Assembly (NCBI GenBank): GCA_963765205.1
Contig: CAVXVB010000005.1
Span: 608,001 to 672,000 of the forward strand
Origin: an uncultured Verrucomicrobiae bacterium
GTDB lineage: Bacteria > Verrucomicrobiota > Verrucomicrobiia > Opitutales > JABDGR01
Direction of reading: 5' to 3'
Length of the DNA: 64,000 nucleotides
The position numbers and the translations under genes were made by a program. Below are positions 1 through 64,000 of this stretch, one piece after another; within the stretch, counting starts at the first letter, position 1, and each line of letters begins with the position of its first letter. Under the pieces are notes generated by a model that was given only the letters and a program-made list of their open reading frames with translations, did no database searches and was not told where the DNA came from.

Positions 1-1129
1 GGATACCGAAGCCCGCGGCGCTGCGGTAGTTGACAATCTTGCCGTAGTCGGGTGCGAAGTTTTTCTCGGGGTCTTCGGTCGTGATGCGGCACTGGAGCGC
101 CCAGCCCAGGCGCGGGATTTGGTCCTGTTGCGGTAGCGCCATGACTTCATCATGCAGCGAGCGGCCCTCGGCGACTTGGATTTGCGCGCGCACGAGGTCA
201 ATGTCGGTGATGACTTCGGTGACGGTATGCTCGACCTGGATGCGCGGGTTCATCTCGATGAAGAACCACTCGTGCGTGTCCATGTCGTAGAGGAATTCGC
301 AGGTGCCGGCGTTCTGGTAATTGACCGATTTGGCGATGCGCACGGCCGCGGCGCACAACTCGCGCGTGATGGCCGGATCGAGCGCGACGGAGGGCGCGAT
401 TTCAACGACCTTCTGGTGGCGGCGCTGCACCGAGCAGTCGCGCTCGTGCAGGTGCAGCATGTGGCCGTGCTGGTCGCCGAGCACCTGCACTTCGATGTGC
501 TTGGCGCGCCGGATGTAGCGTTCGAGAAAAACTTCGTCGTTGCCAAAGGCGCGTTCGGCCTCGCCCTGGGCCTCGGCCAGGCGCGCGGTGAGGTCCTTGG
601 CCTCGAGGACGACTCTCATGCCACGCCCGCCGCCGCCGTGCGCCGCCTTGATGATGAGCGGAAAGCCGATTTTTTTCGCCCAGGCGGCGGCATCCTTGGG
701 GTCTTTGACCGGGTGGGGGGTGCCGGGCAGCGTGGGCACGCCAGCCAGGTCGGCGATTTCGCGCGCGGCGGTCTTGTCCCCCATTTTTTCCAAAATCTCC
801 GGCGTCGGGCCAACAAAGACCAGGCCCGCGTCGCGGCAAGCTTTGGAAAAGCGCGCGTTCTCGCTCAAAAATCCATAGCCCGGGTGGACACCCCACACGC
901 CCTTGGCCTTGGCCAGCGCCACGATGCCATCAATATCCAGATACGCCGCGACCGGCCCCTTGCCCTCGCCGATGAGGTAGGCTTCGTCGGCCTTGAAGCG
1001 GTGCATGCAAAAGCGGTCCTCGTGCGCGTAAATGGCCACCGTGCGGTAGCCGAGTTCCGTGGCGCTGCGGAAGACGCGGACGGCGATTTCGCTGCGGTTG
1101 GCGACAAGGAGTTTTTTGGGCGCAAGCAT
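1..1129 (-). CDS. pyc: Pyruvate carboxylase, N-terminal biotin carboxylase domain (runs off window)
   Basis: Manual translation from ATG 1129: MLAPKKLLVANRSEIAVRVFRSATELGYRTVAIYAHEDRFCMHRFKADEAY. HPGYGFLSEN and GGGGRGMR motifs present; HRFKADEAY is typical of Pyc. Not in the ORF track because it is truncated. Confidence 0.9.
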   Translation of the reverse strand, partial: MLAPKKLLVANRSEIAVRVFRSATELGYRTVAIYAHEDRFCMHRFKADEAYLIGEGKGPVAAYLDIDGIVALAKAKGVWGVHPGYGFLSENARFSKACRDAGLVFVGPTPEILEKMGDKTAAREIADLAGVPTLPGTPHPVKDPKDAAAWAKKIGFPLIIKAAHGGGGRGMRVVLEAKDLTARLAEAQGEAERAFGNDEVFLERYIRRAKHIEVQVLGDQHGHMLHLHERDCSVQRRHQKVVEIAPSVALDPAITRELCAAAVRIAKSVNYQNAGTCEFLYDMDTHEWFFIEMNPRIQVEHTVTEVITDIDLVRAQIQVAEGRSLHDEVMALPQQDQIPRLGWALQCRITTEDPEKNFAPDYGKIVNYRSAAGFGI

Positions 1130-1249
1130 GGGCGGCTGGGCGTGAAGCAACACGCGTGCCCGTTCGGAAAGAAAGGCCGCGCGCCCGCGAGTTATAACGC
1201 TTTGCGTGAGGGCGTCAATCCTGTGTCGCGCAACCCCTCCCTTTGCACC

Positions 1250-1564
1250 TTAATGAGCCGCACCAACCGGTTTCGCTGGGCCATGGATAGCGATGGCGGC
1301 CAGCTCGCGCAGTTCGAAGAACGCTGAATTACTGATTTCCGCCAGCTCGGCTTTCAGATATTGTGGTCCAATTTTGTTTATCGCCTTGGCGGCCCAGGCG
1401 CGGGCTTGGGGTGACCGGGAAGAATCCTTCATCACCGCGAGCAAGGCCGGCAACGCATCCAAGGAAAGCAGCACTTCCAAAACGTCAATGCAGCTCATTA
1501 GGTCCGCTTCGGAAATCCGGCGGTTGCCCAAACGATCAATGAGCCATTTTTCGTTCTCGTCCAT
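1250..1564 (-). CDS. Hypothetical helical (HEAT-repeat-like) protein, possible immunity protein
   Basis: 104 aa ORF with ALPALLAVM...RAWAAKAINKIG...LRELAAIAI HEAT-like pattern; 6 nt downstream of 1571..1858. Confidence 0.5.
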   Translation of the reverse strand: MDENEKWLIDRLGNRRISEADLMSCIDVLEVLLSLDALPALLAVMKDSSRSPQARAWAAKAINKIGPQYLKAELAEISNSAFFELRELAAIAIHGPAKPVGAAH

Positions 1565-1570
1565 CGTGAG

Positions 1571-1858
1571 TTAGTTTTTAGCGGCTTGCCGCCCGGATTG
1601 CAAGACATCTTGAATCTCATTGATTCGGCGTTCGGCCACCAAGGCCACCCGAGCGGCCTGTTCGCGTGAAATCGGATGTCCCTGGGTATTCAGGCAGCTG
1701 GCTGATTGCTTGAGCAGGTGTTTTGCGGCGTCGAGGTTTTCGCGCAGGGCCACAATCATTTCCGGTGTGAGCGGCGCGCCAGGATTGGCCTGGACGCCTT
1801 TGCCCAAAGCTGTCCGGGCGGCATCCGCACCGCGAAGTGAAATAGGGTCGCGCGACAT
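1571..1858 (-). CDS. Hypothetical protein
   Basis: 95 aa ATG ORF, co-oriented with and tightly linked to 1250..1564; no family recognised. Confidence 0.5.
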   Translation of the reverse strand: MSRDPISLRGADAARTALGKGVQANPGAPLTPEMIVALRENLDAAKHLLKQSASCLNTQGHPISREQAARVALVAERRINEIQDVLQSGRQAAKN

Positions 1859-1978
1859 TTAATGACGAGTCATCCACCATTGATCCCGGCAAATAGAGGT
1901 CAAGTTTATCTTTGGGAAAAGCAGCCGCTAGGGCGCATCAAGATTGCGCCTGGCCACTGTCTCCGCTTTGCTGGCCCC

Positions 1979-3190
1979 ATGCCGCTTCCGCCCAAAATCG
2001 CGTCCGTCGCCGCCCGCGCCCGCCCGTGGGTGCAGTTGAAATACTTTACCTACCATCCGCAGGTTTACTCGCGGATGCTGGGCGGGGCCTCGGAGGACGC
2101 GCGGGCGGGCGACCTCGTCACCGTTTACGACAAGGACGGCCAGCGCTTCGGCGCGGGGTTTTTTAACCCGAGCGCCCATGTGCCGCTGCGCGTCCTGCAC
2201 CATGGCCAGGAAACGGTGGACGAGGCGTTTCTCGAAAGCCTGCTCGACCGCGCCTGCGACTTGCGCGAAAAAATCCCCGGCCTGCGCGACCCGGCGCAGA
2301 CGGACGCCTGGCGCGCCATCCACTCCGACGCCGATTCGCTCTCGGGCCTGGTGGTGGACAAATACGCGGACGTGCTGTGCGTGGAAATTCACAGCCTCGG
2401 CGTTTACCGGCGCATCGAAAAATGGCTGCCGCGCCTGCTCGCGCGCCTCGGCGCCAAAAAGGCGACCGTGCGCGTGGACCCGTCCATCGCGCGCATCGAA
2501 CGAATCACCGGCCCAGCCGTGGCCGGCGACGCGCCGCCGGTGGTGAAAATCCGCGAGCATGGCGTGCGCTACGAAGTGGATTTCGCCAGCGGCCACAAAA
2601 CAGGATTTTTCTGCGACCAGCGCGAGAACCGGAAAAAACTTGGCGAATGGGTGAAGCAACTTGGCCCGCAGACGCGCGTGGCGGACTTGTGCTGTTACAC
2701 CGGCGGGTTTTCGCTCGCCGCGCGGCTGCTCGGCGGCGCGGAGGAGGTCACCGGCGTGGACCTCGACGAAAAGGCCATCAAGCAGGCGAAGCGCAACGCG
2801 AACCTCAACCAAGCGCGCATCAACTGGATTCACACCGACGCGTTCATGTGGATTCGCCAGATGCTCTTGAACAAGGAAAAATGGGACGTGATCGTCCTCG
2901 ACCCGCCCAAGTTTGTGTTCGACCAGGACGACGAGGAAGGCCGGCTCAAATACCGCGACCTGAACGGCCTCGCCATCCAGCTCGCCAAACCCGGCGCGTT
3001 GTTGGTGACGTGCTCGTGCTCCGGCCTGGTCTCCGAGGAGGAATTCACGCAAATCGTGATCGCCGCCGCGCATCACCGCGGTCGCCGCCTGCAATTCCTC
3101 GACCGCACCGGCCCCGGCCCCGACCACCCCGTGATGTCGAATTGCCCGGAAAGCCGTTACTTGAAATTGTTGTGGGCGCGGGTGTGGTGA
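1979..3190 (+). CDS. rlmI: RlmI-like class I SAM-dependent rRNA methyltransferase
   Basis: PUA-like N-terminus, DSLSGLVVDKY, GHKTGFFCDQRENR, DLCCYTGGFS, DVIVLDPPKF, TCSCS. Confidence 0.85.
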   Translation: MPLPPKIASVAARARPWVQLKYFTYHPQVYSRMLGGASEDARAGDLVTVYDKDGQRFGAGFFNPSAHVPLRVLHHGQETVDEAFLESLLDRACDLREKIPGLRDPAQTDAWRAIHSDADSLSGLVVDKYADVLCVEIHSLGVYRRIEKWLPRLLARLGAKKATVRVDPSIARIERITGPAVAGDAPPVVKIREHGVRYEVDFASGHKTGFFCDQRENRKKLGEWVKQLGPQTRVADLCCYTGGFSLAARLLGGAEEVTGVDLDEKAIKQAKRNANLNQARINWIHTDAFMWIRQMLLNKEKWDVIVLDPPKFVFDQDDEEGRLKYRDLNGLAIQLAKPGALLVTCSCSGLVSEEEFTQIVIAAAHHRGRRLQFLDRTGPGPDHPVMSNCPESRYLKLLWARVW

Positions 3191-3193
3191 AAA

Positions 3194-3228
3194 AAGCTGC
3201 ACGTTGCAGGTTGCAAGTTTCAGGTTGG
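3194..3228. repeat. Degenerate heptamer tandem repeat (ARGTTGC)x5
   Basis: aagctgc acgttgc aggttgc aagtttc aggttgg; same family at 26067-26101. Confidence 0.8.
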
Positions 3229-3277
3229 AAATGACGGGTTTATCGCGCACTTTGATTGCTTAATTTGAACGATATTT

Positions 3278-3351
3278 TTCACCGCCAAGACGCCAAGGGC
3301 GCAAAGAAAAGAAAAAAATCCTCTTTGCGTCCTTCGCGTCTTTGCGGTGAA
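3278..3351. repeat. Inverted-repeat element with 9-nt periodic arms
   Basis: ttcaccgccaagacgccaagggcgcaaag ... ctttgcgtccttcgcgtctttgcggtgaa. Confidence 0.85.
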
Positions 3352-3362
3352 CTTTAAGCACC

Positions 3363-3977
3363 ATGGCCTCCAGTTTCGACCATGCCCAAAAGCTCCTGCG
3401 CCAGTTGCCGGGGTTGGGCTTCCGCTCGGCGGAGCGCGTCGCGCTGCACCTGCTGGTTGAGCATCCCGAAAAGCTTGACCCGTTGCTCAACGCCTTGCGC
3501 GACGCCGCCGCGCGCCTGCGCCGCTGCACGCAATGCGGCAACATGACCGAGACCGCCGAAGCCGCCGCGCCCGCGCTGTGCGAAATCTGCCGCGACCCGA
3601 CCCGCCGCGTCGAGCAACTCTGCCTCGTCGAGACCGTGACCGACCTGCTGGCGATGGAACGCGCCGGAGCGTATCGCGGCCTCTACCATGTCCTGCACGG
3701 CAAACTTTCGCCGCTGCACCAGGTCGGCCCCGAAGACCTCAACCTCGCCTCGCTCACGCCGCGGCTGGATTCCGGCGCGGTCACGGAAGTGGTGCTCGCG
3801 CTGTCGAACGATATTGAAGGCGAGGCGACCTGCCATTACCTTCAGGAAACCTGCTTGGCCGGGCGCAAGCTCAGCGTCTCGCGCATCGGCTTCGGCCTGC
3901 CCAGCGGCAGCGGCCTGACCTACGCCGACGCCGACACCCTCCGCAGCGCCCTCGCCGCCCGAAGGGAGTATCACTAG
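3363..3977 (+). CDS. recR: Recombination protein RecR
   Basis: LPGLGFRSAERVA HhH, C4 zinc finger (CTQC...CEIC), YHVLHGKLSP, Toprim EGEAT, SRIGFGLPSG. Confidence 0.97.
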   Translation: MASSFDHAQKLLRQLPGLGFRSAERVALHLLVEHPEKLDPLLNALRDAAARLRRCTQCGNMTETAEAAAPALCEICRDPTRRVEQLCLVETVTDLLAMERAGAYRGLYHVLHGKLSPLHQVGPEDLNLASLTPRLDSGAVTEVVLALSNDIEGEATCHYLQETCLAGRKLSVSRIGFGLPSGSGLTYADADTLRSALAARREYH

Positions 3978-4250
3978 GGCAGTGTTTCCGCAGTGGCTTG
4001 ACCATCGCCTGCGTCGGGAGATTGTCTGCCTTTGTCTATAATACTGTATGAAGGATTTCTCTGCTTCACTCCTAACTCCTGCTGTCCGCCATCCGTGGCT
4101 CTCCCTCATTCCACCCAACGTATCAAACGCATCCAACCGATCATTTGCGCTACCGCCCCATTTAGCTTATACTCCGGCCTCATCTTACCCATCCCGCTCC
4201 CTGCTCCTCCACACCGCAGACTCCCGTCCCCCATTCCACCCTCCGCCCCC

Positions 4251-4285
4251 CATTCCGCATTCAGAATTCAGAACTCAGAATTCAT
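4251..4285. repeat. Heptamer tandem repeat (MATTCAG)x5
   Basis: cattccg cattcag aattcag aactcag aattcat. Confidence 0.8.
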
Positions 4286-4291
4286 CCCCCC

Positions 4292-5446
4292 ATGCCCACC
4301 GTCCCCTTCATCCCCTTTGCGCGTCCAACGATTACCCGCGCGGAAATCAAGGAAGTCGCCGACTGCCTGAAATTCGGCTGGCTGGCCACCGGCCCGCGCT
4401 CGGCCCGCTTCGAAGAAATGCTGCGCGAGTATTTCGGCGCGCCCCACGCGCTCTGCTGCGTCTCCGCCACCATGGGCCTGTGGATGGCGCTCAAGGCGCT
4501 TGACCTGCGGCCCGGCGACGAGGTCATCACCTCGCCCATGACGTTCGTCGCGACGCTGAACACCATCGTACTCGCGGGCGGCCAGCCCGTGCTCGTGGAT
4601 GTCGAACCGGGCACCTACAACATTGACCCGAAAAAAATCGCCGTCGCGATTACAAAAAGGACCCGCGCGCTCCTGCCCGTCCATTTCGCCGGCTGCCCCT
4701 GCGACCTCGACGCGATTTACGCCCTCGCCCAAAAACACAAACTGCGCCTCATCGAAGACTGTGCCCATGCCATCGGCGCGGTTTACAAGGGCCGCCGCCT
4801 CGGCAGCTTCGGTGACATCCAGGTGTTTTCGTTCCACCCAAACAAGAACATGACGACCGGCGAAGGCGGCTGCGTCGTCACGCGGGATGATAAACTCGCC
4901 AAGCGCCTCGAGGTGCTGCGCTTCCACGGCATAGACCGCGCCGGCTGGACACGCCACAGCCAGACCGCCGGCCTCGGCCACTATGATGTGGTCGAACCCA
5001 GCTTGAAATCAAATTTCATGGATTTGCAGGCCGCGCTGGGCCTCCACCAATTGCCCGCGCTCGAAGGCTTCAATAAAAAGCGCCGCGCGCGCGCCGGTTT
5101 CTATTTCAAAAAACTCCGCGGTGTGCGTGGGCTGACCCTGCCCACCCCGCCCGCTTACGCGCACACCCACGCCTGGCACTTGTTCGCGCCCATTGTGGAA
5201 CCGGGCGCGAAGGTGGACCGCGACACGCTCATGGTCGAACTGAAAAAGCGCCAAATCGGCGCCGGGCTGCATTACACCGCCTGCCATCTCCATTCGTATT
5301 ACCAGAAAACCTTTGGCTGGAAACGCGGCGACTTTCCCGCGGCTGAGCGCATTTCCGACGGCATCCTCAGCCTGCCCCTTTACCCGCTCCTCACCCAACG
5401 CGACCAGGGCCGCGTCATCCGCGCGGTGCGCGAGATTCTGGGTTGA
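4292..5446 (+). CDS. arnB: DegT/DnrJ/EryC1/StrS PLP aminotransferase, ArnB-like
   Basis: EDCAHAIG, FSFHPNKNMTTGEGG (PLP Lys); upstream of arnC-like GT and formyltransferase. Confidence 0.8.
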   Translation: MPTVPFIPFARPTITRAEIKEVADCLKFGWLATGPRSARFEEMLREYFGAPHALCCVSATMGLWMALKALDLRPGDEVITSPMTFVATLNTIVLAGGQPVLVDVEPGTYNIDPKKIAVAITKRTRALLPVHFAGCPCDLDAIYALAQKHKLRLIEDCAHAIGAVYKGRRLGSFGDIQVFSFHPNKNMTTGEGGCVVTRDDKLAKRLEVLRFHGIDRAGWTRHSQTAGLGHYDVVEPSLKSNFMDLQAALGLHQLPALEGFNKKRRARAGFYFKKLRGVRGLTLPTPPAYAHTHAWHLFAPIVEPGAKVDRDTLMVELKKRQIGAGLHYTACHLHSYYQKTFGWKRGDFPAAERISDGILSLPLYPLLTQRDQGRVIRAVREILG

Positions 5447-5452
5447 GGATGC

Positions 5453-5521
5453 ACCGCGAAGGCGCGATGATCGCAATTAAGTCGAGTAAATCTTTATTTG
5501 CGCTCTTGGCGCCTTTGCGGT
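5453..5521. repeat. Inverted-repeat element with 9-nt periodic arms (family of 3278-3351)
   Basis: accgcgaaggcgcgatgatcgca ... tgcgctcttggcgcctttgcggt. Confidence 0.75.
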
Positions 5522-5539
5522 AAACCCCCCTCTTTCCCC

Positions 5540-6484
5540 ATGCCTGTACCGGAAATTTCCGTCGTCGTGCCGGTTTACAACGAGGAGGCGAACCTCGAGC
5601 CGCTCTTCGCGCGCCTGGCCGCCGTGCTCGACCAGGTGGGCCGCCCCTGGGAAATCCTCTTCATCAACGACGGCAGCCGCGACCGCTCGCTCGAGCTGCT
5701 CCGGCGCTTCCATCAGCAGCGCCCGAAGCAGGTGCGGGTGATTGATTTCAACGGCAACTACGGCCAGCACATGGCCATCATCGCGGCCTTCGAGCGCGCG
5801 CGCGGCGAAATCATCGTCACCCTCGACGCCGACTTGCAAAACCCGCCGGAGGAGATCCCCAAGCTGCTCGCGAGAATTGACGAGGGCTGCGACGCCGTGG
5901 GCGGCGTGCGCGCCCAGCGCGAGGACAGCTTCGCACGCAAATACCTCTCGCGGCTCATCAACTTCGTCCGCGAGCGCACCACCGACATCCGCATGACGGA
6001 CCAGGGCTGCATGTTGCGCGCCTACCGCCGCCGCGTGGTGGAGGCCATCGTGCGCAGCGGCGAGCGCGCGACGTTCATCCCCGCGCTGGCCTACAAGTTC
6101 GCCAGCAAGAACGGCGAAGTCGAGGTCGCGCACGCCGCGCGCGCCGCCGGCGAGTCGAAATACAGCTACTACAAACTGATTCGTCTGAACTTCGACCTCG
6201 TCACGGGCTTTACGCTCGTGCCGTTGCAATTGTTCACGCTGTTCGCCATGACGTGTTCGGGCGGCAGCCTGTTCCTGGTTGCCCTGCTCCTCTACCGCCG
6301 TTTTATTCTCAATTTGGACCGGGAGACCTTTGGCGTATTCACCTTGCTGGCCATCGTCATCTTTCTCATCAGCGTCTGCATGGTTGGCATCGGGCTGATT
6401 GGCGAATACGTCGGCCGCACCTACCAGTGCGTGCAGCAGCGCCCGCGCTATGTGGTGCGGGAGATATTGGAAGACGCGGACTAA
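5540..6484 (+). CDS. arnC: Undecaprenyl-phosphate glycosyltransferase (GT2), ArnC-like
   Basis: SVVVPVYNEE, NDGSRD, NYGQHMAI, DADLQNPPEEIP, two C-terminal TM helices, GEYVGR. Confidence 0.85.
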   Translation: MPVPEISVVVPVYNEEANLEPLFARLAAVLDQVGRPWEILFINDGSRDRSLELLRRFHQQRPKQVRVIDFNGNYGQHMAIIAAFERARGEIIVTLDADLQNPPEEIPKLLARIDEGCDAVGGVRAQREDSFARKYLSRLINFVRERTTDIRMTDQGCMLRAYRRRVVEAIVRSGERATFIPALAYKFASKNGEVEVAHAARAAGESKYSYYKLIRLNFDLVTGFTLVPLQLFTLFAMTCSGGSLFLVALLLYRRFILNLDRETFGVFTLLAIVIFLISVCMVGIGLIGEYVGRTYQCVQQRPRYVVREILEDAD

Positions 6485-6494
6485 TTTATTTTGT

Positions 6495-6522
6495 ACCACG
6501 GAGGACACGGAGAACACGGAGG
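6495..6522. repeat. Single arm of CACGGAG 9-mer repeat family
   Basis: accacggaggacacggagaacacggagg. Confidence 0.8.
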
Positions 6523-6546
6523 GAATTTTTCCATCTTGCTTTTCTC

Positions 6547-7488
6547 ATGCCCCCACCCCGCGTTTTATTTTTCGGTTACAGCGAGGTCGGTTACGCCACC
6601 CTCGAATTGTTGCTCGCGCGCGGCGTAGCGGTGGCGGGCGTCTTTACCCACGCCGACGATGGACAAGAGACCCAATGGTTCCGCTCGGTGCCCAAACTGG
6701 CGGCGGAACGCGGGCTGCCGGTCTTCACGCCGGATTCCCTGAAGGACCCGGCGTGGGTGGACAAAGTCCGCGCGCTGCGGCCCGACCTGATTCTTTCGAT
6801 GTATTATCGGAACATGATTCCGACCCGCCTGCTCGACCTCGCGCCGCTGGGCGCGTTCAACATGCATGGCTCCTACCTGCCACGCTACCGCGGGCGTGCG
6901 CCGCTCAACTGGGCCATCATTCATGGTGAAGACCACACCGGCGTCTCGCTGCACGTCATGGTCAAGGAGGCCGACGCCGGCGACCTCGTGGACCAGGAAA
7001 AAATTCCCATCGGGCCGGACGAGCCGGTTACGACGGTGCTGCCGCGCGTGCGCGAAGCAGCAGTCAGCGTCCTCGGCCGGCAACTCGACGCCCTGCTGGC
7101 CGGCCGCGCCCCGCGCACGCCCCAAAACCACGCCCTCGCCACCTATTTCGGCAAACGCACCCCCGAAGATGGCCGTCTGGACTGGAACCGCCCGGCCCGC
7201 GAAGTTTTCAACCTAATCCGCGCCGTCACCCGGCCCTTTCCGGGCGCGTTTACCGACGTTAGCCGGGGCGGCCAACTTAACCGACTGGTGGTTTGGTGGG
7301 GGCGACCCTTGGCTGGCACCCATCCGACCGTGCCCCCGGGCAGGATAGTGAAGATCAACCCCTTAACTATATCGTGCGGCCAGGGGGCATTGATGGAACT
7401 TTCTGATTTTGAGTGGGTTAATCTCGAAAACCACCTGAAGCCAGCATCTCCACCGACACTCCAAGTCGGCGAGAATCTGGCTGGTTAA
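6547..7488 (+). CDS. Formyltransferase (stand-alone ArnA N-terminal-like domain)
   Basis: VFTHADD..E..WF.SV, SMYYRNMI, FNMHGSYLPRYRGRAPLNWA, YFGKRTPEDG, RAVTRPFPGAF; no decarboxylase domain. Confidence 0.88.
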   Translation: MPPPRVLFFGYSEVGYATLELLLARGVAVAGVFTHADDGQETQWFRSVPKLAAERGLPVFTPDSLKDPAWVDKVRALRPDLILSMYYRNMIPTRLLDLAPLGAFNMHGSYLPRYRGRAPLNWAIIHGEDHTGVSLHVMVKEADAGDLVDQEKIPIGPDEPVTTVLPRVREAAVSVLGRQLDALLAGRAPRTPQNHALATYFGKRTPEDGRLDWNRPAREVFNLIRAVTRPFPGAFTDVSRGGQLNRLVVWWGRPLAGTHPTVPPGRIVKINPLTISCGQGALMELSDFEWVNLENHLKPASPPTLQVGENLAG

Positions 7489-7674
7489 TTGGTCTGCCCA
7501 AACGGATGATCGGTGATGGCGAATTGCGCCATTTATGCGCGAAAGGGCTGGATGGGGCAAAATTTATCAAGATCTTGTTAATTTTTTGCTTAACTTCCCA
7601 ACGTAAGCGCCGATGCGAAATGATAGAAAGGTTGGGCTGTTGCCTAACGCCGACAAGATTCAACCCCCAAATCC

Positions 7675-8184
7675 ATGTATAACGTGACCACCACCACCCC
7701 CGACATGAAAGGGATCAGTCGCATTGATTCCGGCTCGACCCATGGCTGGTTTGTCCGCGCCTACAAAAACGGCAAAACCTATTCGAAGCTGTTCAGCGAC
7801 GGCAAATGGAAAGGCTCCGTCCCCGCGCTGGGCTCCGCCCGCCTGCACCGCGAATCGCTGCTCGACCGGCTCGCGAAAGTGCCCACCAAGCCCCGGGGCC
7901 GCCGCATCGTGTTCCGCGACTCGCGCAACACCACCGGCGTGCTCGGCGTCTCGCGCAGCGTCAAGCGCACGCCCGCCGGCGTGGTCAGCGAATCCTACGC
8001 CGTGACCTGGCGGCCCGAACCCGGTATGCAGAAATGCACCTCGTTCTCCATCAACAAATACGGGGAAGACCGCGCCTTCAAACTCGCCGTTGCGTTCCGG
8101 CTGAAAAAGCTGCGCGAAATCCACGGCCACTCCGTCGCCCGCAAGCTCAAAGGCCTCATCGAGGAAAAAGGGATCGCGGTGTGA
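7675..8184 (+). CDS. Tandem AP2-domain DNA-binding protein
   Basis: Two repeats: KGISRID..HGWFVR...SKLFSDGKW.G...AL..AR.HR and NTTGVLGVSR...YAVTW...SFSINKYGEDRAFKLAVAFR. Confidence 0.75.
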   Translation: MYNVTTTTPDMKGISRIDSGSTHGWFVRAYKNGKTYSKLFSDGKWKGSVPALGSARLHRESLLDRLAKVPTKPRGRRIVFRDSRNTTGVLGVSRSVKRTPAGVVSESYAVTWRPEPGMQKCTSFSINKYGEDRAFKLAVAFRLKKLREIHGHSVARKLKGLIEEKGIAV

Positions 8185-8201
8185 AGAAGTTTTAAAGCGG
8201 G

Positions 8202-8864
8202 CTACGCGATCAATCTCTCCACAAACGCCCGTCGGTCGGGGGCGTGGAAATAGGCGGTGCCGCAGACAAAAGTGTCCGCGCCTTCGGCCTTGCAGAGCAG
8301 GCCGGTGATGTCGTCCACGCCGCCGTCCACTTCGAGGCGGAAAGCGAGGTTTCGCTCCGCGCGCCACTTCGATAATTGCGCGATTTTGGCCAGCACCGAG
8401 TGGTCGAAGGGCTGGCCGCCGAAGCCCGGCTGCACGGTCATCGCCAGCACATTGTCCACCTGGGCCAAGAACGGCTCGACCGCCGACGCGGGGGTGCGCG
8501 GGTTCAAGGCGAGGCCGCATTTCAGGCCCAGTGCGCGGATGCGGGCGAGCGTCGCGGCCACCGGATAATCCGGCTCGACGTGGATGGTGATTTGCTGCGC
8601 GCCGGCGCGGGCAAACGGCTCGATGTAACCCTGCGGGTTGTCCAGCATCAGGTGCGTGTCGAAAAAGAGCCGGCACAACGGGCGCAAATCCGCCAACACC
8701 TGCGGGCCGAAGGACAGGTTTGGCACGAAGTGCCCGTCCATGATGTCGAGGTGCAGCCAGGTCAGGCCCGCCTCGGCCACAGCGAGGCAGCCCTCGGCCA
8801 GCCGGCCATGATTGGACGCCAGCAACGAAGGCACGACCACGGGCGGATGGGGGCTGGTGCTCAT
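8202..8864 (-). CDS. rpe: Ribulose-phosphate 3-epimerase
   Basis: PSLLAS, HLDIMDGHFVPNLSFG, DTHLM, MTVQPGFGGQ, EVDGG. Confidence 0.97.
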   Translation of the reverse strand: MSTSPHPPVVVPSLLASNHGRLAEGCLAVAEAGLTWLHLDIMDGHFVPNLSFGPQVLADLRPLCRLFFDTHLMLDNPQGYIEPFARAGAQQITIHVEPDYPVAATLARIRALGLKCGLALNPRTPASAVEPFLAQVDNVLAMTVQPGFGGQPFDHSVLAKIAQLSKWRAERNLAFRLEVDGGVDDITGLLCKAEGADTFVCGTAYFHAPDRRAFVERLIA

Positions 8865-8913
8865 GGGACGGAAAAAGTGCTGGCTTGAGGGAGAAAATTC
8901 TCGTGCAAGTTGG

Positions 8914-9204
8914 TTACCATTCGCGACGGGCACCATGCCGGATATGCAATATCTCCACAAGCCGCTTTTTCGGCGAAACTCTGTAGAAAATCCGGTAATT
9001 CCAGCAAAGCACCTCGCGAATTTCCCCCAATTGCGCGTCTCCATGGCGCGGGCCAATCAGGGGAAATGCCGCCAGCACCTCGACCGTCGCGATGATGTCC
9101 TGGCCAATCCGCCCGGCGGCTTCGGCATTATCCCGGGCAATGTAGGCGACAATTTCGCGCAGGTCGCCAATCGCCGGCTCTGTCCAGATTACCTTGCATT
9201 CCAT
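8914..9204 (-). CDS. RelE/ParE family toxin
   Basis: VIWTEPAIGDLREIVAYIARDN...FPLIG...YRIFYRV...ILHIRHGAR; overlaps upstream small gene. Confidence 0.9.
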   Translation of the reverse strand: MECKVIWTEPAIGDLREIVAYIARDNAEAAGRIGQDIIATVEVLAAFPLIGPRHGDAQLGEIREVLCWNYRIFYRVSPKKRLVEILHIRHGARREW

Positions 9205-9374
9205 GCGGCAAAAAGGAGTTTAACTTCCTCGTGCGAGCGAGTGTGACCGGCGTCGGCGGCCTCGACCCCGCGCCGCAAGGCAGCGAGAATTATTACTTCC
9301 TCGGAGATGGCCTCGACGGAAGCGTCCTCCGGCAATTGCCGAACCCGCTCCAGCACCATTTGCTTGTCGCTCAT
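9189..9374 (-). CDS. Putative antitoxin for the RelE/ParE toxin
   Basis: 61 aa, QLPEDAS.E.I...LRRGVEAADAG...SHEEVK pattern; directly upstream of and overlapping the toxin. Confidence 0.8.
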   Translation of the reverse strand: MSDKQMVLERVRQLPEDASVEAISEEVIILAALRRGVEAADAGHTRSHEEVKLLFAAWNAR

Positions 9375-9420
9375 GCGGGGGATTCTCCAAAATTCCGTCC
9401 TGGCTCACAAGCCAAAATCC

Positions 9421-9951
9421 TCACCAGGTGGACACGACTTCGTCCTTGATTTTGACGCCGAGGTCGCGCGCGAGTTTGGCGATGCTCTGGTATTCGGATT
9501 CGCCGAAATCCACGTTGTTTTGCACAAAGGCCTCTTCGGTCACGGAGACCGGGCGATCTTTGAAGTAAACTTTGCCGTTCCGGTTGTCCACCAGCTTGCA
9601 TTGCGCGGTGAGCGTCAGCGTATAGGATTGTGCATTGAGCGTGTTGCCCAACTGCACCGCGGCGGCGCTGCGTTCGTAATTGGTGAGAACGACTTCGAGC
9701 GTCACATCCGCATCGGCCTGGCTGGCCTGGCGCAAATTGCCCTCCTGCAAGAGGGTTTGGCGCACCTCGCGGGTCACCGGCTCCTCGACTTGGGCGGCCA
9801 GGGATTGGTTTTTGACGACGGCGACGTAGATGGACTGGAAGTCGAGCTGGCCCGCCGAGCCGAGGGTGTAGTGCGCGCACCCGGCCAGCAGGCCCACGCC
9901 AAGCAGCACCGTCCCAACAAGAAAGAATATTTTGAGCCGGAGCAGGGGCAT
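9421..9951 (-). CDS. lptE: LPS assembly lipoprotein LptE family
   Basis: Lipobox LAGC followed by AHYTLGS; size and position after bamD. Confidence 0.8.
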   Translation of the reverse strand: MPLLRLKIFFLVGTVLLGVGLLAGCAHYTLGSAGQLDFQSIYVAVVKNQSLAAQVEEPVTREVRQTLLQEGNLRQASQADADVTLEVVLTNYERSAAAVQLGNTLNAQSYTLTLTAQCKLVDNRNGKVYFKDRPVSVTEEAFVQNNVDFGESEYQSIAKLARDLGVKIKDEVVSTW

Positions 9952-9981
9952 GAAGTAAACGGGTGGGTGCCGGGTAATCGT

Positions 9982-11328
9982 TTAACGGAGAGCGGGGTTG
10001 CCTTTGGTGGACGGCGCAGCGGCCGGCGGCGTTTCCACGGGAAGCGGGCCCGCTTGCGGCACGGCGCTCGGCGTACCGGGCGCGGGCAGGAACGGCTCCA
10101 AATTCGTCGTGGGGGCCTCGACCATGCCACTGACCGTCTCAACTGTTTCGTCGCCGGGTTTTTCCTGGAAATCGCCCTCCGCCGGCTGGGCGAAAGCTTC
10201 CTTCGCCAGGGTGTCAATGCGCTGCCCCTGCTCCTCGACGGGGCTGAGGGCGTGGTCGTTATACCGGCCAAAGAGCATGTCATAGGGGGTCATGGGTGGA
10301 GGCACGCCGCGGTTGATTTTGTCAATCTGCGCATGCGCCTCGCCGGCCGCGGGTGAATTGGGCGCGAAGGTGATGGCCTGGTTGTAAAACACGAGCGCGG
10401 CGCGGTTGCTGTTGCGGTAGTAATAAAAGAAGTCACCCAGCACTAATTGCGAGCGCGAGTAAACATCCAGGAGGTCATTGCGTTGCTTCTCCGCATCGGC
10501 GGCGTGCGCGCTGGCCTTGTAAAAGAACAGATAATCATCCAAGTAATGGATGGCCTGGCGCGTGGAGCCCTGGTCGTAAGAGGGGCCCACCACGAGGCTG
10601 GAGTAAACGTTGGCCAGCAAAAGGTAGGCGTCCGAGGCCAGCATGCTTTCGGGATGTTCGTTGACGAGGCGCTTAAGCGCGTCAATGGCCGTGGCCGCCG
10701 AATCGCCGGCGTCGAGGAAGCTTGCATTGCTGAGCGAAACGAGGGCGATTTTCATCAGGGCCATCGGCGCGTATTGGGTCGAGGGGGCGCTTTGGGCGAT
10801 GGACTCGTAATAATCGTTTGCCTTCATCGGGTTCTTGAACCACGGCAACCAGCCCCACAGGTAAGGCCGCTCCTTCGTCATCACATCGGCGACGTTAAAC
10901 TCCTGGCGGATGACCCCGTTGAAACTCGGATAATCGGGGTAGCGCTTGATGATGCGGTCGAAGCAATCAAACGCCGTCTCGAATTGGTGGCGTTGCAGGT
11001 AAATTAACCCTTCCTGAAACAACGCCTCGGGCGCGAACACCGAGCCGGGAAAATTGTTGATCACCTGATCGTATTGGGAGAGCGCGCTCCAATAATGGCC
11101 CGACACTTGTGCGTCCTTGGCTTTGTTCATCGCCTCGAGCGCGCTTTTCGACGCACCCATGTCGCCAAACAACGGCCCCAGCACACCGCCCTCGACCTTC
11201 CAGCCACCGTCGGGCGTCCACACGAGGTCGGCGCGCGCGCTCGGGCAGCCCAGCCACGTCGCCGCCACCGCGCACGCCAGAATAGCGGTCCAGCGGTGCA
11301 TCCCGCCATGTGAAAAATGCTTTGTCAT
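9982..11328 (-). CDS. bamD: Outer membrane protein assembly factor BamD-like TPR protein
   Basis: Signal peptide, TPR repeats (FPGSVFAPEALF, YPDYP), YDQGSTRQAI, LGDFFYY; ATG overlaps fabH TGA (ATGA). Confidence 0.8.
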   Translation of the reverse strand: MTKHFSHGGMHRWTAILACAVAATWLGCPSARADLVWTPDGGWKVEGGVLGPLFGDMGASKSALEAMNKAKDAQVSGHYWSALSQYDQVINNFPGSVFAPEALFQEGLIYLQRHQFETAFDCFDRIIKRYPDYPSFNGVIRQEFNVADVMTKERPYLWGWLPWFKNPMKANDYYESIAQSAPSTQYAPMALMKIALVSLSNASFLDAGDSAATAIDALKRLVNEHPESMLASDAYLLLANVYSSLVVGPSYDQGSTRQAIHYLDDYLFFYKASAHAADAEKQRNDLLDVYSRSQLVLGDFFYYYRNSNRAALVFYNQAITFAPNSPAAGEAHAQIDKINRGVPPPMTPYDMLFGRYNDHALSPVEEQGQRIDTLAKEAFAQPAEGDFQEKPGDETVETVSGMVEAPTTNLEPFLPAPGTPSAVPQAGPLPVETPPAAAPSTKGNPALR

Positions 11329-12317
11329 GAGTGCCATTTAATGAGCGTTGCGCCCCAGGTCAATCCCGCGCCGAAGGCCACCAGCACAATATAATCGCCG
11401 GGGTGGACGCGGCCCGCCGCGTGCGCCTCGTCCAGCGCCAGGGGAATCGAGGCCGCAGAGGTGTTGCCGTAGCGGTCAATATTGATGACAAAGCGCTCGA
11501 GGGGGATTTCGAGGCGCACGGCCAGCGCGTCGAGGATACGAATGTTGGCCTGGTGGGGGACGACGAGGGTGATTTGCGCCGCGGTGAGACCATGCTGTGC
11601 GAGCAAATCGCGGATGACCTGCTCCATCTCGCGCACGGCGATTTTGAAAACCTCCTTGCCGTTCATTTTCAAGAAATGTTTGCGCTCCTCAATGCTCGCG
11701 TGCGTCGGAGGGCAGGCTGAGCCGCCACCGGGTTGGAGCAGCAGGCGCGCCTCGCCGCCGTCGGTGTGCAGAATGCTGCCCAACACGCCAACGCCTGGCT
11801 CAGCGCTGCGCGTGAGCACGGCCGCGCCAGCGCCGTCGCCAAACAAGACGCATGTCGCGCGGTCCTGCCAGTCGAGCACCGCCGACATTTTTTCCGTGCC
11901 GACGAGGAGCGCGTTGCGATACGGCCCCGCGCGCACCAGCGCCGCGCCAATTTCCAAAATATACAAAAAACCCGAGCACGCCGCCGCCACGTCGAAGGCC
12001 GGCACCGGACGCAACCCGAGCTTGTGCTGCAATAAACAGGCGGTCGAAGGGAACAGCAAATCCGGTGTCATCGTGCCGACGATCAGCAAGTCCACGTCGG
12101 CGGGCGCGAGGCCGGCTTGGGCGAGCGCCTCGTGCGCGGCGGGCACGGCGAGGTCGGAGGGATTTTCGTCCGGCCCGGCGATGCGTCGCTCGCGGATGCC
12201 GGAGCGCGTGCGAATCCATTCATCCGAGGTCTCGACCAAGTGCGAAAGGTCGTCGTTCGTCAGCCGTTTCGCGGGCACGTGGGAACCGAGACCTTGGAGG
12301 ATAATCGAGGTGGGCAT
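11325..12317 (-). CDS. fabH: 3-oxoacyl-ACP synthase III
   Basis: ETSDEWIRTRSGIRERR, AACSGF, FGDGAGA, PHQAN, YGNTSAASIP, FGAGLTWG. Confidence 0.98.
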   Translation of the reverse strand: MPTSIILQGLGSHVPAKRLTNDDLSHLVETSDEWIRTRSGIRERRIAGPDENPSDLAVPAAHEALAQAGLAPADVDLLIVGTMTPDLLFPSTACLLQHKLGLRPVPAFDVAAACSGFLYILEIGAALVRAGPYRNALLVGTEKMSAVLDWQDRATCVLFGDGAGAAVLTRSAEPGVGVLGSILHTDGGEARLLLQPGGGSACPPTHASIEERKHFLKMNGKEVFKIAVREMEQVIRDLLAQHGLTAAQITLVVPHQANIRILDALAVRLEIPLERFVINIDRYGNTSAASIPLALDEAHAAGRVHPGDYIVLVAFGAGLTWGATLIKWHS

Positions 12318-12380
12318 CGCGGAAAGGCGATAGGCTGAGGGAGGAAGGCTGAAAATGCAAGTGCAGGCTGGTTCCATCGT

Positions 12381-12794
12381 TTACCAAGGCGCGACCAACG
12401 AAATCGTCTGGCGTTGGTGACAGCGGTAAACCTGAAAATGACGGTCGAGCGTCCACACGCTGGCCTCGGGATGGAGTTCGGCCATGCGCACCAGACAGGC
12501 ATCGGCATAGGACATGGGCTGCTCGCGGTAGCGCCGCATCAAATCACGCACCTGATGATATTCACGGTGAAAATCAAAATTGCAGCACAGAAAGCCGGTT
12601 TCGACCAAGGCGAACAATGTCTCAGGCGGATACCCCTCCCGCTCAAGCAAAAAGAGTGCTTCCGTGATGACCGCTTCGCAGGAATAGACGGTGGAAGGTG
12701 CGTGCTTGGCCTGTTCAACCACCCAAGCGTGATGCTCCTCTTAGCTGACGAGAAAAGCAAGTAGCGGGCCGGTGTCCACCAACCAGATTTTCAT
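12381..12794 (-). pseudogene. vapC: PIN-domain (VapC) toxin with in-frame TAA at codon 18
   Basis: From ATG 12794 (ATGA overlap with antitoxin stop): MKIWLVDTGPLLAFLVS*EEHHAWVV...EAVITEA...MSYADACLV...TLDRHF; stop at 12741-12743. Confidence 0.85.
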
Positions 12795-13045
12795 TGGCCA
12801 AAGCCCTCAAGATATTTCGGGTTGGTGGCCAGGTCTTTGGGGCCGCCGCGACAGATTCCCGCGAGGTGCTTGATGCGATCATACCCGGATTTCTCCGGCT
12901 GCGCTTCCGCAGCAGGCGTAACTCCGTAGGCGCGCAATGCCTGCCGCACAAAGCTGCCCTGCGAAACACGCTCCCGCCGCGCGCGCCGCCGCAACGCGGT
13001 GATTTCGGCTTTCGAGATGCGGATGGAAAGGGTCTCGGTTTGCAT
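12791..13045 (-). CDS. Ribbon-helix-helix (CopG/VapB-like) antitoxin
   Basis: TLSIRIS...LRRRARRERVSQGSFVRQAL, C-terminal GPKDLATNPKYLEGFG; coupled to PIN gene. Confidence 0.85.
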   Translation of the reverse strand: MQTETLSIRISKAEITALRRRARRERVSQGSFVRQALRAYGVTPAAEAQPEKSGYDRIKHLAGICRGGPKDLATNPKYLEGFGQ

Positions 13046-13085
13046 GGATTTCATGCAAGACATATGCCGTAGAAAAGCAAGACAA

Positions 13086-14144
13086 TTACTTGCCGCCCGC
13101 CAGCTTGTCCAGGTCCGCGCGGATGGCGCCGGTGAGGTCGTGCGCAAGGGCCTCGCCGGCGATGCGGATGGCGCCGGCGATGTAGCCGCGCGTGCTCGAG
13201 CCGTGCGACTTGATGACGAGGCGGTTCAGCCCCAGCAGCGGCGCGCCGCCGAGCGACTCGGGGTTCAGCTCATGCAGCATGGCCCGGTAGGCGCCTTGCG
13301 AGAGCAGCGCGCCCGCGCTGCGCATGGGGTTGGCCTTTAGCTCGTCCTTGAGAAAGCCCTTGAGCATGAAGAAGCACGATTCGAGCGCCTTTAGCAAAAT
13401 GTTACCGGTGAAGCCGTCGCACACGACCACGTCCACCTCGTTGCGGAAAAGCTGGAAGCCCTCGACCGGGCCGCTGTAATTGAGCACGCCGTTCGCGCCT
13501 TTGAGCAAATCGTGCGCGGCGAGGATTTTCTCGCTGCCCTTGCCCTCCTCCGTGCCGATGGTGAGCAGGCCCACACGGGGCAGACTCATGCCAAGCGCGC
13601 AGTGCGCGTATTGATTGCCCAGGAGGGCGTTGTGCAAAAGATGCTGGGGCTCGCCATCGGGGTTGGCACCCGCGTCAATCAGCACGAAACGGTGCCCACG
13701 GCTGGGGATGACCGTGGCCAGTGCCGCGCGGTCAATGCCTTCCATCGGGCGCAGGCGCAGCGTGCCGCCGGCCATGAGCGCGCCGGTGTTGCCCTGGCTG
13801 AGCACCGCCTGCGCGCGGCCTTCCTTGACCAGTTCGATGGCCCGCACCATCGAGGAATCTTTTTTGTGCTTTAGCGCGGCAATCGGTTTTTCATCCATGC
13901 CGATGACTTCGGAGGCGTGGACAATTTTGACGCGGTCGTCATTGGCCAAGCCCTCGTCGCGAAGCAGCCGTGCGAGGGCCGGCTGGTCGCCCACCAGCAA
14001 AATGCGCGTGGGGGTGGATTCGCTCCGCAAGGCCAGCCGCACGCCGGCCACGACCTCGGCCGGGCCGTGGTCGCCGCCCATGGCGTCCACCGCCAGGATG
14101 TTGCCGGCACTGCTTGAAGAAGCCAGGCCTGGGTCTGCGCTCAT
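13086..14144 (-). CDS. plsX: Phosphate acyltransferase PlsX
   Basis: LAVDAMGGDHGP, KKDSSM, GNTGAL, DAGAN, VCDGFTGN, KSHGSS. Confidence 0.98.
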   Translation of the reverse strand: MSADPGLASSSSAGNILAVDAMGGDHGPAEVVAGVRLALRSESTPTRILLVGDQPALARLLRDEGLANDDRVKIVHASEVIGMDEKPIAALKHKKDSSMVRAIELVKEGRAQAVLSQGNTGALMAGGTLRLRPMEGIDRAALATVIPSRGHRFVLIDAGANPDGEPQHLLHNALLGNQYAHCALGMSLPRVGLLTIGTEEGKGSEKILAAHDLLKGANGVLNYSGPVEGFQLFRNEVDVVVCDGFTGNILLKALESCFFMLKGFLKDELKANPMRSAGALLSQGAYRAMLHELNPESLGGAPLLGLNRLVIKSHGSSTRGYIAGAIRIAGEALAHDLTGAIRADLDKLAGGK

Positions 14145-14198
14145 GGCGTGGGGTAAGGGGGTTGCCGCCGCCGTCGGGGTCCGCCGCGCGCGGGGTGG

Positions 14199-14378
14199 TT
14201 AGACCTCGACATCAAGCACCTGCCGCCCGCGATACATGCCATTGGCGGGGTTGACGCGGTGGGGGAGGAAGGCGCTGCCGTCGGTCGGGTCCTTGGCCAG
14301 TTGCGGGGCCTTGAACCGGTTGGCGCCGCGCCGGAGGGCGCTGCGCCGCTTGGATTGCTTGCGTTTCGGATTAGCCAT
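14199..14378 (-). CDS. rpmF: 50S ribosomal protein L32 (cysteine-free form)
   Basis: Manual translation: MANPKRKQSKRRSALRRGANRFKAPQLAKDPTDGSAFLPHRVNPANGMYRGRQVLDVEV (59 aa, absent from the ORF track); upstream of plsX. Confidence 0.95.
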   Translation of the reverse strand: MANPKRKQSKRRSALRRGANRFKAPQLAKDPTDGSAFLPHRVNPANGMYRGRQVLDVEV

Positions 14379-14486
14379 GGTGACAAAAGGTAAGAAGAAA
14401 AGGCCGGGGCGCAGAGGCGCGACCGGCCCGAAGGGCCAGACTGCCCGGCGCGCCGCCCGCGGTCAAGCCGGGAAAGCGGGGATTCC

Positions 14487-15635
14487 TCACCCCTTCATCA
14501 CCCAAAACACCGCCGCCGCCAGCGCGAGGCGATACCACGCGAATACCTCCAGGCCGCGTTGGGCGATCCAACTGACAAACCAGCGCACTGTGATTAGCGC
14601 CGCGAGGGTGGCCACCACGATGCCCAGCACCAGTGGCCCCATGGGCAACCCCGCGCGCAACTCCGCCAAATGGCCGACCGCCTCGTAGCCCGACGCCGCA
14701 GTCAGCGTGAGCAACCCGAGCAAAAACGAAAATTCTGCCGCGCGCGCCGGGCGCAAGCCGACCAGGTAGCCACCGACGATGGTCGTCATCGAACGGCTGG
14801 TGCCCGGCCACAACGACGCGCACTGGCACGCGCCGATGAGCAGAGCCTGTCGCCAGGACAATTCGTGCAATTCCGGCCCCAGCGTTTCCGTGACACCGAC
14901 CGTTTTTTTCCTACGCCAGCGTTCGGCGGCGAGCATCACCAACGCCCCGGCGACCAGCGCCGCCGCCACGGGTTGGTAGGAAAACAAATGCGCGTGAATC
15001 CACTTGCCGCCCACAAAGCCCAGCGCCGCCGCCGGCAAAAACGCCAGCACAAGATTGCGGAGCAGGAGCAACCCCTGCGGGTCGCTACCCGCCACCCCGC
15101 GCAGCAAACTCCACACCCGCCGCCAATATAAAACTAAAATCGCCGCAATTGGCCCGGCCTGCACCATCACATTGTAAACATCCACCGCGTCTTTCAGCGT
15201 CAGAAAGCCCGCGTTGGCGGAACTGCCCGGATTATCCACCCATTGCAAGACATGGTGCTGGCCGCTGCCGATGGGGTCCTCGTAATCAATGGACTTCTCA
15301 CCATGGCCGTTTAAGAGAATGATGGGCTGGCCGTTCGAATCGCGCAGCGGCATTTGCCGGTCCAACCCGAGGGCGTGCGTGGCGAGAATGGTGTGGCCGA
15401 TGGACGACACCGGCAAAAATTCCGTCGTGCCCTCGACCAGGCCGAGCACCGCGGCGTCGGTGTAGGTAAGGGGCGAAAGCACCACCACCGAGGTGGCCGA
15501 GGCATGCATATTGGACGTGTCCGGGCCAGCGGACGCCATCGATGTCGGCGGGGCCGAACTCTCGGCGCGGGCCGGCCGCCCGGCGGCGAGAGCAAGCAGG
15601 AGCGAACCAAAGAAAATGCGCCGCAGGGTATTCAT
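14487..15635 (-). CDS. uppP: Undecaprenyl-diphosphate phosphatase (BacA family) with N-terminal extension
   Basis: GLVEGTTEFLPVSSIGH, PGTSRS, AAEFSFLL, FAWYRL. Confidence 0.92.
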   Translation of the reverse strand: MNTLRRIFFGSLLLALAAGRPARAESSAPPTSMASAGPDTSNMHASATSVVVLSPLTYTDAAVLGLVEGTTEFLPVSSIGHTILATHALGLDRQMPLRDSNGQPIILLNGHGEKSIDYEDPIGSGQHHVLQWVDNPGSSANAGFLTLKDAVDVYNVMVQAGPIAAILVLYWRRVWSLLRGVAGSDPQGLLLLRNLVLAFLPAAALGFVGGKWIHAHLFSYQPVAAALVAGALVMLAAERWRRKKTVGVTETLGPELHELSWRQALLIGACQCASLWPGTSRSMTTIVGGYLVGLRPARAAEFSFLLGLLTLTAASGYEAVGHLAELRAGLPMGPLVLGIVVATLAALITVRWFVSWIAQRGLEVFAWYRLALAAAVFWVMKG

Positions 15636-15732
15636 GTGTCCGCAAACATTGTGCGCCGCGCGCGAAGGGCAAGGAAAATTGCTTGTCCGCCTGCCGCCGC
15701 CGGACTATCCATTCATTACCCCGCCCTACCCC

Positions 15733-16881
15733 ATGAAAAACCGTTTTTTGATTCTGATCCCGTTGGGCCTCGCCTTGTCCGCCCGCGCGCAACTGGCCGT
15801 GTCCACCAACGACGCGCACGCCGAACTGGTCAACGGCGTCATCACTGTGCCGAAAAATCCGCCGCCGGACACGCTGGCGGTTATTGATTTGTCCGCCACG
15901 CCGCCCAAGCTCGTGGCGGAAATCGCGGGCGTCCCCGGCAGCGTCATTGGGCCGCCGTTCAGCGTGGCCGTCACCCCCGACGAGCATTACGCGCTCGTCA
16001 CCGACTGCATGAAAGTGGACCCCGCTGACCCGACGAAAACGACCACGGACAACCGCCTGACCGTGGTGGACATCCAGGGCGCCGCGCCGCACGTCGTGGC
16101 GACGCTGCCGACCGGCCAGGGGCCGTCCGGCCTGGCCATCAACCGCGCGGGCACGCTCGCGCTCGTGGCCAACCGTGGGGAAGGCACGATTTCCATTTTT
16201 TCCATCAATGGCGCGACCGTCACGCCAGAAGGCACGCTGACGATTGGCAACGCCACCTCGGCGCTCGGCACGGTGGCCATCACGCCCGACGGCAAACGCG
16301 CGCTCGTCAGCCGCGACGGCGACAACCTGGTGACCGTCCTCAACATTGACGGCGTGAAAGTCACGCTCGCCGGGCGCGATGTGCGCACGGGCTTGCGGCC
16401 CTACGGCGTGGACATCACGCGCGACGGCCATTACGCCGTCGTCGGCAACGTCGGCTACGGCAATGGCGACGTGGACACCATCGCGCTGCTCGACCTGCAG
16501 GCCGACCCCGTGCGCGTGGTGGACATCGCACCGGTGCCGCAGACCCCCGAAGGCGTCAAACTTTCGCCCGATGGCACAATTTGCGCGGTCATCGCGCAGG
16601 ACGGCAGCAACAAGCCCAAGGAATCGCCCTTCTACCACGACCACGGCCAACTGGTTTTGTTGCGCATTCGCGCCGGCAAATTTGCGCCGCTGGCGAGCGC
16701 GCCCATCGGCCATTGGTCGCAAGGCGCGGCCTTTTCCGCCGATGGCCGGACCATTCTCGTCGGCAACATGGTCGAGAAGAACATCCAAGTTTTCACCTGG
16801 GATGGCCAAACGCTGCGCGACACCGGCGCCACCATCCCCCTCCACGGCGGCTCCGCCGCCATCAGCACGGCGGCGAAGTAG
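15733..16881 (+). CDS. Secreted beta-propeller protein (YncE/YVTN-like)
   Basis: Signal peptide; repeats VAVTPDE, LAINRAG, VAITPDG, VDITRDG, KLSPDG, AFSADG. Confidence 0.85.
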   Translation: MKNRFLILIPLGLALSARAQLAVSTNDAHAELVNGVITVPKNPPPDTLAVIDLSATPPKLVAEIAGVPGSVIGPPFSVAVTPDEHYALVTDCMKVDPADPTKTTTDNRLTVVDIQGAAPHVVATLPTGQGPSGLAINRAGTLALVANRGEGTISIFSINGATVTPEGTLTIGNATSALGTVAITPDGKRALVSRDGDNLVTVLNIDGVKVTLAGRDVRTGLRPYGVDITRDGHYAVVGNVGYGNGDVDTIALLDLQADPVRVVDIAPVPQTPEGVKLSPDGTICAVIAQDGSNKPKESPFYHDHGQLVLLRIRAGKFAPLASAPIGHWSQGAAFSADGRTILVGNMVEKNIQVFTWDGQTLRDTGATIPLHGGSAAISTAAK

Positions 16882-17056
16882 TTACGGGTTTCGAGCCGTG
16901 CGACTTGCGATTTATCGAATGCTGCTTGGATTCAAAACCTCGGTCACAATTCCTTTTTGGATCCGGCCACCCAAGTGGTGATGCTCCAAGCTGGCCGATT
17001 CATGAGTGATGTTTCCAGTAACCCGCACGGCGTAGCCATGCGTAACTTTTGAATGG

Positions 17057-17977
17057 CTATGGGGATGCGGCGGCTTGCTGGGCCTTCTTCCGCTGCGGGT
17101 AGAGCGTGTTCAAGAAGTCGTCCGGAGTATATAATTGCCCGGCTTCTATGCCGTGTAGTTTGTTGGCATCAAGCGGATAAATTAAGTTCGTGCCATCAGT
17201 CTCGGCGTGGAGCCAAATCACCCTTTCTCGGCCAGGCAGGGGCGGTCCCGTGGGGAGAATCAACAGCCGCACTTCGAATGATCCCGCCTTTACCTGATCC
17301 AACGCGGCCACTTCTTCAAGCGCAGTTACGATCGACTCATTGGTGCCGCCAAAATTCGTGGATACATCTATTTGGCCGTTTCCCATGACTCGCGCCTCTG
17401 CGAAAGAAACTTGCTGGCCGCCCTCTTCGACCAGGTAGATGAATCCCGCGGGCTTGGCGAGCTCCAACCCCGCGCCTTGGATGATGGCGTTGCGATTAGC
17501 CAGATTATATTGGGCGAGTGGTTGCATAATCTCCACATGGTCGGGGTCGGTGATAAATTTTGTTGCAAGACCATCGTCTAAGCTCTCTTGGACAAGCGCA
17601 GTCCCATCCGCATAGCCGGCGGCAAAGCGAAGGTTGCCGAAATCCTTCACGGTCGAGACCTGAGTGACGTCTTCTGGTTTCAGCGGTGCAGGGCCAGGTA
17701 GGTTGGTCGGCGGTTGGATGGTTCGGGCCTGGTTCAGCGTTAGTTGGGGAGTGATGGTAGGAGTCGTGAATAGCGCGATAGCTGGCGACGAGGTGGGGAT
17801 TGGCGAAGAGGTCGGAGTTGGTGCGGAGGCCGGAGTGTTCGCGTTTGCGCGTGGCGAGAGTACTGTAATGGCAGCGGCGGTCGTCGTGGTGGCTGTATGA
17901 CCAAGCCACCAGCAGGCCAAGGCGACGAAGAGCACCAGCGCGAGAAGAAGAATACTGCGCAACCTGGGGGATTTCAT
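17057..17977 (-). CDS. Hypothetical membrane-anchored protein with Pro/Thr linker
   Basis: N-terminal TM, PT-rich linker, globular C-terminus. Confidence 0.7.
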   Translation of the reverse strand: MKSPRLRSILLLALVLFVALACWWLGHTATTTTAAAITVLSPRANANTPASAPTPTSSPIPTSSPAIALFTTPTITPQLTLNQARTIQPPTNLPGPAPLKPEDVTQVSTVKDFGNLRFAAGYADGTALVQESLDDGLATKFITDPDHVEIMQPLAQYNLANRNAIIQGAGLELAKPAGFIYLVEEGGQQVSFAEARVMGNGQIDVSTNFGGTNESIVTALEEVAALDQVKAGSFEVRLLILPTGPPLPGRERVIWLHAETDGTNLIYPLDANKLHGIEAGQLYTPDDFLNTLYPQRKKAQQAAASP

Positions 17978-18103
17978 GCGAGGCAATTGAGGCGAGGGGG
18001 CGATAGTCAATTATCCGCCACCATCAAACCCCAGCAAACCCAAAAAAAGCAATTACCTCTACTTTAATCAACAGAGGCCTGAACTTTCCTACTCGAAACA
18101 AGC

Positions 18104-21100
18104 TTATTTGTTTGCCGCCGCCGCAGGTGGGGGATTTTCAGCCTCGATTTTTTTCAGCAACTCGACGGCTTGGGGATAATAGTCGTCGTTGTGGGAGTAT
18201 TTCACGTAGAGGCGCAGGGGCTGGAGCGCCTCGGGGCGGCGGTTTAATTGCACGAGGGCCTGGGCCTGGTTCCAATAGGTGTCGTAATTGGTCGGGTTGC
18301 GCGCGAGGTAGCTGGTGGCGGCGTCGAGCGCGCCGGCCCAGTCGCCCTGCAAGCGGGCGTCCTCCATGCGCACGACGTCGCGCGAATTTTCGTTGCGCAT
18401 CGTGGCGAGCAGGGCGGTGATCCATTCCCGCGGATAAAGCTTGGGGTCGCCAAGCGCGCGGGCGAGGTCGAAGACTGGCTCGATAGTGTCCATGTCCGGC
18501 AAGGCCCAACTGGCCACGATCGCCTTGGCGGCCTCCTGGTGGGCGACGTCGGTGGCGCGCGTGAGCGCCGCGGCCTTGTTGAGCAGGCGCAGCGCCTTGA
18601 TGTAACCGCCGAGCACAGGCTGCTGCTTGAAGTCGTCCTCGGGCCGCGCGGCAATGAGTTTCTGAAGGTTGTCGCGGTCGCCCTGCTGGAAGTAATAGTC
18701 GAAGGCCAGGCGGAGCTTGAAGGGGTCGAGGTCGGCGGCGGCGAGCGACCCGAAATCGGCGGCGGGGTCAATGGCCTGGCCGACGCGCCATTTCATCAAA
18801 GTGTCGTAATATTGGATAAAACCGCCGGCCTTGGGGAACTCCGTGGCGCGGGCGGGGGCGAGGTCGGCCCAGCCGCGGCGGGCGACGTCGGGGTTGTCGA
18901 AGTCCACGACGGAAGTGAAGTAGCAGGCGGCGTAAAAGCGGTCCTCGTCGCGCGTGGCCAGTTTTTGGGCGGTTTCAAAGAGCTTCATGCGCAGGTCGCT
19001 GTCCGCAGGATCAAAGCTGAGGGTCTGGGCATAATCCATAAAGACTTGCAGGGGATAGCGCCCATAGGGCAGGCGGTCGCGGATGAAGACGAGCAAGCCC
19101 TGGTGGACTTCGTCCTGGGTGAGGAGCGAGAGGTCGGGATTCCACGGGTCGTTCAACTGCTGCCAGGCGGCGGGCCATTGGGCGGCGGCGGCCTGCGGTT
19201 GCGAGTCGAGGATGAGCTGGCGCATGGCTTCGGCCACGGGCTGCACGTTCTTGTAAGTATCCAGCAGCGGTCCGACGCTGTCTTTCAAATCCTTATAGTC
19301 CTGCGCGGCTTCGCCGGCGAGCTGGGACCGCCCCAATTGGTTGAAGTCCCCCTGCGCAGTATCCACCGCGTTCAGACTGGCCAGGACATTGATGATGCGC
19401 GCCAGCAGCAGCACGCTGGGGTGGCGGATGGCGGGCAGCGCGAGAACCTTGAGCGCAAACGCTTGCTGCGCGTCCACGGTGAGGGGCTGGGCGAGATAGT
19501 CGTCCCACAAATCGAAATCCGCTCGATCATCGGCCTCGGTTGTGCTGCCCGAGGGGGTGCTCGCGAACATTTTTTCCGCCGTCGCCCGCTGGCCGGTGAC
19601 CAAGAGATGCAACGTGGTTTGGGACCAGGCGAGGTAACGCAAATCCGAGGGCATTTCCGCGCGCGCGGTGAAGGCATTGGTTCCGTCCGCCAGCGCCGGC
19701 CCGCTCGCAAACATATCCGGATAACCTTCCAGCGCCATTTCCAAGGCGACGACACGCACGGAAAGCGAGGCGGTGTGGTCCAGCGCGCGGTTGAAATCCT
19801 GGGTGACTTCCACGACCGGGTCGTCCACCTTGCTCAAAAGGTCGGCCTGGGCCGGGGCCGTCGCATAATTATACCAAGGCAGGGCCGCCTGCTGCCACCA
19901 GCCGTCGAGGCCCACTTCCAGCCCCTTGCCCTGCAGGGCGCGCTGGTTCAAGTTGTCGAGCGTGGTTTGCAGCGCCTGGCGGATGGCGAGGTTGGGGTCG
20001 CCCGGGTCGGCGGGTTGCGCCAGTTCCTTGATGAGCAGGGCGCGCGCGTCCGCATCCCGCCCCAGCGAGGTGTATAAGTCATTCAACACCGCGACGGCCC
20101 AGAGCCGCTGGGTGCCGTGCGCGGCGGGGTCGGCGAGGGTCTGGGCGAGGAGGGCGGCGGCGGCCGCGCCAAATTTCGCGGTGGAATTCGAGCGCAAAAC
20201 CGTGAAGCCGAAAAGCCGCGCCAGCGCCTGGCCGGTCGTGCCCTCGGAGCCGTATTTATCCAGGAGGCTTTGGACCAGGTCGCGGGCCACGTCGGGTTTG
20301 TCATCGTTCACCAAGGCGGCCGCGCGCAATTGGGCGAGACTTTCCAACACGTCCTTTTCGCCCGCGGGCAGATTACTTTCCAGGACTTCGCCGAGGGCCA
20401 AAATATCGTCCGCGTGGTCGGGCGCGAGGGGAATGCCCTCATACAGTTTGCGGGCCGCCTCAATGAGGTCGGCCGGGCGAAAGCGCCCGGATTGAAACCA
20501 TTGGTCCGTGGCTTGAAAATAAATGGCGGCATTTTTTTGGCTCAGGGCGATGCTGGCCTGGGCCTCGAGCTGGGGATAACTCTCAATATAGGGCGCCAGC
20601 AAGGCCGGCGAGGATTTGACGACGCCCAGCTTGGCCGCCAGCATATTCCATTGCGCCAGCCAGGCTTGCTGGTGATCCCAATAGGCGCGGGCCATTTGGG
20701 GGTCGGCGGTCAGGTTGAGCATATCCTGGATGGCGGGCGCATTCGTCGCGTATTGGTTGAGGATCTCCGCCGGGGCGGCGCGCAATTGGTTGATGACCGC
20801 CAGGGCGTCGTCCGTGCGGCCGAGTTCGAGCAACAACAAGCTTGCGCGCAGCAGCGCCTCGCTGGCGGAAGCGCCCGTCGTCAAATCCTGGCCAGCAATC
20901 CGGTAGGCGGCGATGGCCTCGTCCGTTTGTCCCATATTCTCGTGCAAGTATCCGGCGGTGCCCGCGGCCTCCGCGCGCACGGCCGGCGCGGTTTCCGGCT
21001 GGTTCATCAACCGGTGGAGCACGGCCAGCGCGGCCTCCGGCCCGCCGAGGCCCAGGAAGTATTTCGCCTGCCGCATGCGGATTTGCTGCACCGCGTCCGC

Positions 21101-21589
21101 CGCGGCGGGGAATTGGTCGGCCAGTTCAAAGGTCAGCGTGAGCAGGCCATTGTCATCCATGCTGGGTTCCGCCAGCACTTTGTTCAGGCCGGCCAGCACG
21201 TCGAGGTAGTCCTGCGGGTCCGGGGGCAGCTTGGTGAGGTAATACAGGTAGGTGTCGGCGAGGTCCTGGAAATTGTTGCCCGCTTCGAAAACCTTGATGC
21301 GCTCGTTGGCCTGGTCGCGGTCGAAGTTCATGGCGGAAATGGCGTCCCAGTGTTTGGGTTCCATCTTCTGCAAAAACGCCGCCAGGGCGTCGCGTGCCGC
21401 AGCCTCCGGGCCGGCGGCGGGACGCGGGGCGGCCGGGTTCGCCGCCGGGGCGGCGACCGGGCTGGCGGGCGCCGCGTCCGCGCCCCAGGCCGGCCAGGCC
21501 AACACCGTGATTGCGGCCAGAACAACGGCGCTCGAACGCCAAAGCCGCGAGTTAAAAAGATGTTGTTGGTGTGGTCGCCTCATTCGCAT
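18104..21589 (-). CDS. Large secreted TPR/alpha-solenoid protein
   Basis: 1161 aa, signal peptide (AWG/ADA), TPR-like segments near both ends. Confidence 0.8.
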   Translation of the reverse strand: MRMRRPHQQHLFNSRLWRSSAVVLAAITVLAWPAWGADAAPASPVAAPAANPAAPRPAAGPEAAARDALAAFLQKMEPKHWDAISAMNFDRDQANERIKVFEAGNNFQDLADTYLYYLTKLPPDPQDYLDVLAGLNKVLAEPSMDDNGLLTLTFELADQFPAAADAVQQIRMRQAKYFLGLGGPEAALAVLHRLMNQPETAPAVRAEAAGTAGYLHENMGQTDEAIAAYRIAGQDLTTGASASEALLRASLLLLELGRTDDALAVINQLRAAPAEILNQYATNAPAIQDMLNLTADPQMARAYWDHQQAWLAQWNMLAAKLGVVKSSPALLAPYIESYPQLEAQASIALSQKNAAIYFQATDQWFQSGRFRPADLIEAARKLYEGIPLAPDHADDILALGEVLESNLPAGEKDVLESLAQLRAAALVNDDKPDVARDLVQSLLDKYGSEGTTGQALARLFGFTVLRSNSTAKFGAAAAALLAQTLADPAAHGTQRLWAVAVLNDLYTSLGRDADARALLIKELAQPADPGDPNLAIRQALQTTLDNLNQRALQGKGLEVGLDGWWQQAALPWYNYATAPAQADLLSKVDDPVVEVTQDFNRALDHTASLSVRVVALEMALEGYPDMFASGPALADGTNAFTARAEMPSDLRYLAWSQTTLHLLVTGQRATAEKMFASTPSGSTTEADDRADFDLWDDYLAQPLTVDAQQAFALKVLALPAIRHPSVLLLARIINVLASLNAVDTAQGDFNQLGRSQLAGEAAQDYKDLKDSVGPLLDTYKNVQPVAEAMRQLILDSQPQAAAAQWPAAWQQLNDPWNPDLSLLTQDEVHQGLLVFIRDRLPYGRYPLQVFMDYAQTLSFDPADSDLRMKLFETAQKLATRDEDRFYAACYFTSVVDFDNPDVARRGWADLAPARATEFPKAGGFIQYYDTLMKWRVGQAIDPAADFGSLAAADLDPFKLRLAFDYYFQQGDRDNLQKLIAARPEDDFKQQPVLGGYIKALRLLNKAAALTRATDVAHQEAAKAIVASWALPDMDTIEPVFDLARALGDPKLYPREWITALLATMRNENSRDVVRMEDARLQGDWAGALDAATSYLARNPTNYDTYWNQAQALVQLNRRPEALQPLRLYVKYSHNDDYYPQAVELLKKIEAENPPPAAAANK

Positions 21590-22085
21590 CGGGCCGGGGG
21601 TTGCTCAAATTGGACATTATTTCGTGAAAAGAGTGCCATGGCAATGGCGAAGATGCCAGGAACATGACTCGTTTGAAATCCAGAAAACGTCTTTGGGATT
21701 GTGTGGGCGGATGAATGTGGGGCGGTGGGGGAGGGGGGAAGTTAGAAGTTAGGAGCGAGGAGCTGGAAGTTTATATCTGCGTCGTTTGTCAATTCAGTGG
21801 CGGAATTTTTTTTATTTTTTTGGTTTGATTGGGTTGGATTTACTCCGATTGGGTGGGTCGAGGTGGGGAGTGGGCGGCGGGGATTGGAGTGGGGCACGGG
21901 GCGCAAATATAATCGAAAACGAGCGGGCTGGCCAACGTTGGGTTGGCTGCGTTGGATTGGTTGGATGGGTTTGATGGGTTGGGCGGGAAGAAAAGGAGGA
22001 AGGATGAGGGAGGGATGAAGGATGAAATCGGAAACAGCGCAGTTAAGGGGTTGACGGCCAGGCCGGGTGGCGCCATTGTATATCC

Positions 22086-22328
22086 ATGAAAACGGAAATT
22101 CGACGGTGGGGCAACAGCCTGGCCTTGCGGATTCCCCGGGCGTTTGCGGCGGAGACCGCACTGCGGGAGGGGTCGGCGGTGGATTTGTCGGTGCGGCGGG
22201 GGCGGTTGGTGGTCGCGCCGGAGCGCCGGACGAAATACCATTTGGCGGATTTGCTGCGAAACCTCAAGCCGGCGCAGTTGCCGGGCGAACAGTTCACCGA
22301 CGACGCCGTGGGCAGGGAGATTTGGTGA
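22086..22328 (+). CDS. mazE: AbrB/MazE antitoxin
   Basis: RRWGNSLALRIP, LADLL, VGREIW C-terminus. Confidence 0.93.
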   Translation: MKTEIRRWGNSLALRIPRAFAAETALREGSAVDLSVRRGRLVVAPERRTKYHLADLLRNLKPAQLPGEQFTDDAVGREIW

Positions 22329-23578
22329 TGGCCGGCTATGTTCCACGCCGGGGCGATTTGGTCTGGCTGCGTTTTTCTCCGCAGGCCGGGCATGAACAGG
22401 CGGGGCACCGGCCGGCCTTGGTGATTTCAGCGGAGAGCTACAACCGTCTCACGGGACTGGCGCTGTTTTGTCCGATTACGAACAAGCGCAAAGGTTATGC
22501 GTTGGTCCTTCTGTTGGGGTTAATTTTGTTAGCTACTTACGAGATCAAGGCTGACACAGCGTCTCTGCCTTCTGCAGCTAAACTGACTGAATTTAAGCCT
22601 GAAAATGGAGGCTTTTCCATTATGACACCAGTAGCCTTGGTCGATCAAACGAGCATAAATAACCTAGCCACTCAGACCCAAATTTTGGCCGGTGGCAAAA
22701 ATTCCTCACAGAGCGCACCTGAATTTCACTTATTTGTTGGGGGTGATAAAACACTCGCTCTGATCGTGGGCTATACAACATTCCCGGCGGATATTGAGCA
22801 CGTTGATCCTAACCGCAGCATAGATATAATTCGTGATGGGCTAGTGAAAGATATGCAGTTGACAAAGCTGGCCGAGAGTCCGTTGACAATTGACGGCCAT
22901 CCAGGACGCGAAATTACCGCTATCAGCACGAAATCCGGTGCCACGCTCAATTTCGATGCGCGGTGTTATACGGTTGGGCAGCGCCTTTACCAGATCATGG
23001 CAGTTATCACGCCAGATAATGCAGACACCATCATGGCAAACAATTTTCTGCAATCGTTTAAGCTATTGCCCAACATTGCCAATGAGGACGTGGCGGGGTC
23101 GGCCCCAAAGGCGAAGGAATATAAATTTACCGAAGGCGGTTTTTCGGTAACATCGCTGGTTCCACTAACCCAAACGACACAGAACCTGAAATCCTCTCAA
23201 GGTGATTATGTTTATGTCCGCCATTTGTTTATGGGCCATGCAGGGTTGATTTATTTCTATGTTGCATATATTGACTCACCTGTGAATGACGAAACTCATC
23301 AGCCAGATTTAAAGTTAAATGCTATGAGGGACGCGACCATAACCGGAATGCATGCAAAGCTGCTGGATGAAAGAAAAGTTTCTATCGATGGGCATCCAGG
23401 AAAAGAATATGATTATATTCGTTCCTTTAACACCCCGCCTGATATCGAATATAAAACGCGAGCCTTTTTGGTTGGCTCCAAGGTTTATGAAGTGACAGTC
23501 TTCGCACCAAAAGATACCTCTGGCGATTCGATTTTAGATTCGTTTCTCAACTCCTTCACACTGTTGCCCAGCCCTTGA
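22328..23578 (+). CDS. Chimeric ORF: MazF N-terminal 57 aa fused to hydrophobic segment and two PsbP/Mog1-like domains
   Basis: YVPRRGDLVWLRFSPQAGHEQAGHRPALVIS...CPITNKRKGY then ALVLLLGLILLA; duplicated GGFS...IDGHPG.E...FL.SF.L domain; TGATG overlap with mazE. Confidence 0.8.
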   Translation: MAGYVPRRGDLVWLRFSPQAGHEQAGHRPALVISAESYNRLTGLALFCPITNKRKGYALVLLLGLILLATYEIKADTASLPSAAKLTEFKPENGGFSIMTPVALVDQTSINNLATQTQILAGGKNSSQSAPEFHLFVGGDKTLALIVGYTTFPADIEHVDPNRSIDIIRDGLVKDMQLTKLAESPLTIDGHPGREITAISTKSGATLNFDARCYTVGQRLYQIMAVITPDNADTIMANNFLQSFKLLPNIANEDVAGSAPKAKEYKFTEGGFSVTSLVPLTQTTQNLKSSQGDYVYVRHLFMGHAGLIYFYVAYIDSPVNDETHQPDLKLNAMRDATITGMHAKLLDERKVSIDGHPGKEYDYIRSFNTPPDIEYKTRAFLVGSKVYEVTVFAPKDTSGDSILDSFLNSFTLLPSP

Positions 23579-23679
23579 TTGTTTGTTACAAAGCCAAAAA
23601 AAGATCAGGGCCAAAACAGGTTCAGGCTGTTTCTTCTTATCATGATCAAGAACAGTCGAGCAGGGCGATCATTTCCTTT

Positions 23680-24162
23680 TCATTCCGCGGCGGTGCGGGA
23701 GGGGCGGTCGAGGGAGTCTTTGACTTTGTCGAGGATGCCGTTGAGGAAGCGGCGGGAGTCGGGGTTCGAGAAGGTCTTGCCGAGTTCGATGGCTTCGTTG
23801 ATGGTCACTACTGGCGGGATGTCGCGGCGGTGGAGGAGTTCGAAAATCCCGAGGCGCAGGATGGCGAGGTCCACGCGCGCGATGCGGTTGAAGGCCCAGT
23901 TGTGCGCGTGGTTTTTGATGAGTTCGTCAACCGCCGCCTGGTGCTCGAGCAGGCCGTGGATGAGTTCCTCGGCAAAGGCGTAGTATTCGCGCGGGTGCTC
24001 CTGCTCGCTGAAGAAGTGGGTCAGGACGCCGGGCAAATCGTCGCTGGGGTTGGCGTCCCACATATAGAGGAACTGCATCGCGGCGACGCGGCAGTCGCGC
24101 CGGCGGCTGGCTTTGGCCGGGGCGGTGGCCGGGGTGGCCGGGGCGGTTTCGTCGGTGGGCAT
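23680..24162 (-). CDS. nusB: Transcription antitermination factor NusB
   Basis: RRRDCRVAAMQFLY, NWAFNRIARVDLAILR, INEAIELGK, FLNGILD. Confidence 0.97.
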   Translation of the reverse strand: MPTDETAPATPATAPAKASRRRDCRVAAMQFLYMWDANPSDDLPGVLTHFFSEQEHPREYYAFAEELIHGLLEHQAAVDELIKNHAHNWAFNRIARVDLAILRLGIFELLHRRDIPPVVTINEAIELGKTFSNPDSRRFLNGILDKVKDSLDRPSRTAAE

Positions 24163-24175
24163 GAAAATTTTTCCT

Positions 24176-24751
24176 TCAGTTGTTCTTGAAAAGCTGTTTC
24201 GGGTCGAAGCCTTCGTCCTCGTCGTCATCGTCTTCTTCCTCGTCGAGGTCTTCCTTTTCGTCTTCCAATTCGTCGAGGCGCTCGACGAGCTGGAGCTTGT
24301 GCCAGGCCATCTGCAAGGCGGCACGGGCAAACTCGGCGCCGCGGTCGCGCGGGGCCACGATGCGTTCGCGCGCCTGCTCGAGCGAATTCACCGTGAGGAT
24401 GCCGTTGATGACGGGAATTTCCGACTGCATGCCAATTGAGTGCAGCGAATAGGCGGTGCCGTAGCTGATGACCTCGTGGTGGGAAGTCTCGCCGGCGACG
24501 ACGACGCCGAGGGCGATCAGGCAGTCGAACTCGCCGGTGGCGGCGAGCATGTGCGCGGCGTAGGGAATCTCGTTCGAGCCGGGGACGCGCAGGATTTCGA
24601 TATTGCGCTCGCGCACGCCGTGCTGGCGCAGCGTGGCCACCACGCGGGCGAGCAGCGCGTCCACCAGTTCGCCGTTATAGCGGGCGGCGACGATGCCGAG
24701 GAAATAGTCCGCGCCGTCAATCTGCGCCGGGTCGGGAGGAGAATCGCTCAT
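24176..24751 (-). CDS. ribH: 6,7-dimethyl-8-ribityllumazine synthase with acidic C-terminal tail
   Basis: GIVAARYN, VPGSNEIP, ALGVVVAGETSH, PVINGILT. Confidence 0.95.
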   Translation of the reverse strand: MSDSPPDPAQIDGADYFLGIVAARYNGELVDALLARVVATLRQHGVRERNIEILRVPGSNEIPYAAHMLAATGEFDCLIALGVVVAGETSHHEVISYGTAYSLHSIGMQSEIPVINGILTVNSLEQARERIVAPRDRGAEFARAALQMAWHKLQLVERLDELEDEKEDLDEEEDDDDEDEGFDPKQLFKNN

Positions 24752-24756
24752 GGAGG

Positions 24757-24791
24757 AGAAGTAAGAATTAGGAATTAAGAATTAAGAAGTA
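24757..24791. repeat. Heptamer tandem repeat (RGAAKTA)x5
   Basis: agaagta agaatta ggaatta agaatta agaagta. Confidence 0.8.
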
Positions 24792-24874
24792 AGGGCAAGA
24801 ACAGAATGGAAGTTGAAAGGAGAAGCGGCCCAAACCAGCGGCGAGCGCGGCGCAGGCCAAATCCGGAAAAAATC

Positions 24875-25999
24875 TCACAACGCGACGGTTTCGATGATTT
24901 CGAGGCCGTAGCCGTCGAGACCAATGACGCGGCGCTGGGGCGAGCCGGAGAGCAGGCGGATTTGCCGCAGGCCGAGGTCGGCGAGGATTTGCGCGCCGAC
25001 GCCGTAGTCGCGGAAATCCATGCGCGACGGCGCGGGCACGAGGCGGCCGCCACCACCGGGCTGCGGTTCGAGGTTCAGGCCGCCAGCGGGTTGCTCGATA
25101 TACACGAGCGCGCCGCGGCCCTCTTTCGCAATGCGTTCGAGCGCGGCGGCCAGCGCGTGGAAGCCGCCGAACTGCCGCGCGCGAAACACGTCGGCCAGCA
25201 GATTCTCGCTCTGCACGCGCACGAGGGTGGGCGCGCCGTCGAGCGTGCCGCGCGTGAGGGCGTAATGCGTGCGCCCGTCGAGCGGGGTGCGGTAAATGTG
25301 CAAATCGAAATGCCCGAACTCGGAATCGAACGGCAGCGTGGCTTCGCGCTTGACGAGTTTTTCGCGCCGGTGCCGGTAATGGATGAGTTGCGTGATGGAA
25401 ATGAGTTTCAGCCCGAAGCGCTGCTTGAATTCGGCGAGTTGCGGCAGGCGGGCGAGCGTGCCGTCCTCATTGACGATTTCGCAGAGCACGCCGCTGGGGT
25501 GCAGACCGGCGAGGATGGCCAGGTCCACCGCGGCTTCCGTGTGGCCGGCGCGCTGGAGGACGCCGCCGGGCTTGGCTCGCAGGGGAAACACGTGTCCGGG
25601 CTGCACGAGCTGGTCGGGCGTGGCGTAGGGGTCGGACAAAATGCGGATGGTCTTCGTGCGGTCGTAGGCGCTGACGCCAGTGGTGATGCCGTCGGCGGCA
25701 TCCACGCTGACCATGAAGTCCGTGCGGTGCGCCTCGCGGTTTTGCGCGACCATGGGGCCGAGGCCGAGGCGCTTGAGCTGCGGCTCGACGGTGGGCACGC
25801 AGACGATGCCGCTGCCGTAGCGGATCATCATGTTCACGGTTTCCGGCGTGGCCTTGGAGGCCGCCATGATCAAATCGCCCTCGTTCTCGCGGGTTTCGTC
25901 ATCGGTGACGATGACCAGGCGCCCGCCGGCCACGTCGGCGATGGCCGCCTCGACAGGGTCGAAGGGCGGCGCGGGATGATCGAGGTCGGGAACACTCAT
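24875..25999 (-). CDS. ribB: DHBP synthase fused to degenerate GTP cyclohydrolase II-like domain (RibBX type)
   Basis: DDETRENEGDL, TTGVSAYDR, PGHVFPL, RAGHTEA; C-domain LVRVQSENLLADVF lacks the Cys ligands. Confidence 0.92.
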   Translation of the reverse strand: MSVPDLDHPAPPFDPVEAAIADVAGGRLVIVTDDETRENEGDLIMAASKATPETVNMMIRYGSGIVCVPTVEPQLKRLGLGPMVAQNREAHRTDFMVSVDAADGITTGVSAYDRTKTIRILSDPYATPDQLVQPGHVFPLRAKPGGVLQRAGHTEAAVDLAILAGLHPSGVLCEIVNEDGTLARLPQLAEFKQRFGLKLISITQLIHYRHRREKLVKREATLPFDSEFGHFDLHIYRTPLDGRTHYALTRGTLDGAPTLVRVQSENLLADVFRARQFGGFHALAAALERIAKEGRGALVYIEQPAGGLNLEPQPGGGGRLVPAPSRMDFRDYGVGAQILADLGLRQIRLLSGSPQRRVIGLDGYGLEIIETVAL

Positions 26000-26066
26000 G
26001 GCCGGGTGGGGGAAACCCGGCAATCTAGCGCGGCGCAGGCGGGGGCGTCAAGGGTAGGTGGGGGGA

Positions 26067-26101
26067 GGGTTGCAAGTTGCAGGTTACAAGTTGCAGGTTG
26101 A
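26067..26101. repeat. Heptamer tandem repeat (ARGTTGC)x5
   Basis: gggttgc aagttgc aggttac aagttgc aggttga. Confidence 0.8.
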
Positions 26102-26144
26102 AGAACCGGCCAATAATTATGTTTTCGCCTGCAACTGGCTCTGC

Positions 26145-26927
26145 TTAATTCCGATCCACCCAGCGTTGGCGCAGGAGTTGCAGGGCCTGGCCATGAATCT
26201 GGCAGATGCGCGCTTCCGTGACTTTGAAGACGGTGGCGATTTCCGCGAGGCGGCGACCGTGGTAGTAATAGAGGAGAATGACCTGGCGGTGGCGGTCGGG
26301 CAAAAGTTTCATCGTGCGCAGGAGGGCGGCCAAAGTCTCTTCCTGTTCGAGGCGGGTGTGCGTGGGCGGGGTGTTCTCGTCGGCGATGCACTCGTGCAAA
26401 TTCATGAGCAGGCCCGCGCCATTATCGCGCTCGAGCGGTTTGTCGAGCGGGAGAAAGCGCACGGGGCTGACGCGCAATTGCAGCTTGTCGTAGTCCAACC
26501 GGTTGAGGCCAAGGTGCTCGCGGGTTTCCTCGGCGGTGGGCAGGCGGCCGAGGGTCTGCTCAAGGCTGTCCACGGTCTTGCGCAGCTCGCGGGCGCGGTG
26601 GCGGGCGGAGCGCGGCATCCAATCGAGGCGGCGGAGTTCGTCGAGGATGGCGCCGCGGATGCGCATGGCGACATAGGCCTCGAAAGTCTTGGTCTGGCCC
26701 GCGTCATAGCGGCGCACGGCGGCGATCAGACCGGTCAGCCCCACGCTGTGCAGTTCATCGAGGTCGGCGCAACTGGGCAGGGAGTGGCGCATTTGCGATA
26801 CGACGGCGCGCACCTGCGGGTAGTGCCGTTCCACCAACTGGCACTGCTCCGAGGTCAGCGGGCGGGTGGCCAAGGCAGTCGGGTTGGAGGTGACAGACGA
26901 ATCTGAGGGGTCTTCAGAGTGGTGCAT
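26145..26927 (-). CDS. fliA: RNA polymerase sigma-28 factor, FliA/WhiG family
   Basis: GLIAAVRRYD, FEAYVAMRIRGAILDELRRLDWMPRS, VTEARICQIHGQA. Confidence 0.93.
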   Translation of the reverse strand: MHHSEDPSDSSVTSNPTALATRPLTSEQCQLVERHYPQVRAVVSQMRHSLPSCADLDELHSVGLTGLIAAVRRYDAGQTKTFEAYVAMRIRGAILDELRRLDWMPRSARHRARELRKTVDSLEQTLGRLPTAEETREHLGLNRLDYDKLQLRVSPVRFLPLDKPLERDNGAGLLMNLHECIADENTPPTHTRLEQEETLAALLRTMKLLPDRHRQVILLYYYHGRRLAEIATVFKVTEARICQIHGQALQLLRQRWVDRN

Positions 26928-26961
26928 GGGAGAAAATTTTTAAGTTTCTGCTTAAGTTCTA

Positions 26962-26977
26962 ACCATGCTTCGTGCCA
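26962..26977 (-). promoter_or_regulatory. Candidate sigma-54 -24/-12 promoter for fliA
   Basis: Minus strand TGGCACGAAGCATGGT; -24 box perfect, -12 has GG instead of GC; AT-rich upstream region. Confidence 0.4.
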
Positions 26978-27250
26978 ACTTTGGAGATATTAATTTAAGA
27001 CATTTACTATAAATAACTTAAAAATTAAATTTACATAAAAATAACGTTGCATAGAATGAAATGCAAAGAATTGAGTTGTATTTACATTGCAAAAACAATG
27101 CAATTATTTTTCGGTCTAGGGTAAAATTCAAGATTAGCAATGGGTATCTGCGAGCGCAGGGTGTGAGCCGAAGGATTCTGGACCAACCATGATAGGTGGC
27201 CTGGGTATGTCCGGGTCACCTCACGGAGGATTTCTGCGATATTTCCGGCT

Positions 27251-27283
27251 AATTCACCGCAGCGTCACGAAATTGTCACAATA
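27251..27283 (+). promoter_or_regulatory. Pho box (PhoB-type direct repeats)
   Basis: TTCAC 27253, GTCAC 27264, GTCAC 27275 at exact 11-bp period, upstream of pstS. Confidence 0.8.
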
Positions 27284-27366
27284 CCTCTCTAGGATGGGGA
27301 CGCTGCCACGAAAACGCTCCCGGCGGCAAATCTCTCGTCCATCTCCATCCCATCCTCATTAAAAAA

Positions 27367-28389
27367 ATGAAAAAGCTCCTTCTTGCCGGCCTTTTGGGCC
27401 TTGCCACCCTTTCGGTGCATGCCGCCGATTCCGCCCCGACCTCGGTCACTCTGACCGGCTCTGGATCCACCTTCGTCAAGCCCATCATGGATATCTGGGC
27501 TGAAAATTACGGCAATGTGGATACGATGGTGAAAATCAGTTATGCTGGCGGTGGCTCCGGGGTGGGGCAAAAGAACATTTTGGACGGTACGGTTGATTTC
27601 GGCGGCTCGGATGGCCCGATGACCGATGCCCAGCTGGCGACCGCCAAAAGCAAAATTTTGCACCTGCCCGTGGTCGCGGGCGCGGTGGTTGTCATTTACA
27701 ATTTGCCGGGCGTGCCCACCCTCAAGTTCGATGGTGCGACGCTGGCCAATATCTTTCTCGGCAAAATCACCAAGTGGAGTGATCCCGCCATTGCCGCGCT
27801 TAATCCCGGCGTCAAGCTGCCGGACACGGATATTTCCTCGGTTCATCGCTCCGACGGCAGCGGCACCACCTACATATTCACGGATTACCTCTGCAGTGTG
27901 AGTCCGGAATGGAACAAAAATGTGGGCAAGAAAACGGCTGTTGAGTGGCCGGGCGGCGTCGGAGCATCGGGCAGCGCAGGTGTGACGGCCCAAGTGCAGA
28001 AGACCGCTGGCGGCATTGGCTACGTCGAACTGATCTACGCCCTCAGCAACAAGATCGCCTTTGCCGACATGAAGAACGCCGCCGGCAAATATGTCACGGC
28101 TTCCCTTGATGGAGTCAGCCAGGCACTGGCCACGGCCACGATTCCCGATGACTTCCGTTTTTCCTATGTCAACGCCCCGGGCGACGCATCCTACCCAATT
28201 TCCGGGGTCACCTGGCTGCTGGTTCCCCAGGTGTCGAAGGATCCGGCCAAGGGCCAAAAGCTGGTCGCGTTTCTCAAATGGATCTACACCGACTCGAAGG
28301 CCCAGAAGATGTCCGCTGATAAGTTTTACGCGCCCATCCCGGATGCGGTGGTCAAACGCATTCTTACTGCGATTGACACGATAAAGTAA
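27367..28389 (+). CDS. pstS: Phosphate ABC transporter substrate-binding protein
   Basis: GSGSTF, GGGSGVG, DFGGSD, HRSDGSGTT, IGYVE, YPISG. Confidence 0.97.
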   Translation: MKKLLLAGLLGLATLSVHAADSAPTSVTLTGSGSTFVKPIMDIWAENYGNVDTMVKISYAGGGSGVGQKNILDGTVDFGGSDGPMTDAQLATAKSKILHLPVVAGAVVVIYNLPGVPTLKFDGATLANIFLGKITKWSDPAIAALNPGVKLPDTDISSVHRSDGSGTTYIFTDYLCSVSPEWNKNVGKKTAVEWPGGVGASGSAGVTAQVQKTAGGIGYVELIYALSNKIAFADMKNAAGKYVTASLDGVSQALATATIPDDFRFSYVNAPGDASYPISGVTWLLVPQVSKDPAKGQKLVAFLKWIYTDSKAQKMSADKFYAPIPDAVVKRILTAIDTIK

Positions 28390-28430
28390 CCAAAATTTGC
28401 TGGCACATCAAGTGCTGAACATTCATTACC

Positions 28431-28468
28431 AAACCGGGCGGAGAGTCCCATCCTTTCCGTCCGGTTTT
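28431..28468 (+). terminator. Stem-loop with short U tract between pstS and pstC
   Basis: AAACCGGGCGGAGAG-N7-CTTTCCGTCCGGTTTT. Confidence 0.6.
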
Positions 28469-28478
28469 CTGTCTAATC

Positions 28479-29477
28479 ATGAATAAAGCCACGACCCAAG
28501 CCGTGCCGGTGAGCACGGCCGATTTACCGGCCAGCGCCGCCGACCTGCCCATGCCGAATCGCTTGGGCAACCGCTTGTTTGAGGGAGTGACCTTCCTGTC
28601 AGCGTCGATGATTGGGGTTTGTTTTCTCCTGGTTGCCTACGTTTTGGTTAAAGGCTCGGCAACCGCGATTAAGCAATATGGGTTTGGTTTTTTGACCAAT
28701 ATCCACTGGAATCCGGTGACGGAAAATTTCGGCGCTCTACCGTTCATCCTCGGCACGCTGTCCACTGCGGCCATCGCGCTGATTATTGCCGTGCCTCTTA
28801 GCATCGGTACGGCGAGTTTTCTGACGGATCTGGCGCCGCTGTGGATGCGCCAGCCTTTGACCTCGGTGATTGAAATGCTGGCCGCCGTGCCCAGTGTGAT
28901 TTGGGGTCTGTGGGGCTTGTTTGTGTTGCTGCCTTGGCTGCACGACAATGTCTATGTATGGATTAACAAGCATTTTAGCGGCATCCCGCTTTTTGCCGGA
29001 CCGATAGAGGGCGCCGGTTCCTGCATCCTCTCCGCTGGCATCATTGTGGCGATTATGATCCTGCCCATTGTCACCTCCGTCTCGCGCGAAATCCTGCGCT
29101 CGGTGCCGGATTTGCAACGCGAAGCCGCCTACGGTTTGGGTGCCACCCGCTGGGAAGTCACCCGCATCGCCGTGCTGAGTTACGCGCGCCGTGGGTTGAT
29201 GGGTGCGGCGGTACTCGGCTTGGGCCGAGCCTTGGGCGAGACCATGGCGGTCACGATGGTGGTCGGCAATAGCCCGGTCATCCATGCCTCGTTGTTGCAG
29301 CCCGGCTGGACTTTGGCCAGCGTGATTGCCAACCAATTTGGCGAAGCCTCGGATGATTTGATGCGCAGCGTGCTCTTCGAAATCGGCTTGGTACTGGTCG
29401 GCGTCACGATTCTCGTCAATATCGGCGCGCTTATCTTGATTCGTTCCATTGAAACCGCCGGTTCGCGCCGGGCCTGA
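28479..29477 (+). CDS. pstC: Phosphate ABC transporter permease
   Basis: EMLAAVPSVIWGLWG, EAAYGLGATRWE, LGRALGETMAV. Confidence 0.97.
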   Translation: MNKATTQAVPVSTADLPASAADLPMPNRLGNRLFEGVTFLSASMIGVCFLLVAYVLVKGSATAIKQYGFGFLTNIHWNPVTENFGALPFILGTLSTAAIALIIAVPLSIGTASFLTDLAPLWMRQPLTSVIEMLAAVPSVIWGLWGLFVLLPWLHDNVYVWINKHFSGIPLFAGPIEGAGSCILSAGIIVAIMILPIVTSVSREILRSVPDLQREAAYGLGATRWEVTRIAVLSYARRGLMGAAVLGLGRALGETMAVTMVVGNSPVIHASLLQPGWTLASVIANQFGEASDDLMRSVLFEIGLVLVGVTILVNIGALILIRSIETAGSRRA

Positions 29478-29517
29478 AGTTGTTTTTCCATTTTTCCTTT
29501 TCAAGCTAACGCCCGCC

Positions 29518-30360
29518 ATGAACTCCCGCTACGATAATTATCGCAAGTTGAAAAGCTCATTCATGAGTTTTCTGGCGGTGGTTTGCGCCTTGCTGGTGGT
29601 GTTGCCGCTGTTCCTTGTGCTATTTCACTTGCTGAAGATGGGCTTTAGTTCGCTCAACTGGGATTTTTTCACGAAACTGCCCAAAGGGGCCGGGGAGGAA
29701 GGCGGCGGCATGGCCAACGGCATCGTCGGCACGCTGGAACTCATGGGTTTGGCTTTGGTGATGGGCGTTCCGCTGGGACTGCTTGGCGGGATTTATCTCT
29801 CGGAATATGGTTCTGAAAAAGTGAATGGACTGATCCGGTTTGGCGCCGACGTGCTCAATGGTGTGCCCTCGATTGTCTGGGGCTTGGTTGGTTACACGCT
29901 GGTGGTGGTTCCTATGGGAGGTTATTCCGCACTTTCGGGAGGTATTGCGCTGGCCTTCATCATGTTGCCCCTCGTGCTGCGCACCACGGAAGAAGTCCTG
30001 GTGCTGGTTCCCAATTCTTACCGCGAAGCCGGCATGGCCCTTGGCATCCCGCGCTGGAAGATCACCTTTAACATCGTGTTGCGTACGGCTTTCAAAGGCA
30101 TCATCACGGGCGTCCTGCTCGCGCTCGGCCGCGTGGCGGGCGAGACGGCGCCGATTCTTTTCACTGCACTCGGCAGTTCGGTTTGGAATACCAGCATCAA
30201 GGAGCCGATTTCGGCGCTGCCCATCCAAATCTATTATTACGCGATCTCCCCATTCGCCGACCAGAACCGCCAAGCATGGGCCGGCGCGCTGGTGCTGATT
30301 TTGATGGTCTTCCTGCTGAGCGCCTCGGTTCGAGTGCTGTCCAGCCGCCGCAAAAAATGA
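29518..30360 (+). CDS. pstA: Phosphate ABC transporter permease
   Basis: GVPSIVWG, RTTEEVL, REAGMALG, GRVAGETAP. Confidence 0.97.
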   Translation: MNSRYDNYRKLKSSFMSFLAVVCALLVVLPLFLVLFHLLKMGFSSLNWDFFTKLPKGAGEEGGGMANGIVGTLELMGLALVMGVPLGLLGGIYLSEYGSEKVNGLIRFGADVLNGVPSIVWGLVGYTLVVVPMGGYSALSGGIALAFIMLPLVLRTTEEVLVLVPNSYREAGMALGIPRWKITFNIVLRTAFKGIITGVLLALGRVAGETAPILFTALGSSVWNTSIKEPISALPIQIYYYAISPFADQNRQAWAGALVLILMVFLLSASVRVLSSRRKK

Positions 30361-30384
30361 GCGAATGTTGCTCGCCTTTTCACC

Positions 30385-31272
30385 ATGAATCCCGTTATTA
30401 CCAACAAGCCTTTCGTTATGAGCGACCCCGTCAAACCCGCCGCCCCTGCACCGGTGCAACCGCCCGCGCCGGCTTCGACTCCCGCGCCCGTGGCCCCCGC
30501 GCCCGCCGCGCCGCTGGAAATCGCCTTTGACATCCAGGACTTGAGCATTTTTTACGGCACTCACCAAGCCGTAAAGAACGTCACCATGCACATTCCCTCG
30601 GGCAGTGTGACGGCCATCATCGGCCCCAGCGGCTGCGGCAAGTCCACCGCCCTGCGCGCGCTCAACCGCATGCACGAGCTGACGCCCGGCGCCCGCCACA
30701 CCGGCAAAATTTTGATGAAGGGCCAGGATCTATACGGCCCCGGCATTGACGCGACCGTGGTGCGCCGCCGCGTCGGCATGGTATTCCAGAAATCGAATCC
30801 CTTCCCCACGCTTTCGATTGCGGAAAACGTCCTTGTCGGCCTGCGGCTCAACGGCGTGCGCGACAAGGCTTTTCTCAACAAGCGCCTCGAAGAGTCGCTG
30901 CGCATGGCGGCGCTGTGGGACGAGGTGAAGGACTTCCTCAACCGCCCCGGCACCGGCCTCTCCGGCGGCCAGCAGCAGCGCCTGTGCATCGCGCGCGCGC
31001 TGGCCGTGCGCCCGGAAATTTTGCTGATGGACGAGCCGTGCTCCGCACTCGACCCCATCGCGACCGCCAAGGTCGAAGAGCTCATCCACGCGCTCAAGTC
31101 GCAATACACCGTCGTCATCGTCACCCACAACATGCAGCAGGCCGCGCGTGTGTCGGAAAAGACGGCCTTCTTCTACATGGGCAAGCTGATTGAATACGGC
31201 CCCACCGAGCAAATTTTCATGAATCCGAAAGACCCGCAGACCGAAGCGTATGTGTCCGGGAGGTTCGGTTGA
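30385..31272 (+). CDS. pstB: Phosphate ABC transporter ATPase
   Basis: [41 protein letters not shown]. Confidence 0.98.
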
Positions 31273-31277
31273 TTTAT

Positions 31278-31374
31278 CAGAAGGTGGAATATAGAAGGCA
31301 GGAGGTAGAATAATTCATTGCCACTGCCGACTGTTTTTACCTTCTAGATTCCACCTCCTACCTTCTACCTTCTA
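31278..31374. repeat. Inverted pair of heptamer arrays (AGAAGGT / ACCTTCT)
   Basis: agaaggt ggaatat agaaggc aggaggt aga ... accttct agattcc acctcct accttct accttct between pstB and phoU. Confidence 0.8.
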
Positions 31375-31379
31375 AAAAA

Positions 31380-32054
31380 ATGAAACGCTACTTTCACCAC
31401 GAACTCGAGGACCTGCGCAAGCACCTCATCCTCATGGGCGAGCGCACGATTGATTCCGTGCGCCTGGCCATGCAAGCACTCCTCGCGGACGACGTGTCCA
31501 TGGCCGGCCAGGTCATCGCCCTGGACGACGAAATTGACCGGCTCGAGGTGCTGATTGACGCCGAGTGCGTGCGCTACATCACCCTGCGCCAGCCGGTGGC
31601 CCACGACGTGCGCCTGATGACCGTCGCCATGAAGGCCAACCACGAACTCGAACGCGCCGGCGACGAGGCCACCAGCATTGCCAAGCGCGCCCGCCGCCTC
31701 GCCGAATTCGGCAAAGTGGACGATTTCTTCAATATCCCCCGCATGGGCGACCTCGCCCTCGAACAACTCCGCGACGCGATGGATTCCTTCATTGCCGAAG
31801 ACGCGGACAAGGCGATCCTCGTGCCCCGGCGCGACAAGGAAGTGGACGACCTCAACCGCGAAAATTATGTCCGGATCACCGACAAAATTTCCGCGCACCC
31901 GGAGACCTCGCATGCCAACATCGAGCTGATTTTCATTTCCAAGTCCCTTGAGCGCATCGCCGACCACGCCACCAACATCGCCGAGGAAGTCGTCTATTTG
32001 CTCAAAGGCGAGGATGTACGCCACACGCCTGAAGTCCGGCGGTCGGTGATGTAG
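31380..32054 (+). CDS. phoU: Phosphate signalling protein PhoU
   Basis: DDEIDRLE, RQPVAHDVR, LERAGD, LERIADHATNIAEEV. Confidence 0.97.
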   Translation: MKRYFHHELEDLRKHLILMGERTIDSVRLAMQALLADDVSMAGQVIALDDEIDRLEVLIDAECVRYITLRQPVAHDVRLMTVAMKANHELERAGDEATSIAKRARRLAEFGKVDDFFNIPRMGDLALEQLRDAMDSFIAEDADKAILVPRRDKEVDDLNRENYVRITDKISAHPETSHANIELIFISKSLERIADHATNIAEEVVYLLKGEDVRHTPEVRRSVM

Positions 32055-32142
32055 TTGCCTTTGCGGCCACCCCATGGGCCGCGCTAACCCTTATGCTTCC
32101 GCGCCCTCCGGCGCTCCGGGATGGAGCTTCTCTTTGTTTGTC

Positions 32143-32553
32143 ATGAGTAATCTCACTGCTGTGCAACGTCTTTACGCCGCCTTGGCCCAGGGCGATCACG
32201 CCATCGCGCGCGAGTTGTTCGCGCCCGAGATCGAATGGATTCACACGGCGGGCTTTCCCGGCGGCGGCCGGCATGTCGGGGCCGAGGCGGTGGTGCATGA
32301 GGTATTTGACCAGCATCGCGATGACTGGACGGAATGGCAGGCCGTCGTCCACCAATGGCTTGAAATGGGCGACACCGTGGTGGCGCTCGGCGAATACCGG
32401 GGCACCAGCCGCGAGACCGCCCGTTTCATGACGGCCGCCTTTGCCCATGTTTACGACCTGCAAGACGGCAAAATCATCCGCTTCCGTGAATACGCCGACA
32501 CCGCCCACATCCGCGACGCCCTGCCACCCCACGTCCACACCCGGCCAATTTAA
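32143..32553 (+). CDS. NTF2-like / SnoaL-like protein
   Basis: VQRLYAALAQGD, IEW...GFPGGG, FAHVYDLQDGKIIRFREYADT. Confidence 0.85.
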   Translation: MSNLTAVQRLYAALAQGDHAIARELFAPEIEWIHTAGFPGGGRHVGAEAVVHEVFDQHRDDWTEWQAVVHQWLEMGDTVVALGEYRGTSRETARFMTAAFAHVYDLQDGKIIRFREYADTAHIRDALPPHVHTRPI

Positions 32554-32722
32554 GCGGGCGGGCCGAACTTAAGGCTGATGTTCAATGCGAGGACAGGAAG
32601 GATGCAGAGTGGAAACTTTGCAAAAACTGTTTTTCAAATGAATCCCTTTTGGCGCTCTTTGCACCTTGGCGGCGCATCGTTGTCTTGGGGTTAAAACTCC
32701 CCCTTCATCGGCAAGAAGAACG

Positions 32723-33360
32723 CTAATTGCCGCCTTGGCGACTAACTGTTTTGCCGCTTGTGCTTTTCGGGCCATGGCGTTCAAGCAGGCCGTGGACAAT
32801 GGCCTTCCCCGCGCCGCCTGTGCCATGGATGGCTTCCTGACGGCGGCTGGCGTGCATATTTTTGGAGAGACCGCCGATGTAGGTTTCATCGCTTTCGACT
32901 TCGCCCGCGAACTTTTTGAAGGTGCCGGACTGCATCGCAACGCGGACACGGTGAAGCATATGCCACGCACTCGCCTGCCTGACACCCAACGCGCGGGCCA
33001 GTTCGCAACTGCTAATACCGTTCTTTGCGTTGGAAATGCTCCATACGGCGACGAACCATTTATTGAGGGGTAGAGGGCTATCCTCAAAAATCGTGCCTAC
33101 CTTGACCGAAAACTGCTTGCGGCAGCCCTTGGCGCGGCATTGATACATCCGGCGGCTGGCAATGTTGCCAATGTCTTGACCGCCGCACGCGGGGCAGGTA
33201 GGCTTGCCATCGGGCCACTTGATGCTCGCCATGTAGGTATGGCAAACGTCAAGGTCAGCAAAGTATTCGACTGCCTGCATGAGGGTTTGTGGACTGGTTT
33301 TCTCTGTATTCATGCCCTCAATATAGCACAGATTCTTGATGATTCAAGCGTATAATTGCC
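32723..33360 (-). mobile_element. Truncated IS1595-family element (transposase ORF 32723..33313)
   Basis: Zn ribbon WPDGKPTCPACG...YQC..KGCRKQFSV..GTIFEDS, GISSCELAR, VESDETYIGG; later catalytic motifs missing; left end GGCAATTATA at 33360. Confidence 0.88.
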
Positions 33361-33431
33361 CAAATTAGGACACTGCCAAGGATTGAAAGAATATCGTTTT
33401 TTGGCGCGGGTTGTTTTGGATAAGAAAATTA

Positions 33432-33519
33432 AACCACGGAGGACACGGTGAACACGGAGCCGAATTCAACCCGAAACCCGAAACTAACTTTCTCCGTGTC
33501 CTCCGTGCGCTCCGTGGTT
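33432..33519. repeat. Inverted-repeat element with CACGGAG 9-mer arms
   Basis: aaccacggaggacacggtgaacacggag ... ctccgtgtcctccgtgcgctccgtggtt. Confidence 0.88.
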
Positions 33520-33526
33520 AAAATCT

Positions 33527-35071
33527 TCATTTCCCTGGCGTTCCCCCACTCGGGTCGGTCGGCGTTCCGCCCGCGCCGCCGACCTCAGCCGACACCGAAG
33601 CGGTGTTGGCTACCAAGACCGGCCCGGCAAATTCGAGGGCGGCCACCGACACATCCGGGTCGGGCGCGGCGCCCGGCAGCGTTACCACCAGGCCCGCGTC
33701 CGTCATCGTCGTGTTCACCGCGGCGCCATTGGCCAGCAACCGGCCGGACCGCGCGGCTTGTTTAAGGCCTGGCAAAAGTATTTTCCCATCCTCGGGCCAG
33801 TCCCACACATGCAGGTAAAGCGTCGTGCTGCCGTTGGGTTCGGCCTTTAGCGTCGCGCGCCCCCACGGGAGCGGGTCAACGTAAGGCCCGGCCTCCGTGG
33901 CATAAATCGCCGCGCCGTTGGTTTTCAGCCAGCGGCCCATCGCCATCAGCCGGTCCACTTCCGGTTGCGGAATCACCCCTGCGGCGGTCGGCCCGATATT
34001 CAAGAGATAATTGCCGCCCTTGCTCGCAATGTCCGAAAGATTGTGGATGAGCGTCTGCGCGGATTTCCAATTGGTGTCCCCGGCGTTATAACCCCACGAG
34101 TTGTTGATCGTCATGCAGACCTCGAATCCGCGGCCCAACGGGTCGGTGGCGATTTGCTGTTCCGGCGTCGCCGTGTCCCCCAGCACGCCCCCGCCCAGGC
34201 GGTTATTCATGATGAGGTCGGGATGGGACGCGACCAAATCAAAGAAGGGTTTCGCACGCTCGGGTGTCATCGAGTATTCCGTGTCAAAAAACAGATACGC
34301 CGGATGGTATTTGTCCAGCAGTTCGCGCACCTGGGGCAGCGCAATGGTTTTGAGATACTCGTCAAAATCGCCCTTCTTTTGCTCGTCGTCCCACGGCTGC
34401 GTGTTGCCCTTGCCTCCGCCGAGGTTCACCCAGTCCTGCGACTGCGAATAATACAGGCCAAATTTGATGCCCTTCGCGCGCACCGCGTCGGCCAGCGGTT
34501 GCAACAAATCCCGGCCCGCGGCGGACGCCTTCACCGCGTTCCAGTCGGAATACTGGGAATCATACAGCGTGAACCCATCGTGGTGCTTCGCGGTGATGAC
34601 CATATATTTCGCGCCCGCGTCCGCGATCAGTTGCGCCCACGCCTGCGGATCATATTTCGCCGCCGTGAAGCCCTTCGCATACGCCTTGTAATCCGCCACC
34701 GGCACCTTGCCCTGGTTAATATACCATTCGCCCCGCGCCGGCACCGCATAAACGCCCCAATGGATGAAAATGCCAAACCGCGCCTCGTGAAACCATTGCA
34801 TCCGCGCCGCGCGCGCCGCCTGCGTTTCATGGCGGACCATTACCGGGTAGGCGGGCAGCCCGGCCCCGCCTTCATGGAGAAAAATCCCCGAGGAATTATT
34901 GCCGCCGCCTGCGCCGCGGTTGCCCCGCCGACCCGTGCCCACTGGCGCCGTCCCCCCCGCCGAAGCCGCCGCGGGTGACGGCGCGGTTGCAGGAGCCGGC
35001 GCATCCGCCGCAAATATAATAAAGGGCCCAACAGCCAGCGCGAAAAAAAAGGCGATGATTTTTATATTCAT
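33527..35071 (-). CDS. Alpha-L-fucosidase (GH29), secreted
   Basis: WFHEARFGIFIHWGVY, AGAKYMVITAKHHDGF, NNRLG, SWGY, SKGGNYLLNIGP. Confidence 0.93.
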   Translation of the reverse strand: MNIKIIAFFFALAVGPFIIFAADAPAPATAPSPAAASAGGTAPVGTGRRGNRGAGGGNNSSGIFLHEGGAGLPAYPVMVRHETQAARAARMQWFHEARFGIFIHWGVYAVPARGEWYINQGKVPVADYKAYAKGFTAAKYDPQAWAQLIADAGAKYMVITAKHHDGFTLYDSQYSDWNAVKASAAGRDLLQPLADAVRAKGIKFGLYYSQSQDWVNLGGGKGNTQPWDDEQKKGDFDEYLKTIALPQVRELLDKYHPAYLFFDTEYSMTPERAKPFFDLVASHPDLIMNNRLGGGVLGDTATPEQQIATDPLGRGFEVCMTINNSWGYNAGDTNWKSAQTLIHNLSDIASKGGNYLLNIGPTAAGVIPQPEVDRLMAMGRWLKTNGAAIYATEAGPYVDPLPWGRATLKAEPNGSTTLYLHVWDWPEDGKILLPGLKQAARSGRLLANGAAVNTTMTDAGLVVTLPGAAPDPDVSVAALEFAGPVLVANTASVSAEVGGAGGTPTDPSGGTPGK

Positions 35072-35303
35072 GGGACACAGGGGGTATAATTGCCTAACTT
35101 GGCCATAATCCTTCTCTCGCCAGAACGTTAAATCAAGGCATTTATAGGTCATAATCTTGTCCACATTGAGGGGACAATTATTTATCGAGTGGCGTCTGTG
35201 TTTGCATTTCACGCCTTTGCCTATCGGCTTACGAGGATGACACCCGCGCGGCACTCCACTCCATTTTCTCGATCTTCGCGTCTGGGCGGTGAAGGATTCT
35301 GCC

Positions 35304-36551
35304 TCACTTTGCCGAAAACCGATACTCCGTCTCGCTCGTGAAGGCCTCGCCCGGACGCAGGATGATCGAGGGGAAATTGGGGTGGTGGACGGCGTCCGGA
35401 AAATGCTGGGTTTCGAGGGCGATAAAGCCTGGCGCGCGCCCGCCGCGGCCCGCAGGAGCGCCGGCGCTCAACGTGCTGGTGTAGAGTTGGATGCCCGGCT
35501 GGTTCGTCCAGACTTCCATGATGCGGCCCGTCGTCGGCTCGGAAACCCGCGCCGCAAACGTCAGCGCGCTCCCCGCATCCTTGTCCTTATTCAAGACGAA
35601 GCTGTGGTCGTAATGCGGGCCGGCGCCAAGCTGCGCGGCCCGCGCGCCGAGCGCCGTCGGCTGCGTGAAGTCCATGGCCGTGTCCTTCACCGGAGCAATC
35701 TCTCCCGTCGGGATGAGCGTCGCGTCCGCCACCGTGTAACGGTCGGCGTTGATCATCAATTCATAATTGCTCGGATTGCCCGTGCCGCCCGCGAGGTTGA
35801 AATAGGCGTGGTTCGTCAGGTTCACCGGCGTCGCTTTATCCGTCGTGGCGGAGTATTCCAAGCGGAAGGTGTTTTGGTCGGTCAGCGTGTAGGTGACGCT
35901 CACGGTGAGCGTCCCCGGGAAACCCTCCTCGCCATCCATGCTCACGTAGGTGAGCTTGACCGCCGGCTCGCCAGCCTTGTCCATGGCCAGCACTCGCGCC
36001 TTCCAGATGACTTTATTGAAGCCGATCTTTCCACCATGCAGCGTGTTCGCGCCATCATTGGCAAACAGCTTGTAATCGTGCCCGTCGAGCGTGAAACCCG
36101 CCCCGGCGATGCGGTTGGCCACCCGGCCCATCACCGACGCGAGCTGGTTAAACTGCAGGAAATTCGCCGGCGCCGCCGGGGCCAGCACCACATTCGCAAA
36201 TTTCCCGTCGCGATTAGGTACGCTCACCTCGACGATGGTCGCCCCGTAAGAGATTATCTTCACCTCCGCGCCGTGGTGGTTGGTCAGCGTATACAAATCC
36301 ACCTTCGCGCCATCCGCCGTTTGGCCGTAAGCGGATTCGACCACCCCAGCAAGCGCGGAAGCTTGAGACGCGGCGGGCACCGGGGTCGGAGCGGGAGTTG
36401 GGGCAGGTGGAATGTTCCGCGCGCCCGCCGCCGGTGCCAAAGCTGTCGCAGCCCCGCCCTCCGGCGCCGTTTCAGCCGCCGACACGCTCCCGCCCAGCAG
36501 CACGCCCGCGGCAAACAATCCAAGAACCTTGACCTCGGGCAGGAACTTCAT
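35304..36551 (-). CDS. galM: Aldose 1-epimerase with signal peptide
   Basis: GRVANRI, LHGG, GEEGFPG, NLTNHAYFNL, YDHSF, ETQHFPD. Confidence 0.95.
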   Translation of the reverse strand: MKFLPEVKVLGLFAAGVLLGGSVSAAETAPEGGAATALAPAAGARNIPPAPTPAPTPVPAASQASALAGVVESAYGQTADGAKVDLYTLTNHHGAEVKIISYGATIVEVSVPNRDGKFANVVLAPAAPANFLQFNQLASVMGRVANRIAGAGFTLDGHDYKLFANDGANTLHGGKIGFNKVIWKARVLAMDKAGEPAVKLTYVSMDGEEGFPGTLTVSVTYTLTDQNTFRLEYSATTDKATPVNLTNHAYFNLAGGTGNPSNYELMINADRYTVADATLIPTGEIAPVKDTAMDFTQPTALGARAAQLGAGPHYDHSFVLNKDKDAGSALTFAARVSEPTTGRIMEVWTNQPGIQLYTSTLSAGAPAGRGGRAPGFIALETQHFPDAVHHPNFPSIILRPGEAFTSETEYRFSAK

Positions 36552-37213
36552 GAGTGGGTTTTCAACGAGGATTCAATCGCCGCCTGCGCGGCCCGATACT
36601 GCGGCTCTAAATCTCCCAGGGCGGAAATGCACATGCCCAGATTGCGGATGAGTCCATCTTTAAGCCCGTAAATCCAGCTATGCACTGTCAACGGCTGCCC
36701 CCGTTGCCAGGCGTCGCGCGCAATCGAGGTGTGGCACACGTTCGCCACTTGTTCGATCACATTGAACTCGCACAAAACATTTGTCCGCAATTCGTCCCCG
36801 CGCGGCAGATGGACGCTGGCCCGGTGCTTCTCGGCGACATCCTGCACATGGCGCAGCCAGTTGTCGGCCAGCCCGATCCGGTCGCCCCGCAGCGCCGCGC
36901 GCACGCCGCTGCACCCATAATGCCCGCACACGATGATGTGCCGCACCTTCAGCACATCCACCGCGAACTGCATCACCGACAGGCAGTTCAAATCCGTATG
37001 CACCACCACGTTGGCGATGTTGCGGTGGACGAACAGCTCGCCCGGCAGCAGGTTCACGATCTCGTTGGCCGGCACCCGGCTGTCCGAACACCCGATCCAC
37101 AAATACTCGGGCGACTGCTGGCGCGACAGCTTCGGGAAAAACTCCGGGTCGCGCGCCCGGATGGCGTCCGCCCACGCGCGGTTCTGCGCAAAGAGATGTT
37201 GCAAAGGTCCCAT
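36548..37213 (-). CDS. can: Beta-class carbonic anhydrase
   Basis: WIGCSDSRVP, FVHRNIAN, CGHYGCSG. Confidence 0.97.
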   Translation of the reverse strand: MGPLQHLFAQNRAWADAIRARDPEFFPKLSRQQSPEYLWIGCSDSRVPANEIVNLLPGELFVHRNIANVVVHTDLNCLSVMQFAVDVLKVRHIIVCGHYGCSGVRAALRGDRIGLADNWLRHVQDVAEKHRASVHLPRGDELRTNVLCEFNVIEQVANVCHTSIARDAWQRGQPLTVHSWIYGLKDGLIRNLGMCISALGDLEPQYRAAQAAIESSLKTHS

Positions 37214-37328
37214 GGCGCCCCCCATCCTCCGCGCCCCCGCCGCCTTGTCGATAGAAATTTTCTGCTCCTACTACGCCGCCCGCAAACCTGCGCTCGCCAA
37301 ACGACCGCCCATCCCTTAAATTGGCCGC

Positions 37329-38492
37329 GTGACCGAGCCTCTTGAATTCTCCATCGTCCTGCCCTGTCTTAACGAGGCTGAAACGCTCGAAACGTGCGTC
37401 CGCAAGGCGTTGCGCGCGCTCGCGGAAAACAATATCACCGGCGAAGTCATCGTTGCCGACAATGGCAGCACGGACGGCTGCCGGGAAATCGCCGCCCGCC
37501 TCGGCGCGCGCGTGGTCCCCGTTGCCGACCGCGGTTACGGGAACGCGCTCATGGGTGGGATCACCGCCGCGCGGGGAAAATTCGTCCTCATGGGCGACGC
37601 CGACGACAGTTACGATTTTCTCGAAGCGCCGAAATTTCTCGCCCAACTCCGCGCGGGTTGTGACCTTGTGCAAGGCTGCCGCCTCCCCGCCGGCGGTGGC
37701 ACGGTCAAGCCCGGCGCAATGCCGTGGTCGCACCGCTGGATCGGCAACTCCGTGTTCTCGTTTATGGCGCGTGCCATGTTTCACGCGCCGATCCACGACG
37801 CCTACTGCGGCCTGCGCGCCTTCCGCAAGGATTTTTGGGAACAGTTGGACCAGCGTTGCACCGGCATGGAATTCGCCACGGAAATGATTTTGAAATCCGG
37901 TTTGAGCCGCGCGAAAATCGCCGAGGTGCCCATCACCCTGCATCCAGACGGGCGCGTCACCCGCCGCCCCCACCTGCGCACCTTCCGTGACGGCTGGCGC
38001 ACCTTGCGCCTGTATCTGCTGTTCAGTCCCCGCTGGCTGTTTGGCCTGCCCGGCGCGCTGCTGATTTTACTCGGCCTTCTCGGCTATGGCCTCGCCCTTC
38101 CCGGCGTGACCATCGGCCGCGCAACCTTCGATGCCCACACCCTGTTGTTCGCCAGCCTCGCATTGCTGATGGGCTATCAAGCGTTATTGTTCGGTATTTT
38201 TGCCAAAACGTTTGCCGTCAACGAAGGCTTGCTGCCCGAAGACCCCGGCTTCACCAATTTCTACAAGCTGCTGAACCTCGAACGCGGGCTGGCTATCGGC
38301 GCGCTCGGCTTTGGGGCGGGCGCCGCTCTGCTGGCCGTCGCCGCCGAACAATGGTGGGCCGCCGATTTTGGCCCGCTGGATTACGCGCGCACCATGCGCC
38401 TCGTCGTGCCCGGCGTCACCTTGGCCGCGCTTGGCTTTCAAACCATCCTCTCCAGTTTCTTCACCAGCATCCTCGGCCTCGCCCGGCGATGA
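37329..38492 (+). CDS. GT2 (DPM1-like) glycosyltransferase with C-terminal TM helices
   Basis: SIVLPCLNEA, ADNGSTD, GYGNAL, MGDADDSYDF, GMEFATEM, LRTFRDGWR. Confidence 0.9.
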   Translation: MTEPLEFSIVLPCLNEAETLETCVRKALRALAENNITGEVIVADNGSTDGCREIAARLGARVVPVADRGYGNALMGGITAARGKFVLMGDADDSYDFLEAPKFLAQLRAGCDLVQGCRLPAGGGTVKPGAMPWSHRWIGNSVFSFMARAMFHAPIHDAYCGLRAFRKDFWEQLDQRCTGMEFATEMILKSGLSRAKIAEVPITLHPDGRVTRRPHLRTFRDGWRTLRLYLLFSPRWLFGLPGALLILLGLLGYGLALPGVTIGRATFDAHTLLFASLALLMGYQALLFGIFAKTFAVNEGLLPEDPGFTNFYKLLNLERGLAIGALGFGAGAALLAVAAEQWWAADFGPLDYARTMRLVVPGVTLAALGFQTILSSFFTSILGLARR

Positions 38493-39193
38493 GCACGTTG
38501 CCCGACCCCTCGAGCTTTGACCAATACGCCGCCGACTACGACGGCGCGCTGGCGCAAGGCCTCTCCGTCTCCGGCGAGGACAAGGAATTTTTCGCGCGCG
38601 GCCGCCTCACCTGGCTGGCCAAGATACTGGGTGAAAATAATTTTGCGCCGAAAAGCGCGCTCGACTTCGGTTGCGGCACCGGCGCGGCGGCCCCATTGCT
38701 GAAGGAAATCATCCGGGTGGAAAAAGTTCTCGGCGTGGATGTTTCCGCGGGCCTGCTCGGCGTGGCCCAGCGCGAACATGGGGGCGCGGGCATCGAATTC
38801 CGTTCGCTCAAAGATCATCAGCCCACTGGGGAATTCGAGCTCGCGTTTTGCAACGGCGTTTTCCACCACATCCCGCCCAATAAACGCGCGGAGGCCGTCA
38901 ACCACGTTTTCCGCAGCCTTCGGCCCGGCGGCATTTTTGCCTTGTGGGAAAACAATCCCTGGAATCCCGCCACGCGCTACGTGATGAGCCGGATTCCGTT
39001 TGACCGCGATGCCATCACGCTTTCTCCGCCGACTGCGCGGCAAATGTTGGACGATGGCGGCTTCGAGATTTGGCGGACGGATTTTCAGTTTTTCTTCCCC
39101 CACGCCTTGCGCTGGCTGCGCGGACTGGAACCCTGGCTGGCATCCCTCCCGCTCGGCGCGCAGTATCAAGTGCTCGCCCGCAAGCCAGGTTAA
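38489..39193 (+). CDS. Class I SAM-dependent methyltransferase
   Basis: LDFGCGTG, GVDVS, VFHHIPP, LRPGG; ATGA overlap with upstream GT. Confidence 0.9.
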   Translation: MSTLPDPSSFDQYAADYDGALAQGLSVSGEDKEFFARGRLTWLAKILGENNFAPKSALDFGCGTGAAAPLLKEIIRVEKVLGVDVSAGLLGVAQREHGGAGIEFRSLKDHQPTGEFELAFCNGVFHHIPPNKRAEAVNHVFRSLRPGGIFALWENNPWNPATRYVMSRIPFDRDAITLSPPTARQMLDDGGFEIWRTDFQFFFPHALRWLRGLEPWLASLPLGAQYQVLARKPG

Positions 39194-39251
39194 AAATCAC
39201 CTCACCCCCAGGCTCCGCAACCTCGAACAAAAAGATTTCAATAACCCGACC

Positions 39252-39515
39252 ATGGAAACTAACCAAAAACGCTTCGACGATTTGGAGCAGAAGGTTCTGC
39301 CGCTTGTTGACTTGTCTGGTAGATTCGATCCTTCGCAGCCGCCGGAGTGGATGGCAACCGAGCGGTTCTGCGCAAACAGATATTACAAAAGTACCACAGC
39401 GCCAGCCATCCTCCGCGCCGCCGTCGCCTTGTCAATAGAAACTTTTGTTGCGACGGCCCTCCCTCGCAGGACAGGTCAAGAAAATTGGATTGAGCCGTTC
39501 GCCCAACTCTGGTAG
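39252..39515 (+). CDS. Small hypothetical ORF or gene remnant
   Basis: 87 aa from ATG; N-terminus METNQKRFDDLEQ resembles that of 41417 gene. Confidence 0.3.
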   Translation: METNQKRFDDLEQKVLPLVDLSGRFDPSQPPEWMATERFCANRYYKSTTAPAILRAAVALSIETFVATALPRRTGQENWIEPFAQLW

Positions 39516-39578
39516 CTTTAAGAAAGGTCTCGCTGATTGATGCCTTTATCACGACCCACCAGCTTATTAACTTAAATC

Positions 39579-40346
39579 ATGAGTGAAGTCGTTTATCTAT
39601 CCCCGCCGACGCCCGTGCATATGGCGGAAGAATGGTTCAAGGTCGCCCAGGACACGCATTTTTGGATCAAGCGCCGGTTTGATGTGCTCCGAAAAATCAG
39701 CGGGGAACATTCGTGGGAGGGTAAAAAGATCGGGGAAATCGGTTGCGGACATGGTTTGGTGCAAAAGCAGCTGGGACAAAATTACGGCGTGTTGGTGGAC
39801 GGGTTTGACCTGAATGCCGAGGCCTTGCGCGATTCCGTCGCCGCCAGCCATCCACGCTACTGCTACAATATTTTTGACCGCCACCCCCAATTTTCGGCTA
39901 AATATGATTTGCTCATCCTGTTTGATGTGATTGAACATATCGAACAGGAAAAGCCGTTCTTGGAGGCGGCGCTCTATCATTTGAAGCCCGGTGGCCATCT
40001 GCTGATCAATGTGCCCGCCTTCATGGGTTTGTATTCGCAATATGACATTGCGGCGGGCCATCAACGGCGTTACACCCTCCAAACCTTGGAGCAACTTTGT
40101 GCCAGCATGGAATTGAAGAGAGTCACCGCGACTTATTGGGGATTACCCCTGATCCCGATTATGCTAATGCGAAATTTACGGGTGACGGGACAAACCGACC
40201 CCCAAATTGTCATCCGGCGCGGTTTCAAGCAATCCGGCCGTCTCGCCAACCGACTGCTTGGTTTCCTGAGCTTATGGGAACCTCTGCCGCAACGCGTTCT
40301 CGGCACGTCGCTCATGGCCATTTACCGCAAGGAGGCCAAACAATGA
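39579..40346 (+). CDS. Class I SAM-dependent methyltransferase
   Basis: HFWIKRR, EIGCGHG, FDVIEHI, LKPGG.LLINVPA, GHQRRY. Confidence 0.9.
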   Translation: MSEVVYLSPPTPVHMAEEWFKVAQDTHFWIKRRFDVLRKISGEHSWEGKKIGEIGCGHGLVQKQLGQNYGVLVDGFDLNAEALRDSVAASHPRYCYNIFDRHPQFSAKYDLLILFDVIEHIEQEKPFLEAALYHLKPGGHLLINVPAFMGLYSQYDIAAGHQRRYTLQTLEQLCASMELKRVTATYWGLPLIPIMLMRNLRVTGQTDPQIVIRRGFKQSGRLANRLLGFLSLWEPLPQRVLGTSLMAIYRKEAKQ

Positions 40347-41314
40347 ATTCGCTCAACGACGCCTGCTCGCGACCAGCCGCAGCCCCTTTATCCCTGGTCA
40401 TCCCTCTCTTTAACGAAGCGGCCATTTTCGATCAGCTAAAACGCCGGTTGCTGGACGTTCTACCGCTGCTGCCAACGCCAACCGAAGTGATCCTAGTCAA
40501 TGACGGCAGTAGCGATGCCACCGGTGCGTTAATCCGCGAGCTGTGCCACCAGGATGCGCATTTTGTCGGCGTGCATCTGACCCGCAACTTCGGCCACCAA
40601 ATGGCCGTGTGCGCCGGCCTCGATCTGGCACGGGGCGACGCCGTCGCAGTCCTCGACGGCGACCTGCAAGATCCCCCGGAAATCCTGCCAGCCTTTTACG
40701 CCAAGCTGCAGGAAGGTTATGATGTCGTCTATGCCATCCGCCAACGACGCAAGGAAATCCTTCCCAAGCGCTTGATGTATTGGCTCTTTTACCGCCTGCT
40801 GGCGGCGCTGACGCCCATTGATATCCCGCTCGACAGCGGGGATTTCAGCATCATGAGCCGACGCGTGGTCGAGGCCCTCAAGACGATGCCGGAGCGTCGG
40901 CGCTTCGTGCGCGGCATGCGCAGCTACGTTGGCTTCCGCCAAACCGGCCTGGTCTATGAACGGCGAGAGCGGGCGGGCGGCCAACCCAAATACACTCTCC
41001 GCAAACTGCTCCTGCTGGCCGCCGACGGCATCTTCACCTTCAGTGAAATCCCCCTCCGCTTGGCGACCATGGTCGGCCTTTGCACCGCCGGTCTTTCCAT
41101 CCTCTATGGCGTCATTCTTTTGATTCTACGAATTTTCAATGACTACACGTTGCCCGGCTTTGCCACCCTAGCCATCGGGCTGTTCTTTTTAGGCGGCGTC
41201 CAGCTCATCTGCCTGGGCATCCTCGGCGAATACATCGGCCGCATCCACCATGAAGTCAAACAGCGCCCGCCGTATATCATCGAACATGTGGACCGCCACA
41301 CCCAGGGTAAATAA
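40343..41314 (+). CDS. GT2 polyprenol-phosphate glycosyltransferase (GtrB-like)
   Basis: SLVIPLFNE, NDGSSD, RNFGHQ, DGDLQDPPE, GDFSIM, GEYIGRI. Confidence 0.9.
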   Translation: MNSLNDACSRPAAAPLSLVIPLFNEAAIFDQLKRRLLDVLPLLPTPTEVILVNDGSSDATGALIRELCHQDAHFVGVHLTRNFGHQMAVCAGLDLARGDAVAVLDGDLQDPPEILPAFYAKLQEGYDVVYAIRQRRKEILPKRLMYWLFYRLLAALTPIDIPLDSGDFSIMSRRVVEALKTMPERRRFVRGMRSYVGFRQTGLVYERRERAGGQPKYTLRKLLLLAADGIFTFSEIPLRLATMVGLCTAGLSILYGVILLILRIFNDYTLPGFATLAIGLFFLGGVQLICLGILGEYIGRIHHEVKQRPPYIIEHVDRHTQGK

Positions 41315-41416
41315 GCGTATGTGTTGCGAAACATATCTTAGGACAATCTACTTGTATCACAAATGGAAACCTGTTTCTTCTTTGGACATTTCTTGGAACA
41401 CTAATCAACGACGAAC

Positions 41417-43498
41417 ATGGAAACTAATTCTGAGCGCCTCGAAGATCCGGAGCGGAGCGATGCGCATCTGGGCGAATCACTTAATAAACTAGATGTGCCC
41501 CTCCCGATGGGGGACAGGGATCCGGCTCCGTCAAATCAATCTCCCGCCCCCACTGGTCAGGCCACAAAATATTGGCAAAAAATCTTGCCCTTTGCCGACC
41601 CGCTGTCCGTGGCCGCGATCTTTGTTTACATGTTGTGCAAGAGTTGGCTGCGTTGGCTGGACCCGATGATAGATTTTCCGGATACTTTGTATTTTGCCTG
41701 GCGTCTGAGCGAAGGCGATTTGCTTTATAAAAATCTGGCCGACTGGTATGGGCCTTTGCCGCACCTGACTGAGGCCGCAGGCTTTCGCATTTTTGGCGTG
41801 GGGCTGGACACCATCGTCTGGATGAATATTGCGCTGACGGTCGGGGTTTTGCTCTTGTTGCGCAGTATTTTGGGCATGCTGGGCAACCGCCTGACGGTGT
41901 GGCTGTCTTCGCTGGTTTTTGTGGTGGTGTTTGCGTTTAACCACTGCACCACCGCGGGCAATTTCAACTTTATTACGCCTTATGCCGGGCAAACGACCTA
42001 CGGTTTCGCGGGCCTGCTGCTCGTGCTCTGGGGATTGCTGCGGGAGATAAAATCGGGCCGGCCCCGCTGGCTCGGTGTGGCGGGGTTGGGCGTGGCCGTG
42101 GCGTATTTGGACAAGCCCGAACCGCTGCTGGCGGCGGCGGGCGCGGTCGCCCTCTATCTGGTCGCGCGCATGATTCAGCAGGCCCGGGGGCAGGTGCAAC
42201 CGAATCCAGGCTGGAATTGGCTGGCCGCCCTGAAATGGCTGGCAGGCGGGTTTTCCTGCCTGTGGTTGCCGGTGTTTTTCTTCTTCCTGGCGAAAGGCGG
42301 CTTGAGCTACGCGATTCTCGCCACCGACTTTGTGCCCCACACCCTCATGGACCAGTCCATCCGCGATTCAGTGAGCCATTCGATCTTTCACATGCAAGTC
42401 ATGGGTTTCGACCATCCAGGGGAAAACTTCCGCATTCAATTGCTCGCGGGTGGGATGCTCGTGCTGGTTGGTGAACTATTGATCGTGCTGGCGTGGGGGT
42501 GGACAAGGGCACGCCTGTTTGGTCTGGCGTGGTGGATTCGGCTGGCGACCGTCATCGCCGTGGCCGTTGCCGCTGCTTTGGGGATCGGGCACGAAAATAA
42601 TTTGCTTTTTTTCTGGATGAACCTGGGCCGGGCGCTGGCCTTTCCCGTCCTCCTCGCGGCCGGGGCGGTGGTCATCTGGAGCTTCTGGTCGGCCTGGCAT
42701 AAGCGGGCGGATTTTTCCCGCACTCTCGCATTGGCGGTGGTCGGCGTGGCGGCGGCCCTCATGCTCGCGCGCATGATTCTCAATGTCACCCTTTACGATA
42801 CCGGTTTTTTCATGACACCATTGGCGGTGTGCTTTTTGGTTCAACTCATGATGGTCGAGGCGGCGCGGCCTGGGCCGGGCAGCCGCCGCGCCAACGGGCT
42901 GCTGCCGGCCGCCTTGGCCGGTATCGTGCTCTTCGGCACAGGGGTGGTTGGCCTGAACAGTCTCCAAATGTATGCCAAGAAAACTTTTCCCGTCGGTTCC
43001 GGACGCGACCACTTTTATGCCTTTCCAGCGGACATTTCCCTGGAAGGCCCGATGCCGCAGACCATGATTAATGGATTTAAGGACCGTACCCCCTCGGCCC
43101 GGACGCTGGTGGCCTTTCCCCAGGGCATTGCGGTCAATTATCATCTGCGCATTCCCAACCCGTTGGCAGTACAGGTTTTTTACGCTGGCCTTCAGGGTTT
43201 TTATGGTGGTGCGCAGCAAATGCTGCAAGACTTGCAAGCCCACCCCCCCGATGTGATCTTTCTGCATTTCCGGCCCTATTACCAAGTTGAATTCGGCCTC
43301 AAATATTTCGGCGACACGCAGGCCGGCGGCAGTGACATCCTGGCTTGGATCAACGACCATTACCAGAACATTGCCAACACCGGCAATGCCCCCGGCGCCA
43401 CCAGCACCGGGCACATCATTGACATGTATGTGCCAAAAGCCCCACTCACATTAAGGGCGACCGGCCCCCTGTTGGCCCCGCTTCCGGCCACAAACTAG
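41417..43498 (+). CDS. Polytopic membrane protein, probable GT-C fold glycosyltransferase
   Basis: W.DP.IDF...Y..WRLSEG..LYK....YGPL luminal loop, many TM helices, periplasmic C-terminus; follows GtrB-like gene. Confidence 0.7.
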   Translation: METNSERLEDPERSDAHLGESLNKLDVPLPMGDRDPAPSNQSPAPTGQATKYWQKILPFADPLSVAAIFVYMLCKSWLRWLDPMIDFPDTLYFAWRLSEGDLLYKNLADWYGPLPHLTEAAGFRIFGVGLDTIVWMNIALTVGVLLLLRSILGMLGNRLTVWLSSLVFVVVFAFNHCTTAGNFNFITPYAGQTTYGFAGLLLVLWGLLREIKSGRPRWLGVAGLGVAVAYLDKPEPLLAAAGAVALYLVARMIQQARGQVQPNPGWNWLAALKWLAGGFSCLWLPVFFFFLAKGGLSYAILATDFVPHTLMDQSIRDSVSHSIFHMQVMGFDHPGENFRIQLLAGGMLVLVGELLIVLAWGWTRARLFGLAWWIRLATVIAVAVAAALGIGHENNLLFFWMNLGRALAFPVLLAAGAVVIWSFWSAWHKRADFSRTLALAVVGVAAALMLARMILNVTLYDTGFFMTPLAVCFLVQLMMVEAARPGPGSRRANGLLPAALAGIVLFGTGVVGLNSLQMYAKKTFPVGSGRDHFYAFPADISLEGPMPQTMINGFKDRTPSARTLVAFPQGIAVNYHLRIPNPLAVQVFYAGLQGFYGGAQQMLQDLQAHPPDVIFLHFRPYYQVEFGLKYFGDTQAGGSDILAWINDHYQNIANTGNAPGATSTGHIIDMYVPKAPLTLRATGPLLAPLPATN

Positions 43499-43516
43499 CG
43501 CGGGAGTGGGCCACGC

Positions 43517-44314
43517 TTATGCGTTGCGCCGGGACTCCTTCCGCGCTTTTTGCGGCACGTCATAAAACACCCTCTCCAGGCACAAGCCCAGCGCCGGGGC
43601 GGTGGTGACTTCCTGGGTGCGCTTTTTATTTTTCAACAGGCGCGCGATGTCCTCCTCGGTCAATTTGCCGCGGCCGACGGCAACCAGCGCGCCGACCAGC
43701 CCGCGCGCCATCTTGTATAAAAAACCGCTCGCCTCGATGACGAACTCGACGCGCCGGCCGCGTTTAATTATGTACAGCCGCCGCAAATCCTTCACCGGGT
43801 TCTCTGTTTCTTCGTATTGGCCGGAGAAGGCGGAGAAATCGTGTTGGCCGAGTAGTTTCTTCGCGGCCGTGCGCATCTTTTCCACGTCCAGCGGACGGTC
43901 GCCCAACGACCAGCACCAGCGGGACTCGAACGGCCCGGCGTGGCCGAGGTAGAGCCGGTAGCGGTAGCGCTTGCCCTTCGCGCTATAGCGCGCATGGAAA
44001 TCCGGCGCAGCGCGGCGCACGGACGTGACCACCAGCCCGCATGGCAGGCCGCTGCGCAACGCGCGCTGCAAATGCGCGACGGGATGCGCCCAGTCGGCCT
44101 CGAAATGGAACACCTGCGCGCGGGCATGCACGCCCGAATCCGTGCGCCCGCTCCCGTGGACGCGCACGGGCTTCTGAAAAATCTGCGCCAGCCGCCGCTC
44201 GAGAAAATCCTGTACCGTGCGGCCGCCCTTCTGGCTCTGCCAGCCGAAAAAGTCCGTCCCGTCATAGGCGCAAGTGCAGCGCCAGCGTGGCAGGGGGGAA
44301 GAAACTGGAACCAC
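43517..44314 (-). CDS. truA: tRNA pseudouridine(38-40) synthase (start uncertain)
   Basis: AYDGTDFFGWQ, GSGRTDSGVHA, FHARYSA, HDFSAF, FLYKMAR, TAPALGL. Confidence 0.95.
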   Translation of the reverse strand: MVPVSSPLPRWRCTCAYDGTDFFGWQSQKGGRTVQDFLERRLAQIFQKPVRVHGSGRTDSGVHARAQVFHFEADWAHPVAHLQRALRSGLPCGLVVTSVRRAAPDFHARYSAKGKRYRYRLYLGHAGPFESRWCWSLGDRPLDVEKMRTAAKKLLGQHDFSAFSGQYEETENPVKDLRRLYIIKRGRRVEFVIEASGFLYKMARGLVGALVAVGRGKLTEEDIARLLKNKKRTQEVTTAPALGLCLERVFYDVPQKARKESRRNA

Positions 44315-44402
44315 GGAGGGCACGGAGAACACAGAGGAAAAATGGAAGATGGAAAAGGGAAAATGGAAAAAATCCTCCGTGCCCTCCGTGTTCTCCGTGG
44401 TT
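44309..44402. repeat. CACGGAG 9-mer inverted-repeat element with heptamer array in its loop
   Basis: aaccacggagggcacggagaacacagagg [aaaatgg aagatgg aaaaggg aaaatgg] cctccgtgccctccgtgttctccgtggtt. Confidence 0.88.
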
Positions 44403-44415
44403 CAATCACCGCCTC

Positions 44416-44769
44416 CTATTTCAGGAACGAGCAGATATACTCGCAGACGCCGGTGGCGACTTCGATTTGGAAGCCGGAGCGGCCGGGCACGTCGAACGTG
44501 GTGCCCGCGGCGTAGTCGTGAGTGGCCTTATCCTGGTCGAGCCGCACGCGGCACGCACCGGCGACGATTTCCATGCGCTCGGGAGCATCGGTGTTGAAGT
44601 GATAGGAACCCGGGCGAATCAGACCGAGGGTTTTTTTGCCGCCGTCGGGGAAAAGCAGCGTGTGGCTGGCCACGCCGCCCTCGAAATAGAGGTTGGCCTT
44701 CGTGACAGCGGTGACGCCGACGAATTGCTGGGGTATGGCGGAGGCGGGGGTTTGGGAAGAGTCGCTCAT
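44416..44769 (-). CDS. ppnP: Pyrimidine/purine nucleoside phosphorylase
   Basis: KANLYFEGGVASHT, KTLGLI.PG.Y.FNT.APE.MEI, F.VPG.S.F, EYICSF. Confidence 0.88.
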   Translation of the reverse strand: MSDSSQTPASAIPQQFVGVTAVTKANLYFEGGVASHTLLFPDGGKKTLGLIRPGSYHFNTDAPERMEIVAGACRVRLDQDKATHDYAAGTTFDVPGRSGFQIEVATGVCEYICSFLK

Positions 44770-44860
44770 GGCGCGCCATCCCTAACCCGTCCCGCCTCCC
44801 GTTGGCAAGCGGACAGTTTCGCCACACGCCAGCAATGGCCATTCGGCCGGATTAATTGAA

Positions 44861-45622
44861 TTAACGCATCCCACCCGAGACGACGAGCGTTTCGCCGGTG
44901 ATCCACGACGCGTCGTCAGAGGCCAGGAAGGTCACCGCTGTCGCGATGTCGTGCGGCCGGCCAATGCGGCCGAGCGGGATTTGCGCGACAAACTGTTTTT
45001 GCATTTCGCTGGTAAAACCGGCGGCTTGCAGTCCTTCCGTCTCCACCATGCCGGGGTTGACGGCGTTGATGCGAATTTTGCGCGGGGCCAGCTCCTTGGC
45101 CAGCGTGCGCGTCGCCACATCCACCCCGGCTTTCGTCGCGTTATACACCGACATATTCGGCGGGGCGGAAGTGCTCACCACCGAGCTGATGTTGACGATG
45201 CTGCCGCCCGCGTCGCCAAAGCGCCGCACCGCTTCCTGCGTGGTCAGGAGCAGGCCCAGCAGGTTCAGGTTGAATTGTTTGTGGAAGTGTTCCTCCGTGA
45301 TGCCCTCCAGCGGGGCGACCTCATAAATCCCCGCGTTGTTAACGAGGATGTCGGGCCGGCCAAAGGTCTTTTGCGTCTCGGCAAAGAGGCGCTCGATGTC
45401 GGCCTTCTTCGACACGTTGGCCTGCACCGCGACGGCGCGGCCGCCGCCGGCGGTGATTTCGGCGACGACCTCGTCGGCCCCGGTTTTGCTCGAGGAGTAG
45501 TTGACGACCACGGCGGCGCCCGCCGCCGCAAGCTGTTTGGCGATGCCGGCGCCGATGCCCTTGGAGGCACCCGTCACCACCGCGATTTTGCCCGACAGTT
45601 TCTGGTTGGGATCGTTTTTCAT
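44861..45622 (-). CDS. Short-chain dehydrogenase/reductase
   Basis: TGASKGIG, NNAG, NISS, YNATK, NPG. Confidence 0.95.
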   Translation of the reverse strand: MKNDPNQKLSGKIAVVTGASKGIGAGIAKQLAAAGAAVVVNYSSSKTGADEVVAEITAGGGRAVAVQANVSKKADIERLFAETQKTFGRPDILVNNAGIYEVAPLEGITEEHFHKQFNLNLLGLLLTTQEAVRRFGDAGGSIVNISSVVSTSAPPNMSVYNATKAGVDVATRTLAKELAPRKIRINAVNPGMVETEGLQAAGFTSEMQKQFVAQIPLGRIGRPHDIATAVTFLASDDASWITGETLVVSGGMR

Positions 45623-45663
45623 GGGAGTTTGCTTTCTATTTTATAGGTTGCGATTGCGTGAAT

Positions 45664-45690
45664 TAATTGTGACTTTCATAGTAACAATTA
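45664..45690. promoter_or_regulatory. Probable Rrf2 operator upstream of SDR
   Basis: TAATTGTGACTTTCATAGTAACAATTA imperfect palindrome; right arm ATAGTAACA identical to site at 46127. Confidence 0.75.
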
Positions 45691-45703
45691 AAGGCTAAAA
45701 AAT

Positions 45704-46123
45704 TCACTGCTGCCGGATGTCGGCAATGATGTCCGCGAGGGTGATTTGGGCCAGTGCCGCCTCGAGGGAGTGCTGCGCCTGGCCAAGGGATTTTTCCAGC
45801 GCCGCCTTGATGTGGCAACTCACCGGGCAGGGCTTAAGCTCGCGGTAGCTGTGGATGGCGAAGGCCTTCGGCGCCTGCACCGCCTGGTAAACATCAAGAA
45901 GGGAAATTTTCTCCGCGTCGCGCGCCAGGCGGCAGGAGCCGCCCTGGCCTGTGACGGTCGTGACCAGGCCCGCTTTCGACAATTTTGCCAGCACGCGCCG
46001 GACAAAGCTCGGGCTGGTGTTTACGCTGCGCGCCACGGCGGCCGAGGTCACTTCCCGCCCGCACTGGAAGCCCAGCCCGGCCAGGAAATGCACCGCGATG
46101 GAGAATTGGAGGTTGGTCGCCAC
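45704..46123 (-). CDS. Rrf2 family transcriptional regulator (no Cys3 Fe-S motif)
   Basis: FSIAVH.L, SVNTSPSFVRRVL.KL.KAGLV, ISLLDVY.AV, H....PCPV. Confidence 0.92.
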   Translation of the reverse strand: MATNLQFSIAVHFLAGLGFQCGREVTSAAVARSVNTSPSFVRRVLAKLSKAGLVTTVTGQGGSCRLARDAEKISLLDVYQAVQAPKAFAIHSYRELKPCPVSCHIKAALEKSLGQAQHSLEAALAQITLADIIADIRQQ

Positions 46124-46126
46124 GTT

Positions 46127-46145
46127 TGTTACTATAATAGTAACA
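46127..46145. promoter_or_regulatory. Probable Rrf2 autoregulatory operator
   Basis: Perfect 9-1-9 palindrome TGTTACTAT-A-ATAGTAACA 3 nt upstream of the GTG start. Confidence 0.8.
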
Positions 46146-46222
46146 GAATAAAAAGCAAGGGCTTTTTTTCAATTATTTTTTTGGGGGTGAAAGCCGCCCC
46201 GGGCCAGGCAGGGTACAAACGT

Positions 46223-48091
46223 TCAGGTCGCCGCCACCGCCGGCTGCGCCTTCCAGAAGCGCGCAGGGAGGAAGGCTAGGCCGATGATCAGCAACTGCGT
46301 GAGCCAGAAGATGATCAGCGACACAAACGTGCCTTGCATGAAGCCGTAACTATGAAGGCCGACGCCGAGCAGGTTCACCCCGAACCACGACCACGCCGTC
46401 ACCATGTTGCCGCCGACGGCCAGCGCCATCTGCGTGCGTTCCGTGCAAAGCTTCCCCCAGCGCGCGTGCAGGCAGATCGCGCACCAGAGCACAATCAGCA
46501 GCGCGCCGTTTTCCTTCGGGTCCCAGCCCCAAAAACGGCCCCAGCTTTGGTCGGCCCAAATGCCGCCCAGCATCGTGCCGACGAAGCTGAACAGCGTTGC
46601 AAAACACGTCGTGCCATAGACGAGTTGCCCGAGCAGGCGCAGCAAATCGCGGTCGGGCCGCGGCGAAAGCGCGTTGTATAAAATGTAGCCAATCGCAATC
46701 GCCCCGGTGACGAACATCGCCGCATAGCCGATGGTGATGCACGTCACATGCGTCGAGAGCCACAAATTCGTCGCCAGCACGGCCTGTGGCCGCGCGAGTT
46801 CGTCGCCGCTAAAGGGCAGGTTGTGCGCGATGACCAGCGTGACGAACCCGACCGCCGACGCCACCGCCGCGCCAATGCCGCGCTTGAATAAAATTTCGAT
46901 GACCAGCCCCGCCAGCACGCCGACAAAGCCGACGAACAACGCCGAGGAATACAAACTCGTCACCACCCAGTAGCCGGTCAAATACACGCGCGCGAACAGC
47001 CCCAGCAGTTGCAGGGCAAACCCGAAGGAAATCAGCCCCAGCGCCGCGCGCCGCAGTTCCGGCCCCCACGCCAGCCAACTGATGCACGCGCATAGAAACG
47101 CCATGACATACAACTCCGCGCCGCGGTAGAACGGCTCGACGTGGTTCAGGAACGCCTCGAAACGCGCCTTTTGCGCCGCACCGGGCACATCCAAATCCTT
47201 TTGCAGCGCAGCGACCGCCGCATTGAACCCCACCGGGTCGTCCTTACGCAATGCGGTGCCCAGATCGGCGTAATGCAGCAGCACTGGGCTGACCTGCCCG
47301 CTGCGCAGCGCCTCGAGCGCGCCGTGGCCGAGGTTGCTCCATTGGTCTTCGAGGTTGGCCGGCGGCACCAGGCCGACGATGGCGTCCTTCTCCATATTCA
47401 TGTAACGCTGGGCCTGCAGCGTGAAAGAATCGAGCACGTTCTGATCCACGGTCTTGCCCGCGTCTTTGGCGAGGACCGCCGCCGCGCCAGCTTTGAGCGA
47501 TGATTGCCAGAGCGCCAGATCCTTGGCCGGTTCATCGCCCGGCGGCACGAAGCTCTGCGCCAATTGCTCGAACAACTGGAGGTTGTCGCGCAGGCGCTGG
47601 ACTTCGCCGTCAAAAATGCTGAGCGGTTGCTCGTCCTGCTTTTTTTTATCGGCAACGTCGGCGGCGTTCTCAATGTCGGTGAAGTGCGGCGAAAGATCGG
47701 TGAAGGAAAAATACTGGCTGCCCTGTTGTTTCTCGCCGATGAGGCCCAGCACTTCGTCGCTGTCCACGCGGAACACTTTGGCGCGTTCGGAAAGTTCCGG
47801 CCGCAGCGCAAGGTCGAGGAACCATTGCAACGCGGGCAATTGTACCACATCGGTCGCGTCACCGTTGCGCGGCACGGGTAGTTCGGTGCGCGTGGAAAAG
47901 AGGCGCAGGGTGTTGCGCGCCACGCTGTCTATTGGCAGCACGCGGGTGCCAAACTGCACAGGGAGCCTGCCAAAGCCCGCCAAGTCATAGCCCGAGTCCG
48001 CGCGCGGCGGCAGCAAGCCGGACACGACGATGGCCGCGCCGATAAAAATGATCAGCAGCGACGCCAGATTCTTGAGGGTGGCTTTATTCAT
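46223..48091 (-). CDS. ccsA: Cytochrome c biogenesis protein CcsA/ResC (system II) with N-terminal periplasmic domain
   Basis: WLSTHV, GTMLGGIWADQSWGRFWGWDPKE (WWD domain), GLHSYG. Confidence 0.92.
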   Translation of the reverse strand: MNKATLKNLASLLIIFIGAAIVVSGLLPPRADSGYDLAGFGRLPVQFGTRVLPIDSVARNTLRLFSTRTELPVPRNGDATDVVQLPALQWFLDLALRPELSERAKVFRVDSDEVLGLIGEKQQGSQYFSFTDLSPHFTDIENAADVADKKKQDEQPLSIFDGEVQRLRDNLQLFEQLAQSFVPPGDEPAKDLALWQSSLKAGAAAVLAKDAGKTVDQNVLDSFTLQAQRYMNMEKDAIVGLVPPANLEDQWSNLGHGALEALRSGQVSPVLLHYADLGTALRKDDPVGFNAAVAALQKDLDVPGAAQKARFEAFLNHVEPFYRGAELYVMAFLCACISWLAWGPELRRAALGLISFGFALQLLGLFARVYLTGYWVVTSLYSSALFVGFVGVLAGLVIEILFKRGIGAAVASAVGFVTLVIAHNLPFSGDELARPQAVLATNLWLSTHVTCITIGYAAMFVTGAIAIGYILYNALSPRPDRDLLRLLGQLVYGTTCFATLFSFVGTMLGGIWADQSWGRFWGWDPKENGALLIVLWCAICLHARWGKLCTERTQMALAVGGNMVTAWSWFGVNLLGVGLHSYGFMQGTFVSLIIFWLTQLLIIGLAFLPARFWKAQPAVAAT

Positions 48092-49392
48092 GGCGTGCGG
48101 ATGGCCGCGTTTTGCGGAAGCTTGGGGGAACCGGCGGGTTGCGGTGGCTGGCGGCGGCCGGGCGCGGGTTTCGCCGCGCGCGCGGCCTGCGGCTGGCGGC
48201 GCAAATGGGCGACCAGGCTCAGGGTGAAATGGATGGCCATGCCGACGCCGACCAGCACGACGGCGATATACGGCAGCGGCGCTCCGGGGTTGCGCACGAC
48301 TTGGAGCATCGAGGCGGTGTCGCCTTGCGCGAACGAGGATTGGTAGAACGTCAGCCCGCCGTAGCGCAGCGGGTGGTTCATGTAAATCAACACGGGCCGG
48401 TCTTCGCCCGTCGCCGCATTCGTGAGGTGCACCTGGCTCTCATAGCGCTTGGGCACATCCGTGCCGGGGTAAAGTTCGTGGATGAAATTATCGAGCTTGA
48501 TCGTATACGGCAGGTATTCACGGCGCGGGCGCAGCGCGACTTCCCAAGTGTGGCCGTCCACGGTAAAAGTCTGCGGAAAACTGTCCTTGAAAATCGGCGG
48601 CAGCGTCCGCGCGTCGAACAGTGTTGAAACGAGCCATTGGCCGAGCGAGCCATGCGCGCCTTCGATGTCCACCACCGCGCTGGCGAAGTTCGCCTCCTCG
48701 GTCGTGTAATCGTAGGGCAGCGGCATAACGCTCAAATCGCGGTTGCGCGCGACGCCGTGGTCGGCCGGCAGCACCGGCAAATTGGCCTTCGGTTCTTGCG
48801 AGCGCATGCCGAACGTACTGTTCGGATAATAGAAAACCGTCTTGACCGTGAACGGCAGCGCGGGGTCGTGGATCGGCTGGTTCGGGTCGAGGCGCGACAC
48901 GGGGATGCTTACCACCGTGTCCGTTTTCGGATCCGTATGGTCAATGAAAACCAGGTCGCGATTATGGAACGACTCGATGTAATTTGCCTGCCCGCCGACG
49001 TTGATCCACATGTAATTCTCCTGCTGGAGATAGGCCGTGATAAAGCCGCTGACGATGAGCAGCACGACGCCGGCATGGATGAGCACGATGCCGCTCTTGC
49101 GCCACGATGCGCGGAAATAGCGGAAGTGCGCGCAGCAAAGATTAATCACCAATAGCCCGCCGAGCAAAAACCCGCCCGGCAGCGGAATTTTCAACCAGTG
49201 CAGCGCGTCGGCGCCCGGCCATTGCGCGGGGTATTGCCAAATTACCACCATCGCCTCGAAAAAGCGCCGCTGCACCTCAAACACGCCCCATTGCACCTGC
49301 TCGAATGTCGCCAGCAGCACGAGCAGCATCGAAAACGCCAGCAGCGTGACCGTCAGCCGGAGCGAGGAGAAAAATTTGAACGCGGCGCGCAT
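48088..49392 (-). CDS. resB: Cytochrome c biogenesis protein ResB/CcsB-like
   Basis: FFSSLRLTV.LL, GIVLIHAG, MNHPLRYGG.TFYQSS, NPG..LPY; overlaps ccsA start. Confidence 0.8.
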   Translation of the reverse strand: MRAAFKFFSSLRLTVTLLAFSMLLVLLATFEQVQWGVFEVQRRFFEAMVVIWQYPAQWPGADALHWLKIPLPGGFLLGGLLVINLCCAHFRYFRASWRKSGIVLIHAGVVLLIVSGFITAYLQQENYMWINVGGQANYIESFHNRDLVFIDHTDPKTDTVVSIPVSRLDPNQPIHDPALPFTVKTVFYYPNSTFGMRSQEPKANLPVLPADHGVARNRDLSVMPLPYDYTTEEANFASAVVDIEGAHGSLGQWLVSTLFDARTLPPIFKDSFPQTFTVDGHTWEVALRPRREYLPYTIKLDNFIHELYPGTDVPKRYESQVHLTNAATGEDRPVLIYMNHPLRYGGLTFYQSSFAQGDTASMLQVVRNPGAPLPYIAVVLVGVGMAIHFTLSLVAHLRRQPQAARAAKPAPGRRQPPQPAGSPKLPQNAAIRTP

Positions 49393-49407
49393 GGGAAAAG
49401 GGGTAGT

Positions 49408-50142
49408 CTAATCCTGCCACTGAATGCTGTCGAGAAATGCGCGAAAGGCCGGGCGCTGGCCTTTGACCGCGTCGGTCGGCCCCGAAAGCAGCAGTGACCA
49501 CACCTTGTCAGGCAAAAACACCAGGACGCCATCAAGGCTTTGACCATCCGGGCCGTCGAGGGACACGAGCTGCGCCGCGCGGCCGTTGAGCGTAAGGTTC
49601 TGCACATTATCGCCGAGGTGTTCTTCCGTCAAATCCGCCGTCAACCCGACTTTGCCGCGCCAGCGGTTGACGTTGGCCAGCAGGCCGCCGAGTTGGCCCT
49701 CGAACACACTCACGGAAATTTCAGCCTGTTGGTCCGCAGCCGCATTGGCCGGCGCGCGCCAGCTTCCCTTGCGCGTGGCCGTCAATGCCTCCGCCGCCCA
49801 ATCGGCGGGGGGCGACCACTTCGGCGTCGGCGTGGCGGCGGTGAATTCCGCCATGCCGGGCAGCGCCGCCATGCCCCCCGCCGGTCCGGCCATCGTCGGC
49901 GCGGCCGTGCCATCGGGAATCGCGGGATGGCCGGCCGGGAGTTCCGCCGAGAGGTTGGCGGCTACAGGCCCCGATTCGACTTCCTTCGGCACTTGCTCGA
50001 CGCGAATCGAGTCGTCGCTTTGGGGTTTGCAGCCGGACGCGGCCAGCGCCGCGACGGCAGCCGTGGCGAGGAAAAATGCGTTCAGGTGCGAACGCCGATG
50101 GAGGATGGGCAGGGACACAAGCGTGGGGCGGGATTCAGCCAA
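49408..50142 (-). CDS. Hypothetical lipoprotein upstream of resB (start uncertain)
   Basis: ASGC lipobox-like site, LPAGHP, GGLLANVNRWR. Confidence 0.7.
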   Translation of the reverse strand: MAESRPTLVSLPILHRRSHLNAFFLATAAVAALAASGCKPQSDDSIRVEQVPKEVESGPVAANLSAELPAGHPAIPDGTAAPTMAGPAGGMAALPGMAEFTAATPTPKWSPPADWAAEALTATRKGSWRAPANAAADQQAEISVSVFEGQLGGLLANVNRWRGKVGLTADLTEEHLGDNVQNLTLNGRAAQLVSLDGPDGQSLDGVLVFLPDKVWSLLLSGPTDAVKGQRPAFRAFLDSIQWQD

Positions 50143-50241
50143 CGTAGGGATTATGCCGGAAAAGGATAAGCGCCAGAAACCGAAAAGTAAGGCCGATGCA
50201 CGTAATAAGCAAAGTTTTTGACAGCTATTTCAGGGGCCGTT

Positions 50242-51345
50242 TTAGTTGGCGAACTTGAACAGCGCCACGTCGCCGTCCTGAAACAGGTAGTCGCGGCCTT
50301 CCAGACGATATTTGCCCGCCTCGCGTGCGGCAGCAATGGAGCCGACGGCGATCAAATCCGGGTAGGACACGACTTCGGCCTTGATAAACCCCTTCTCAAA
50401 ATCGGTGTGGATGACGCCCGCGCACTGCGGCGCGGTCATGCCTTTGCGGAACGTCCACGCGCGCGCCTCTTTCTCGCCCGCCGTGAAATACGAGGCCAGC
50501 CCCAGCAGCGCGTAAGCCGCGCGGATGAGCTGCGACACGCCGCTGTCCTTGACCCCGAGTTCGCGCAGATACTCGGCGGCTTCGGCGGGGGCCAGGTCGC
50601 CCAGTTCCTCCTCGATTTTCGCGCAAATCACGCAACAGCCCGCGCCGAGGTGGTCGGCGGCGTATTTTTTCACGCACGCGACGTAGCGGTTGTTTTCCGG
50701 CGCGGCCATGTCCGCCTCGGCGACGTTGCAGGCGAACAGAACGGGCTTCGACGAGAGCAGCCCGGCGTGCTGCATTAGGACTTTTTCGTCCGCGTGCAAC
50801 TCCATCAAATTAGCCGGTTTGCCCGCGCCGAGGTGCTCAATGACGCGCTCGTAAAATGCCATCTGCGCCACGCCTTCCTTGTCGTGGCCCTTGGCTTTGG
50901 CCCGCGCGCGGACGAGCTGGCTCTGCGCGCTTTCCAAATCGGACAGCAGCAGTTCGGTCGAAATAATCTCGATGTCGCGCACGGGGTCCACCCCGCCCAT
51001 CGTGTGGACGACATCCGGGTCCTCGAAACAGCGCACGACATGGACAATGGCGCTCACCTCGCGGATATGGGCCAGGAATTTGTTGCCGAGGCCCTCGCCC
51101 TTGCTCGCGCCCGCGACCAGCCCGGCGATGTCCACAAACTCCATCGCCGCCGGGATGATGACGGCGGTCTTGGCGATTTTCGCCAGCGGCGCCAGGCGCT
51201 CGTCCGGCACCTCGACCGCGCCGACATTCGGGTCAATCGTGCAAAACGGGTAGTTCGCCGCCTCGGCCTTGCGCGAGCGCGTCAATGCGTTGAACAAGGT
51301 GCTTTTGCCCACATTGGGCAGCCCGACGATGCCGGCTTGAAGCAT
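50242..51345 (-). CDS. ychF: Ribosome-binding ATPase YchF
   Basis: [51 protein letters not shown]. Confidence 0.98.
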
Positions 51346-51523
51346 GGAAGATATGGATGAAGGATGGAGGCGGAAGGATGAAAAGCAGCCCGCGCGATGC
51401 GTGGCTGGCGTCCATTGGGTGGGTCAAACTACCCATCATGCCTTGGCCGCCCGCCAACAGCCAGCCAAAAGAGCAACTCCCCGCTTGCCACTAGGCGCGG
51501 GGCCGGGTAGGGATGGAGCGCCT

Positions 51524-53089
51524 ATGAGCGATTCTTCCGCCCCTTCTTTGCCCTCACCTGCGCCCGCTGCCGCACCGGTTCCCGCCACGCCTGCGCCGGT
51601 GACGATGGACGCGCTCATCGCCTTGTGCAAGCGGCGCGGGTTCGTGTATCCGTCGTCGGAAATTTACGGGGGCTTGAACGGCTTTTTTGACTATGGGCCG
51701 CTGGGTTCCGAGCTGCGCCGCAACATCCGCAACGCCTGGTGGGAAGACATGGTCCACCGGCGCGACGACATCGTGGGCCTTGACTGCTCCATCATTTCGC
51801 ACGCGAAGGTCTGGGAGGCCTCGGGCCATATCCAGGGCTTTTCCGACCCCATGGTGGATTGCAAGGAGTCCAAGCAGCGCTACCGGGCCGACCAGTTGTT
51901 CTTCGCGCCGGTCGTCGTCGCGGGCGAGACCATCGGCTACGTCTGCGTGCTCGAGGACGCCAACATGCAGGCCGAGGCCGATGAAAAGGCGCTCGACCTC
52001 AAGCGCAAGCTGGCCAAGCAGGGCGCGCTCGAGCCGATTGTGCTCCGGGATTACACGAACGCGAAGCCCGACGAATACGCGCTCATCCCCTCGCCCGCCA
52101 CCGGCAAACCCGGCTCGCTCACGCCGCCGCGCGATTTCAATTTGATGTTCCAGACCTATGTCGGCGCGCTGCGCGACGAAAGCGGCGTCGCCTACCTGCG
52201 GCCCGAGACCGCGCAGGGCATGTTCTTCAATTTCAAAAACGTGGTGGATACCACGCGCGTGAAGCTGCCCTTCGGCATCGCGCAAATCGGGCGCTCGTTC
52301 CGCAACGAAATCACGCCGCGCAACTTCATCTTCCGCTCGCGCGAGTTCGAGCAAATGGAAATGGAATACTTCATCCACCCCGACGCCGACTGGCAGAAGG
52401 AGCACCGCGTCTGGATTGACTGGTGCAAAAACTGGCTCATGTCCATCGGCCTGCCCGCGGCGCGGCTCTCCGAATACGACCACCCGAAGGCCAAGCTGGC
52501 GTTTTACTCGCGCGGGACCACGGATATCATGTTCCACTACCCGTTCGGCGTGCAGGAATTGTGGGGCATCGCGGCGCGCGGCGACTACGATTTGAAGCAG
52601 CACATCAAATTTTCCGGCAAGCCGCTCGAGTATTTCGACGAGGCTGCGAAGTCGCGCGTCATTCCGCACGTCATCGAGCCGGCCGTCGGCGTGGACCGCA
52701 TCTTTCTCGCCGTGCTGTGCAGCGCGTATGAGGAGGACGTCATCGAGGGCGAAAAGCGCGTCGTGCTGCACCTGCATCCGCGGCTGGCGCCGGTCAAGGT
52801 CGCCGTCTTCCCACTGGTGAAAAACAAGCCGGAATTGCTCGCGCGCGCCGAGGCGCTCTACCGCAAGCTCAAGCGCCGCTGGAACGTGTTCTGGGACGTG
52901 TCGGGCGCGATTGGCCGCCGCTACCGCCGCATGGACGAAATCGGCACGCCCTTCTGCGTCACCGTGGACTTCGACACCATCGAGAAGGACGGCAGCGTCA
53001 CCCTCCGCGAGCGCGACTCGACCAAGCAGATGCGCCTGAGCGAGGACGAACTCCTCGCCGAACTGGCGCGGCAGATTGACGGAGCGTGA
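51524..53089 (+). CDS. glyQS: Glycine--tRNA ligase (alpha2 type)
   Basis: [63 protein letters not shown]. Confidence 0.97.
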
Positions 53090-53131
53090 TTGATTTACGG
53101 CCTTTTTAGTGTTACTATAATAAGATTGTCC

Positions 53132-53479
53132 ATGAGACCTCAATATTTCCATTGGGTGCGCTCCAATAAGGCCAACAAGATTATGATGCTAATCTTGATT
53201 CCCTTCTTTTTGGCTTTAATGGCTTGGGGCATTCATGGGGAATTTATTGCCGGCACGCCTGTATCCTGGTTTGGTGGCGAGTATCTTGATGGGCGCTACC
53301 AAATCATCAACCACGGCATGACCTTCCAGCTTAGTCCGCAAAATTTCTGGATTAACTATTCCCTTTGCTGGTTTTGGACAACGTTGCTCTTGGCCTATGG
53401 AGTGGCTTTGTTGTTCTTATTGCATAAAGGCAAGATTCGCAAAGTCGCTGCTGGGCATCAGCCGCCAAACGCGTTTTAA
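53132..53479 (+). CDS. Hypothetical two-TM membrane protein (AT-richer)
   Basis: 115 aa, two hydrophobic segments. Confidence 0.6.
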   Translation: MRPQYFHWVRSNKANKIMMLILIPFFLALMAWGIHGEFIAGTPVSWFGGEYLDGRYQIINHGMTFQLSPQNFWINYSLCWFWTTLLLAYGVALLFLLHKGKIRKVAAGHQPPNAF

Positions 53480-53590
53480 GGGCATAGGTCGGCAAAAAGC
53501 TTCCACTTGTGGAGTTGGAAACACCCATCGCCCCGTGGCCAAACAGTTTTGCCTTGCCAGTTTCCCAGCTTTCTGGTTTCCTGGGTTTCC

Positions 53591-53863
53591 ATGAAGACGA
53601 CCCTGGAGATTCCCGACGCCCTTTACCGCGAGGTCAAAATCCGCGCGGCGCGCGACGGCGTGAAAGTGAAGGACTTGGTGGCAAAGGGATTGACGAGCGT
53701 TTTGCACGAAGCCCCGCCGACCAAGACCCCGAAGAAAAAATCCATTTTCCCGCTTTTTCACGGCCCCGGCGGCCCGCTGCTGCAACAAAAAGAACTGCGC
53801 AGCCTGAGTTTTCTCGACGACCAAGATGACCTCGACCGCTATCAGCGCGCTCTTCGACGTTAA
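53591..53863 (+). CDS. VapB-like antitoxin
   Basis: MKTTLEIPDALYREVKIRAA..G..VKDLV..GL RHH pattern; overlaps PIN gene. Confidence 0.87.
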   Translation: MKTTLEIPDALYREVKIRAARDGVKVKDLVAKGLTSVLHEAPPTKTPKKKSIFPLFHGPGGPLLQQKELRSLSFLDDQDDLDRYQRALRR

Positions 53864-54260
53864 CGTCTGGCTCGCCTTGAGCCACCGCGCCCACCCGCAT
53901 CATGCGGAAGCCTTGGCCCGGCAAGCGGAATTGCCGCCGGGGGCTTTTTGCCGCCCCACCCAATTGGCGCTGTTGCGTTTGTTGACCCGGCCCGAAGTCA
54001 TGGGGCCGGACACGCAAACGGCTGCGGATGCGTGGCAAACCTACCGCGGCTTGCTGGAGCGGAACGACGCCTCGTTCGTCGAGGAACCCGCCGGTCTTGA
54101 GGAGGTTTGGAAAAAATTGTCCTCGGACTATGACGTGCGCTCCGCCAATTCCTGGAGCGACGCCTACCTCGCCGCATTTGCCGTCTGCGCCGGGTTGCAG
54201 CTGGTGACCTTTGACCGCGGCTTCCGGCGGTTCAAGGGCCTCCATTGCCGGGTTTTATAA
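53826..54260 (+). CDS. vapC: PIN-domain VapC toxin
   Basis: FDVNVWLAL...HPHH, LLRLLT, WSDAYLAAFA, LVTFDRGF. Confidence 0.9.
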   Translation: MTSTAISALFDVNVWLALSHRAHPHHAEALARQAELPPGAFCRPTQLALLRLLTRPEVMGPDTQTAADAWQTYRGLLERNDASFVEEPAGLEEVWKKLSSDYDVRSANSWSDAYLAAFAVCAGLQLVTFDRGFRRFKGLHCRVL

Positions 54261-54305
54261 ACCAAGCCTTTCATTTGGCGGAAACGCCCAGTTCCCGACC
54301 CAACC

Positions 54306-55364
54306 TTACTTCGCGCTGGAACTGGTCGCGGCGGGGGCCGGTTGCATGGTTATCGCTTGGTTCCGCAAAATCTGTTTCACGGTGTCGTCATTGGCCGCCT
54401 GCGCCGCCGGCGCGGGCACCGGGGTCAGTTGCCCGATGGGCTTGTCGCCAATCGCAATATCGTCGAAATAGATGTTGATATTCTTGGTGATGGCCGCGGC
54501 CTGCGCAAACGTGCGGAATCCAAAGTCCAATTCCGTAAAGCCGCCGATCAGCCCGCTGGTCTTGCTGACGTTGGGATTGACGACCTTGGTATAGGTAAAC
54601 GGCGCGTTGGTGGTCAACTTGCCATCCACCCAGATGACGATCTGGTCGGGCTTGTCGTTGAATTCCCATTCCAGGCAAAACCAGCGTGCCACCGGCAGGG
54701 CGCCCTGGTGCGGGGGCACCTCCCCCTTGGGTACATCCGGGGTCGGGGCGTTGATTTGCAACGAGGGCTGAAATTGTCCGGTGTAGGTGCCGATTTCCAG
54801 CCAATTGGCCGTCGGGAAACCTGTCGTGCCGGCGAACATCAGCACGCTATGCGGGTCGGGCACACCGCTGATATAAACATACGCCCGGCCGTAAAAATGG
54901 TCGTGCAGCGCCGCCGGCACCGCCATGCTGACAAAGGCATAAGAACGACTGGTGCCGGCCGGGTAGGTGATCTTGAGCGCGTTTTTCCCATGCGCGACCA
55001 TGTCTTGCTCCACCGTGACGGTGGCCGCGCCGGTCACGTGCGTCGTCCATATTTTGTCGTTGAGCGCGCCGGATTCAAAATCCTCCGTGAAAAGTGCCGG
55101 GCCGTTGGCCGGCCGATCCCAAGGTTGCAGGGGAAACGAGGGGGAGGTCGCCCCAGCGGCCGCAGCCCGGGGGCTGCGGCGGCCGGGACCCGTCGCGGAA
55201 CCAGCCGCAGGACTGCTCGACGAGCTGGCGGCGGCGGGCATCGCCGCAGGTGCGGAAGCCGCCGCCGAAACAGCGGCGGGCGCGGCCGGTTGGGCGGCGC
55301 CAGTGGCAGGCATCAGCAAACAAACCGAGAGACTGAGGGATGTGAGGTATTTTTGGGGGTTCAT
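54306..55364 (-). CDS. Secreted beta-sandwich (Cip1/polysaccharide lyase-like) protein, paralog 1, intact
   Basis: Signal MNPQKYLTSLSL, A/P linker, PWDRP, FTEDFESG, HFYGRAYVY, RWFCLEWEF, WVDG, YFDDIAIG; 1059 nt in frame. Confidence 0.75.
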   Translation of the reverse strand: MNPQKYLTSLSLSVCLLMPATGAAQPAAPAAVSAAASAPAAMPAAASSSSSPAAGSATGPGRRSPRAAAAGATSPSFPLQPWDRPANGPALFTEDFESGALNDKIWTTHVTGAATVTVEQDMVAHGKNALKITYPAGTSRSYAFVSMAVPAALHDHFYGRAYVYISGVPDPHSVLMFAGTTGFPTANWLEIGTYTGQFQPSLQINAPTPDVPKGEVPPHQGALPVARWFCLEWEFNDKPDQIVIWVDGKLTTNAPFTYTKVVNPNVSKTSGLIGGFTELDFGFRTFAQAAAITKNINIYFDDIAIGDKPIGQLTPVPAPAAQAANDDTVKQILRNQAITMQPAPAATSSSAK

Positions 55365-55435
55365 GGTGGAAAAATATGGCCTTACACCGGCCGGCCAGGG
55401 GAGTTCGCAGTCAGGACATTGCCTCCTCCCGCTGC

Positions 55436-56370
55436 TCACTTCGCGGTGGAACTGCCGGCCGGAGCAGCGGGCGCGGCCACGGGCGGCAGTGGCCCGATGG
55501 GTTTGTCGCCAATCGCAATGTCGTCGTAATAGATATCTTCGTCCGTGGGATTGTTGCCCCAGGAGCGGAAGCCGAGCGCGTATTCAAAAAAACCGCCCGT
55601 CAGGTCAGCGTCTTTACCCTGCAATGCCTGCGGCTGGTTGGCGACTAACTTGCCATCAACCCACATGACAATCCGGTCGGGTTTATCAATGAACTCCCAT
55701 TCGAGGCAAAACCACCGGCCAATCGGCGGCGGGCCACCCACCAGCGGGGTCGTTTCCAAGCGGGGCACATTCGGCCCATTCTGCTGAATGGAGGGTTGAA
55801 ATACTCCCCGGCGAAAGCCAATTTCCAGGAAATTCGACACCGGGTAGCCCGTCGAGCCGGCGTTCATGAACACGCTGTGGCCCGTCGGCATGACGTTGAT
55901 GAACACATAGGCGCGGCCATAAAAATGTTCCCGCAGCGCCTCCGGCACGGTCATGCCAATAAACGCATAGGCCCCCGAGCCTTTCGGATAATGAATGTGG
56001 AGGGCGTTTTTGCCGTGCGCGACTTTGTCTTGTTCAACCGCGATCGTCGCATTCCCGTTGACAATCGTCGTCCAAATTTTATCGCTGATGGCGCCCGCTT
56101 CAAAATCCTCAGTAAAGAGCGGCGGGCCATCCGCAGGGCGGTCCCAAGGTGCCGGTGGCCCGGCGGGAGCAGACGCCGCCGGAGGGGCGCCAGTGCCACG
56201 ACGGCCTTGCGCAGGAGCAGTGCCGGCGGAAGCACTACTGGACGCCGCCGAGGTTTCGGCGGAGGCCGCAGCCGCGGCAGGCGCGGCGCCGTTTGGGCGA
56301 CGCCAGGATTGGTAACGAGCGAACAAACCGCGAGCGTCAGCGGCAGGAGGTATTTTTGGGGGAGGGGCAT
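55436..56370 (-). pseudogene. Paralog 2, frameshifted in linker (~56285)
   Basis: Signal MPLPQKYLLPLTLAVCSLVTNPGVAQT is out of frame with the body; span 935 nt (3n+2). Confidence 0.75.
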
Positions 56371-56388
56371 GGGGGGGAAAGTGTATCG

Positions 56389-56442
56389 GGTAGGGACGGC
56401 TATCCGAGCCGTCCACGGACGCCGCGGAGTGGCGTCCCTACC
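56389..56442. repeat. GTAG-type REP-like doublet
   Basis: GGTAGGGACGGCT-atccg-AGCCGTCC-ac-GGACGCCGC-gga-GTGGCGTCCCTACC. Confidence 0.75.
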
Positions 56443-56447
56443 GCGCA

Positions 56448-57355
56448 TCATTTCGCAGCGGAACTATCGGCCGGGGCGTCTGCTGCCGCCGGGGTCGGCG
56501 GGGCGGATGCGGCCACGGGCGTCAGTTGCCCGATGGGTTTATCGCCAATCGCGATGTCGTCGTAGTAAATATCAACATCCTTGGCGGGGGCGGACCAAGA
56601 GCGGAAGCCGACGTAATATTCAAAGAAACCGCCGGTTAATCCGGAGGTCTTGGAGTGATCCTGGCTCGAAAATTTCTCGTTGACCGCCAGCTTGCCGTCA
56701 ATCCACATGACAATCTGGTCGGGTTTGTCATTATATTCCCATTCGAGGCAAAACCAGCGGCCCGCCGGCGGAGTTCCTTGGAGCGGGTGGTCTTCGTAGC
56801 GGGGCACATTCGGCCCGTTCTGCTGAAACGAGGGCTGAAACTGGTTCTGGCGCATGCCGATTTCCAGGAAATTGGATGTCGGGTAACCCGGCGAGCCGGC
56901 GGTCATCAGGACGCAGTGGCCGGAAGGGATGGTTTGCATATAAACATAGGCGCGGCCATAAAAATGATCGCGCAGGGCTTCCGGCACCGTAAGGCCAATA
57001 AAGGCAATCGCATTCCGGGCTCCCGCCGGATAATGGACATGGAGGGCATTCTTGCCGTGTGCGACAAAGTCTTTCTCTACGGTGACAGTGGCATTGCCGG
57101 TGGCGGCAATCGTCCACTTTTTACTATCAATCGCGCCCGATTCAAAATCCTCCGCAAAAACCGCCGGGCCGTCCGCGGGCCGGTCCCGCGGGGCCGGAGC
57201 GCGCGGGCGGGAGCGCTGGCCGCTGGTGCGGCGGCGGGCGCCGGACTGGCGGCCGCAGAGGAAGCGGCAGGCACGGCGGTTTGGGCTATGCCAGTGCTGG
57301 CGATAACCAAAGAAAATGCAAGGCTAAGGGGTAGGAGGTGTTTTTGGGGGTGCAT
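56448..57355 (-). pseudogene. Paralog 3, frameshifted in linker (~57203)
   Basis: Signal MHPQKHLLPLSLAFSLVIASTGIAQT is out of frame with PRDRPADGPAVFAEDFESG body; span 908 nt (3n+2). Confidence 0.75.
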
Positions 57356-57372
57356 GGGGGGAAGATGTAATG

Positions 57373-57392
57373 GGTAGGGACGGCTCCCTACC
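57373..57392. repeat. Internally collapsed copy of the REP-like element
   Basis: GGTAGGGACGGCTCCCTACC followed by the same flank gcgcatcatttcgc as at 56443. Confidence 0.7.
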
Positions 57393-57397
57393 GCGCA

Positions 57398-58304
57398 TCA
57401 TTTCGCGGCGGAGCCATCAGCCGGCGCAGGCACGGGCGTCAGTTGGCCGATGGGCTTGTCGCCAATCGCAATATCATCATAGTAAATATCCACGTCGTTG
57501 GCGACGGATGGCGCCCACGAGCGGAAACCGAGGTCAAATTCCTTAAAACCGCCGGTCAATCCGCCATCGGGATACATGATCCGATGGGTAATGGGCTGGT
57601 TCACCGTCAAGTTTCCGTCCACCCAAATGACAATGCGACCCGGTTTTTCAATGAATTCCCATTCCAGGCAAAACCATTTCCCCACCGGATAGACGCCGAC
57701 CTGCTTCGTGGTTTCGCTGCGTGGACGGTCCGGGGTGGGCGCGTTCAACTGAAACGAAGGTTGAAAGAGGCCGCGGTCGCTGCCTATTTCCAGGAAGTCG
57801 GCAATCGGGAAACCCACCGAGCCGGACAAGATATACACGCTATGGGTGGCGGGAACGCCTTTGATCATCACATACGCGCGGCCGTAAAAATGATTGCGCA
57901 GTGATTCCTGCACCGTCATCCCGATAAAGGCCCAGGAATTTGTCCCCGTGCCCTTCGGATAATGAACCTGGAGGGCGTATTTGCCGTGTGCGACCACGTC
58001 CGATTGCACCGTGAGTGTCGCATTGCCTGCCACGCGCTGGACCCAGTAATTCGGGTTGATCTTGCCTGTTTCAAAATCTTCCCAAAAAACCGGCGGCCCG
58101 TTGGCAGGTCGGTCCCAAGGTTGCGGAGCGGCGGGAGCAGCATTGGCCGCCGGCCGGGCGGTGCGAGGCGTTGGCGCCGGAGCCGAAGCGGCAGGCGCGC
58201 TGCTGTCAGCAGCGGGCGCGGGCCGTTTGCGCGACGCCAGTATTGGCAATAACCGAACAAACCGTGAGGGCAAGGGGCAGGAGATATTTTGGGGGGAGGG
58301 GCAT
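57398..58304 (-). pseudogene. Paralog 4, frameshifted in linker (~58221)
   Basis: Signal MPLPPKYLLPLALTVCSVIANTGVAQTA then an extra C (ACG GCC C GCG CCC); span 907 nt (3n+1). Confidence 0.75.
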
Positions 58305-58400
58305 GGCGTAAAAAAGTAATCCAAGACCAGCAGGGCGCAAGCGAGAAATTAACCCCACTGGACGAGCGGATTTTCGCGGTGATAGTTGCCCAAGTTCTGC

Positions 58401-58439
58401 CATCCGTCCCGCCATGGCGGGATCTGTGCCATCCGTGGT
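58401..58439. repeat. 9-mer repeat arm interrupted by 14-bp perfect palindrome
   Basis: catccgt [cccgccatggcggg] atctgtgcc atccgtggt. Confidence 0.6.
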
Positions 58440-58508
58440 CAAATTCGCTTGCGAAAAACAGAACAATCCATGCTTTTCTTCGCCGGGCCGCGCGCCTAGC
58501 GTGGCGGC

Positions 58509-59864
58509 ATGTTGGATCTCGGCTATCTCCTGCTCGGCCTCGCCATCGGCGCAGCCCTCGCGGCCCTCTGGCTGCGCGGGCGGAGCGTCGCCGCCGTCGC
58601 GGAACTCCGCGAGCGCGCGAAGAACCTCGAACAGCGCGCCACCGAATTAAAAGCCGAGCGTGACGGGCTGGCCGCGCGCGCGGGCCTCGTCGCCTCCCTC
58701 GAAACCGCCCTCCAAAAGGAACGCGGGACCGCGACGGAAAAACTCGCCGTGCTCGACGACGCGCAGAAAAAACTGCGCGAGGCCTTCTCCGCGCTCTCCG
58801 CCGAGGCCCTCCGCACCAACAACCAGCAGTTCCTTGATCTCGCCAAGTCCACCCTCGAAAAATTCCAGGAATCCGCTCGCGGCGACCTCGACAAGCGCCA
58901 GGTGGCGATTGACCAGCTCGTCGCGCCCGTGAAGGAAACCCTCGGCAAATTCGACGCGAAACTCGGCGAACTCGAACGGGCGCGCGTCGGCGCCTACGAG
59001 GCCCTGCGCACCCAGGTGCAGGGGCTGGCCGACTCACAGACTGCCCTCAAAACCGAAACCGGCAACCTCGTCAAAGCCCTGCGCGCGCCGCAAGTGCGCG
59101 GGCGCTGGGGGGAAATCCAGCTCAAGCGCGTCGTCGAGCTCGCCGGGATGCTCGACCATTGCGATTTTCTCGAACAGCAAAGCGTCGCCAACGACGAAGG
59201 CCGCCAGCAGCGCCCGGACATGATCATAAAACTGCCCGGCGGCAAAAACGTCGTGGTGGACGCCAAAGCGCCGCTGGCCGCGTATCTCGAGGCCCTCGAA
59301 GCGCCCGACGACGCCACCCGCGCGGAAAAACTGCGCGCCCACGCCCGGCAGATTCGCGACCACCTGCGCACGCTCGGGCAAAAGGGCTACTGGCAGCAAT
59401 TCCAACCCGCGCCGGAATTCGTCGTGCTGTTTCTGCCCGGCGAAATGTTTTACAGCGCGGCCCTCGAACAGGACCCATCACTGATCGAGGAAGGCGTCGG
59501 CCAGCGCGTGATTTTGGCCACGCCGACCACGTTGATCGCGCTGCTCAAGGCCGTGTCCTTCGGCTGGCGGCAGGAAGCCCTCGCCGTCAACGCCGCGGAA
59601 ATCAGCGACCTTGGCCGCGAACTGCACGAGCGCCTGGGCACGATGGGCGGCCATTTTGTGCGCCTCGGTGAACGGCTCGACAAGGCCGTCGAGGCTTATA
59701 ACGGCGCCATGTCGTCCCTCGAATCGCGCGTGCTCGTCACCGCGCGCAAATTCACCCAGCTCAGTTCCGCCAGCCCGGCGGAAATCCCCGTCACCGAACC
59801 CATTCAGAAACAACCCCGCCTGCTCCAAGCGCCGGAACTGCTGGAGCCGACGACCAAGAATTGA
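58509..59864 (+). CDS. rmuC: DNA recombination protein RmuC
   Basis: N-terminal TM and coiled coil, RGRWGEIQL, RPDMII.LP, VVDAKAPL, PEFVVLFLPGE, TPTTLIALL. Confidence 0.95.
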   Translation: MLDLGYLLLGLAIGAALAALWLRGRSVAAVAELRERAKNLEQRATELKAERDGLAARAGLVASLETALQKERGTATEKLAVLDDAQKKLREAFSALSAEALRTNNQQFLDLAKSTLEKFQESARGDLDKRQVAIDQLVAPVKETLGKFDAKLGELERARVGAYEALRTQVQGLADSQTALKTETGNLVKALRAPQVRGRWGEIQLKRVVELAGMLDHCDFLEQQSVANDEGRQQRPDMIIKLPGGKNVVVDAKAPLAAYLEALEAPDDATRAEKLRAHARQIRDHLRTLGQKGYWQQFQPAPEFVVLFLPGEMFYSAALEQDPSLIEEGVGQRVILATPTTLIALLKAVSFGWRQEALAVNAAEISDLGRELHERLGTMGGHFVRLGERLDKAVEAYNGAMSSLESRVLVTARKFTQLSSASPAEIPVTEPIQKQPRLLQAPELLEPTTKN

Positions 59865-59904
59865 ATTTTGTTCTAAATCTTGGTGTCTGAATTATGTAAT
59901 TGCC

Positions 59905-60150
59905 CTAATTTGAATCTGGCCTGGTCTTAACATTCTGTAGTCTGGCCCGGTTACGCCACGCGATCACTTTAAAGCCAATATACAAACCTAACAACGTCCC
60001 CCACGCCTCGAATAGCAACTTGGAGACGCCGTGTGCGGCGAATGCACCCAATACACCGTAGTAACGCAAACGCTCTATCACCAAAAACGCTGCGGCTAAT
60101 GCGTAGATCATCTTCTCTTGGGCCGTTATCGTCTTGAGGGGGTTCGTCAT
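59905..60150 (-). CDS. Small hypothetical membrane protein
   Basis: 81 aa, two hydrophobic segments, AT-richer. Confidence 0.45.
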   Translation of the reverse strand: MTNPLKTITAQEKMIYALAAAFLVIERLRYYGVLGAFAAHGVSKLLFEAWGTLLGLYIGFKVIAWRNRARLQNVKTRPDSN

Positions 60151-60305
60151 ACCGCCTTTTCTACCCGCGCCTGGCAGGGAGCGCAATAATTTTGGGCCTG
60201 GTTGGCTGAAAAATACTTTGTTTTTCTTGTTCTTATTTCCATTCCACCGGCGTCTTAGTGGTGTGTTCTTATTTCAACCCAAACCCACCCAAGAAAGCTT
60301 CACCC

Positions 60306-60521
60306 ATGACTAACGAAATTGACCTCGCGGCGCTCGCCGGGCGCCTCAAGTTTCTCAACATCCTCTACCTCGCCCTCTTTGGCGCCAGCCTGGCCATGAT
60401 TGTCCTCCAAGTCTCGGCGTTGCTGTGGGCCTGCACGCTCGGCAGTGCGGTCTGCGTGCGGCTGTATCGCGGTTCCCAGCTCAACAAGTATAACGCCGCC
60501 AAAGGCGGCCCGCTGGTGTAG
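60306..60521 (+). CDS. Small hypothetical membrane protein
   Basis: 71 aa, two TM helices, host-like codon usage. Confidence 0.6.
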   Translation: MTNEIDLAALAGRLKFLNILYLALFGASLAMIVLQVSALLWACTLGSAVCVRLYRGSQLNKYNAAKGGPLV

Positions 60522-60616
60522 CTGTGGATTCGACGGAGACCACGCCGGAGTCGAATGAAATCCATGCCGGTTGAGTTTCTGTCGTGGGCCAGTTTGCATT
60601 TGGGCCTCGCGGCTTT

Positions 60617-60720
60617 CGCCCCAACGGGGCGCAGGAATCCAGCCCAAGGTTGCTTCGGCAGCAGCCGGAGCTACCTTGGGAATCTAATAACACAAAAAAT
60701 TTGCGCTCTGAAGGAGCGCA
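60617..60720. repeat. Three-hairpin REP-like intergenic element
   Basis: CGCCCC-aac-GGGGCG; CCCAAGGTTGCTTCGGC-agca-GCCGGAGCTACCTTGGG; TGCGCTC-tgaag-GAGCGCA. Confidence 0.65.
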
Positions 60721-60790
60721 GGCGCGCGGCGTTTCCTCCGCCCATGCAAGCCGCAAGACCCATTTCAAATTGACCCACCCTCGAATTTCC

Positions 60791-60817
60791 TGTCACCGCA
60801 GGCCGGGAAATTGCAAC
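60791..60817 (+). promoter_or_regulatory. Candidate autoregulatory ECF promoter
   Basis: TGTCACC-N16-CAAC ending 8 nt before the ATG of the ECF gene. Confidence 0.45.
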
Positions 60818-60825
60818 ATAGTGGT

Positions 60826-63528
60826 ATGGCGATAAACCCCAGCGTCGAGGAGCCGGCCATCGAGGACGCCGCCCTCGTCGCGCGCTGCCGGGCGGGCGAG
60901 ACCGCCGCCTTTGCGCACATCGTCGCGCGCTACCAGTCCCTCATCTGCGCGCTGACCTATAGCGCGACGGGCAACGTCCACCAGAGCGAAGACCTGGCGC
61001 AGGAAACTTTTGTGGCCGCGTGGAAAAGTCTGCCCGACCTGCGTGAGCCGGCCAAGCTGCGCGCGTGGCTCTGCGGGATTGCCCGCAACCGGGCCTTGAA
61101 CCGCCACCGCGACAACCGGCGCGAACCCAGCCACGCCGGCGAACCTTTGGAAAATCTCGCCAACCAAAAAACCGATGAACCCAACCCCGCCACGCTCGCC
61201 ATGGCCCAAGACGAGCACGCGCTCGTCTGGCGCGCGCTGGAGGAGATGCCCGAGACTTACCGCGAGCCGCTGGTCCTCTATTACCGCCAAAACCAGTCGG
61301 TCGAAAACGTGGCCGGCGCGCTCGATTTGACCGAAGACGCCGTCAAGCAACGCCTCGCGCGCGGGCGCAATATGCTGCAAGAACGCGTGCTCGCCCTCGT
61401 CGAGGGCACGCTCGGGCGGACGAATCCCGGCCCGGTCTTCACCGCCAATGTGATGGCGGCCATTCCGATCGCATCCACTTCACTGAGCAAAACAGCGGCG
61501 CTGGCAACGGCGACCACCGCCAAGGGCGTGCTGGTGGCCACCAAGGCCACCGGCTTCCTCGGCGTGCTGAACATCCTCCTCGGCCCGCTCATTGGCCTCC
61601 TCGCCGGCCTGTTGGGCGTGGAGTCGGGCCTGAAGGCCTTTTCCGGGCAAAACATATTTCCGGCCCGACCCCTGTCGGTGGAAGAACGAAAGGCCACGCG
61701 CGAAGCGAGAAAACTGCGGCAGCAGGAATTCCGGGAAAAGTCCAAGGAACGGCGAAAGGCCAACTGGGAGCATATCAAGCAAGGTTGGCGGGGATTTGGC
61801 ACGGTGCTCCTCAAGCCGACGTTGCTGCTCATTGCGGCGATCGCGGTAATGTTGGTTTCCATTTGGTTGCTGTCGGGTAAAAAGGGCGAGAATCCGTTTT
61901 TGGATTCACACTGGATCCTCGTTTCCAGAATTGGCCTGGTGAGCATCGGGTTGGGCCTTTGCTGCCTGATTCGACAGTTAATAGCCTACAAGGCATTCGT
62001 GCGCGGAAAGGGAGACTCTTACCGCGAACGTCAGCGTGCAGTAAATTGGAGAGCGTTCAAAGCCTTGGTGATGCTTGCCGTCACGTTCATCGCGATGCAG
62101 GTGCTGTGTGCGGTGCCGGCCCTCTACTTGCGGCAAAATCCGGCGCTGGTCACCGCTGCGGCCATCGGCTTGTTCTTGGGTTCTCGGCGGCTGGCAGAGG
62201 GACTGACGAAACTGATCAAGTGGAGCATCCCCGACTATACGGGTGAAGTGCCGAGCGACCAGCCGCACGCAACCAAGGAATTCCGCAGCCCGTGGTCATT
62301 GCTCGGCCTGCCCCTGCTGCACCTCAACACCGGGCGGACGCCCGATGGCAAGCGGGGCGAGGCCCGAGGCTGGCTGGCCATCGGTGGCCGCGCGGTCGGT
62401 GTCGTGGCCATCGGCGATATTGCCGTGGGCATTATTAGCATTGGCCGGGCGGCGATGGGCTTGGTGGCAATTGGCGGAGTCGCCGTGGGGCCACTGGCTA
62501 TCGGCTGCCTGGCCTTCGGCCAGTGGACGGCGGGCGGCCTGGCGGTAGGCGGTTTTGCCACCGGTGGGCTGGCGTTTGGCCTACACGCAGCGAGCGGGTC
62601 GCTCGCGCTGGCGCAGGATTACGCCCAAGGCAGCTTCGCCTACGCCGCACATATCAATGGCGATGCCGCGCAGGCCGCCGCCGCGGGAAGATTTTTTCCC
62701 GCCATGAATAGCTTCCTTCATCGAGCCTGGATTGGTAGCGCGTTTTTGGTTCTGTTCGGCTTTTCGTTACACCAGACGGGCACCTTCGCGGGATACACCT
62801 CCAAAAAACTGCCCAAGAAACCCGAGGGAGGATTTGAGCATAAACTCTCCGCACTCCCGTCGGGCGATCTCGTCGTGCCCGCGCTAATTTCGCTGGCCTT
62901 ATCAACGACGATAATTTGGCTATTAACCCAGGACTGGAAAAAATTTGAGGCGCATCCCTTCGCCGCCGTAATCGTGGTGAGTGGCCTCGGCCTGCTTTAT
63001 CTCCTTGGGTTGCTACTGGGCTCCATTGGCCAGTTCGTGTTTTATCGCCTGCTCAGTGGACCACAGGCGCATGAACCGGACACAAAAGAAGCGGACGGAG
63101 AAAATGGTCCCTTGGGTTCCGCAAACAGTTTGGCCGAAGATTCACCGCGAACTCCAGCAGCGGCTCCACAAAAGCCACCCGACAAGCTTATAAAATACAA
63201 AGTCCTGCTCGGGTTGACGATCATCGCACTTATCGCATTGCCCTTTATTTTTGCCCAGATTGCCCATTCCAAAGTGTGGCTTCCAGTCGTGTTGATTGCA
63301 GTGGCCGTTGGCATTGTTGCCGGTGAATTTTGGTTTACCGTGAAAGAGGCCCGCGGAGCAAACCGGAATGCAGGCCTGAAAGCAGCCGGAAAAACATTGG
63401 TGGATGTCGCCATTTTTGGCGCACTCCTTGCGGTTATTATGAATTTTTGGTCTGCCTCGCTGATTATCGTTGGGGTCGCCTTGGCGGGATTGAGGTTCGG
63501 GTTGCCAAAACGGATGGGACTGGATTAA
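60826..63528 (+). CDS. ECF sigma factor with very long multi-TM C-terminal extension
   Basis: Sigma2 (AFAHIVARYQ, EDLAQETF, WLCGIARN), sigma4 (MPETYREPLVLYY, AVKQRLARGR), many TMs and a G-rich AIG repeat block. Confidence 0.9.
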   Translation: MAINPSVEEPAIEDAALVARCRAGETAAFAHIVARYQSLICALTYSATGNVHQSEDLAQETFVAAWKSLPDLREPAKLRAWLCGIARNRALNRHRDNRREPSHAGEPLENLANQKTDEPNPATLAMAQDEHALVWRALEEMPETYREPLVLYYRQNQSVENVAGALDLTEDAVKQRLARGRNMLQERVLALVEGTLGRTNPGPVFTANVMAAIPIASTSLSKTAALATATTAKGVLVATKATGFLGVLNILLGPLIGLLAGLLGVESGLKAFSGQNIFPARPLSVEERKATREARKLRQQEFREKSKERRKANWEHIKQGWRGFGTVLLKPTLLLIAAIAVMLVSIWLLSGKKGENPFLDSHWILVSRIGLVSIGLGLCCLIRQLIAYKAFVRGKGDSYRERQRAVNWRAFKALVMLAVTFIAMQVLCAVPALYLRQNPALVTAAAIGLFLGSRRLAEGLTKLIKWSIPDYTGEVPSDQPHATKEFRSPWSLLGLPLLHLNTGRTPDGKRGEARGWLAIGGRAVGVVAIGDIAVGIISIGRAAMGLVAIGGVAVGPLAIGCLAFGQWTAGGLAVGGFATGGLAFGLHAASGSLALAQDYAQGSFAYAAHINGDAAQAAAAGRFFPAMNSFLHRAWIGSAFLVLFGFSLHQTGTFAGYTSKKLPKKPEGGFEHKLSALPSGDLVVPALISLALSTTIIWLLTQDWKKFEAHPFAAVIVVSGLGLLYLLGLLLGSIGQFVFYRLLSGPQAHEPDTKEADGENGPLGSANSLAEDSPRTPAAAPQKPPDKLIKYKVLLGLTIIALIALPFIFAQIAHSKVWLPVVLIAVAVGIVAGEFWFTVKEARGANRNAGLKAAGKTLVDVAIFGALLAVIMNFWSASLIIVGVALAGLRFGLPKRMGLD

Positions 63529-63816
63529 CCCAAGTTTTGGAAATATGCTCTGGACCTCACCAACCAAGCCGCCTTTGCCCTGGGGCTGACGCTTTACCAC
63601 CTTGATCCCGATCCATTTTTTGGACATCCGTCGGTTATCCTCTACGCCCTCGCCGCGAAAATCGGCCATCATCTCCTGTTCTGGGACAAATACAAGGAAG
63701 TGGAAATTCACCAAAAAGCCGCAGCCACCTCGGACGCCGTCCCACCTCCACCGAAAATACTTTGAGCGGAGTTTTATAATCCAGGCCCGCCTTAGTCCCG
63801 CAGGGACGCCACCTTT

Positions 63817-64000
63817 TCACTCCGCCTTCCGCCACGCCAGAATTTCCAACTGCGGGTATTGGCGACCGTTCCAGAAGTTCCAGTAGAACTTCGCGGCGAG
63901 GTCGAGCGGCGTGTTCGCGGGCGGCAGGTTCGCCGCCTTTTTCCAGGCGACGGCGGCGACGCGCCCCGCGCCGCCGGGCACCCAGCAGCGGTAGCTTTCC
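63817..64000 (-). CDS. recJ: C-terminus of probable RecJ exonuclease (partial)
   Basis: Manual translation ...VAAVAWKKA...PLDLAAKFYWNFWNGRQYPQLEILAWRKAE*, resembling the RecJ C-terminal OB fold. Confidence 0.55.
   Translation of the reverse strand, partial: ESYRCWVPGGAGRVAAVAWKKAANLPPANTPLDLAAKFYWNFWNGRQYPQLEILAWRKAE

Follow-up and report, generated by a model that had tools for sequence, protein, structure and literature searches.

A mazF toxin gene stub joined in frame to a gene for a predicted exported protein with two Mog1p/PsbP-fold domains in an Opitutales genome

In the mazEF toxin-antitoxin (TA) operon (E. coli MazE/MazF, PDB 1ub4; MazF 7d28; PRK09907), an AbrB-type antitoxin gene precedes the toxin gene, and the stop codon of the former overlaps the start codon of the latter. 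According to the parts of the literature cited here, MazF is a dimer with an extensive interface, RNA is bound by the β1-β2, β3-β4, and β4-β5 loops, and the linkers with the catalytic Arg and Thr are β1-β2 and β3-β4 (PMC7180214). The cited parts of two further sources report that MazF raises the affinity of MazE for its operator (PMC4333400), and that chromosomal TA systems degenerate, with neutral evolution of chromosomal CcdB-like toxins (PMC3920263). The locus analyzed here shares with mazEF the upstream AbrB-type antitoxin gene, the overlapping stop and start codons, and the N-terminal half of the toxin with the positions of the catalytic Arg and Thr, whereas residues 59-113 of the toxin are gone and a predicted export signal and two unrelated domains stand in their place.

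Structure of the locus and verification of the join

The analyzed stretch of 64,000 nucleotides (hereafter the window; G000:C5:608001-672000) belongs to a 4.0-Mb genome (G000), which comprises 12 contigs and is 92% complete. A named protein that clusters with its PurL points to Opitutales. The sequencing run with the best match to the sequence is labeled soil metagenome, and no RNA data set was among the runs listed for it. The features of the locus are listed in Table 1. An earlier reading of this DNA, made from the sequence only, had proposed that an intact mazE precedes a coupled open reading frame (ORF), and the antitoxin gene indeed encodes a protein with a PF04014 match, which is 56-74% identical to the MazE of three related genomes, and overlaps the fusion ORF in the motif TGATG. 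An overlapping mazE-mazF layout is common to the related genomes G006, G007, and G008. Judged from the AbrB-type mazE directly upstream and the predicted translational coupling, the locus is a mazEF operon in origin. The frame of the fusion is also open upstream across mazE (window 22067-22328), and gene callers add 74 residues to MazF in the collected proteins P0005 and P0174; this upstream-extended start is an annotation artefact.

Table 1 Features of the locus, with positions in the window unless a contig is named
Feature	Position	Strand	Basis
Large TPR-repeat protein, divergent flanking gene	18104-21589	-	Profile search
Probable mazEF promoter: -35-like TTGACG, 17-nt spacer, -10-like CATTGT, 6 nt to mazE ATG	22051-22079	+	Putative; layout and spacing common to 4/4 aligned mazE upstream regions
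Operator-like box GTGGCGCC, changed relative to kin	22067-22074	+	Kin alignment; putative role as MazE site
mazE antitoxin, intact, 80 aa	22086-22328	+	PF04014, E 4.7e-10
Fusion ORF, 416 aa	22328-23578	+	ORF call
mazF 5′ half, codons 1-58, with R28 and T51	22328-22501	+	PF02452
Junction codon 59; also in-frame TTG with AAAGG at 22490-22494 (candidate internal start)	22502-22504	+	Alignment with intact MazFs; DNA likeness to kin ends
Remainder of predicted passenger signal peptide: h-region 59-69, probable c-region 70-75	22502-22552	+	Hydropathy
Mog1p/PsbP-fold domain 1, residues 83-247	22574-23068	+	Fold match; own family HMM E 3e-44; PsbP_2 at E 0.001, under its cut-off
Mog1p/PsbP-fold domain 2, residues 259-413	23102-23566	+	Own family HMM E 4e-45; fold match
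Fusion stop codon	23576-23578	+	ORF
AT-rich 3′ flank up to nusB stop codon, one end of rearrangement breakpoint	23579-23679	.	GC 40-45%
nusB, convergent flanking gene	23680-24162	-	PF01029
Single-base indel regions, G000	C2:185200-187850, C2:100200-101970, C5:571600-578500, C7:52970-53910, C8:481100-483200, C9:459980-461870

In a profile search, residues 7-58 of the fusion matched positions 1-51 of the 109 positions of PF02452 (PemK; E = 4e-14), and the sole Pfam match in the rest of the ORF was PsbP_2, below its cut-off. The score of the stub against NCBIfam PRK09907 was 77.7, compared to an equivalog cut-off of 120. The Arg of an RPA motif and the Thr of a CPIT motif noted earlier were confirmed as R28 and T51, presumably equivalent to the catalytic pair of E. 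coli MazF, and are invariant across five aligned MazFs.

Three related MazFs are intact, share 79-84% identity with the stub over residues 1-57, and then continue with PFEV. The closest intact MazF among the best 120 of 1868 hits in the protein collection (P0174) is 93% identical to the stub and reads KRKGY-A-FEV, with Ala58 included. Since P0174 continues with AFEV, Ala58 is native and the join lies inside codon 59. The MazF part is in frame with the passenger as previously described, but has a length of 58 rather than 57 codons; likewise, a hydrophobic stretch does follow mazF, but the switch occurs at codon 59 and not at ~22498. In the same best 120 of 1868 short MazF hits, PFE was found in 109 and AFE in three, while eight were without the motif used; all 112 motif-bearing hits have Phe at the junction position, and none carries a signal-like stretch at the join (five had odd tails). 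A start codon of the passenger (the part of the fusion behind the stub) at an out-of-frame ATG at 22497, combined with a one-base slip, was considered and rejected because this is mazF sequence and P0174 has Tyr-Ala at positions 57-58.

Beyond the join the sequence becomes richer in AT and encodes two repeated domains, both as anticipated from the sequence-only reading. The GC content is 66% in mazE, 60% in the mazF part, and 46% in the passenger (genome, 61%), and GC3 amounts to 0.83, 0.67, and 0.47, respectively. The low GC content persists from the join to the nusB stop codon, and windows as AT-rich as the passenger account for 1.5% of 8025 genome windows. Residues 58-69 form the strongest hydrophobic stretch in the protein (11-residue Kyte-Doolittle mean 3.3), and the two passenger domains share 31% identity (E = 4e-22).

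The fusion is real. One contig of run X1 spans positions 22042-24200, and with them the junction, with no differences and no gaps at a mean word depth of 5.6; this check was made at the level of contigs, and X1 probably corresponds to the source sample. The fusion frame is also encoded, under a mis-called upstream start, by another Logan contig of 1,988 nt. No loose contig ends were detected near the junction among 15 of the 24 listed. In run X2, which stems from another study, two short contigs are identical to 23091-23259 and 23474-23624, matching the passenger and its 3′ flank, and the gene is therefore not confined to one sample. No contigs over the junction were found in runs X2 and X3, and run X4 gave no match at the locus.

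That the fusion stems from chimeric assembly or from an erroneous indel is highly improbable. The assembly does contain single-base indels in conserved genes (nine candidates among 222 queries, eight of them in sense genes), and the X1 contig probably comes from the assembled sample itself, but both contigs agree with the fusion frame and the junction carries no repeat. Moreover, none of three frameshifted fragments had a Logan source, compared to five of five other G000 proteins including the fusion. This control is weak, as six fragments were looked up of which three were in the collection, the length of contigs may explain the pattern, and one full-length Logan mate represents another strain. 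P0017 was considered as a corrected copy from the same strain and rejected, being a 90-95% relative. The indel rate of 1 per 15-25 kb is only rough, because the denominator of 155 'sense-like' ORFs includes many antisense shadows. By sequence reading, the indel-broken genes include rsmH, ftsI, cytochrome b, purL, and others, and frameshift-type findings in this assembly warrant checking against reads.

The toxin remnant and the predicted expression of the fusion

A full PemK domain has ~110 aa, and the C-terminal half missing from the stub was not found in G000 by protein and DNA searches with the C-terminal halves from three kin. In a low-confidence model of an intact related MazF (pLDDT 56), strands 59-64 and 85-92 and the helix 95-110 follow the cut, and the elements of the RNA groove that lie past residue 58 include the β4-β5 loop and the C-terminal helix. 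Because elements of the dimer interface and the RNA loops fall after the cut, the stub should be inactive and is most likely a dead toxin without RNase activity; it would neither fold nor dimerise, and would then serve neither as RNase nor as corepressor. By its family scores, the fusion appears to stand outside the functional MazF family. Because of its PF02452 match, the 416-aa protein will be annotated as a MazF toxin, which it most likely is not.

A membrane-tethered MazF fragment that binds MazE, as decoy or as localised regulator, had also been suggested. MazE reportedly binds across the MazF dimer in the 1UB4 structure. The intact mazE, the lack of excess divergence in the stub, and a single h-region that could stay uncleaved are in line with such a fragment. 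However, the MazF dimer is described with an extensive interface in the cited part of PMC7180214, whereas the fusion lacks roughly one half of the subunit, and no intact cognate MazF is left in the genome to regulate. On these mainly structural grounds a tethered MazE-binding fragment is very unlikely.

A consensus promoter scan did not list the putative mazEF promoter at 22051-22079, and the promoter layout upstream of mazE suggests that the message may be leaderless. The operator-like box reads GTAGCTAC in two kin and GTAGATAC in one, and three positions common to the three kin differ here. Since MazF strengthens the binding of MazE to the operator in the cited part of PMC4333400, repression by MazE only should be weak; MazE alone would leave the operon steadily transcribed. 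Ribosomes coupled from mazE would read the fusion, in which the stub would form an over-long n-region ending in NKRK. The h-region would route the protein to Sec, and signal peptidase, with a probable cleavage site after Ala75 by rule of thumb only, would free the tandem domain in the periplasm; without cleavage, the protein would remain anchored and its stub would lie in the cytoplasm. The fusion has a strong h-region and a basic patch, but the candidate n-region comprises 58 residues. The NKRK motif sits where an n-region would be, as proposed earlier for the KRK of MazF, and its role as n-region is predicted. Overall, expression of the passenger from the mazEF promoter probably continues, and its product is probably exported.

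It is unlikely that most translation begins at the in-frame TTG (22502) and that the long fusion is a minor or unstable product. The sequence AAAGG is located 7 nt upstream of this TTG, and a product starting there would keep the h- and c-regions. However, AAAGG is part of the normal coding sequence of mazF (Lys-Gly), ribosomes that initiated at the coupled mazF start would pass over it, and the product would be without a charged n-region. Local RNA may also pair over the site, no better than in shuffled sequences (z = -0.4).

The passenger family and its fold

The passenger belongs to an unnamed family with 1309 representatives at E ≤ 0.001, and the best identities to relatives are 33-38% over at least 120 residues. 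Among the 150 best relatives, an N-terminal h-region was found in 125 of the 144 that start with M, beginning at residue 4-11 in 104, and 45 have a lipobox-like motif. Because the h-region of the relatives starts at residue 4-11, only the start and a few codons were lost in the passenger. Of the 301 Opitutales genomes, 19 were found to contain the family, with a single copy in G000.

Copies from the same genus share with the passenger the motifs, the tandem domains, and the N-terminal signal, whereas they have a GC content of 57-62%, their own starts, and often a lipobox, as opposed to 46% GC, no lipobox Cys, and a different site for the passenger. Tandem arrays of exported PsbP-fold genes exist in G001 (three genes, 355-501 aa; L019:158-4379) and G003 (four genes, about 190-350 aa; L020:989-4581), with a GC content of 57-62% and lipoboxes in many. 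In G003 and G007, a family gene is located just after a mannose-6-phosphate-isomerase-like gene. This large, unnamed exported PsbP-fold family, arrayed in the genus, is a by-product of the analysis.

Based on a structure model (7-sequence alignment, pLDDT 79), each passenger domain is predicted to adopt the Mog1p/PsbP fold. Domain 2 matched the cyanobacterial PsbP 2xb3 with a VIA Z score of 16.2 (rmsd 2.5, 138 aligned residues), and further matches of the model were LpqN (Z 13.0), the T6SS immunity protein TplEi (11.1), and DcrB (10.6); the Foldseek match had an E value of 3.8e-5. The PsbP_2 score was 19.5 bits at a curated cut-off of 27, the profile search listed no DcrB or PsbP Pfam matches, and the Atlas neighbors of the passenger are unnamed and score <0.9. 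Compared with the known proteins of this fold (CyanoP/PsbP 2xb3, LpqN 6e5d, MTC28, DcrB 6e8a, TplEi/Tli4 5h7y and 4r1d, Tsi3 4luq, and EagR-type 1tu1 and 6xrb), the passenger shares the domain fold (Z 8-16) and, as in most of them, a predicted exported location, but the identity is 9-17%, no curated family cut-off is reached, and no toxin or photosystem neighbor is present.

Mog1p/PsbP-fold proteins are mostly non-enzymatic binding proteins, and the shared fold alone shows no function. By eye, we found no effector-like neighbors within 1.5 kb on either side of 15 family loci, nor in the arrays of G001 and G003, and no conserved neighbors were evident at the family loci. VipB was not found in G000. 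Our best guess for the passenger is a protein-binding component of the envelope without enzymatic activity, or an orphan immunity protein, in either case with no neighbor support.

Origin of the fusion and broken mazF genes in the order

The stub differs from intact kin at 9-12 of 57 residues, and the intact kin differ from each other at 9-10. A recent break fits these numbers, since the stub diverged no faster than intact genes. No repeat or target-site duplication was found at the join, which together with the failure to find the mazF 3′ half argues for a deletion or replacement and not a simple insertion; an insertion with a displaced mazF 3′ half or a target-site repeat was rejected as neither was found. 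Searches for a donor or parent locus found none (one locus at 34% identity in a metagenome scan, and 80 loci at 44-64% identity in a genome scan with P0174), so that deletion and replacement are inseparable. The earlier proposal that an incoming gene replaced half of mazF agrees with the disappearance of the 3′ half from the genome, but a replacement cannot be distinguished from a deletion between neighbors. Most likely, the join between mazF and the passenger arose by a recent deletion or illegitimate recombination.

The reading that we favor, with a probability of about 0.7, is ordinary toxin decay that by chance stayed in frame. The event would have removed mazF from codon 59 on and also truncated an AT-rich gene of foreign origin by its start codon and the few codons behind it, and an in-frame join would be expected by chance in ~1 in 3 cases. 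If selection acted, its target would have been the loss of the toxin, with the fusion as a by-product. The locus is best explained in this manner, which requires no new biology. Chimeric genes can arise at deletion junctions, where a resident gene contributes its 5′ end, and thereby the start and the initial codons, in frame. The fusion resembles this class, except that the contributing gene encodes a toxin and has left no intact second copy.

Broken PemK genes are ordinary in the order. We detected 147 PemK matches in 79 of 301 Opitutales genomes, of which eight contain a stop and seven do not extend past profile position 62 (one of the seven is located at a contig edge). Five other loci were inspected. 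In one of them (L108; G137:C9:86054-86212), mazF is broken by an IS3-type transposase at codon 59-60, equivalent to the cut of the stub, and in another (L111; G111:C3:257319-257411) the frame of half a PemK gene continues into an unrelated ORF of 105 aa. The remaining three comprise one frameshift and two other partial genes. G000 itself has four PemK matches, two of which are cut within ~10 codons of the same position. The second of these (C7:373693-374182; L107:1294-1783) follows carB and an intact antitoxin gene and is cut after ~codon 48; it has no cargo, and a convergent gene, which by sequence reading is birA-like, ends 45 bases further on. This gene is whole at the same site in G002, and the cut form is also present in Logan. 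The pattern resembles the TA decay described in the cited part of PMC3920263 in that the toxin is broken and the antitoxin kept, twice in G000 and also in other Opitutales, but differs from it in that the frame of the broken toxin stays open over a long distance through a foreign gene that is intact.

The same fusion was searched for elsewhere by each of its halves, and was found in this sequence alone. No second MazF-PsbP fusion was detected among the 147 PemK matches in the 301 related genomes and 150 passenger relatives, and this fusion was the only one of the 147 with a PemK frame of >227 aa. A search for long fusions yielded four hits among the best 8000 scored candidates, and a weak search for long MazF fusions (eight candidates) retrieved the fusion alone. 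None of the 150 best passenger relatives contains MazF sequence, and none of 98 other mazF loci is flanked by a passenger-family gene within the flanks examined; in G007 a family gene is present upstream of mazE at a distance of 2.7 kb, on the far side of ftsK. A literature search that covered mainly open-access titles and the beginnings of abstracts gave no case of an exported protein joined to part of MazF. A different and recurrent MazF fusion is present in the protein collection (P0004, 281 aa), in which a complete MazF is followed in frame by DUF4258 (PF14076; four members, 16 contigs, three sources).

We further considered that the capture of promoter and start was selected, meaning that the fusion was kept for the promoter, the start codon, and the n-region, and that the operator eroded to escape MazE. 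The exact in-frame placement with a basic patch followed by a complete h-region, the 359 intact passenger codons with the motifs of both domains kept, the operator-like box altered at three conserved positions, the identity of the passenger and 3′ flank in a second study (X2), and the status of the passenger as the sole family member in G000 are in line with this reading. The first four of these features, however, also fit a young accident. In addition, the fusion was found once, a twin truncation without cargo exists in the same genome, and the passenger family looks dispensable because it was not found in four of seven same-genus genomes (50-92% complete). We regard a selected capture as unlikely, its only hint being the changed operator-like box. 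The earlier statement that the gene took over the TA promoter and start remains correct in that the passenger lies in frame behind the mazF start and the putative mazEF promoter, but the single finding of the fusion, the cargo-free half-length mazF, and the Opitutales mazFs broken likewise by IS3 or frameshift argue against a selected takeover. It is similarly improbable that the TA operon is turning into a platform for expression and export, in which the stub acts as n-region of a signal peptide, the operator has eroded, and an acquired envelope protein, possibly an orphan immunity protein against periplasmic effectors, is kept by selection. If selection on the fusion were true, the locus would represent a natural recycling of a TA promoter and toxin start for the expression and export of a foreign protein. 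As ordinary decay, it is a tidy case of the death of a chromosomal toxin gene, and chance in-frame joins of this kind are raw material for new genes.

The surroundings of the locus are rearranged as well. The gene ftsY directly follows nusB in seven of nine kin but is 50 kb away in G000, and a subtilisin-like gene, which is located upstream of the TPR gene in four of six kin examined, lies beside ftsY in G000. Because ftsY and the subtilisin-like gene adjoin 50 kb away, the cassette appears to fill one inversion breakpoint. The probable ~50 kb inversion (G000:C5:580880-631680) would have split two pairs of neighbors, nusB and ftsY as well as the TPR gene and the subtilisin-like gene. That the junction itself is an inversion breakpoint was rejected, as the region beside ftsY contains no mazF or passenger sequence. 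In kin, mazEF is sited elsewhere, beside folC (G007, G008) or beside purN (G006).

The gene next to the TPR gene (window 17057-18010, minus strand) encodes a protein of 317 aa, which has a hydrophobic stretch at its N-terminus and did not match any Pfam family. A dispersed intergenic repeat of ~76 bp with a TATAAT-like head and a GGTTGG-rich tail lies upstream of mazE (window 21908-21983); its 16 hits in G000 (the window copy and about 15 others) showed no tie to AT-rich cassettes or TA genes. Heptamer-like purine runs are present at window positions 21985-22030.
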